A stretch of DNA of 64,000 bases from the human T2T-CHM13v2.0 reference genome, Homo sapiens. The notes below the pieces were generated by a model that was given only the letters and a program-made list of their open reading frames with translations, searched no databases and was not told the origin of the DNA. Both the position numbers and the translations under genes were made by a program. Location of the stretch: NCBI GenBank assembly GCA_009914755.4, contig CP068257.2, positions 37,056,001 to 37,120,000 of the forward strand, read 5' to 3'. Of this stretch, positions 1-64,000 are shown piece by piece (position 1 is the stretch's first letter; each line of letters starts with the position of its first letter).

Positions 1-1526
1 ATTTCTCTTCATTTTAAACAGATACATCAGAGACGGAGCAAGGAGCTTAGGCTAGCAAGCAGCCAACCTCCTCTGTTAGACCAAAATGTTCCCTCACTTT
101 CAGAATAATCTGTGAATGTTGTTTGAAATGAAAAGAAAGAGTAAAGCATTTAGATAGTTCCTAAAGAAAAATAAAGCTTAATCAAGCCACTGTAGAGACA
201 TCTCCTTTCTTCTGGGGCCATGACCAATAGCACTGTATAGAGAATCACATAAATAGACAAACTGCTTTCCCGTCCATTTGGGACACCTTAGACAGACAGA
301 AAGGAGAGAGTCCAGAGACCTTTACTAAGCACCCATGATGTATGATGCGCTGTGCCTGGGATAAACTGTGATTTCCAGGAGCTTCTATTCTTCTTCTACT
401 CTTACGAGCACCTACACAAGAAGCTACAAAAAGATTTTGTAAGCTAAGGGAAAGTAGGTACAGAAATAGAGCGAATTACTATTAACAAGTTTAGCTGCAA
501 GAACAATTTTTTTCTGACGTTGGGCACCGAGGTGACCTTCTTGTAAGTGGTTCAAACTTGGATTTATTGTCATTGTGTTCTCATCATTCTACTATAAGTG
601 GATCAGGCACCACCGACACAAGCACACATTCATTTATGCATTCAGCACACACGTATGGTGCACCTAGTGTATGCATCATGCCAGGAACTGAGGAAGAGAA
701 GATGATGAGGACTTCTGTCCTCCAGAAACTCATGATCTGCTGGGGGAGACGAGTATGCAAATGTATCCTTTAAGAGCACTGTCAGAAGTGCAATGAGAGA
801 GAGAAACTGTCCGTTCACAAGACTCACTCCTTCATACCTGGATGCAATACAGATGGAGGTAAGATTTAGGACTTTCTGCAGAGCCACTGCATTTTAAGTA
901 GACTCAAACTGCATCTTTCTAGGAAGCGAGGCAGTATTTATCTGTCCAAGCAAAAATTGAATGAAGCACATGACTTCCATGGATGCAAACATTATAAACA
1001 AGGTCTCTGTGTGAATTTGCAGGATTGAATCTCCCAGATTACAGTTGAACCCTACCACCTAGAAATACTATGATTCTTATCAGACAAAATCAAGACATAC
1101 AAATTTAAGTTGGAACAAAAGAATAAAATGTAGTTGACTCACTTTATTTAGCACAGATTTGGATTTTTGTTGTTGTGTATATCAATTCAAGAACTAAGAA
1201 TTCAACCCAAGTTTTAAAATGTAAAACTGACTTCACGTATCTTTAGTAAAAGGCCAGCAACACCTCCCAAAGAGTTCATAATGTTTTTAGGAATAAAGTG
1301 CCAGGGGTTGACTAAGACTATTAAGAAAATTGGGTATAAATTCGAAAGAAATTGTGTGTGGGTCCCTCCCAGACCATCTTAGCCCATAGAGGTCTCTTAT
1401 TTCCTTGAGATTATTTCAAGGCATCAGAAATCTCCTTCTCACGTTACCTACCCTGCCCCATAAGCCAACATTTCATTCTCTCTTTGCATGAATCATTTCT
1501 CGCCTGTAAAGAATCTCTTGCCGTTG

Positions 1527-1853
1527 TTTTTTGTTTTGTTTTGTTTTGTTTTGTTTTGTTTTGTTTTGTTTCTGAGACAGAGTCTCGCTCTATAGCCCAG
1601 GCTGGAGTGCAGTGGCACAATCTCGGCTCACTGCAACATCTGCCTCCTGGGTTCAAGTGATTCTCCTGCCTCACCTCCTGAGTCACTGGGACTACAGGCA
1701 CATGCTACCACGCCTGGCTAATTTTTTGTATTTTTAGTAGAGATGGGGTTTCACCATTTTAGCCAGTATGGTCTCGATCTCCTGACCTCATGATACTCTT
1801 GCCTCGGCCTCCCAAAGTGCTGGGATTACAAGCGTGAGCCACCATGCCCGGCC
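1527..1853 (-). mobile_element. Alu SINE, full length, minus orientation
   Basis: Reverse-complement Alu consensus read directly: (TTTTG)n tail complement, then gagacagagtctcgctct...cccaggctggagtgcagtggc...gggattacaagcgtgagccaccatgcccggcc. Confidence 0.9.
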
Positions 1854-3113
1854 TTGGTTTTGCTTAGACTGAAGACTTTTCAAAATCATGAGTCAGTTCT
1901 CCCTCTTCTCTTTTCATTCCTCAAATTCTCTGAAACTCTATTAAATATAGGAATTTAAAAATGGCTGTTGAATCAGTTGTTTCAGCTCTATTGTTGCTAA
2001 GCCACCTTTGAAACAATTAAGACACCATCAATTTTTCTGCAGTTTATATAGTACCAGTGTACAAAGTAGATACTCAGGAAAAGGTATGGGTAAATTAACT
2101 GATTCTGAAGAATTGAGAATTTGTCCCTGAGTTATATAAGAATGATTGTGTATATTTTTAGTTGAAAGCATGTAATAGCCCCTAAAGAGCTTATAACGCA
2201 AACGACAACTAGGTTCTCAGGTTTTAAATCTCTGGTTAACAGGCTCATGGGTACTACTTTGCGGGACATATTTTAAAATAGAGTGGGGTGGGGGGGAATG
2301 TACACAAGTATTATTTGAATTCTATTATCATTTACTTATTTAAAACTTATTTTTGTATTTCATGTTTACTACTTTTGTTTGCTTTGCTTTGATAGAAACT
2401 AAAACCCATCTTCTCTGACAAAGTACTGTTTTTGATATTCAATAAACAGAGCTTTCTTATTCATCCTTTTCTTTAAAAATTACTTTCCTGTATTACAATT
2501 TGTATTTGTTAATCACGTATGGAATCAGCTTTTAAACAGAAGAAAACAAGCATCAGCTCTGTAGAAACTGCAGACGTTTTGGAGAAGATTAAACAAGACA
2601 GCTTCAAAAGACCAAAACATGAATCCACCCCAGCCCTTGTTGGTCAAACCACGTGGGCCTTCAGCTGTCTCGTCTTTCCAGAGTCTCATCTTATGATGAA
2701 AGTTAAATAAATTCCGTTGTAAATGATGTTTTTTAAAACTCTAAATGAGAGAAGCAATAGAGACTTTACCCCCTAATAATGGGATACTATATGTAATTCT
2801 TAAAATTAATAAAGGCCATTTGTGCTGTAAGAATTCTCCATTTTCTTTTGTAAAGGTGACTTCTTTAACCTGAATATTTTAACAGGTCAATAAGATATGC
2901 CCCTGGTAGTAGAGTGACATTTTTTTTCACTCCTCAAAAGCCATTTTATAAGACAATGCACATTTCAACATCAGCGTAAATAACAGCCTTGTTTGAAAAC
3001 TCAGGAGACAGCTTTACTCTTTCTCTGCCTTCTTTCCTACCCAGCCCTCCCCCTCCTCTGAACTGAACCACACCTCTCTAGAAATACTCGCGTTCTTAAT
3101 GAAAACCATATTT

Positions 3114-3138
3114 AAAAAAAAAAAAAAAAAAAAAAAAA
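3114..3138 (+). repeat. A25 homopolymer tract, preceded by an AATGAA hexamer about 12 nt upstream
   Basis: 25 consecutive A counted in sequence; upstream is AT-rich, 3'UTR-like sequence with several AATAAA-type motifs. Confidence 0.8.
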
Positions 3139-5280
3139 GTTTGCATGACCCGCCGAAACGCCTGGACAATCTTTAATGTCAGCTTCAGACGACACGTGTC
3201 TTATGAAAGTCTGGGGCCCTGCTCGTCTGGCAGAGCGAGCTCTGTCCCACATCTTTATGAGAAAGAGGGACAAAACTTCTGTTTTTGGCATTTTATGTTG
3301 GAGTCTGTTTTAAGCAAGGAGGAAAAAAATAGCAAAGTAGAGTCTAGACAGAAAAGATGGGGGTGAAATCTGGAAGCCATTCACCCCGGCAAGGGCAGCA
3401 GCAGCCCGTCGGCAGCAGGGATCGCCTTACGCTGCCTAATTACACATGAAAAATGTACACACCGCGTCTCTCAACTGCTTGGAAAAATAGATGCTAGGAT
3501 GGCGCTTTTGGACGGTGGCAACCGAACCAGTTGTATATTCTGGATGCGGGATCTCTTACTCCACGCATTTTGCAATGTGATTTCCTTTTTCAGGGGCATA
3601 GGTATTCCTTTCATCCTCCCCCCAAGATGTTTTAAATGTATTCTCAATTTGGCAAATGGTCACATTCTGTGAAGAATATTTAGATATTAAAGTAGGTTCC
3701 GTATGAGATCAAGTTAGACACATTTCTATGGTAAAGAGTTTGCCTAAGAGTAAGATCAAGACTATGAAGTCCTCAACATATTTTAGGATCTCATTGATGG
3801 CTTGAGGTGATTTGCAGTTACAAGGATAACTTCTAAATCATTAGCATGGCCTGCTCATGCAATCACAGACTTTGTGCCAAGCATAGGTCTACATTTTATG
3901 CAGGATAATGATTTTTTAAGAATCCTTTAATATAGTGTCTTTTTCCAGGAGTTCAAAGCATTTTTCACAGATATTAGCATTCAGTCACATAACATTCCTG
4001 GAATCTAAGGAGGGACGAGGCCGTAGCCAGGAGCTGACTGCAGAGGAGGTGTGTGTGCAGGCTTTGATGCTGGAGAGATTCTCCTGAAGAAAAAATGGTA
4101 GGAGAGAAATTTAGAACCCAACCTTAATGGATGTTAGAGAGCACAGCTAGCTGTGTGGGTGACAGAGAGACTGACAGACAGACTTGGAGAGGTAGGTAGA
4201 GGTCAGGGAAAGCCTGGGATAGAGAAACTGTCCAACAGAAGCTCAAAGCAAGTAAAAGAGGAGGCCAGGGAGCTATTTGGGGCCCTGAAAAGGGGTCATC
4301 TATGGAAGGTTTGGGAACATCAGGATACCAGGAAGGCTGGATGCCATGAGTGGTGAAGTCAATGGGATCAGCTCCTATGGGCTCTGGGTAAACACTGGGA
4401 AGGAGCCAGGAGCTGTGGGCAGAGTGGGTGACATGGCCTGGCTCAACTTGGGGGAGGCTCCCTGGCCAGGAGAGCAGAGACTGTGGGGGCTCTAAGGGGA
4501 GACTTAGGGAGAGACTGTTGTTCTGCTAGCAATAGATGGTGATGGTTTGGACCAGAAAGAGGAAGAATCTAGAAATACTTCCCTAAGGCTGATTGAAGGC
4601 TGACTCTATCATCCTGCCAGGGGCCCAGGGGGAATTGCAGTAGGTACAGCAAACATCAAAGACAAGGGCCTCCTTCTGACATGAAACATCTATGTGCCCT
4701 TCAGTGAGGATTATTAAGTGCAGCGGGGCAATCCCACCAAAGACCACCAAAGAACCACACCAAAGACCACTAAGCAGCCACTAAAAATGATATCTTGGGG
4801 TGGTAACTGCAGCAGGTGTACACTTCAGTCAAAATACCTCAAATTGTGCATACACTTAATCTCTGGCCAGTTTATTCTATACAGAACATGCTTTAATAAT
4901 AAATAGTAAATTAATTATTTAACCAACGTAAGGCTAGGATAAGCCTCGTACGTGCCTCTGAATGTCCCTGGGGCTGTACTTCTGATTGAAACCACAATAG
5001 CAATAGCTAATATTTTCCTCATGTTGCCAATGTGACCAGAATTCTTCTAAGCATTTTGCATAGATTAATTCAGTTAACAGTTCCAGCAATGCTATCAGAT
5101 AGATACTATTATTATCTCCATTTCGCTTGGGAAGAAACGGAGTCACAGAAAGTTCGCGAGCTTTGGCCGAAATGTCTCATCAGTGGGAGCCTGAGGTTAT
5201 CTGCAGCCTCCTTCCCTCACAGGGCAACTCTAAGAACCAAGGAGAGGCAGGCACCAAAGGGCTCTGAAAAGTGCAAGGAT

Positions 5281-5732
<452 letters not shown>

Positions 5733-6574
5733 TTACTTTAATTACCCTTTCCAGAGCCCTGTTTTCCATCCTCGTAATCATTACTTTTGCTCTTTTCTGA
5801 ATTCTCTCCAATTTTCTTACACCTCTCTAAAAATTTGTGGACACTATTGACCTACAAAGAAAGTTTGAAATCGTTGACAAGAAAGACGTTTGCAGGAAGA
5901 CCTTGCAATAGACGGGTCAGGTTTACAGAAGATTTTGATATCTGGGAGTTATACATGAGTTACTAAAACCCTGGCTTCTGTCCCAAACTTAGGTCCCAGG
6001 TGTTTAAGTCACCAGTGAGGAACTGTTTTTGTTACTGGCTGGAGGTCTGGTGGTGTGGGGAGGTGGGTCTGTGGCAGTGATATTGAGGTTACGACCCACA
6101 GTGATTATCAGAGCTTATTGACCCTTGAAGCCTCCGGGAGTGCTCAAGTCCTCCCAGCCTCATATCCCAGCACAGAGCCCTCTCTGGAAGTAAGAGCTGG
6201 CAGGTTTGGTTCTGGGGAGGTAACTGTCTTAGGACTACACGGTGTCATTTCAGAGGCCCATTGCCCCCTCTATCAGGCACAGGAAGACCCCAAAGAAAAC
6301 CTTGCTTCCACCATGAAGCTGTGCAACTTTACACAAATTCCCTAAGCTCTCTGGACTTTACTCTCCTCATTTGTAAAATGGAGCTAGCAATATCTTCCTC
6401 ATAGGGTTTCCGAAGATCAGAGGTGATAGCAGGTAAGATGCCTGGCGTGGAGTAGCCTTTGTGACAATGGGGAAAATTTGACACCCCAAGTACCAGCCCT
6501 TGGGTTGACATTCCAAGCCTTTCCCACAAACAGGTTCTTACTCAAGGTTTGAAGATTCACTAGAACATTTACAA

Positions 6575-6766
6575 AGGAAAGGGAAGGGGAGGGGAAGGGG
6601 AGGGGGAGGGGAGGGGGAGGGGAGGGGGAGGGCAGGGGAGGGGGAAGGGAGGGGAATGGGGAGGAGAGGGGAGGGGGAGGGGATGGGGAGGGGGAGGGGA
6701 GGGGAGGGGGAGGGGGAGGGGAGGGGAGGGGGAGGGGGAGGGGAGGGGAGGGGAGAAGTGGAGGGC
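6575..6766 (+). repeat. Near-pure purine (GGGGA/GGAGG)n microsatellite, potential G-quadruplex/H-DNA former
   Basis: About 190 nt of gggaagggga/ggggaggggg units with only two pyrimidine interruptions; explains the Pro-rich minus-strand ORFs 6417-6837. Confidence 0.9.
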
Positions 6767-8147
6767 TTCCAAGGGCCCACATCAACCATGCAGGAATTTC
6801 TACTTTTAAAATTCTGGGTAAAATTGTATTCCCCCATTTCCCAGGCTGGGGTGTGGAGGTACCCAGGGAAGGGTCACAGCCAGCCTGTGGGACTTTGAAT
6901 GCTGTTCCATCTCCCAGATATCATATTGAGTGAAGGGCACCAAAGACCTTCCAGAGCTGGTACACATTAATGAGATCACATTGGAGAAAACATGAGGCAA
7001 AGCTCAAGATCATCATAGTTGTTCTTGTCTGGGCATACTACCATCTAACGGAAGGAAGCATAGTCTATGACCAAGACCAGGTAAAACAGTTAAACAACTG
7101 TGAAGGGGCTACTGAAATTGGACCGAGCATACAAAGAACCACCAGTGGGAATCTATGCCACCAACAACAACCCCTAATATCTCCCCAAAAGAAGAATTGA
7201 GGAAAGTGTCTCTCTTGTAGTTAGAGTCCATTTTTATTAACTGTCCATATAAATGTCAGACTAAAGAATTGTGCTTATAAAATGAACCTTAGGTATGACC
7301 CCGGAATTCAAAAATGCATACCCTTTGTGACCAGCAGAGACACATCTTCATTTGGGTTAAACACTGGCAGAAATAGAAACCAAGAGACGGGCTAGACCCT
7401 CAGTGGATGACCTTGAGCCATGACTTTGCTAAGTCTTTGCTTGCCCGGTATGGTTGTTAGATGACCTGATTGACAAGGTCTGCTCTAGTGATGTCCTACC
7501 AGGACTCCCAAGTATAACTTTTTCTATTATTGCTGTTTCTCAGCGGTCAGTGGGTGTAAGAGAAGCTAACCAGAGGAAGTGAATCACTTCCTGTGGTCAT
7601 TCTTCTGCCCACAGTTGAGCTATTTTTAACAGTCCATATAAAAATCATAAATCCAACCCTGGGCGTGTGTTTTATTTAACAAGTGCCTAATAAGTTAGGT
7701 GGAGGTGGAGACAAAAATGGGAAGACTTGAGCCAGTGAGGAGGAAACCATTAAATAAATTCCCCCAGATAATGATAATCTCTGTAGCTTCTTTTGGAAAA
7801 CTTGTCACAAAGAACAAGAATAATGTTTTTAGGGTCACTTCTATGGAAGTTCCCATTCCATATGGAAGAAACTAATTTATAAAGCAAAAGAGCTGCCCAA
7901 CTTTCACAGTGTCTGTAGTAAATTACTCAAAATATTCCAGCAACCAGCCAGGGTGATTTTTCAAAAATCTTTCTCTTCTTTATCACTGCTATTTCTTTCC
8001 ATTCGAATATGGTGGTATCATTTATACAAAATCTGTGAATAATTAGACAAGGAATGTGAAATGATTTACTAAGAAATGCTTGGAGATTAAGTACAATCTC
8101 ACTCCAGCATTGAATGAAGGAGAGTAACAGCTTGGGCATCCATTTCA

Positions 8148-8560
8148 AAGGACCACAGACTGGGCAGCTTAAAACAACAGAAATTTATGTTCTCACAGTT
8201 CTGGAGGCTGGAAGTCCGAGATCAAGTTGTGGGCAGACTTGGTTTCTTCTAAGAACTGTGAAGATAGATGCTGCTCCAGACCTCTCTCCTTGGCTGTAGA
8301 TGTTCATTTTCTCTCTGTGTCTCCACGTGGCATCTTCCTCCTATGACTGTCTCTGTGTCCAAATTTTCTCTTCCTTTAAGGACACCAGTCATATTGGACT
8401 AGTGCCCACTCTGATGACCTCATTTTAGCTTAACTGCCTCTGTAAAGACCCTATCTCCAAATTGGGTCACATTCTGAGGCAATGGAGATTAGGACTTCAA
8501 CATGTGAATTTGAAGTGGGGATTGCTGGGGGAGACACAATTGGCCCATAACAACAAAAGA
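8148..8560 (-). mobile_element. ERVL-MaLR solo LTR (MLT1/MST-type), 5'-truncated
   Basis: ...cacagttctggaggctggaagtccgagatcaag...ggacaccagtcatattggactagtgcccactctgatgacctcattttagcttaa...ctatctccaaattgggtcacattctgagg: reverse-complement architecture of MaLR LTR consensus. Confidence 0.65.
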
Positions 8561-8963
8561 GTTTCTTTTATTGCATCGTGACTTTATCACATATCAGGCT
8601 TTCATAGTATTAAATATCTACCTAACACCTCTAGTCTGCCTTCCACTCATATCCCCCGTGTAGATGTAGCCCACCCAGAGAGAGAAAACCCAACATAAAT
8701 TCTGAACAGGATGCTGCTCCCTGGACCTGCCCGCTGGAGGCACCATTTTTGAGAGAACTTCTGGTCTAGGTGCTCTTCCTAACAACATCTCAGATGCTTC
8801 TAACACTAGAGTTCAGACAGATCACAGACAACACTCAGAGGGCTATTTATAATTTAATATACACAACATATGATAAAATGAATTGTTTCACCATTTTATA
8901 ATATGTTGAGATGTCTGCAGCTCTTCTCATCAATCGTTTAAAGCAGGAGTCTGCCAACCTCTT

Positions 8964-9359
8964 GATATGGTTTGAATCTGTGTCTCTGCCGAAATCTTGT
9001 TGAATTGCAATTCTCAATGTTGGAGGTGAGACCTGGTGAGAGGTCATTGGATCATGGGGGCAGATTTTCCCCTTTGGTGCTATTCTCATGATTGCATTCT
9101 CATAGGATCTGATTGCTTAAAAGTGTGTAGCACCTCCCCCCTTCTCTCGATCCTGCTCCTGCCGTGTAAGACAAGCCTGTTTCCCCTTCACCTTCTGCCA
9201 TGATTGTTAGTTTCCTGAGGCCTCCCCGGAAGCCAAGCAGATGCTGGAACCATGCTTTCTGTACAGCCTGCCGAACCATGAGCCAATTAAACCTCTTTTC
9301 TTTATAAATTCCCCGGTCTCAGGTATTTCTTTATAGCAGTGCAAGAACGGACTAATAAA
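8964..9359 (+). mobile_element. ERVL-MaLR LTR (MST-like), plus orientation
   Basis: tgatatggtttgaatctgtgtc...ccaagcagatgctggaaccatgctttctgtacagcctgccgaaccatgagccaattaaacctcttttctttataaattccccggtctcaggtatttctttatagcagtgcaagaacggactaataaa. Confidence 0.75.
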
Positions 9360-9720
9360 CCTCTAGGAAAGGGCCAGACAGTAGATATTTGAGGGTTTGC
9401 AGTACATTCAGCCTCTCCGAAACTTCTGAACTCTGCCGTTGTAACATGAAAGCAGCCTTAGGCAACACATGCATGAATGATCGTGGCTGTGTTCCAGTAA
9501 ACTTTATTTGTGGACACTGAAATTTGACTTCTATGTATTTTTCATATGTCACAAAATATTCTGCATCTGATTATTTTCCAACCATTTAAAAGTGTAAAAC
9601 TGAAATATTCCTAATATGATTCTTTTCCAACCATTTAAATGTGTAAAACCATTCTTAGTTCATAGGCCACTGAAAAACATGGTGGTTGGATTTTGCCAAT
9701 GCCTTAGGTTTGCTGAGCTT
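9360..9720 (+). mobile_element. MaLR internal region fragment (MST-int/THE1-int-like) following the 5' LTR; contains a local roughly 40-bp duplication
   Basis: ctaggaaagggccagacagtagatatttgagggtttgcagtacattcagcctct...ctctgccgttgtaacatgaaagcagccttaggcaacacatgcatgaatgatcgtggctgtgttccagtaaactttatttg; ttttccaaccatttaaa(a/t)gtgtaaaac occurs twice (about 9571-9600 and 9621-9650). Confidence 0.55.
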
Positions 9721-10511
9721 TGTCCCTGTTTGTTCCTGGTGAGCCATCATCTGCACACTATGCCTGTTTCTTCCTTGAAGGCCCTAATTTATCCCTTTCC
9801 ATCCATACTACTCAGCTCTCCCAACACAGCCTTGAATCCTTCTCTACTGATTTCCACAAGAGGCCTTGATCCTAATCCACTGTACCAGATAATAACTGCA
9901 TGCCAGATAGGGAGGCTCCACCACAATCTTTCCAACAGGAGCTTTCCAAGTCTTTGCTTCCCTTTATCAGTGCCTTTTTTAGGATCAAGATTGCTTTGCT
10001 TCCTTTAGCCAGTGGGGTGGTGGTGAGAACCAAAACTTCTGGTGGTGGTCAGGGTAATTTTTTACATTGAGAGGAGCTAAGAACAGCTTTCCTATTGAGC
10101 AAAAACATCAACACCATGATGCTTCCTACTAAACATTCTCCATCCCCTCTCTCCCTCCTCCTCCCTCCCTTAAGCAGCAACCCTTGCATTCCTCTTTGGC
10201 CATTTCATGCTCAATATCACCTTGCTTATTTGCCATCTTAGTAGAGCACTGGGCAGTACTCAGTAAATCCTCCCTAAACATTGGCCAAGTGCTGAAAACC
10301 CCTGGGATGATGGGATTTCTGTACTGCAAAAACATTTCTTGAACATGAAGTTCCCCTCTACTATGTGTTTCAGGTAAATCCAATCCTCCAAATGAAGGAA
10401 AACAACTACGAAAATATTTTAGGCATGAAATCATGGTACAGGTTTGGATGCCAGGAACTCTGTTACTGGTGACATATTTTTCATCCGAGTAATTAATTAA
10501 TCAACAATTGG

Positions 10512-10878
10512 TGATATGGTTTGGCTCTGTGTCCCCACCCAAATCTCATCTCAAATTGTAATCCCCATGTGTCACGGGAGGGACCCAGGGGGAGCTGATG
10601 GGACTATGGGGGTGATTTCCCCCATGCTGTTCTTGCGAGAGTGAGAGAGTCTCCTGAGCTCTGATAGTTTAAAAGCAGCAGTTTTTCCTGTGCTTGCACT
10701 TCTCTTCCCTGCCGGCTTATGAAGAAAGTGCCTGCTTCCCCTTTGCCTTCCGCCATGATTGTAGCTTTTCTGAGGCCTCCCCAGCCATGCAGAACTGTGA
10801 GTCAATGAAACCTCTTTCTTTTATAAATTATCCAGTCTGTGGTATTTCTTTATAACAGTGTGAAACGGACCAATACAA
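10512..10878 (+). mobile_element. ERVL-MaLR solo LTR (THE1-like), plus orientation
   Basis: tgatatggtttggctctgtgtccccacccaaatctcatctcaaattgtaatccccatgtgtcacgggagggacc...ccttccgccatgattgtagcttttctgaggcctccccagccatgcagaactgtgagtcaatgaaacctctttcttttataaatta...gtgaaacggaccaatacaa. Confidence 0.8.
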
Positions 10879-12507
10879 TGGGGTATATGCACCCTGAGTG
10901 AGTATACATCAGAGGGTGTTCACCTTTCAGAGGAGGTAGGAAGTTTTGTGAAACTCATTTTTCAGAGAATTTTAACTCTAATAGCATTAAAAAATGTAAT
11001 GTGGATGCCAAAATTGGCATTGTCCCAGTCACTGCAAATCAAGGTACTAATTAATGTTTTCATCATTCTCCTATGCTTACCCGTATTTGAAAAATGAAGA
11101 CGTCTACATGGGATGTTTTTCCCAAGGATCAAGTACCAAGACTAAACAAAGATTCACTGCCTGATTGAGTTTAGACCCGGCAAGCACAAGACCATTGCTT
11201 CATCTCCACCTTGGATTGCAAAATCTTTCAGGACCAGGGCTGTTGGCTGAATAACTTGCTCCATGGTACCAGGATCTGCAACTCTTGGTGCAGATTGTGG
11301 ATGGAGGTGAGTGGTGAGACAGGGTGGCAGCTATCCTTGCACCTGAAAGAAGTTTGGTGACTCTCTGGGGCAGGTATGCTTCGAAGGGAGCAAGCTCTTC
11401 CAGCTGCAGGGGGACCCTGCACAGCAGAGTCCTCAGCAAACCTTGGCATTGCTTGTGGGCAGCCTCGCAGCTCAGCGGTGTGCTCATGCCAGCTCCTCTA
11501 GATGATGCTGTAATTGGATAGCAACTTTCTTCACTAGGTCACAGGTTCAAGAGCAGCCCAGACCCTTCAGATGTTGCTTTGTCCTCCCTCTCCCAGCCTG
11601 CACAGCATCAAGCTACTCCTGGGGCCTGCCTGTCCTCTCTTCTGCCCCTTACACAAGCTGGGAGCTGAGCTGAAGCAGAGCTGGTTTTAAAGCTCTGACC
11701 TCCATGAGGCAAGGACCACAAAAACCCTGGACCACAAAAAGCTAGGCTGCAGAGACAGGAACAAAAGCAAGGGATGGCAGGAAGCTGATTGACATGTGGG
11801 AATCCAACAATGCCCCAGTCTTCCAGGCGGTGTGGGTCATCTCAGCCAGCAGCACTCCTCAAATGAGAATGAGACAGGTCACCATGGGTCACAGAGCCTC
11901 TCTACCAAAGAAGGAGAAAAAGATCAAGGGGGGCTTTTGTAAAAAGGGAACATATGGACTGGCAAAATAAATCAGAGCTGGCCATGGGGTAAGATCTTCT
12001 TATCCGAAGACCGTAGTCATCGTTCCTGTCACCTTGGCTCTAGAATAAAGCCCACACCCTCATCCCTGACTTCTGTAGACTAATTTAAAAAGATTAAGTA
12101 ACGTTCCTTGTTGTCGCTATCAGGATGTGAACTTGGGGTGCAGCCACCCCAGAAGGGCTGTGCGGAATGGTATTGCTCTAATTCAAAGGACGAGAAGGGA
12201 ATTTTGGTTTTCATGAATTACATCATAGGGATTTTTTTTGTTTGCTGTTGTTTTTGTTGTTGTTGTTTTGCCAAGAAAACATCCTGAGTTCCCTGGTCCT
12301 GAATCTGACCTCATTAGGGGTAGAGGTTGGAGCTACGTCCCTGGCAACACCACCCTCCCACCTGGAGCAGCAGTGCTGCAGTGAAGAGGAGTTTCTCATG
12401 GTTTAGGGATAAAATGAACTGAAGAGTTCTCACCATGGCTGCCTAGGCAGCTGACGGGGCCACGGTAACTGACTCTGGATCCCACGTTCCAGCTGAACAC
12501 CAAGTTA

Positions 12508-13070
12508 TGTCTTAGTCCACATGGGTGGCCATTGAAAGCACCCCAGACTAGGCAGCTTAAACAACAGACATTTATCTTCTCACAGTTCTGAAGGCTGGAA
12601 GTCCAAGATTAAGTTTCCGGCAGGGTTGGGTTCCCAGCCAGGGCTCTCTGGCTGTGTTCTCACTTGGCAGAAAGATGGTGGGGAGGGGGGACAGTGAGCC
12701 CTAGTATCTCTTTTTTAAAGGCCACATATCCTTTATCAGATCAGAACTCTACCCTTATCACCTCATCTAACCTTAATGACTTTTGGCTGGGCGCGGTGGC
12801 TCATGCCTGTAATCCCAGCACTTTGGGAGGCTGAGGCGGGAGAATCACTTGAGGTCAGGAGTTTGAGACCAGCCTGGCCAACATGCTGAAACCCCATCTC
12901 TACTAAAAATACAAAAATTAGCTGGGCATGGAGGCGCGTGCCTGTAACCCCAGCTACTCAGGAGGCTAAGGAACAAGAATCACTTGAACCTGAGAGGCAG
13001 AGGTTTCAGTGAGCCAAGATCGTGCCACTGCACTCCAGCCTGGGGGACAGAATGAGACTCCATCTCAAAA

Positions 13071-13105
<35 letters not shown>

Positions 13106-13205
13106 CCTTAATAACTTCCTTAGAGGCCCCATCTCCAAGTACCACCACGCTAAGGGTTAGGGCTTCAGCATAAGAATTTTGGAGAAACGTGAACTTTGGC
13201 TGTTG
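12508..13205 (-). mobile_element. ERVL-MaLR solo LTR (MLT1-type) split by an Alu insertion
   Basis: tgtcttagtccacatgggtggcc...cagcttaaacaacagacatttatcttctcacagttctgaaggctggaagtccaagattaag... resumes after the Alu with ccccatctccaagtaccaccacgctaagggttagggcttcagcataagaattttgg. Confidence 0.65.
12785..13105 (+). mobile_element. Alu SINE (AluS-like) with (AAAT)n tail; TSD aaccttaatgactt/aaccttaataactt
   Basis: ggctgggcgcggtggctcatgcctgtaatcccagcactttgggaggctgaggcggg...gagactccatctcaaaataaataaataaa; 14-bp flanking direct repeat with one mismatch. Confidence 0.92.
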
Positions 13206-13595
13206 AATGCAGCCCCCATGCTCACTCCTGACTTCCTTAGACTAACCAAAAAACTTAATAGTATTCAACATTATTGCTACCAGAGTACTAAACTGCCTAG
13301 GATGAGAACTTGGGGTGTGGCTCCCCAAGTCCATAACAGATATGTGACAAAAGCACCCTCCTGGATCACTTTCACTATTCATTCATTCACGCGATTGTTC
13401 CTTGACTTAATACTTATCCACTGGAGTGACCGAAGGCCAGGTGTGCTCCCAGAGGCAGGGATAACAGTGGTGAGCAAGGAGCCACCATGCTCAGGGAGAA
13501 GTCAGACAAATAAAATGGAAAGACAGAAGAAAATAGAATGTGGCACTTCCCACCATAAGAACAAGTTGGTTTTCATTTGTGCACAACTTCACATT

Positions 13596-13722
13596 CTTTT
13601 TAGAGATGGGGTCTCACTACATTGCCCAGGTTGGTCTCAAATTCCTGGCTTCAAGTGATCCTCCCACCTCAGCCTCCTGAGTAGTTAGGATTACACACGT
13701 TTGCCACTGTCCCCAGCTACCT
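13596..13722 (-). mobile_element. Alu fragment (left-arm only, AluJ/FLAM-like), minus orientation
   Basis: tttttagagatggggtctcactacattgcccaggttggtctcaaattcctggcttcaagtgatcctcccacctcagcctcctgagtagttaggattacacacg. Confidence 0.75.
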
Positions 13723-13897
13723 TGGTTTTGACATAATCTGGCCTGTAGCAGCTCCCTTTTCCCGTTCCTTCTTTAAGCTTTTCCAAACAGATGAATATCT
13801 TTCAATTTTCAGAAAAGTAATATCCTCAAACTCTTCAGAGTACTCCTCCCTTATCTGCAGAATTTAAACAATACCTCTTGCTTCTGTGTGTTGTTCA

Positions 13898-14287
<390 letters not shown>

Positions 14288-15241
14288 TTATTTTTTGTAT
14301 AATTGTAAATTATCAAAGAGGTCATTGTTTCTTTCTCCTTTAATATCATTTTAATCGGTGGATCTCCACTTTTCCTCCCCAGATTTCTTGCTCTGAAAAT
14401 GAAAAGTGGCAAAAGTAGAGGAAAAGACACTGGTGGGTAGAGTCATGACAAATTTGACATTTCTAAACTGGGCTTGACAGTGGAACTTTGAAAATATTTA
14501 TCTATCAGAAAATAGTTTCAGCCATGGGCAATTTGGTAAAAGGTTTAGTTGATGGAAAAACCGTAACTCAGTGTGACTGGCTTTAATGTAAGATGTTCTT
14601 GAAGGCCACAGAATCACCAGCATTTCCAACAACCTGGAAAATTTAGACCAGCTTGGAAAAATAACAGGGGGCTGGGGTCATAGCCAAAACACTGTGCAAG
14701 ATTAGATAAATTTATGTGCTTTAGAGATTTGGATTTAAATATTAAATTATAAATGAAAGCAATGCTGAGGCTGTGTTTAAACAGGGCTCTCTGCCTATGT
14801 TCTGGTCTCTTTTGCCTCCAAAAGATTGGAATAACTTTCCAAAATAAGGTGTGTGCTGCATCTATATATAGTTGTTTCCCATTTGCATTTCTCGTAAAAG
14901 TATGTGCTCCTATGGCTCCTTTAAGTAGTTAAAAAGGACTCTGCCCTGTGGGTGCTGGCCTGTGTCTCAGTACTTTTGTGTGCCTTCCAAGCCCAAGACA
15001 ATGACTTCTCTAAGAGGCAGCACTGCTCATCTGAGGTCCTTCCTCCTGCCACCCTGGCTGGTCTAGAGTTTCAGCCTCTGCACAGGCAATGGGCTAGTCC
15101 ACTTGAAGTGCTGGGTCCATTCTGCCTTTTTCACCTGCCATGGCCCTAAAACGACTCTCTTCTTGAATTGTCTGGTGAACATAATCAGATTTTCTCCAAT
15201 TTTGTTTCTGTTTTCATACCAAAAATGAAGAAAGCAACTGT

Positions 15242-15600
15242 GTTAGTCCGTTCTCACACTGCTATAAGGACGTATCCAGGACTGGGTAATTTATAAAGGA
15301 AAGAGGTTTAATGGACTCACAATTCCACATGGCTGGGGAGGCCTCACAATCATGGTGGAAGGTGAAGTAGGAGCAAAGTCATGTCTTACATGGCAGCAGG
15401 CAAGAGAGTGTGTGCTGGGGAACTGCTCTTTATAAAACCATCAGATCTCATGAGACTTCTTCACTATCATGAGAACAGCACAGGAAAACCTGCCTCCATG
15501 ATTCAATTACCTCCCACCGGGTCCCTCCCATGACACATGGGGATTATGGGAGCTACAATCCAAGATGAGATTTGGGTGGGGACACAGCCACACCATATCA
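15242..15600 (-). mobile_element. ERVL-MaLR solo LTR (THE1-like), minus orientation
   Basis: tgttagtccgttctcacactgctataaggacgtatccaggactgggtaatttataaaggaaagaggtttaatggactcacaattccacatggctggggaggcctcacaatcatggtggaaggtg...gatgagatttgggtggggacacagccacaccatatca. Confidence 0.85.
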
Positions 15601-17760
15601 GCAACCCCCTTCCTGTAGAACAAACAAACCATCTGCAGAACAAAGGAAGAGTAAACCCAAGGCTTCATCATGGTGGTCCTCCCCCTTGCCCCTTTTTTCA
15701 TCCCTCAAATTATACATGGAGTGGCATTAACCATTAACCACTCTTAGGTTTAAAACCCTCCTCCCTGTTGCCCTGAGAGTAATTTCCAAAAACATAGCTT
15801 GGTGTGGAAGCCCCGCTCATCTTCCCAGTTCTAGAGTCCCCCAATGCCCCCATCTTTGCTCTCTGTTTCTACCATAGCCGAGTAGGTTCTGATTCTTTCT
15901 ACCTTCCCAGGTGTTGGAACATTCCAGGTTGGAGTGTTATTCTTACAACTCTTGTCCCCCATTTCAGTTGGCCAACTCCCACTCACTCTGCCAGGGTTTC
16001 CCCTAACCATCCCCCACTGTTGGCTTAAGTGGCCCCACCATGAGCTGTCATGCCATATCGCAGCGCTATTTTTGCACACTCCAATGTAATTGCGTTTGTA
16101 CAGCTGCTCCCTGTTAGACTCCTGGAGGGCGACGGCTGTTTTGTGTTCCCTGTTGTGTCCTCACAGCCCCGCACAGTATTCAGCATATGATATGTGTTGA
16201 ACAAATACTTGATGAATGGATGAATACAATTACAGGAACCAATGTTTAGGTTGAGCCATATGAAATGGCTGCTATTTAACCATTTTTAACCTACAAACAT
16301 GGCAGTTTCATGATTCTATCTAATGAACTAACTGTCTTAGGAATACTGTGCCCCAGCACAAAAGACTGCTTGAAATTACCTCCAAAAGATGTAGGGGTCT
16401 AGGCCCCATGAAGAGAAGCTTCAGATAACACAGGAGAGGACAAAGGTAGAAGGAAAAGAGGATTTTGTGAAAAGAACTGAACAGGCATTTCCAATCAATT
16501 ATATGCTCAGAATTTTTCCTGGTCTCCCAAATATTGCCCTTCAGCCTTGCAAACCATCTGGAAAGTTCTTTCCTCTGGATGAAGCATGCTCATGCCAAAT
16601 GTGAACTCTGTACTCTCTGACAGTCACAAGGAAGACTGTCAAATCAGGTATCACTATTGAAAAAAAAAAGAAAAATACTTTTTCTAAATCAGAAAATAAT
16701 TCAATTTTATTCAGCTTTCAGAGAACTAAATAACCATGAGATTAAAATGCCAAATTGTGTATCACACTGTAGGCTTATAAGTACTATTATTCAGAAAAAC
16801 TGGGTTGTAGGAGGAAAATGAAGCCCAAAATAAGAAACAAGAAAAAGTGAGATGGTCTAATTTGGGTGGAAGTTGAGAACATGCCGTTCTTGCCATGAGT
16901 AATTGAGAGTTTGATGGTTAAAAAGAAAACCGACCCGGTACTCTTCTCCTCCTCTGTAAGGAAGACCATTAAGGGCATAAATCCTTATCAAATCCAACCC
17001 CTCTAACTGGGATTGAGGAAAAGCTGTCTTGCATAAGGAGGGCTGAGGGTGTCTAAGCAACAACTACAGTTCTCCCTGGTGTTAAGGTCTCAAGTTAATA
17101 AAATGAACAATTCTGGAAAATGCAAATAGAAAACCAACCCCAAAACTGTGACTGCCATGTTTGTGCAGTGGATGGAATTCTTAAGTGTTGTGCATTCGGG
17201 CTGCACAGACTCTGTTTCAGAAAGATGCTTCCAAGAGGTGGGATCTATTCAACAGAATATCATCCACAATGCAGGAGATGCCCAGGGAATATCATTCAAA
17301 AATAAACCAGGAAAATCCACAATAGCCATTTATCATGCATTCATTAAGAACTTGGCTCTGGGGTCCAGAGAAACACAGATGAAGAAGCCGTAACTCTGGC
17401 CTCCAGGATTTTGCCTCTTGTGTGGGAGCTGAGCTGACAGAAGTTCCTGATGCCAAATGGGATGTACAGACACAAAGCAAGGATATGAGGGGGCATTCTT
17501 GGTTAACTGCCAGGTGTGAGGAGTGAACCTGGCATGCTGCAAGTCAAGGAAAGGATGGCAACTGATGGAAACTGGGAAGGTCTGTAAGACATCATGCAAG
17601 AGACAAAAGCTGATCAATGTTCAAAGGTTATGGAACCACTTCTCTGTTATGCTTTTAAAAAGCAACTTCAAAGAGGAAAAGGGAATGGGATAGTTTATGC
17701 TTTGTTCCTAAACCAAACGATAGTAAACTCTGAAATTCAAGTCCTTCAAGAAATAATTAT

Positions 17761-17960
17761 TTCTCTCTCTGTCTCCTCTTTCTTTCCCTCCTTCCTTCCC
17801 TCCCTCCCTCCCTTCCTTCCTTCCTTCCTCCTTCCTTCCTGCCTTCCTTCCTTCCTTCCTTCTTCCCTCTCTTCCTCCCTCCCTTCTTTCTTTCCTTCTT
17901 TCTTTCTCCCTTTCTCTCTCTGTCTCTCTTTCTCTTTGTTTATCCTTCTCTCTCCCCTCC
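17761..17960 (+). repeat. (TTCC)n/(CTTC)n polypyrimidine microsatellite
   Basis: ccttccttccctccctccctcccttccttccttcc... about 200 nt; source of ORFs 17594-17971(+) and 17746-18027(-, KEGRKEGR-type peptide). Confidence 0.9.
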
Positions 17961-18189
17961 TAAATGAGTGAGGTAAATTTAATTGGGTCTGTGAAATCTC
18001 ATACCCTTTGGGTTGATATGAAGACACTAGGAAAGTACAACTTTATCTGACTACAAACATGATTATCTGTTGTGTTTTTCTAAAGAGTGTTTTCCTTTTA
18101 TGGATAAATTTATCTCATTTACTTTTATTGACATGTTTAGAATTATTTCTGATGTTTTATTTCTTTTTATGCTTTCTGGATTTTTTTAA

Positions 18190-18589
18190 CCTTTAAATTG
18201 AAGTATAACATATATATAGAAAAATAAACAAATCAAAACTGTATAACTTGAAAAACTTTTATAGAGTTGAAGCATCTGAGGAACCACCACCCAGATCAAG
18301 AAATGAAACATGACTTCTCACTTATAAATGGGAGCTAAACATGAGTATACATGGACATAAAGATGGGGATAATAGACACTGAGAATTGCAAAATGGGGGA
18401 GCGTAGGAGGGGAGTGAGGGTTAAGAAATTACCTATTGAGTACAATGTTCAATATTTGGATAATGGGTAGAATAGAATCTCAATCTCCATCATTAGACAT
18501 GTAATACCCAAGCAACAAACAAGTACATGTACCCACTGAATCTAAAGTAAAAGTAAAAATAAAATAAATAAAATAATTTTAAAAAAAAT
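18190..18589 (+). mobile_element. LINE-1 3' end (older L1P/L1MA-type) with poly-A
   Basis: ttaaattgaagtataacatatata...caccacccagatcaagaaatgaaacatgacttctcacttataaatgggagctaaacatgagtatacatggaca...gtacatgtacccactgaatctaaagtaaaagtaaaaataaa...aaaaaaaa. Confidence 0.7.
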
Positions 18590-19376
18590 GGAATATGACT
18601 GTCATCTACAAACCATTGAGATCCTTCCAGTCACTAACATTCCCCTGGGGTAACCACCAGCCTGATTTCTAATTCCATTTTTGCCTATTTTTGAACTTTA
18701 TATACATGGAATCATGTAGTATATACATTTTCATGTCTAGCTTCTTTTGCTCAATATCATGTTTAAGACATTTAATCATATAGTTGCATGCAGTTGTAGT
18801 TTATTCATTCTTATTGCTGAATAGTATTCCATTGTGTGGTTATACCACAATCAATTTACCCATTCCACTGTTGTTATGCATTTGGATAGTTTCCTCATTC
18901 TCAGCAAACTATCGCAAGGACAAAAAAACAAACACCACATGTTCTCACTCATAGGTGGGAATTGAACAATGAGAACACATGGACACAGGAAGGGGAACAT
19001 CACACACCGGGGACTGTTGTGGGGTGGGGGGAGGGGGGAGGGATAGCATTAGGAGATATACCTAATTCTAAATGACGAGTTAATGGGTGCAGCACACCAA
19101 CATGGCACATGTATACATATGTAACTAACCTGCACGTTGTGCACATGTACCCTAAAACTTAAAGTATAATAATAATAAAATTAAAAAAAAAAGAAATAGT
19201 TCTACTATAAACATTCTTGTACTTGTCTGTTTGTGAACATATGTATGTATTTGTGTTTGGCACCTACAAATGGAATTGCCAGGTAGTCATAGGGTTTGTG
19301 GATTGTCAGGTTTAGTCGGTTCTGCCAAGTAGCTTTTCAAGGCAGTTGTGAAGATTTACATTCCCACCAGCAATCA
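18590..19376 (+). mobile_element. Old L1M 3'UTR fragment interrupted by a nested young L1PA 3'-end insertion (18895-19192)
   Basis: Outer: ttccagtcactaacattcccc...gctgaatagtattccattgtgtggttataccacaatcaatttacccattccactgttgttatgcatttggatagtttcc ... resumes tctactataaacattcttgtacttgtctgtttgtgaacatatgtatgtatttgtgtttggcacctacaaatggaattgccaggtagtcatagggtttg...acattcccaccagcaatc. Inner: tcattctcagcaaactatcgcaaggacaaaaaaacaaacaccacatgttctcactcataggtgggaattgaacaatgagaacacatggacacagg...ggatagcattaggagatatacctaa...gcacgttgtgcacatgtaccctaaaacttaaagtataataataataaaattaaaaaaaaaa. Confidence 0.7.
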
Positions 19377-20087
19377 GAAAGCCAATATGATTGAAACTGT
19401 AATGCTTCCTCAGACAATAAACATATATTGAAGAAACCCCTTCTATACCAAGTCAGCATGGCCTGAGAGCTTAAGTATTAAACATTTTTGTTGCTTTCTT
19501 AGGACAAAAATAAGAGTTAGCTACACTGTTTTTAAAAGGAAGGAGGCTAGGAAGAAGTGGGTTCTGATAAGCATTAAGGACTCCTTTCCAAGATGAATGA
19601 ATAATGTAAACTAAATAAAGGCTGATGAAATGGCACAAAATAACAGTTAAGAATTACCAAGATCATGCCAGAGGGTGGTTAGAGAACCAGATGTTTCCAG
19701 GAAATTATGGTCCTTGTTTTGAACTCAGCTGGCCAAAAGCTGGGTAAAATTGTACATGTTTAACTCACAGGACTATCTGACAACAATGTTTATCCCACTT
19801 TGCAAAGAAAAATTTCCTGAGATACATCAGGAAGAAAATGCTGATAAGATTTTTTAAACTCAGGGGATACGTTTTTTAAGAACTTTCTAAGTTAATAATT
19901 TAATGATTTCTGCATTATTTTCCAGCATCATTAGCTTTAAAAATGTTGAAAGAAATTGAAAGTGAACATCCAAACTGGCTGGAGACTTGGAAAGGTGAAA
20001 TCTTTTCTAAGCTGCAGGAAAATGCAATGGAACTTCAGTGATAAAGACACATCCTTGTAATGATTTCCCATAGATTCAAAAAGAGCA

Positions 20088-20223
20088 GGCCAGGTGCGGT
20101 GGCTCATGTCCGTTATCCCAGCACTTCAGGAGGCCAAGGTGGGCGGATCACCTGAGGTCAGGAGTTCAAGACCAGCCTGGTCAACATGGTGAAACCCTGT
20201 CTCTATTAAATAAAAAAAAAAAA
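20088..20223 (+). mobile_element. Alu left monomer plus A-tail (FLAM-like or right-arm-deleted Alu)
   Basis: ggccaggtgcggtggctcatgtccgttatcccagcacttcaggaggccaaggtgggcggatcacctgaggtcaggagttcaagaccagcctggtcaacatggtgaaaccctgtctctattaaataaaaaaaaaaaa. Confidence 0.8.
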
Positions 20224-20334
20224 GAAAGAGAGAGAGCATACAGTATAGGCACACAAGTCTACATACAAGGGTATAAAATATTTCCAGAAAGAGATACAGA
20301 TCTTACCACACTTGTTCTCTTCTTAAAACTCTTC

Positions 20335-20636
20335 GGCCGGGCGTGGTGGCTCATGCCTGTGGTCCCAGCACTTTGGGAGGCCGAGGTGGGTGGATCACGA
20401 GGTCAGGAGATCAAGACCATCCTGACTAACACGGTGAAACCCCATCTCTACTAAAAATACAAAAAATTAGCTGGGTGTGGTGGCAGGCGCCTGTAGTCCC
20501 AGCTACTCAGGAGGCTGAGGCAGGAGAATGGCATGAGCCTGGGAGGCAGAGCTTGCAGTGAGCCGAGATCATGAACTCCAGCCTGGGAGACAGAGCAAGA
20601 CTCCATATCAAAAAAAAGAAAGGAAAAAAAAAAAAA
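20335..20636 (+). mobile_element. Alu SINE (AluY/S-like) with perfect 10-bp TSD aaaactcttc
   Basis: ggccgggcgtggtggctcatgcctgtggtcccagcactttgggaggccgaggtgggtggatcacgaggtcaggagatcaagaccatcctgactaacacggtgaaacccc...; aaaactcttc at 20325-20334 and 20634-20643. Confidence 0.93.
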
Positions 20637-23085
20637 ACTCTTCAGGTATTTGGTCCCATTGCCTAAAATCCCAGCTTTTTGACATTGCATTCAAAGCCAT
20701 TTATGAGCTAGCCTTTCCCTCTCTCTCTGACTCTATCCTATAACCACCTGCATTTCATCTCTTCCCTCTTGCATGGTTTTTCCAGCAACATCAAAGTAAA
20801 GATGCCTTTACTGATAAAAGACCACTCACCAGAAATGTTTAGGAGATTATTCCCTCGAAGGGGTGAGCAGGTGTCCTACCCAATGACTGACTGATACAGG
20901 AACACAAAAGCCCAGCTTCCATGCACTAAGGAGGGACAACTCCACAGTGCCCCGAGTGTCCATGTGTGAGTAGGCTGAAGTGAGACCTCAGCTGGAACCA
21001 CGTCTTTGCCCAGCTTATTCTCAGCCCTATTTCACATCTCTCATCACTCCTCAGAGACTGCCCTCAATAAATTACTTGCACAAAAATCCCCATATCAGGC
21101 TCTTCTTCTAGGAAACCCAATGTAAGAGAGGCATTTCTCACTTAACAACCAAAACAATGCTTTTGATGGACTTGTCCCCTAAATTGGCCTATGATCCATC
21201 CATCCTCTTCATCTCCATAAATGACATCACTTGCTCCACTGCTTGGTGCCAAAACCTAGGAATTGTCCTTGGTTCTTATCTTTCTCTCATGCTCCAGATG
21301 CAATCTGTCAGCAAATCCTGCTACCTTTGCCTGGCACATCCTGAATCTGACTCCGGCTCAGCACCTCACCTCCCATCTGGACTGAAAGAGCCTCCTTACT
21401 CGTGTCTGATTCCCTGTTCTTGTTCCTCTTTAATCAGTTCTCCACAGAGCTGCCAGAGTGAGCCTCTCAAAATGTAAGTAGAAAAAAGTGCCTCCTCTGC
21501 TCAGAATCCTGTAGTGGCTACCTATTATGCCTAGAATAGAATCACTTGGCCTCTTGTGATCTCTTCAGCTAAGTCTTCCACCTCATTGTATTAATCAGCT
21601 AAAGCTAAGACATGGCAGGTAACAAGCATTCCCCAAGTCTCAGCAGCTTGCTCCAACTACATGTCTTAGGGCTACTCCAACACAAGAGGGCAAATGACAT
21701 CCCCAGAATGTTTTGCAATCCCTACCCAAAGTACAACTAACTATACGTATTGGTTTCATGGGCACTATAAAGACACATTTTTACTTTTTCATTCATCACT
21801 GTTAAATATCCATTCCCTTAAAAATTCATAGGTAAAAAATGTTTGGAGAGAAAAATAAAAATAAAATAGAACATATCCTGTCTAAATAATATTAATTAAC
21901 AAATACCATATATGTTATCTTTAAAGAAAAACAGTAACAATGGGCAATGGATGTGACTTAAGAAGTGAAGACTCACAGTACTGTTAAACTCAATATGTGT
22001 TTTTAATATTCACTGACTCTCTAAAAAATGATATGGGAAGTGTACGAAGTATTTCTCTTGTGTCATTCTCTTTTATCCACTTGAGAAATGTTCTCCGTTA
22101 TGGCTCTTCTCTTTAAAGAGCTGGGTGAAATATCTCTGCAACCAACAAACAACCTGCCTCTACTCCAGGCACTGCTGTGCCTCTCTTTCTCCTTCAAGAT
22201 CCAACTTAAAAGTCACCTTCTCTACGAAATCGTCCAGCCTTCAAAAGCACCCATCCTGTTTCCTCTGGGTTTCCATTTGATTTTGCCCTGTTCATCTTCT
22301 TTTCCTTAGCAACAAGCCTAGGCCCTATGCACAGACTGTGTCAAATAAATGTTGAGTGAATGAAAGTATTAATGATCTAGAATGGGCACAGTGGAGTGGG
22401 CTGCACAACTTCAGGCATTTCCCAAACTCCTTTGGAGAAGAGGAAAGTTTCTAGAATCACAGGTAGCTCAGAATTTGCTCAAACTAATCCATCACAAATG
22501 AGCATGAAAAGATGCCTCTTTCTGTGCTCAGCATAATTTAAAAAATATATATCTAATTCAACATTCTGCTGGTAAAGGAGCATCTAAATAAAAAAAAGTT
22601 TTGACATCTCTTGATCAAACATGCTATTGCCTGCTTCTGTTTGGAGCACACAATGTCTATCATGGGTGTTTCTCGGGAGTCAATGACGATGAACAACAAG
22701 TTAATGGCCTGATTTATTCAAACGCGTCTCTGGACAGGCACTCAGTGGTGGCTCACACAGAAAGTTTTCTCCTTGGGATGAACAAGATCCACTGGTCCAC
22801 TTGCTAGGTTTCCATGCCCAGACAAATAGGGGAAAAATAGAGAAATCCTTCCACAGTTCTGGAAATAAATTCTGGGTGTGCAAGGGATTTGGCAAAGTTA
22901 AGCATTAAACATTTGGAAAGTCAAGTTTTGGGAAAAACAGACAGACTGCGTTTCCATGTACTCCCCATAATTTTAAACCAGGAAGTACAGTGAACAATCC
23001 AAATTAGACAAAACACTGACACTGTAGTTTTGTGAAAATTCCACAGAAATGCATTTACAAAATTGTTCTCCTTTCGTGTGTGTGT

Positions 23086-23117
23086 GTGTGCACGTGTGCA
23101 TGCACTTGTGTGTGTGG
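23086..23117 (+). repeat. Imperfect (GT)n/(GTGC) microsatellite
   Basis: gtgtgtgtgtgtgtgcacgtgtgcatgcacttgtgtgtgtgg. Confidence 0.8.
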
Positions 23118-24908
23118 TTTACAAGGCAGACCATCGTAGATGCTGGACCTCTTGGCAAATGCAATTAAAACAGCCTGGAGTACCCCACAGAGGATCATAG
23201 ATGAGCCTCAGAGACCCCTGGTGCCTTGCAAAATGCCAGTTAGCATCTTTATAAAGGATGGCTCTTGGTTTAACTACAGTGCGCCTCTGGCAAGCCACTT
23301 GTTTACGAGAATTGAGTATGACAGGGGAGATTTTTGTTCACTGGTAACCACAGGTAGAGAGTGCTGTATTCCCCCATGCCATCACCCTAATGAGAGCACA
23401 GCTGTTCACCCTCCCTTGGGGCTACCTCTGCCACCACTTGTCAGTCTAGCCCACCTGTCTCGATCACATGGAAAGTGTCATTTGGGAAGCTCGGTCCACC
23501 TCTGAAGCTGGAGCTGCTGTCAGTCAATGCTCAGAACCTCTTGGCAAAGCTCTGGCTTAATAGGAGGCTTCTTCCTGGGGTGTTGATAAAGAATGGAGTG
23601 GGTGGAGTGGTGATTTTCTCAGCAAAGGGAGCAGACCAGACACACCAAGGTCAGAGAAAGCTATTCAGTGCAGCTGTGGCTTCAGCTGACAAGTAGGCCC
23701 AAGAGGAGGGACTCAAGGTTGTGAAGTCTGGGGAGGCAAGACCATGACACTGAACTTCATTCTATAAGCAAAGGGGCACTGTAGGTGGCTTTTTTTTTTT
23801 CTTTTTGACATGAGGGGTGACCTGATCAGATTTGCATTCTGGAAGGATCAGAGGCTCAAGCGTAGAGAGAGAAAGAGAAAGAAGCAAGGGGAGCAGTTGG
23901 GGGAACTTCTGCAACTGTCTTGATAGATGTGATGGTGCCTGCTTAGGACATGGCAGAGCTGAGGAGGAAGGAAGAGATGCACGGGAGGTGGCATCGATGG
24001 GACTGTGCATTGATCATTACAGAAGTGTGAAGAGTGAAGAGCAGTGGTCTCCCCAGGTCTGACTGTCGTAGAGCCACATGGGGACACCAGAAGATGGCTT
24101 CAGAATAAACAAAGCAACCAATTTCATTTCACCCAAGGTGCAGTTGAATGCATCTGGGCATCCAGCTGTGCCCTCGCTGGGAGGATCTGGGTGAAGACCA
24201 GTATGAATCACCTGCATTGCCAGCGTGAAAGGGGCTAGGAAATTAGATCTATGTTTAGCAAAATAGTAACCAATAAAAGAATAAAAAATCATCTTCCAAT
24301 CGGAGGAATGAGAAATAATGGGTAAACAAAAGGTTAATGTGTAGGTGACTTCTAAATTTTTTGCTTTTGCTTGCCTATGCTTTCTAAAATTTCCCCAGTG
24401 AACATAAATTATTTTCTAGAAAAGAACAATCAATAGAAAGCTATTTTTAAGGGGAAAGCATGTAGACATCAGTGAACAGGGAGGCAGCAAATGAAAGATG
24501 AACGTGATGTAGTAGGTGTGAAGGGTGGGGGGAAGTGCAGCGAGCCCTGCAGCAAGACCTGGGCCATCCAGCCAAGGACACACAGCTCCCCTTCTGGCTT
24601 TCCCCGGCATCACAACAAAGGGCTTCTTCATATGGCTGCTCCTTTTCTGGAAGGTTCAGCCCCACATCATGCTCACCTCCTGAAAACACACCCTACCACC
24701 ACCACCTTCATTCATGTATGGCTTTTATCTTTTACCAAAATATACCAGACAGTATCTGTGCCTGTGGTGGGGCAGAGGGGAGGAGAGGTGTTCCAGAGAG
24801 GAAGGAGAGTGGCACCCTGCACAAGCCAGTCCTCCACATCCTATCCTCTCTCTTCACCTTCACAGCCCACTAAGTATTAAGATGCTGACTTCAATTTAGA
24901 AACTGAGT

Positions 24909-25266
24909 GTATTAGTCCATTTTTATGCTGCTGATAAAGACATACCCAAGACTGAGCAATTTACAAAAGAAAGAGGTTTAATGGACTCGCAGTTCCACAT
25001 GACTGGGGAGGCCTCACAATCATGGTAGAAGGTAAAAGACACATCTCACATGGCGGCAGACAAAAGAAGAGAGCTTGTGCAGGGAAATTCCCCTTTATAA
25101 AATCATCAGATCTTGTGAGACTTATTCACTATCAGGAGAACAGCACGGGAAAGCTCCACCCCCATGATTCAATTATCTCCCACTGTGTCCCTCCCACAAC
25201 ACATGAGGATTATGGGAGCTACAGTTCAAGATGAGATTTGGGTGAGGACACAGCCAAACCATATCA
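24909..25266 (-). mobile_element. ERVL-MaLR solo LTR (THE1-like), minus orientation
   Basis: tgtattagtccatttttatgctgctgataaagacatacccaagactgagcaatttacaaaagaaagaggtttaatggactcgcagttccacatgactggggaggcctcacaatcatggtagaaggt...gatgagatttgggtgaggacacagccaaaccatatca. Confidence 0.85.
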
Positions 25267-26576
25267 CTGAGATTCAGCTGTATCAAAGAACTTGCTCCAA
25301 ACCCCTAGAGACAGTAGGTAGCAGGACCAGGACATCTAGTGCTGCCTCCCAGGCTGAAAAGCCCCTGGGGAAAAACAGAGTGATTCTGAATGTGCATTCA
25401 GGAGTAGGACCGCCTGGTTCATATCCAGCCCCACCACTAAGAGCTGTATGACTCAGGGAAAGATGGTTGCCAGCCCACCATCTGTGGTAGGTTCTTAATG
25501 AGCATTTGAGTGAGAGAGTTCATGGTTGGTGCTTAGACCATGCCAGGTGCAATATACGTGCTCAATACATGTTTTCAGTGGTTGTTTTCTTTTCAGCACT
25601 CCACTCTGCCCCTCCAGCTACTCCAGAGCCTCACTGTGAAGACACCCCCTTCTTTGGCACCTCACTGACTAGTCTTCAGACAGGCTCCAAGATGGCGGAT
25701 CCTCTGTGGTAAAGAGGATGTTGAGAAGATATCAGCTGTAAAGATCTGTTAAACCAAGTCCTCTACTGCATTCTAGTTTTCCTGACCATCCAAGAATATC
25801 TCTGAGTACTGTAATTCCTGTTCTCAGAGCTGTAGGAAACATTCAATTTGATTCTTTTCACCAGGTGTTGATAAAGTCACAGTACAAGTTCTGGGCAGTT
25901 CTAGAACTTCATGGAATCTGACAAAACTCCCAGTATGTCACTGAGTCACTTATAATTTAGTCATAGACATGATAAAACTGTTAGTGAACGAGGACTGCTT
26001 TGAGGGAAAGGAGAAGGAAATACACCCCAAGAAATGAACAGAAAAGGATGAGGCAAGGTTGTAAAACTAGAGGCTGGATGGCTGCAGGTGGAGAGGGAGG
26101 GAGCCTCCTGCTGGGAGGCAGCCCCTCCGAAGGCATGGAACTTCCGTTTCCAGCTCTTTCCAGTGGTTTGTCAGCCTACAAACCTAGCATGATATTGATG
26201 AATTAACTTACAACAAGAAATATAACCATGTGGTAGCTGATTACCACTGCCCCCTCTCTGAAGGCACAAATACACCAAAAGACAAATTATCATGAAAAGG
26301 CAGGTTAGCCATCTTGAAACCAGAGCCACTGGAGTGAGCCAAGGGAATCTTATGGCGTGGTCATCCACCTAGGACCATGATATCCCTGACACTTTCCTGT
26401 GCCCGATTCTGCACGTGACACCATCTCCATGGGGTGCGTTGTCAAAGTTTTGCCATCCTATGGAACAAGATATTACATGAGAAGCTTTCTCTGGGGCATC
26501 AAGAAAGTGATAGATTTTAGACTACAAGTGAATTGTAAAACAGACCGTAATGCAAACATTTAAAGTAGGTGATAAA

Positions 26577-26756
26577 GAACTAGTTAGATAATTTGCCCAC
26601 ATCAAGGGCATACAGAGGTCAGGCTTGAGAAGCAGAGGGTTAGTGAAAAGGATTTCTTTAGAGAAAGAACTAGTTAGATAATTCACCCACATCAAGGGCA
26701 TACAGAGGTCAGGCTTGAGAAGCAGAGGGTTAGTGAAAAGGATTTCTTTAGAGAAA
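26577..26756. repeat. 90-bp tandem duplication (2 copies, 2 mismatches)
   Basis: gaactagttagataattTGcccacatcaagggcatacagaggtcaggcttgagaagcagagggttagtgaaaaggatttctttagagaaa at 26577-26666, immediately repeated at 26667-26756 with TG changed to CA. Confidence 0.9.
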
Positions 26757-28596
26757 ACTATGAGACACCTTCTGGGGGTGGGTGAGGGAAGTGGGTGGGT
26801 GGAAGTGTGTGCCCCCCTTCATCTCAAGCCAAGAGACTGACCTCTATAGGGTTGATTGTGACCTTGCTCCATGTGCCCTGGATTTTGGGAGGCCTGGTGG
26901 ACTATGTTTGCCACCTGAGCAAAGAACCCATTGATGAGGAGCTGTGGGCTGTGGGCTTGCGGCAGCAGAACAAAGAGAGGAGCACTGGACACAGTGGGTT
27001 TGATGTCCACTTCCACCAAGAGGTGGTGCTGTCCAGGGACCAGGTGTGGGCACGTAGGAGAGAGACAGTGGATCTTAAAGCCTGCTCAGGGGACCTCCTG
27101 GAAAGGTGCTGGGACCACCACCAGGAAAGTCTGGGAGAGTAGAATTTGCACAACCATGGGCTGGAGCTGAGCAGCAGCAGGGAAGCCTGCATCACCACCT
27201 TGGGGAGGGCAGGTGAGCCTATGCAGCAGGATCCACAGCGATCCCACAAGGAACTCAGCTGCAAGCACAAGGCCATTGCTGTCACTTGGCTGAGTGCTGC
27301 TCTTCCCAGGGCTTGGTCACACGTGGGGCAGCACAGCTGTAAGACAAGGCCAATGCCTGAGACAGACAGTAGCCACCACTCCAGTGTCACTTAGATCTCT
27401 CTAAAGACAGAAAAGTAAGGAAAGAACCCAGAGTTCCATCAGGCAGAAAATAATTGAGAGAAGGAAACTTGCTGAAACCTTAATAGGATGCCTTCAAGCT
27501 ACACAAATCAGACGGAATAGTTAGGTAATGGTAAAAACTATTAAACCCAAGGGGCAGCTGAAGCGTGGGACCTGAGGCTTCCCATTTTTTAAAATGCTCA
27601 GCCAGTCCCAGTCCAGTGTTGCAAATAGAATCCTGCTTGTATCAGCTGGGGTTAGTTCAGAGAAACAGAAGCACTAGGAAGTGATAGACGATATGAGAGA
27701 TTTATTTTAGGGACTTAACTTTATGCAATTGTGGGAGCTGGTTAGAGAGTCTCCGTGAACCTGTTTTCTTTGTGTCTAGTGCTTATGCTTGAAGTCTGCA
27801 GGGTAGGCAGTCAGATTGGAAGAGCTAAAAATGATCTCCTAAATCACCTCCATACAAAACTAGAAAGAAAAATAGTGATGCCATCGGCTAATTTGCCTGC
27901 AGGAATAGGTAAAGAGAGCTCCATGCTAGGGGTGCTTGAGGTGGTTTCTGTAGATCCCCCAGAAGGCCACTGGCCCCAAAATTCTTCCTGGAAGTGAAGG
28001 TTGATGGGGAAAAGCATTTACATTCTCATCCATCATTTCCAAACCAATAATCCATTATTAACAAAAACTCATCATCCGTCACTAAGTAGGGTCAAGAGGA
28101 ATGAGTTGAGGGCAAAGATAATTCAGGTCAGGAAGTGGAGAAAGAGCTTCTGATAAACCTGATGGTTGTCAAAAGCCTTTCATATGCCTGCCATGTTTCC
28201 CTGGAGCCTCAAATCACCCCACTGGGCAAAATGGCCAGGCCTTATTATCCCCTGTTTATAGATAAAGAAACAGAGGCAGGTGCTGCTCAGCTGGGCCTCA
28301 GTGTCCTGACTCCCAGGACGGCAAGAGGCAAAGACCAGGCTGACAGGTGCCAGGGACAACTTCAGCCACTCCACTCCAAACTCCCCTGCTCATCAGACAA
28401 TAAATAAGACAGGCCTCAGTGAGGTGCCTTCTCTTCTGTAAGGCATCCCTGACACCCCTGAACCCCTCCCTCTGAATCCAACCTCATGCCACACACTCCC
28501 CAGTCTCTGTGCCACCAGCAAGATGGGTCGATGAATGGATTCAGGTTGTAAGGAGCCAGAGGATTTCACAAACTAGTATCAGAATTTCAGCAGGCA

Positions 28597-28977
28597 TCTC
28601 AGTCCATTCCTGCTGCTATAACAAAATACCTGACACCAGGTAATTTATAAATCATAGAAATGTATTCCTCACAACTCTGGAGGCTGGGAAGTCCAAGATC
28701 AACGTGCTGGCAGGCTCAGTGTCTGGTGAGGGCTGCTCTCTGCTTCCAAGATGACTCCTGTTGCTGCATCCTCCAGAGGGGACAAACGTTGCGTCCTCAT
28801 GTGGTGGGAAGGACAAATCACCCCCTCTAGCCCTTTCATAAGGTACAAACTCATTCATGAGAGCAGAGCTCTCAAGGCCCGATCACCTCCTAAAGGCTAA
28901 ACCTCTTCTTCTTGTTGCACTGGGGATTAAGTTTCAGCAAGAATTTTGGAGGGAACGCAAACATTCAAACCATAGCA
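28597..28977 (-). mobile_element. ERVL-MaLR solo LTR (MLT1-type), minus orientation
   Basis: tctcagtccattcctgctgctataacaaaatacctgacaccaggtaatttataaatcatagaaatgtattcctcacaactctggaggctgggaagtccaagatcaacgtgctggcagg...gatcacctcctaaagg...ctggggattaagtttcagcaagaattttggagggaacgcaaacattcaaaccatagca. Confidence 0.75.
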
Positions 28978-30620
28978 GCATCCCAGGCTGAAATCAGTAG
29001 AGCAAGGCCAGCCCAGAAGGTGAGAGATGGTTTCATCTACTTCCACCCTAATCTCATAGATAATAAATCATGCCGAGAATTGGAGGCCTTAAATACAGAA
29101 GGGATCCCAACGTGGCATCTGAGGTTCTCATCACATTCACTTACAGAGGAAACTCAAAATGCAGATGCTTGGAGCACGTGATCCAACAGGTTAGGGTTGG
29201 CTTTAGACTTTGCACTTTTAGCAAACACCCTTACGAGACTCTTAGGTAGAAAGCATCATTCCAGGGGAAGCATCATTATTTCCATCACATGGACAAGGAA
29301 AGGGGACCCAGCTGGCTTAAATGGTTTGTCCCAGGCTCCACAGCAATAGAGCTGCACAGAGAGGTCCTCCTACCCTGGCCCCAGCCTTTTCTCCCTCTCG
29401 CACGCCTCTTGCTGGTGGGAACCATATCACAGTCACCTGTAACCTGGCAATAGTATAAATGAATGAATAAATGAGTGAATGCTTTCCTGCAGGACCACAT
29501 CCAGGCGTGTTGCTGTGTATCCATCTGGGGCAGAGGCGGGTAACAGAAAACATCAAAAATGAGTGAGCCAGAGGATTTCACAAACTAGTATCAGAATTTC
29601 AGCATGCATCTCAGTCCATTCCTGTGTTGCAGGCTCATGACGTTTTGCTCCTTGGAAAATTGTTTTGAAAGAAGAAAGCTTGTAGGTTTCTGTGTTGATT
29701 TTGAAATATTCACTCTTCACTAAGACTCTGGAGGGAATAGACAAATGGCAGAAGAGGAGAGAGTTGGCATTTATTTTCTCAACACTCTCCCTTCACTGCC
29801 TGAGCAGGCTCACCTACACCCAGGGTGCTTCACAGCTGAGAGACATCACTGGGTGCAGCTTAAATGTTTCCAACTTTGCTTTTGCAATCAAGCCAAAAGA
29901 CAAACACACTTTTTCACTAAATTCCTTCCACCCAGGTTGCAAATTGACCTTATTTTAATTTGAGGTGCATGCCTCAGCCCTTAGACATTTTACCTATCTG
30001 ACAGTGAGAACTGACATGTTCCTTAGGCAGCCCTTCCGCTTTGGCCAATTTGACTGATTAATTGAAGAACTCTTCTTGATCCTCACAGAAAGATGTCTGG
30101 CAGTGTGATATTATGGTCACATTGCTTCTGCGCTTTTGCAGCACAATGATGTCGTGAGCAGAACACGTTTATCAGCTGGCCAGGCGCTCCGGGACCTGCC
30201 GCCTGCCAAACCCAGCAGTTACACTTCGCAGTTTCCCCGATTAAAAAGTGTTTAAACATCTGCTACTTAAACAACACTTAAAAAGTAATAAATTAAAAAC
30301 AGGGGGAATAGAACTTAAATAGAGAAAGTGAGCAGAGAACTAAAAGGTCTATATAAAGAGAGAAGCCATATATTTTCGTTTCTGAAATGATCCCTTGACA
30401 ACTTAAAAGTAAGCACTAACTCAAGCGTCCAGGGTATAAAATAAATCTGAATAAGCTTAATGAAAATCAGGCAGTAGTCCATAAAGAAATGCAATATCTT
30501 TGCCCTCTTGCTTCTAATGGGTCTGAGTTTGTTTTACATGGACTTTCAGGGATGACAGGGTCCCTCAGCCAGGAGGAGAGGAGCAATGTCCTGAAGCCAA
30601 AGCTCCTCCACCATGTGTGA

Positions 30621-31090
<470 letters not shown>

Positions 31091-31123
31091 AGAACCTTCT
31101 CTCTTAATGATAGGTCATAATTA

Positions 31124-31488
<365 letters not shown>

Positions 31489-32639
31489 TTAGATAACACC
31501 GTGTTGCCCATTTAGCTGAACCATCTCTTTCATATACATGCTGTTATTTGAGAATATTCTAACTCACAACATTCATCACACCCGTCTCAAGAAGAAAAGT
31601 TAATTTCTAGAATTAAAAGTTCGGCCAGGGCGTCATATGTAAAAGGAAAGATGGAAATTCGTGGGAACACAGCAGCTTGAATCAGTTCTATCAGTTTACA
31701 CAAATGCAATTCTATGTCTCTTCTGTATCACACACAATTTCATCTCCCACCCTCTTCTCATTCTCCGATGAAGATCTACACAACTTTGTACTAGTAGTTT
31801 ATTCTTTGTTAACAATAATTGCTTTGGTACTTAGCTCAAAAACAGATTTTCTTTTTTGCACATTGCTTATGTTACAGATGTGGGTGGAGGGATTTGTATA
31901 AATAAGCATTCAGAATGTGTATAATTTCTACTGCTTGCAGTTGTTCCTCACCCTTTTCCGGTCTGGACATAACACAAGCTTCTCTCTTTGGTCTCTTTTG
32001 CAATTACAGGGAACTTTAACTGGGGCTCTGATTGAATGTGTGTTTCACCCATGCATGGTAGAAATCCCAGCGTTGAAACAAGAGCTCAGGGCTTAGAATT
32101 CGCTGACCTGGGTCCAGCTCTCACTCTGCCTGACACCAGTGAGTGAACTTCAGGAAGATAGTGTTCCTTTCTTTTGCTAAATTTTCCTTTCTTTCCCTTT
32201 CCTAGAAGTAAAAATGGGCATAATAACAACCTCACATGACTCCCAGGACCATTGTGAAGTTCAAGTGAATGTATGTGTGCATTCAATCATTCCCAGGCTT
32301 TTATATGATGACTCTGTCCAGTAAATTCTGTCTCACAGTAACATATTTCAAAATAAATAAAAAGAAGGGCTTATAAGCAAAGACCTATAAAGGTGCCCTA
32401 CTGTTACTTGCAGAAAAGCAGTAGATTCCAAGAATAGAGTCTTGAGCCTTCAGTGTTACTACTCTTTTAAATAACATTTGTTTTTTTTCTAATTTACAAA
32501 TAAATACACATTTTTCCTAAAGGCAAAATTGAAAAAGAAAAAGAAAAATATCACTCAAAACAAGAGGTAACAATTCTTAACGTTTTTATTTTGTTTTCTA
32601 CCAGTCTACATCTATGAAGATACATGCTTTTCTTTCTTA

Positions 32640-32995
32640 TAAAATTTGGACCACAACACATGTGAATCTTTGTTCCCGTTATTAACTATTTCCTTTGGAT
32701 GGTTCCCAAGAGTGAAATTACTCCATCAAAGAGTAGTAACTCTTTGAAGGCTCTTCATAAATTCGTCTGCATCTTTTGAGAAAATCTGTACCAATTTAAA
32801 ATGCCATAAGTAGGGAATGAGAATACTTATCTTGCAGCAGCCTCCCAAGCACTAAATGTCATTATCTATTCAAAATCTTTGCCAAATTTCATTTATTTGA
32901 TTATTATTGATGCGGAATTATTTTTTAAATATCTGATTAGCCATTTGTGTTTCTTATTTTGCACATTGTATTTGTCAGGAAAACTTTGAGCCGCA
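32640..32995 (+). mobile_element. Old L1 (L1M) 3'UTR fragment, diverged
   Basis: tttggatggttcccaagagtgaaattactccatcaaagagtagtaactctttgaagg...tgccaaatttcatttatttgattattattgatgcggaattatt...gattagccatttgtgtttcttattttgcacattgtatttgtc parallels L1M 3'UTR consensus (tttggatatatacccagaagtggaattgctgg...gttggccatttgtatgtcttctttggagaaatgtctattcag). Confidence 0.5.
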
Positions 32996-34059
32996 AGTAA
33001 GAGAAAATATGACTTCCAATGATAGAAACAAAGAATTTTTTAAGAAGTCTGAAGAATTTGGCTTTAAGGGTTGGTCCAGCAGCTCAGCAATGCCAATGAC
33101 AGTTTTTCTGCCAATCTTATAGCCTCTCACACATGTGGGCAAAATGGCTGCTGAAGACCCAGCATCTCATCCTTATTCAAGCCAGAAAGAAGGGAGGAAG
33201 AACAAGGCAGCCATATCTGCCCCCACACACTCCTCACAAAGATTTCTGCTTATGTTCCATTGACCAGAATTATGCAACATGTCTACCCTAGCCACAAAAG
33301 AGCCTGGAAAAGATTATTAGTTTTTCCAGCCTCTATAATGGAGATGGGCAAGAGTGAAGGGGGCTTGAAAATGGATGTTGGGTTACTCAGCAGTCATGGT
33401 CTAGTCATTTGCACATCTTCACCATAAGTTTTTTTCGTGGTGATATTTAAAATACCAGCCAGCCTCCCTGGCAGTCCCTGGAGAAGCATTAGCTATTATT
33501 GAATAAATAAAACTACTGGTGATTATCTTAGTCCATACTACATAGGTTGACCACATGAGAGGCAGCTGGATCACTTGCCTAAGTCTGCATTTTCAAAGCA
33601 GCAGTCTCCATGTGACCCATATACTGATGGGAAACCAGTTTCTTCCTCAGTTCATGACACCTAAATGCATTTGGCATGTTTCTTCACGAAAGCCATCATG
33701 AAAAATTTCTTATATTTCTGCATGTCATACAGATGGGGGAAAATCACATCTTTATTTTGGTTGCACTCTGTCCTCTGGGGCCCTGAAGAGTGAATACCAT
33801 ACATACCACACAGCCTATATATTCTATTGGACCCTCCCAAGCTCACTCTCCAAATTTTATCTGAATTCATCTACAATTATACCTGATGGTACAACTGTTG
33901 AAGAAGTGGAAACTCAATTTCAAACTATATAAATGGATAGAAATACTTTCATATTTTCCTGATTATATATTACTTAATTTTATTAAGGCTGTTCTTTGAA
34001 ATACAGGCATCTTTTTATTTTAAAAAAATTAAGGTAAAATTTATCATTATTTTCATGGT

Positions 34060-34310
34060 GAGGCAGCACAGCGTTTGGGGAAGAACTACTATCTGGGTTC
34101 CAATCCCGGATTTGCTGTTTCCCATGGGGAACCACGGCAGTTATATAACCTCAGTTATGTCTTAGTATCCTCATTTGTTAAATATGGTAATATCAATAAT
34201 ACCAAAAACATATAATTTATGAGAAGATTAAATAAGATAACTTGCATAAAGCCCTAGCTCAGTGCCTGGTACCTGATCAATAGTTAATGATGAATTTTTG
34301 TTAGCATTAT
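34060..34310 (+). mobile_element. MIR SINE fragment
   Basis: ctgggttccaatcccggatttgctgtttcccatggggaaccacggcagttatataacctcagttatgtcttagtatcctcatttgttaaatatggtaatatcaataataccaaaaacatataatttatgagaagattaaataagataacttgcataaagccctagctcagtgcctggtacctgatcaatagttaatga matches MIR core and 3' region. Confidence 0.7.
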
Positions 34311-35084
34311 TAGATTATTGATATGTGTGTGATATATATGTAACATGAGGATGATATACATTAATATTTTTATGTAGCTCATTATTCTTCTGGATTTATT
34401 TCAATGTATATGGGAGAATCTAGTTAAATCTTTTTTCCAAGTACAGTTAATTTTTCTATCACTACTTGTTGAGTAATTCATTCCTTCCCCATCGGTTTGT
34501 GGCATTTTCTTTCTTGTGTATAGTTCTGTTTTTATATACACTAGAATCTATTTGAACACATCTTACCTGATACTATAGAATGTTACAACAGTAACCTGTC
34601 ATTTTAGTTGCTGGTAGAATCATTCATAGTATGCCGAAGACTGCTTAAAAATTTGTAGAACCAAATCAATTTGGATTGTTACTTTAAATTATAACAAAAA
34701 ACAATCCAGAGAAATTCAGAAGTCAAATACAATAAGTGAATTATTTGTTTTTAATCTAGGAGGAAAAGCATTGAGAGCTTAGTATGTACTAGGCACAGAA
34801 CTAATAGTCCACCCATTACCCATGTGCAGTTATGCCCACTGTACAGTTGAAGAAGTGGAAACTCAGTTTCAAGTATATAATTGACTGAGTCAAAGAGACT
34901 GAGGTAAGAGAAGCTCATCACACAGTCACAGCAGAGCCGGGACTCAGTCCTAGCAGCCCAGACTCTGAAGGGCTCTGCTAGGTGATCCCTTCACTGATCT
35001 CTGCGTATACGAAGAGTCTCTAAGCATAAACAACATGGAAAAGAATAACAGAGAAATATGTCAGCAGATTGGACTAAATAACAA

Positions 35085-35194
35085 ATATATATATATATAT
35101 ATATATGCCATTTTGCCCACATGCGTGAGAGGCTATGAGATTGGCAGAAAAACTGTCATTGGTATTGTTGAAATATATATATATATGTGTGTGT
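35085..35194. repeat. (AT)n microsatellite interrupted by a 61-bp non-repeat insertion, then (AT)7(GT)4
   Basis: (at)11 at 35085-35106, then gccattttgcccacatgcgtgagaggctatgagattggcagaaaaactgtcattggtattg at 35107-35167, then ttgaaatatatatatatatgtgtgtgtc. Confidence 0.85.
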
Positions 35195-35400
35195 CTTAGA
35201 AGTAAATAACATTGGCCTTTTGGCTACAAGCAAGTGTAAAAGCAAATGACAATGTAGGGAAATATCTGTTACAATAAGAAAAAAACTTAGAAATTTATCG
35301 TGGAAACTGATGAAAAAACACTAATGACGTCAAGGGCAGAAACCATAAAAGAAATGATTAACAGACGTGGCTTGATAGTCATTTAAGCTTTTTCTTATCA

Positions 35401-35750
<350 letters not shown>

Positions 35751-35924
35751 TTAACTAACCTGATTAAAATGTACTCCAACAAAGATAATACACACTCAGT
35801 ATCCTTTTTAAATAATTCTTAATAAATTTTGTCAAAACAAAAGACAAGCAATTCAATGTGAATATGAACAGAAATGTGTAAAATTTTTTCACAGAAAGAG
35901 AAATACAAATTGACAATTGACATA

Positions 35925-36640
35925 CAAAAAAAAGTTAAATTTCACTCACTTATAATCAAAGAAATGCAAACAAGGATAATAATGGAATTTGTTTTGGTTT
36001 ATCCAATTGGCAAAGACAATAAACACATAACTCCTAATGTTGATGAAAACATAGAGAATGAAACATTCTCATGTAGACATTCCTTACAAGAATATAAATT
36101 GATATAAGCTTTTTGGAGGGCAAGTTGGCCATGTGTGTCAATGACCACAAGAATTTGCATACATTTTTCCCAGCAATAATAGGATGTTTAAGGAAAAAGT
36201 TTAAAGTTAAAGGAAAAAACTATGGGTATGCATGGTGATTTCTCTTTGCTTTATTTATAATCATTAAATATTAAAACCACCCTAATGTCCAACAATATAG
36301 GATTGCAATGAAGTAAATAAAATATGATATATTTATACAGAGGGGAAACTGATGCTTTAGAAGAATATTTAGTGATATGAAGAAATACCTGACAGTGTGG
36401 AAATCGTCAATATAGTCACAAAATAGAAAATAATGCATTGACTAAAAATGGCATTGTGGAAACTGTGGTAAGATGTTCACAATTTATATTTGAATATAGT
36501 AAGCAACAGATACAGAATTATATGGTATGATCCTATTTGTAAAATAAAATGTACTATATACACATAATTTTGTATATATAAAAAAGTTACTAATTTACTT
36601 ATTTTCTAAGTTTATTCTAAGTTTTCTGTAATAAAATGGG
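35925..36640 (+). mobile_element. Old L1 (L1M-type) ORF2 3'-end/3'UTR fragment, highly diverged
   Basis: tcaaagaaatgcaaacaagg...tggagggcaagttggccatgtgtgtcaatgaccacaagaatttgcatacatttttcccagcaataataggatg...ccaccctaatgtccaacaatataggattgcaatgaagtaaataaaatatgatatatttatacagaggggaaact aligns in order with L1 ORF2 C-terminal consensus (agaaatgcaaatcaaaacc...tggtgggactgtaaactagttcaa...actagaaataccatttgacccagcaatcccattactgggtat...ccaaatgtccaacaatgatagactggattaagaaaatgtggcacatatacaccatggaatact). Confidence 0.55.
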
Positions 36641-36857
36641 ATTCAGTTTCAGGACAAATACTATTAGGTGCAAAACGTCAAGCATTACTTCCTCTTTCTT
36701 GCTAACTAAACCCCAATATTATCCACACAGCCTGAATTGTCCCAGGGCATGAGTAATGACTGGTCTAGGCTTAGAGCGGACATGATTTAAAATAATGCTA
36801 ATTAAACAATTTTCAAGAGAAAAAGCACTTTAAAATTTTTTGAGAAATAAGGAAGGT

Positions 36858-38032
<1,175 letters not shown>

Positions 38033-38370
38033 GAAGGTCTAAGTATTTTTAAAAGAAAAAGAAAGGAGAAGACAGAGGAAGAAAAGAGGAGAGGAGGAAA
38101 AATAGAAGGAGAAAAAGAAATCAAGAGATGTAAAAAAAAGTCACATTTAATCACACTTGGAATCAGAAAACAACAGAGCCACAGTGACAACCATGTGATT
38201 TAGTGTGGGGGAAAGTGCAGCAAGATTTCCTGTGGGGGGATGTAGCAGCACAACTTTTTAAATAAGCAACTTTTATGGAAAAAAATTTGACTTTACCATT
38301 TTTCGTATATTCTGATTTGGTAATTTCATTCTCGTCATCTGTCCTGAGAAAATAATCTGTGGGCAACGCT

Positions 38371-38715
<345 letters not shown>

Positions 38716-40847
38716 TAAATGTCCAACATGAGGGAAGGGGTCACTCTGATGGGGTTCTATATCCTTCTTCAAACATGATTATCGAGAGATCTAAATAGCA
38801 GGAAAATGTTTGAAATACGATTTTTCAGGAAAAAAAATAAAAAAAATCAACAATGTATAGGGGGGAAAATGTCCAGAAATAAAAGTGGAAGGAAATATGC
38901 CAATGTATAATGAGTTGGCTCAGGAATAGAGAGAAAATATCATTATTATTTTTTTACTACTTGGTATTTGTATGTTTCTAAATTCTGTATAATGAGCATG
39001 CATTTCTTTGAAAACATCAGAATAAAAGTAAATTAAAAGATGTAGTAATAATTATATCAAGAGATCCCTTCTTTGGTAAGAAAATGGGTTGACTTTGCTA
39101 TGCCTGCTAGACATTATGCTGTGGCAGAAGTAATCAACCTGCATTGTATTCTGAGTACTTCCTCCAGAAAACAGCTCTGATAAGCAGTCCAATCTCAGAG
39201 GAAGGTGAAGAAGGGCATCACAAAAGTGTCCTCCAGTATCCCTGTATTTCTGTCTGTTTTTATATCAGCTGCTCCTGCGAAACTCCTATAACAACCACTA
39301 AACCAGCCCCAAAGCTGGTGGAGTCTAGTGAGATATTCATTTCAATGGATTTGAGCTTCTGTTGTTTTAATGTGTATGTCTTGTGTGTCAGTAAGTGAAT
39401 TTCTGTGTAGTAGAATAAATAGATTTTTCCATTTTTTCCTGCAATGCCTGTATATTACTCTAATCGGAAAGATGGGACCACATTTTTAAAAGAATATTGT
39501 TAGAAAATAATTGAAGGGGCTTTAAAAGTAAAGATCAAAAGGGGAAATATTTCTATTTTTTTCTCAAATAAAATGTCAAAAGTGTTTCAGCTTTGAGTTA
39601 GCATTCAACCGTCCTGCAATGCTTTGGAGAGTGAGAAAAGGTGTGGCATATCTCCCAAAACACAAAGAAGAATATATTAATGAATGTATTGTCTGTGGCC
39701 GTTTCATACTACAACACCAGAGTTGTGCAGTTGCTACAGACTGTGTTTGGCTTACAAAGCCAAAAACATTTATTATCTGGCCCTTTGCAGAAAAGGTTTA
39801 CTAAACCCTGGCGTTACATGTCATGACATTAAAAACACTTGAGTTTGCAAAATCTGTCTTAGAGAAGATAGATAAGTTTCTTTCAATAATGCTGCTTTTA
39901 GAAATTCAACCTTAAGCTTTCTTGACAGAAGCACATTGAATCAATTTGGATTGCCTCTGGCTGCAAGGAACAGGAAAGCCAACAGTGGCTTATAGACACA
40001 GGGTGAACTCAGCTCAGGCAGGACAGACTCTCTGGTGCCATCTGGCTGTTTCCAGCTTTTCATCCTTAGCAAGAGGTGCTTGTCTGTGCTTTTGCCTTAA
40101 GGTCACAAGGTGCTGCTGCACCACAGTCCTCAGGCTCACCATCCAGCAGGAAAGAGAAAGAAAAAGATAACTAGAACAAAGGCAGAAAAGCAATTCCTTT
40201 TTATTCTGGAGGGCCTCCCTTTCCTGCGATTTACAGCTTCTTTTGAATGCCCTGTTATGTCGTATGGCTTTTGGAAACAGCAGAGTTGCCTGGGTGAGTT
40301 ATTTTTCTTTAACTAGGCATGTTGAGGCCACAAACCATATGAGGGTTTTGTTAGATAGAAAGGGGACGACATGTACATTGGATGGGCAGCTGATGGTGTC
40401 TGCTGCAAATATATACAGCATCACCACCAAGAAGCCTATGTATTGATACATTGAATGTATCATCTGCTTTCAAATTGTTTTACTGCAAGCAGTAAAATGA
40501 ATGCAAACCCCTAGGTACTGACTAAGCTTGTCCCCTGTCCTGCCTAGTTGTCAGCCCTGTTTCCTAATATGAGGCTGTCCTTTCTAGGGTCCTTTGAACT
40601 CCCTTCATATCTCTCCCAGACAAAAGCTCTAAAGGCGGAGATAAAGCTCCTGGGGCTGGGAGGGCACAGCCACCCGCCCTCAGCAGCACATCTGTTCAGG
40701 GATATGAAGTACCTTCTCCTTGCTATAGAAGCCCCTAGTTTTAGTGGGTCAGTTTACTTTCCCCCATCTCCTCCAAGGACAAATAATTTGTATCTGTAGA
40801 GACTGCCCTTGGCCTTGTCTTCGGTAATCCATACTCTGAGTTATTTG

Positions 40848-40877
40848 GTGGGGGGAGGGGGGGGCGGGGGGGGGGGC
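40848..40877 (+). repeat. G-rich homopolymer-like tract (G4-prone), g7ag8cg11cgc
   Basis: ggtggggggaggggggggcggggggggggcgc read in sequence. Confidence 0.85.
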
Positions 40878-57110: not shown

Positions 57111-58646
57111 TTCTGAGTCCCAGAAGTGTCCACAATTACACTAGACAGCTGATCAGACCACAAACTCCATTCTTTTTTGGGGGCTTGAATTTTTACTTTT
57201 TGGTAATTTTTTTTCCAATTGTGAAAGCAATACATGTTCATTGTAGGAAATGTGAATAAGAAAAAAAAATGAAGAATATTAATCTCTTAGGAATGCTGTT
57301 CATATGTGGTTGATTTTATTCCAAATTTTTTTCATCTAAGTATGTATGTCAAATATTTGATGCAAAATTAGTATCACGCAATATACTTTTACATTTTGTC
57401 TTACTTTTTACAATTTTAATATTGTGTCAGGAAACACTTGCTGTGTTAATATTCTTAGAAAATAGAATTTAAAATGCCTACACAATAGTGCAGTGAACAT
57501 GTCTTTTAATTTATTTAGAAATGTTCTTACCCTTAAGTATTTAGCTTGTCTTAGGTTTTGGTTTGGAGTAAATGAACATGTACATAAATTTCTGTGTCTG
57601 TTGCTGGATTACTCATTAGGACAATTCCTAGTAACAGAACAGCTGATTCGGAGGGCATGCCTGTGGCTGATATGGGGCTTGATTTATACTTGCAAATGGT
57701 GCTTCCAAAGTATTTGACCAATATGCATTCCCCCAGTGGTAGAGAAGACCCCGGTGCTCCCTTGCTAGAGGTTGTTTGGCTGAGTCATGCTGCCTCCCCA
57801 GCATACACAAAATGGATCTTACAGACGAGAAAATAAGGCTTAGACCAACTGGGTGACTTATGTGAGATTAGTGACAAAACCAAGCAGGGACAACAAATTG
57901 TGTTTCCTCCAAACCAGAAGAAAGAGACACGAACCAAGTGACACCCAACTGGCAGAGATACCACAGCTTGAAATGTCACCTCTCCGCCCACCAACTCCAC
58001 CCCAGCCCCTGGCCACCCACAGACTCTCTTGCAAAGCAAACACAGCATACTATGTCTTCAGCGATTCCAGAAACTTCGCCTCTTGGAACCTGCCGGAACA
58101 TTTCCAAATCATGGCCAAATTATAATTTCTCTCACCCACACAGTCACCAAATGACCCATGTGATGAGGAATTTGCTATCCATGGCAGACAAGATCCAACA
58201 CCAATAAAATGTCCTGGCCCCGGGCTGTTCAAAGGAAAGCCTCTGTTTTTAAACCTCGTATTAAAAATAAATACATAAAGTTGACAGCTGTCAGCAAGAC
58301 GTACGTGAACTAGAAACTCAGGTCATTGTCTTTTGCCTTTTTCTTAAAACAAGATGGGGTTTCTGTCCTCTATTGTGATTTGAGCCACAGCAGAGGGACC
58401 ACAGCTTGTTTTAGGATTGCAGTCAAAGCTATCACTGGAAGAACAATTTGTATTGCTATGCCAAAGCTGGGCTGCATATTAAAATATTCCCACTTCTCCT
58501 TTTGTAACTTGGAGTTTCTCATTTCTTTTTCCAAATGTCTATCAAAAATAATCTTTTTTTAAAAGAATAGCAACTTAGCCCTTGAATCATTAATTTTATT
58601 TTTTTCAATCTACTTTAAATATATATATATATTTAAATGCAGAGAT

Positions 58647-59012
58647 TGTCTTAGTCCGTTCAGGCTGCTATAATGAAGTATCATAGACTGGGTGGCTCAT
58701 ACACAACAGAACTTTATTTCTCACAGCCTCGGAGGCTGGAAGTTGGAGATCAGGCTGCTGGTATGGTTGGTTGGGTTCTGGTGAGGGCTCCCTTCCAGGT
58801 TGCAGATGGCTGCCAACTTCTCATTGCATCCTCGCACGGTAGAAAGAGAACTACCAAGTTCTCTGGCCTCTTCTTATTAAGATGCTAATCCCATTTATGA
58901 GGGCTCCACCCTCATGACCTCCCAAAGCTCCCAGTACCAAGTACCATCATCTTGGGATTAGAGTTTCAACATATACATTTTGAGGGGAACATAAATATTC
59001 AGTCCATTGCAG
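58647..59012 (-). mobile_element. ERVL-MaLR solo LTR (MLT1-type), minus orientation, near full length
   Basis: tgtcttagtccgttcaggctgctataatgaagtatcatagactgggtggctcatacacaacagaactttatttctcacagcctcggaggctggaagttggagatcagg...ccatttatgagggctccaccctcatgacctcccaaagctcccagtaccaagtaccatcatcttgggattagagtttcaacatatacattttgaggggaacataaatattcagtccattgca. Confidence 0.75.
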
Positions 59013-59097
59013 ATATAATGCATTAATTCTGTTTTCATCATCCACTTTGGAAACAGATATATTCAAAGATAGATATAATACATAAGTTTCCAATTCC

Positions 59098-59403
59098 CTT
59101 TTTTTTTTCTTTTTTTGAGACGGAGTTTCACTCTTGTTGCCCAGGCTGGAGTGCAATGGTGTGAACTACGGCTCACCGCAACCTCTGCCTCCTGGGTTCA
59201 AGCAATTCTCCTGCCTCAGCCTCCTGAGCAGCTGGGATTACAGGCATGTGCCACCACACTAGGCTAATTTTTTATGTATTTTTAGTACAGACGGGGTTTC
59301 TCCATTTTGGTCAGGGTGGTCTCAAACTCCCAACCTCAGGTGATCTACCTGCCTTGGCCTCCCAAAGTGCTGGGATTACAGGCGTGAGCCACCGCGCCTG
59401 GCT
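59098..59403 (-). mobile_element. Alu SINE, minus orientation, TSD ttccaattc
   Basis: tttttttttctttttttgagacggagtttcactcttgttgcccaggctggagtgcaatggtgtgaactacggctcaccgcaacctctgcctcctgggttcaagcaattctcctgcctcagcctcctgagcagctgggattacaggcatgtgccaccacactaggctaattttttatgtatttttagtacagacggggtttctccattttggtcagggtggtctcaaactcccaacctcaggtgatctacctgccttggcctcccaaagtgctgggattacaggcgtgagccaccgcgcctggc. Confidence 0.92.
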
Positions 59404-59900
59404 CCAATTCTTTTTTAATTGGTTAGGATCAACTACATAAAGAGCAGCAAACTTCTGTAACTAAATGCAGGGTTTTACGGAGCTTGAGAGGTCTCTACAA
59501 TTTGTTATCTTTTAGATATTTAGATTTTTTTTCCTTTTAATCTTTATACTCTTATTTCGAACTTTCATTTAATTTTTTAGTTGAAATGAAAGTTAGACTT
59601 AACTGCAAACACTTTAAGATGAGCTCAGTTTCCTGCTCACATATTGTCTTCAGAACCCCATTCCCCACCGGCATCTGATGCCCAGCCAATTCTCGGTACA
59701 CATTTGTCATCTGTTTAGCAAAGAAGAAAGCCTCACAGATGTGAAGTGACTTACCTAGGCTGCATCATAAGACTGACAGAGGCAGGGCCAGAACCTTCTT
59801 CTGAATCAAATTCCGTCCCAACCTCCCTACCCAGAGAGAAAGCCTAGCTAAATTGCTAAATTACCTGCAGGCCAGGCCCTATTCCAGCTGCATGCAATTC

Positions 59901-59924
59901 TTTTTTTTTTTTTTTTTTTTTTTT
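59901..59924 (+). repeat. T24 homopolymer
   Basis: caattc(t)24gccttgcaatgcactgg; no Alu body adjacent. Confidence 0.85.
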
Positions 59925-61029
59925 GCCTTGCAATGCACTGGGGGCCATGTTAAGAACATCCTTAGTTCGGTACAACTTTAGACTGGTGGGTTGTTGTCTA
60001 GAAAATATTTTTTCTACTAGAAAATTATTTGTTCAAGCTTTGGGAGAACTTGCAAAAAACATTTTCAACTTTGTTTAAAAATCATAGTTAATGCTTCAAA
60101 ACCCAACCCATGTCCTAATTCCAGTCCTCTCCTCTCTAGAGGAGAGCGTAGGGCTTTTCCTTTCCACCCTGCTGCCCAACCAGTAGCCAGGACCCTTCCC
60201 TGGAGAGGTCACCTGCCCACCATCCTGTCCCCTTCAACCCCCAAGTGCAAAGTCACCAGGTGCCAGCTCCCTATACCCCTCACCCCTCACCTGCACTCTC
60301 TCCTGATGGTGACTCCTTGCAGCCCTCACTTGTACACATGGGCAGGAAAAGGGAGCCAGTTCCTTGGGCATAGGGCTGCCCCCTAGGCAGAAAGATAAAG
60401 ATCCACGCCCTATTCACCCCACCTCTGCCCAGTCCAAGGGAAGCCATCATCAACCTTCCACCATCTCCTTGGCAAACTCCAATTTTTTAACCCACACACC
60501 CAATATCTATTAAAATATTGATTTGTTTTGTAAATAATATACAAGTGTTCAAATAATTTTTATGTGTCCTATAAAAATAAAAGTACTGAAATTTGAGATA
60601 AAAATAGGTATGAAGAGAAATCCTAATATTTTCTTTCAGCACCCCCAGGAGACTGCTTACAGAGGTATTTGCTCGCACACATACACACACTCCTTGAGGT
60701 GTGCACACTCTTCTCAGAACCTTTCCATCCAGCGTGTTCTGGAGCCTGGGTCTGTAGCATCAGTGCTCTGCGTCGACCACTGGGGAGTGGGGAGGGGTGG
60801 GCACCCATCAAACAAGCACTTTAGGCACACTTCACCCATCCTGTCCACCATGGACAGAATGCTAGAGGAAAAAAATTTTCTCATGTTTTTTGCCTGTATC
60901 TGCTTTTGTATTTTTACATTACCAAAGCCCATCCTACTCAGCCTTTAGAATTCTAAAGAATACAATTTATGTAATGTATAGCTGAGGGTATAGGATGGCG
61001 CTCAGTTCAGTATCTTTGTGTTTCCTTTT

Positions 61030-61650
<621 letters not shown>

Positions 61651-61799
61651 AGCCTCAGTATTTTTAAACCCAAATTATTGCCAGAGAAATTGGTATATTT
61701 ATTCAGATGAAAAATACTTGCATTAGTAAGCGAAAATATCTGTCATCGTCACTTTACAGAAAATGGAAAAGGATGAGGATTGCACAAAAACTAGAAATT

Positions 61800-62335
61800 C
61801 CATCCCGGGTGTTTTTCCTCCTCAGCAACGGGCACAGGTCGTTCCAGTTTTGGCCAGGCGGTGGCGCTCGAGGCAAACGGTGTCATGAAACGGTCACTGG
61901 ATGCACTGACCCTGAAGATGCTCTCAAAGCACGAGTCCGTTCATCAGAGAGTGGACTTGACACCCATCAGAAACATTCCCGGAGTGCGTTGGTGTGAAGG
62001 TGCGAGGAGAGTCGGGGAAGCATCCCGAAGCCCTGCTAGGCGAATGGGTACTGCTGAGATTACAGGGTCAGCACAAAGCAGAATACAGGACCCGAAAATA
62101 ACAGCTGCACCGGAAGAATACTTGACCACTGTTTAAGAAGGAATTTGACGAAGAGCAGTCACCGAGTGCAGCCCTGGGCCGGCTAAAGGAAAAGAAAAAA
62201 AATCACTCAACTGCCGCTCGGCGGCGGGAATGCCAGGCGGGTCAGAGAAGGGAAACAGGGTGCTTTGCAGCCGCGGTGCAGGCGCAGGGCAACCCCCTGC
62301 CCAGCACTGAAGTCTAGAGCAGGCTCTGCGGGTAA
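61800..62335. promoter_or_regulatory. CpG-island-like unique segment (candidate promoter/first exon of an unidentified transcript)
   Basis: About 30 CpG dinucleotides counted in about 540 bp (e.g. ggcggtggcgctcgaggcaaacggtg, ccgctcggcggcgggaatgccaggcggg, gccgcggtgcaggcgcagg), compared with about 0-3 CpG per 500 bp elsewhere in non-repeat DNA of this window. GC is about 55% and the segment is repeat-free. Confidence 0.45.
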
Positions 62336-62988
62336 ATAGGAGAAAATCCTAGTGAGCCTTATTGTGATTCAACATTTAGAATTTTCCCCCAGTTCTGACC
62401 TTGAGATTTAATAAAAGGCGTTTTCAAGTTACACTGGTTCTCTTTTCATATGGAAATGAATTTGGGGTGATTGTTTTCACTGGTGTCTTATTACTTTACG
62501 AAATTATGAGCACCCCTTTGCAAGGAAAAATACCTTCTGTCCTTTGGATTGCTGGTTAAATACGGGTAATTTTCATTCCTATTTAAATCAACTTGAAAAA
62601 ACAAAAGGAGGCCACGTAGGCAAAAGTTCGTTTTGAGGAAGGAAGTTCTCCTAAAAGCTAGGGTAAGTAGATTTTGCTTCAATCTGCATATTTTTCAAGG
62701 AAAGACTTTTAAAACGAAATGTTTCTAAAACCTGAAATTTTAAAGGCAAATACATAGTCTTTTTAATAAAGCAAAGCATATTCTGCATTCCCACCTTTTA
62801 CGAGAATAAAATAAAATATCTAGAGACAAATACATTTGGATTTGTGAAAGGAAAATAAATATTGGGACCACAAAATCACTAAGCTAAAGAGAAAAGTCAA
62901 GCTGGAAACTGCTTAGGTCAAACCTGCCTCCCATCCCTCTGCTTGCTAAGATGAATGCATATCTGCTTGCCTCATTTTAAAAAGTTAA

Positions 62989-63310
<322 letters not shown>

Positions 63311-64000
63311 TCATTTGTCTCTTAACTACCTGTGACATGGAAGCCCTGTCTCTGCTTCAAGTTGTCCTGCCTTTCCAGACCGAACCAAGATACATTTTAC
63401 ATATGTTGATCAATGTCTCATGTCTCCCTAAAATGTATAAACCCAAGCTATTGCCCCGACCACCTTGAACACATGTCGTCAGGACTTCCTGAGGCTGTAT
63501 CACTGGTGCAAATCCTTATCTATCGCAAAATAAACTTCCTAAATTGACTGAGACTTATCTCAGATAGTTGGGGTTCATAGGTTCATTTTCAATTTCTAGA
63601 GAACCTCTAATGGAGTCATAATTATAAAAGTCTCATTCCATTTCTTGGAAATTTGGGGACAGACAGAGAGAGAAGATTATGATTTACAATGGGGCAATAA
63701 GGAAGAATAATGGAAAAAAAAAAGAAAAGAAAAGATCAGCATCCCCTTCAGGAATAACTATGTTTTATGAGGCTGAGCCATGAAGCAACTAACAGAATCA
63801 TATCCCACACCTCTCCCAGTAATGCCCAAGTTCAAGACAAGCTTTGCAGTAAGAGCACCTGAGTCTGTCATTTCATGTCCTATTTTTCTGTTTCATTTTG
63901 TACCAGTCCCTGGAAAATTCTCTGTGACTTCCTTTTCCAGCACATAAGGGCTCATGTCTCTGAGAGAAGCCAAGTCCTATCCTCTCCAGATAGAATGAAA

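What the first reader, a model, noticed from the sequence alone, without database searches (positions are those of the whole stretch)
33088..35194. 61-bp inverted repeat pair 2 kb apart, second copy sitting inside an (AT)n microsatellite (templated-insertion signature)
33088-33148 (caatgccaatgacagtttttctgccaatcttatagcctctcacacatgtgggcaaaatggc) reappears as its reverse complement at 35107-35167 with 3 mismatches. The downstream copy splits an (AT)11 ... (AT)7(GT)4 microsatellite, and neither copy has transposon-like termini or TSDs. AT-dinucleotide repeats are cruciform-prone, fragile, and documented hotspots for fork-stalling and template-switch repair. An inverted 61-bp patch copied from about 2 kb away is what such repair produces. 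The interval between the copies also contains a 45-bp direct repeat (33891-33937 versus 34842-34887: acagttgaagaagtggaaactcaRtttcaaRYtatataa), which suggests further local template switching.
Basis: seen in the sequence. Interest (0 to 1): 0.5.

Follow-up and report, generated by a model that had tools for sequence, protein, structure and literature searches.

The report
Old inverted DNA patch splitting an AT microsatellite
A 65-base piece of an ancient retroelement remnant was copied backwards and pasted about 2 kb away into the middle of an (AT)n(GT)n microsatellite, which is an old scar of DNA break or replication repair in primate junk DNA and has no sign of function.

Summary
Window 33084-33148 reappears reverse-complemented at 35107-35171: 65 nt ungapped, 61/65 identical, all four differences transitions. 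It scores 57 against 18.7±2.3 in resampled sequence, and the 64 kb holds no third copy. Deleting 35107-35172 (65 templated nt plus one extra A) restores an in-phase AACAA(AT)18(GT)4.

I could establish the direction of copying. Copy 1 is a native internal part of an old, degraded LTR-like interspersed repeat (about 33072-33415). An independent family member from a metagenome contig (L019) aligns colinearly across both boundaries of copy 1, and a second (L023) crosses the right boundary. Copy 2 has no family homology beyond the patch and shares copy 1's private features.

It is not recent: 6% divergence gives P≈0.008 for an origin after a human-chimp-level divergence, with a point estimate near 30 Myr. 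There is no junction microhomology, so an end-joining capture step is more likely than classical MMBIR.

The source segment is bracketed by a 7-nt inverted repeat (CAGCAGC/GCTGCTG; 0.25% of random segments), which may have set the limits of the copied tract.

This is a known kind of mutation with an unusual donor distance, and its interest is low to moderate.

The parts
33084..33148 (+). Copy 1: the source (template) segment, a native internal part of an old LTR-like interspersed repeat
   Evidence: The 65-nt match to 35107-35171. Family member L019 aligns colinearly through both of its boundaries, and L023 through the right one. The copy-1-only part against L019 scores 20 vs 11.0±1.9 in shuffles, 0/500 reaching it.
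35107..35171 (-). Copy 2: the derived, reverse-complemented 65-nt patch (orphan)
   Evidence: 93.8% identical to the reverse complement of copy 1, with sharp ends. It shares copy 1's private states relative to L019, and there is no family homology in 34700-35500 beyond it.
35172..35172 (.). One extra A between the patch and the right AT tract (untemplated, or a 1-nt ambiguity)
   Evidence: Direct reading of the junction.
35085..35106 (.). (AT)11, the left half of the split microsatellite
   Evidence: Tandem Repeats Finder: period 2, 11.0 copies, 100% matches; sequence.
35173..35194 (.). (AT)7(GT)4, the right half of the split compound microsatellite
   Evidence: Sequence. Joining it to the left half restores an in-phase (AT)18(GT)4.
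33072..33415 (+). Old, highly diverged LTR-like interspersed repeat that contains copy 1. By memory its core motif is a MaLR/MLT1-type motif; no annotation tool was available to name it.
   Evidence: The core motif was found in 22 independent metagenome contigs. The family profile hits 33132-33291 at E=1.5e-5. Single-sequence nhmmer gives L019 33072-33348 at E=2.9e-9, L023 33138-33311 at E=7e-9, and L008 reaching 33415.
33077..33083 (.). Left arm (CAGCAGC) of a perfect 7-nt inverted repeat that brackets the source segment
   Evidence: Pairs with 33147-33153 (GCTGCTG). A bracket of 7 nt or more within ±2 nt occurs around 49 of 20000 random 65-nt segments. Stem-only DNA energy is -4.3 kcal/mol, and the stem is not in the MFE structure.
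33147..33153 (.). Right arm (GCTGCTG) of the bracketing inverted repeat; it overlaps the last 2 nt of copy 1
33868..33935 (+). Direct repeat copy A: an orphan partial copy of B
   Evidence: 68 nt at 78% to B, with a 30-nt core at 93%. No homology to B or C outside this stretch. It is B's only relative in the window plus contigs (E=0.009).
34821..34883 (+). Direct repeat copy B: lies inside a SINE-like element (about 34760-34990; MIR by memory)
   Evidence: B aligns with a third copy C (34050-34300, minus strand) on both sides of the 68-nt stretch.
35442..35750 (+). Alu element 270 bp to the right of copy 2 (context only)
   Evidence: About 20 paralogues in the window. Rfam Metazoa_SRP-like hits at 35445-35726.

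Best explanation
Copy 2 (35107-35171) is a templated, reverse-complement insertion. A chromosome break or stalled replication end arose inside an ancestral (AT)n(GT)n microsatellite. The 3' end of the strand to the left of the break used that same strand's sequence about 1.96 kb upstream as a template (33148 down to 33084, inside an old LTR remnant). About 65 nt were synthesised. The new strand then dissociated and was joined to the other broken end with one extra A and essentially no microhomology.

An intrastrand foldback on a resected 3' tail, or equivalently a switch to the complementary template within one fork, necessarily gives an inverted copy. Synthesis ended exactly at the foot of a 7-bp GC-rich inverted repeat that brackets the source, which may have blocked or dislodged the polymerase.

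The event is old, on the order of 10-70 Myr with a point estimate near 30 Myr, is probably fixed, and has no detectable function.

Shown: the duplication, its sharp ends, the split in-phase microsatellite, the direction of copying (copy 1 to copy 2), and the non-recent age. Inferred: that a break occurred in the AT tract, the foldback/synthesis/end-joining sequence of steps, and the role of the short stem.
For: The 65-nt pair at 93.8% is far beyond chance. Homology ends abruptly, and copy 2 is flanked by (AT)11 and A(AT)7(GT)4. Excising 35107-35172 restores an in-phase (AT)18(GT)4.

Copy 1 is native. L019 aligns colinearly from 33072 to 33348 across both of its boundaries (E=2.9e-9), and L023 crosses the right boundary (E=7e-9). 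The copy-1 part alone is significant (0/500 shuffles). Copy 2 shares copy 1's private states against L019, and no family homology surrounds it.

The geometry fits. The appended top-strand sequence is the reverse complement of upstream top-strand sequence, as foldback priming requires. The published hybrid model (foldback priming + Pol delta synthesis + NHEJ capture) gives 2-150 bp inverted insertions with 0-5 bp microhomology at the capture junction (PMC11724301).

The source tract is bracketed by a 7-nt perfect inverted repeat, seen around only 0.25% of random segments. Four transitions, including one CpG decay, fit neutral ageing of a dead patch.
Against: No orthologous sequence from another species could be obtained, so the empty site has not been seen and the age rests on four substitutions, with a wide confidence interval.

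There is no microhomology at the presumed priming junction (...ATAT|GCC against source ...CAGCA|GCC), which is atypical for both MMBIR and foldback priming.

The loop or donor distance of 1,958 nt is 10-20 times larger than in the documented short-range classes: within 100 bp for MMB-TI, a 100-200 bp search radius for four-point events, and a 41-nt loop in yeast.

The reconstructed (AT)18 is below the (AT)23 at which fragility is seen experimentally.

Only one family member (L019) spans the whole of copy 1.

The 7-bp stem is not in the predicted MFE structure and was noticed post hoc.

A third, unseen source copy elsewhere in the genome cannot be excluded with these tools.
Confidence: 0.72

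Rival explanations
1. Capture of a free DNA fragment. The 65-nt source tract was released or displaced as a single- or double-stranded fragment, for example a displaced flap or nascent strand, or the loop of the CAGCAGC/GCTGCTG stem-loop cut at its base. It was then ligated by end joining into a break in the (AT)n tract, and the source was restored from the sister chromatid.
For: No microhomology at either junction plus one untemplated A. The fragment boundaries coincide with the foot of a 7-nt inverted repeat. Insertion of displaced or distant fragments at breaks is documented in yeast (PMC11724301).
Against: Nothing in the sequence distinguishes this from synthesis-then-capture. Free-fragment capture shows no preference for a donor in cis 2 kb away or for inverted orientation, whereas foldback explains both. 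The stem is weak (-4.3 kcal/mol) and absent from the MFE structure.
Confidence: 0.15
2. Replication-based fork stalling and template switching (FoSTeS/MMBIR) at the AT tract. The nascent strand stalled in (AT)n, switched to the complementary template about 2 kb away within the fork, copied 65 nt, and switched back.
For: Inverted orientation and cis proximity. AT repeats stall forks and break in a length-dependent way (PMC12972899). Inverted templated insertions are the MMBIR signature (PMC8421209).
Against: MMBIR-type events are defined by microhomology at both switch points and by templates within about 100 bp. Here there is 0-1 nt of microhomology and the template is 1,958 bp away. This rival overlaps heavily with the best explanation and differs only in how the free 3' end arose. 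The confidence given here is for the strictly replicative, microhomology-primed version.
Confidence: 0.08
3. Two independent members of one interspersed repeat family that happen to lie 2 kb apart in opposite orientation, possibly homogenised by gene conversion.
For: Copy 1 does belong to an old repeat family.
Against: Copy 1 and copy 2 are 94% identical, while copy 1 aligns to family member L019 only with many gaps and low identity. Copy 2 carries copy 1's private states. No family homology flanks copy 2, and its flanks are microsatellite, so there is no substrate for gene conversion. There is no third copy in the 64 kb.
Confidence: 0.02
4. A rearrangement or mobile-element signature: terminal inverted repeats of a 2.1-kb DNA transposon, breakpoint duplications of a 2-kb inversion made by staggered breaks, or an L1-mediated retro-insertion.
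For: An inverted pair flanks a 2-kb segment. Both copies sit at the centre of self-complementary sequence: CAGCAG|CTGCTG and (AT)n.
Against: No target-site duplication and no transposon-type termini. The family alignment is continuous across both edges of copy 1, so there is no element end or inversion breakpoint there. The staggered-break inversion model predicts AT repeats next to copy 1 and on only one side of copy 2, and neither is seen. There is no poly(A) on either strand of copy 2. The interior holds older SINE-like elements.
Confidence: 0.02

Closest known systems
Foldback-primed inverted insertions at double-strand breaks with NHEJ capture (yeast Break-Ins study, PMC11724301)
   Same: An inverted copy of sequence on the same side of the break. 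The size (65 nt) falls within the reported 2-150 bp. The capture junction has 0-1 nt of microhomology (reported 0-5, median 2) and one added base. [quoted passage not shown]
   Different: The loop is about 1,958 nt here against 41 nt in that system. There is no inverted microhomology at the priming site. This is a mammalian germline event and an evolutionary fossil, not an induced break.
MMBIR-type templated insertions (MMB-TI; PMC8421209) and FoSTeS
   Same: The insertion is an inverted copy of a nearby template in cis, and there are no transposon features.
   Different: MMB-TIs are defined with the template within 100 bp and with microhomology at both junctions. Here the template is 1,958 bp away and microhomology is absent.
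Short-range template switch mutations, the four-point model (Loytynoja and Goldman 2017, PMC5453318)
   Same: [quoted passage not shown]
   Different: Those events are searched for within 100-200 bp and usually replace a few tens of bases. This one is a pure 65-nt insertion from about 2 kb away.
Structure-forming AT/TA repeats as break sites (Flex1/FRA16D; PMC12972899, PMC11797062)
   Same: The recipient site is a pure (AT)n tract able to form a hairpin or cruciform.
   Different: Experimental fragility needs (AT)23 or longer, and (AT)14 is inert. The tract reconstructed here is (AT)18 and its length at the time of the event is unknown. No breakage was shown here.

Membership tests
MMBIR-type templated insertion (MMB-TI, PMC8421209) | The inserted sequence is an inverted copy of a template in cis | tested here: met
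   65 nt, 93.8% reverse-complement match
MMBIR-type templated insertion (MMB-TI, PMC8421209) | Template located within about 100 bp of the insertion | tested here: not met
   1,958 nt lie between the arms; definition taken
MMBIR-type templated insertion (MMB-TI, PMC8421209) | Microhomology at both junctions | tested here: not met
   Left junction 0 nt. Right junction at most 1 nt, plus one extra A
Foldback-primed inverted insertion with NHEJ capture (PMC11724301) | The appended sequence is the reverse complement of the same strand on the same side of the break | tested here: met
   Copy 2's top strand equals the reverse complement of upstream top-strand 33148..33084
Foldback-primed inverted insertion with NHEJ capture (PMC11724301) | Short inverted microhomology next to the break primes the synthesis | tested here: not met
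   The terminal ...ATAT does not pair with source 33149 onward (TGCTG). Later slippage of the AT tract could have erased the original end.
Foldback-primed inverted insertion with NHEJ capture (PMC11724301) | Insert size 2-150 bp and a capture junction with 0-5 bp of microhomology | tested here: met
   65 nt; 0-1 nt of microhomology plus 1 untemplated A
Independent member of an interspersed repeat family | Family homology continues beyond the shared 65 nt, and divergence from copy 1 is typical of the family | tested here: not met
   No profile or L019 hit in 34700-35500. The flanks are microsatellite. Identity is 94%, against a gapped, low-identity match to L019
DNA transposon with terminal inverted repeats | Target-site duplication flanking the outer ends, with the element ends at the repeat arms | tested here: not met
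   The flanks ...CCAGCAGC and AATATAT... are unrelated. The family alignment runs through the outer edge of copy 1
Inversion with duplicated breakpoints (staggered-break model) | A rearrangement breakpoint at the inner edge of each inverted copy | tested here: not met
   L019 and L023 are colinear across the inner (right) edge of copy 1. AT tracts lie on both sides of copy 2
L1-mediated retro-insertion | 3' poly(A) tail and flanking target-site duplication | tested here: not met
   No A-run or T-run at either end of copy 2
Cruciform-forming fragile (AT)n site | Uninterrupted tract long enough to extrude, (AT)23 or longer in yeast assays | tested here: inconclusive
   The reconstructed tract is (AT)18 today. 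The threshold comes, and the ancestral length is unknowable from one genome
MaLR/MLT1-type LTR (host element of copy 1) | Match to the curated family consensus (Dfam/Repbase) | not testable with these tools
   Only indirect evidence. A core motif recalled from memory retrieved 22 real contigs, and these align to window 33072-33415. The family name itself rests on memory.

The most novel reading that the evidence does not exclude
This may be one example of an under-recognised class of germline events: kilobase-range, microhomology-free inverted templated insertions at dinucleotide microsatellites, made by long-loop foldback of a resected 3' tail. In this reading, the copied tract is delimited by a short GC-rich stem in the single-stranded donor. 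Current detectors look only within about 100-200 bp and require microhomology, so they would miss such events. RepeatMasker would also mislabel the patch as an independent fragment of an old repeat.
Probability: 0.15. Interest if true: 0.45.

Novelty: new member of a known kind. Interest (0 to 1): 0.25.

Why it matters
If correct, this is a clean and fully resolved fossil of a templated insertion in the primate germline. The donor, the recipient, the direction of copying and both junctions are readable to the base. Its donor distance (about 2 kb) and its lack of microhomology fall outside the operational definitions used to catalogue such events.

It would serve as a worked example for extending template-switch detectors to kilobase range. 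It is also a caution that short orphan fragments of old repeats next to microsatellites can be repair patches and not transposon insertions.

It has no evident functional consequence. It lies in repeat-rich non-coding DNA, has no RNA-family match, and decays neutrally.

Tried and rejected
**Routes to orthologous or paralogous DNA**
- ORF handles mostly failed. Of 10 local ORFs, only the 69-aa ORF at 33661-33870(-) is in the protein collection.
- Its contigs are human and break at the (AT)n, and it has no non-identical relatives.
- The ORF through copy 1 has no relatives, and an ORF to the right of copy 2 is not on record.
- An exact 36-mer scan of the metagenome contigs found nothing. That scan has almost no power, because the collection holds well under one genome-equivalent of host DNA.
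- A first remembered LTR motif found nothing in the viral or prokaryotic genome collections. A second motif worked.

**Naming the microsatellite's flanks as LINE-1 ORF2**
- phmmer against solved structures found nothing relevant.
- tblastn with a remembered ORF2p probe gave only weak hits far from the junction: E=0.001 on the left arm and E=0.1 on the far right arm.
- The idea that the microsatellite lies inside an L1 therefore remains an untested lead.

**A larger, older inverted duplication as the origin**
- The outer 70% inverted match (32862-33047 vs 35804-36030) is offset by about 600 bp from the diagonal of the 65-nt pair and is far more diverged.
- It is best read as two unrelated old L1-like fragments.

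**miRNA or hairpin reading of AT-patch-AT**
- Rfam hits are far below the gathering thresholds, and the fold is not significant (z=-1.6).

**Copy 1 as an insertion into the palindrome CAGCAG|CTGCTG**
- Rejected, because family members are continuous across both edges of copy 1.
Full report
**What the window is.** The 64 kb carries about twenty Alu copies (Rfam SRP-like hits on the one at 35445-35726). A Logan contig from a human sequencing run matches 31462-35106 at 99.95%. This is human, or very close primate, repeat-rich non-coding DNA.

**The observation.** 33084-33148 and 35107-35171 are reverse complements over 65 ungapped nucleotides, 61/65 identical. All four differences are transitions, and one is a CpG retained in copy 2 and decayed in copy 1. 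The similarity stops abruptly at both ends, and sensitive gapped searches do not extend it. The pair scores 57 on a +1/-1 scale, against 18.7±2.3 (max 23) in resampled sequence, with E=1e-17 in the window self-search. The 64 kb holds no third copy. Copy 2 lies between (AT)11 (35085-35106) and A(AT)7(GT)4 (35172-35194). Deleting 35107-35172 yields AACAA(AT)18(GT)4, in phase.

**Direction of copying.** This was the main open point, because copy 1 also sits in self-complementary DNA. It is bracketed by CAGCAGC (33077-33083) and GCTGCTG (33147-33153), and deleting it would leave the perfect palindrome CAGCAG|CTGCTG. Only 49 of 20,000 random 65-nt segments have such a bracket. Either copy could therefore have been an insertion.

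I suspected from memory that 33060-33400 is a degraded MaLR-type LTR. A remembered core motif (AGCTGCAAGGGAGGCTGGGAAA) retrieved 22 low-coverage contigs from metagenome assemblies, which gave real and independent family members. A profile built from them hits the window at 33132-33291 (envelope 33104-33312, E=1.5e-5 against all 64 kb).

In single-sequence nhmmer, contig L019 aligns colinearly with window 33072-33348 (E=2.9e-9). That span covers the left flank of copy 1, the 65 nt (with indels), and the right flank into the family core. L023 enters at 33138 and also runs through the right boundary (E=7e-9), and L008 carries the homology on to 33415. The copy-1 portion alone against L019 scores 20, versus 11.0±1.9 in shuffles, with 0 of 500 reaching it.

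Copy 1 is therefore an original internal part of an old interspersed repeat, with no insertion or rearrangement boundary at either edge. Copy 2 shares every private state of copy 1 relative to L019, and there is no family homology around it. Copy 2 is the derived patch.

**Alternatives excluded.**
- Independent family members. 94% identity is incompatible with the gapped, low-identity relationship among family members.
- Gene conversion. Copy 2's flanks are microsatellite, so there is no homologous substrate.
- DNA transposon with terminal inverted repeats. There is no target-site duplication, and family continuity runs across the outer edge of copy 1.
- Inversion with duplicated breakpoints. 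That model predicts a breakpoint at the inner edge of copy 1 and AT repeats beside copy 1. Neither is present.
- L1-mediated insertion. There is no poly(A).
- A weaker outer inverted match (32862-33047 vs 35804-36030, about 70%). It lies on a diagonal offset by about 600 bp and looks like two unrelated old LINE-like fragments.
- RNA gene. Rfam hits over AT-patch-AT are far below threshold, and the fold is not significant.

**Age.** Four transitions in 65 nt give K2P=0.066. The Poisson 95% interval is 1.7-15.8%. With about 1.0-1.2e-9 substitutions per site per year per lineage (my own knowledge of primate neutral rates), the point estimate is 27-33 Myr, with an interval of roughly 7-79 Myr. If the two copies had diverged only as much as human and chimpanzee have (1.2%), four or more differences would occur with P=0.008. 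The patch is therefore unlikely to be a recent or polymorphic event. The AT tract lengths probably are polymorphic: contig L001 ends exactly at the (AT)11/patch junction, as expected at a branch in an assembly graph. The longest contig on record (4,003 nt) is about the length expected if some samples assemble through the patch to the next Alu (inference).

**Mechanism.** The sequence shows that the top strand to the left of the AT break point has been extended by the reverse complement of its own upstream sequence. This is the geometry of an intrastrand foldback on a resected 3' tail, or of a switch to the complementary template within one fork.

The junctions carry no microhomology on the priming side (...ATAT|GCC against source ...CAGCA|GCC). 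On the other side there is at most 1 nt, plus one untemplated A.

The closest documented model is the hybrid pathway described in yeast. One break end folds back and is extended by Pol delta, and the product is then unwound and joined to the other end by NHEJ or alt-EJ. That pathway gives inverted insertions of 2-150 bp with 0-5 bp of microhomology at the capture junction (PMC11724301).

MMBIR-type templated insertions and four-point template switches are also inverted cis copies. They are defined or searched for with templates within 100-200 bp, and MMB-TIs additionally require junction microhomology (PMC8421209; PMC5453318). This case fails those two criteria.

The copied tract ends exactly at the foot of the 7-bp CAGCAGC/GCTGCTG stem. 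That suggests, but does not prove, that a small hairpin in the single-stranded donor halted or displaced the polymerase. The stem alone is worth -4.3 kcal/mol and is not in the predicted minimum-energy fold.

Whether the AT tract itself caused the break cannot be decided. [quoted passage not shown] The tract reconstructed here is (AT)18, and its ancestral length is unknown.

**The 45-bp direct repeat.** It is real. 33868-33935 (A) matches 34821-34883 (B) over 68 nt at 78%, with a 30-nt core at 93%. B lies inside a SINE-like element, because it aligns with a third copy (C, 34050-34300, minus strand) on both sides of the shared stretch. A has no such flanks. A is also the only relative of B detectable in the window and the 22 contigs, while C is not detected at that threshold. 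A and B are therefore closer than ordinary family members. A is best read as an older secondary partial copy of B, in direct orientation about 950 bp upstream. The mechanism is undetermined, and it need not be linked to the inverted patch.

**Context.** A scan of the whole window for low-copy short duplications found several other sharp-edged pairs, all direct: 28553/29565 (60 nt, 98%), 55153/56705 (117 nt, 96%) and 9175/10730 (53 nt, 85%). There are also two tandem pairs. The pair studied here is the only short-range inverted one. Local patch duplication is thus not rare in this region, which tempers how remarkable this case is.

**Verdict.** The templated-insertion reading is supported and its direction is now established. 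The implied recency is not supported, and the specific replicative mechanism is not distinguished from break repair with end-joining capture. This is a new, well-resolved example of a known kind of mutation, with an unusually long donor distance and no microhomology. It has no evident function.

Noticed in passing
window 33077-33083 and 33147-33153: A perfect 7-nt inverted repeat, CAGCAGC/GCTGCTG, brackets the source copy exactly. Deleting the 65 nt would leave the 12-nt palindrome CAGCAGCTGCTG. Such a bracket is seen around only 0.25% of random segments. It may have set the limits of the copied tract, but this is unproven and was noticed post hoc.
   Followed up: partly
window 28553-28612 and 29565-29624: A 60-nt direct repeat at 98.3% with sharp edges, 953 bp apart. 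The first copy directly abuts the start of an LTR-like sequence (tgctataacaaaatacc...ggaggctgggaagtccaagatcaa).
   Followed up: no
window 55153-55269 and 56705-56821: A 117-nt direct repeat at 95.7% with sharp edges, 1,436 bp apart. The second copy directly follows the end of a SINE-like sequence.
   Followed up: no
window 9175-9227 / 10730-10782; 26574-26756; 52284-52673: Further low-copy duplications: a 53-nt direct pair at 85%, 1.5 kb apart, and two tandem duplications (93 nt x2 at 98%, and about 195 nt x2 at 83%).
   Followed up: no
window 32862-33047 and 35804-36030: An outer inverted match of about 70% on a different diagonal from the 65-nt pair. It is probably two old LINE-1-like fragments covering the same ORF2 region in opposite orientations. 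Translations weakly resemble a remembered ORF2p probe (E=0.001 and 0.1), and solved-structure searches found nothing.
   Followed up: partly
window 33868-33935 vs 34821-34883 (and 34050-34300, minus strand): Direct repeat A/B: B is native to a SINE-like element, and A is an orphan partial copy that is closer to B than the third family copy C is. It is an older local duplication of unknown mechanism.
   Followed up: partly
L001 (Logan SRR16100404), equal to window 35106..31462: This independent human contig ends exactly at the (AT)11/patch junction, and all 2-5 kb contigs carrying the nearby ORF behave similarly. That suggests length heterozygosity of the AT tract. The longest contig on record (4,003 nt) fits assembly through the patch to the Alu at 35442.
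   Followed up: partly
window 35442-35750: An Alu insertion with an 11-nt target-site duplication, gttaagtaacc/gttaactaacc, carrying one mismatch. Its tail has evolved into an (AAAC)n array at 35726-35749.
   Followed up: no
window 36900-37040: A second LTR-like fragment (ggaggctgggaagtccaagattaag...cttcctggttatagacag). It matches 12558-12615 at 86% and gives a weak family-profile hit.
   Followed up: no
L017 vs L019: These two metagenome contigs share about 400 nt at roughly 97% identity but differ completely upstream of L019 position 149. That is the part of L019 homologous to copy 1. They are either paralogous loci or one of them carries an indel or is a chimera.
   Followed up: no
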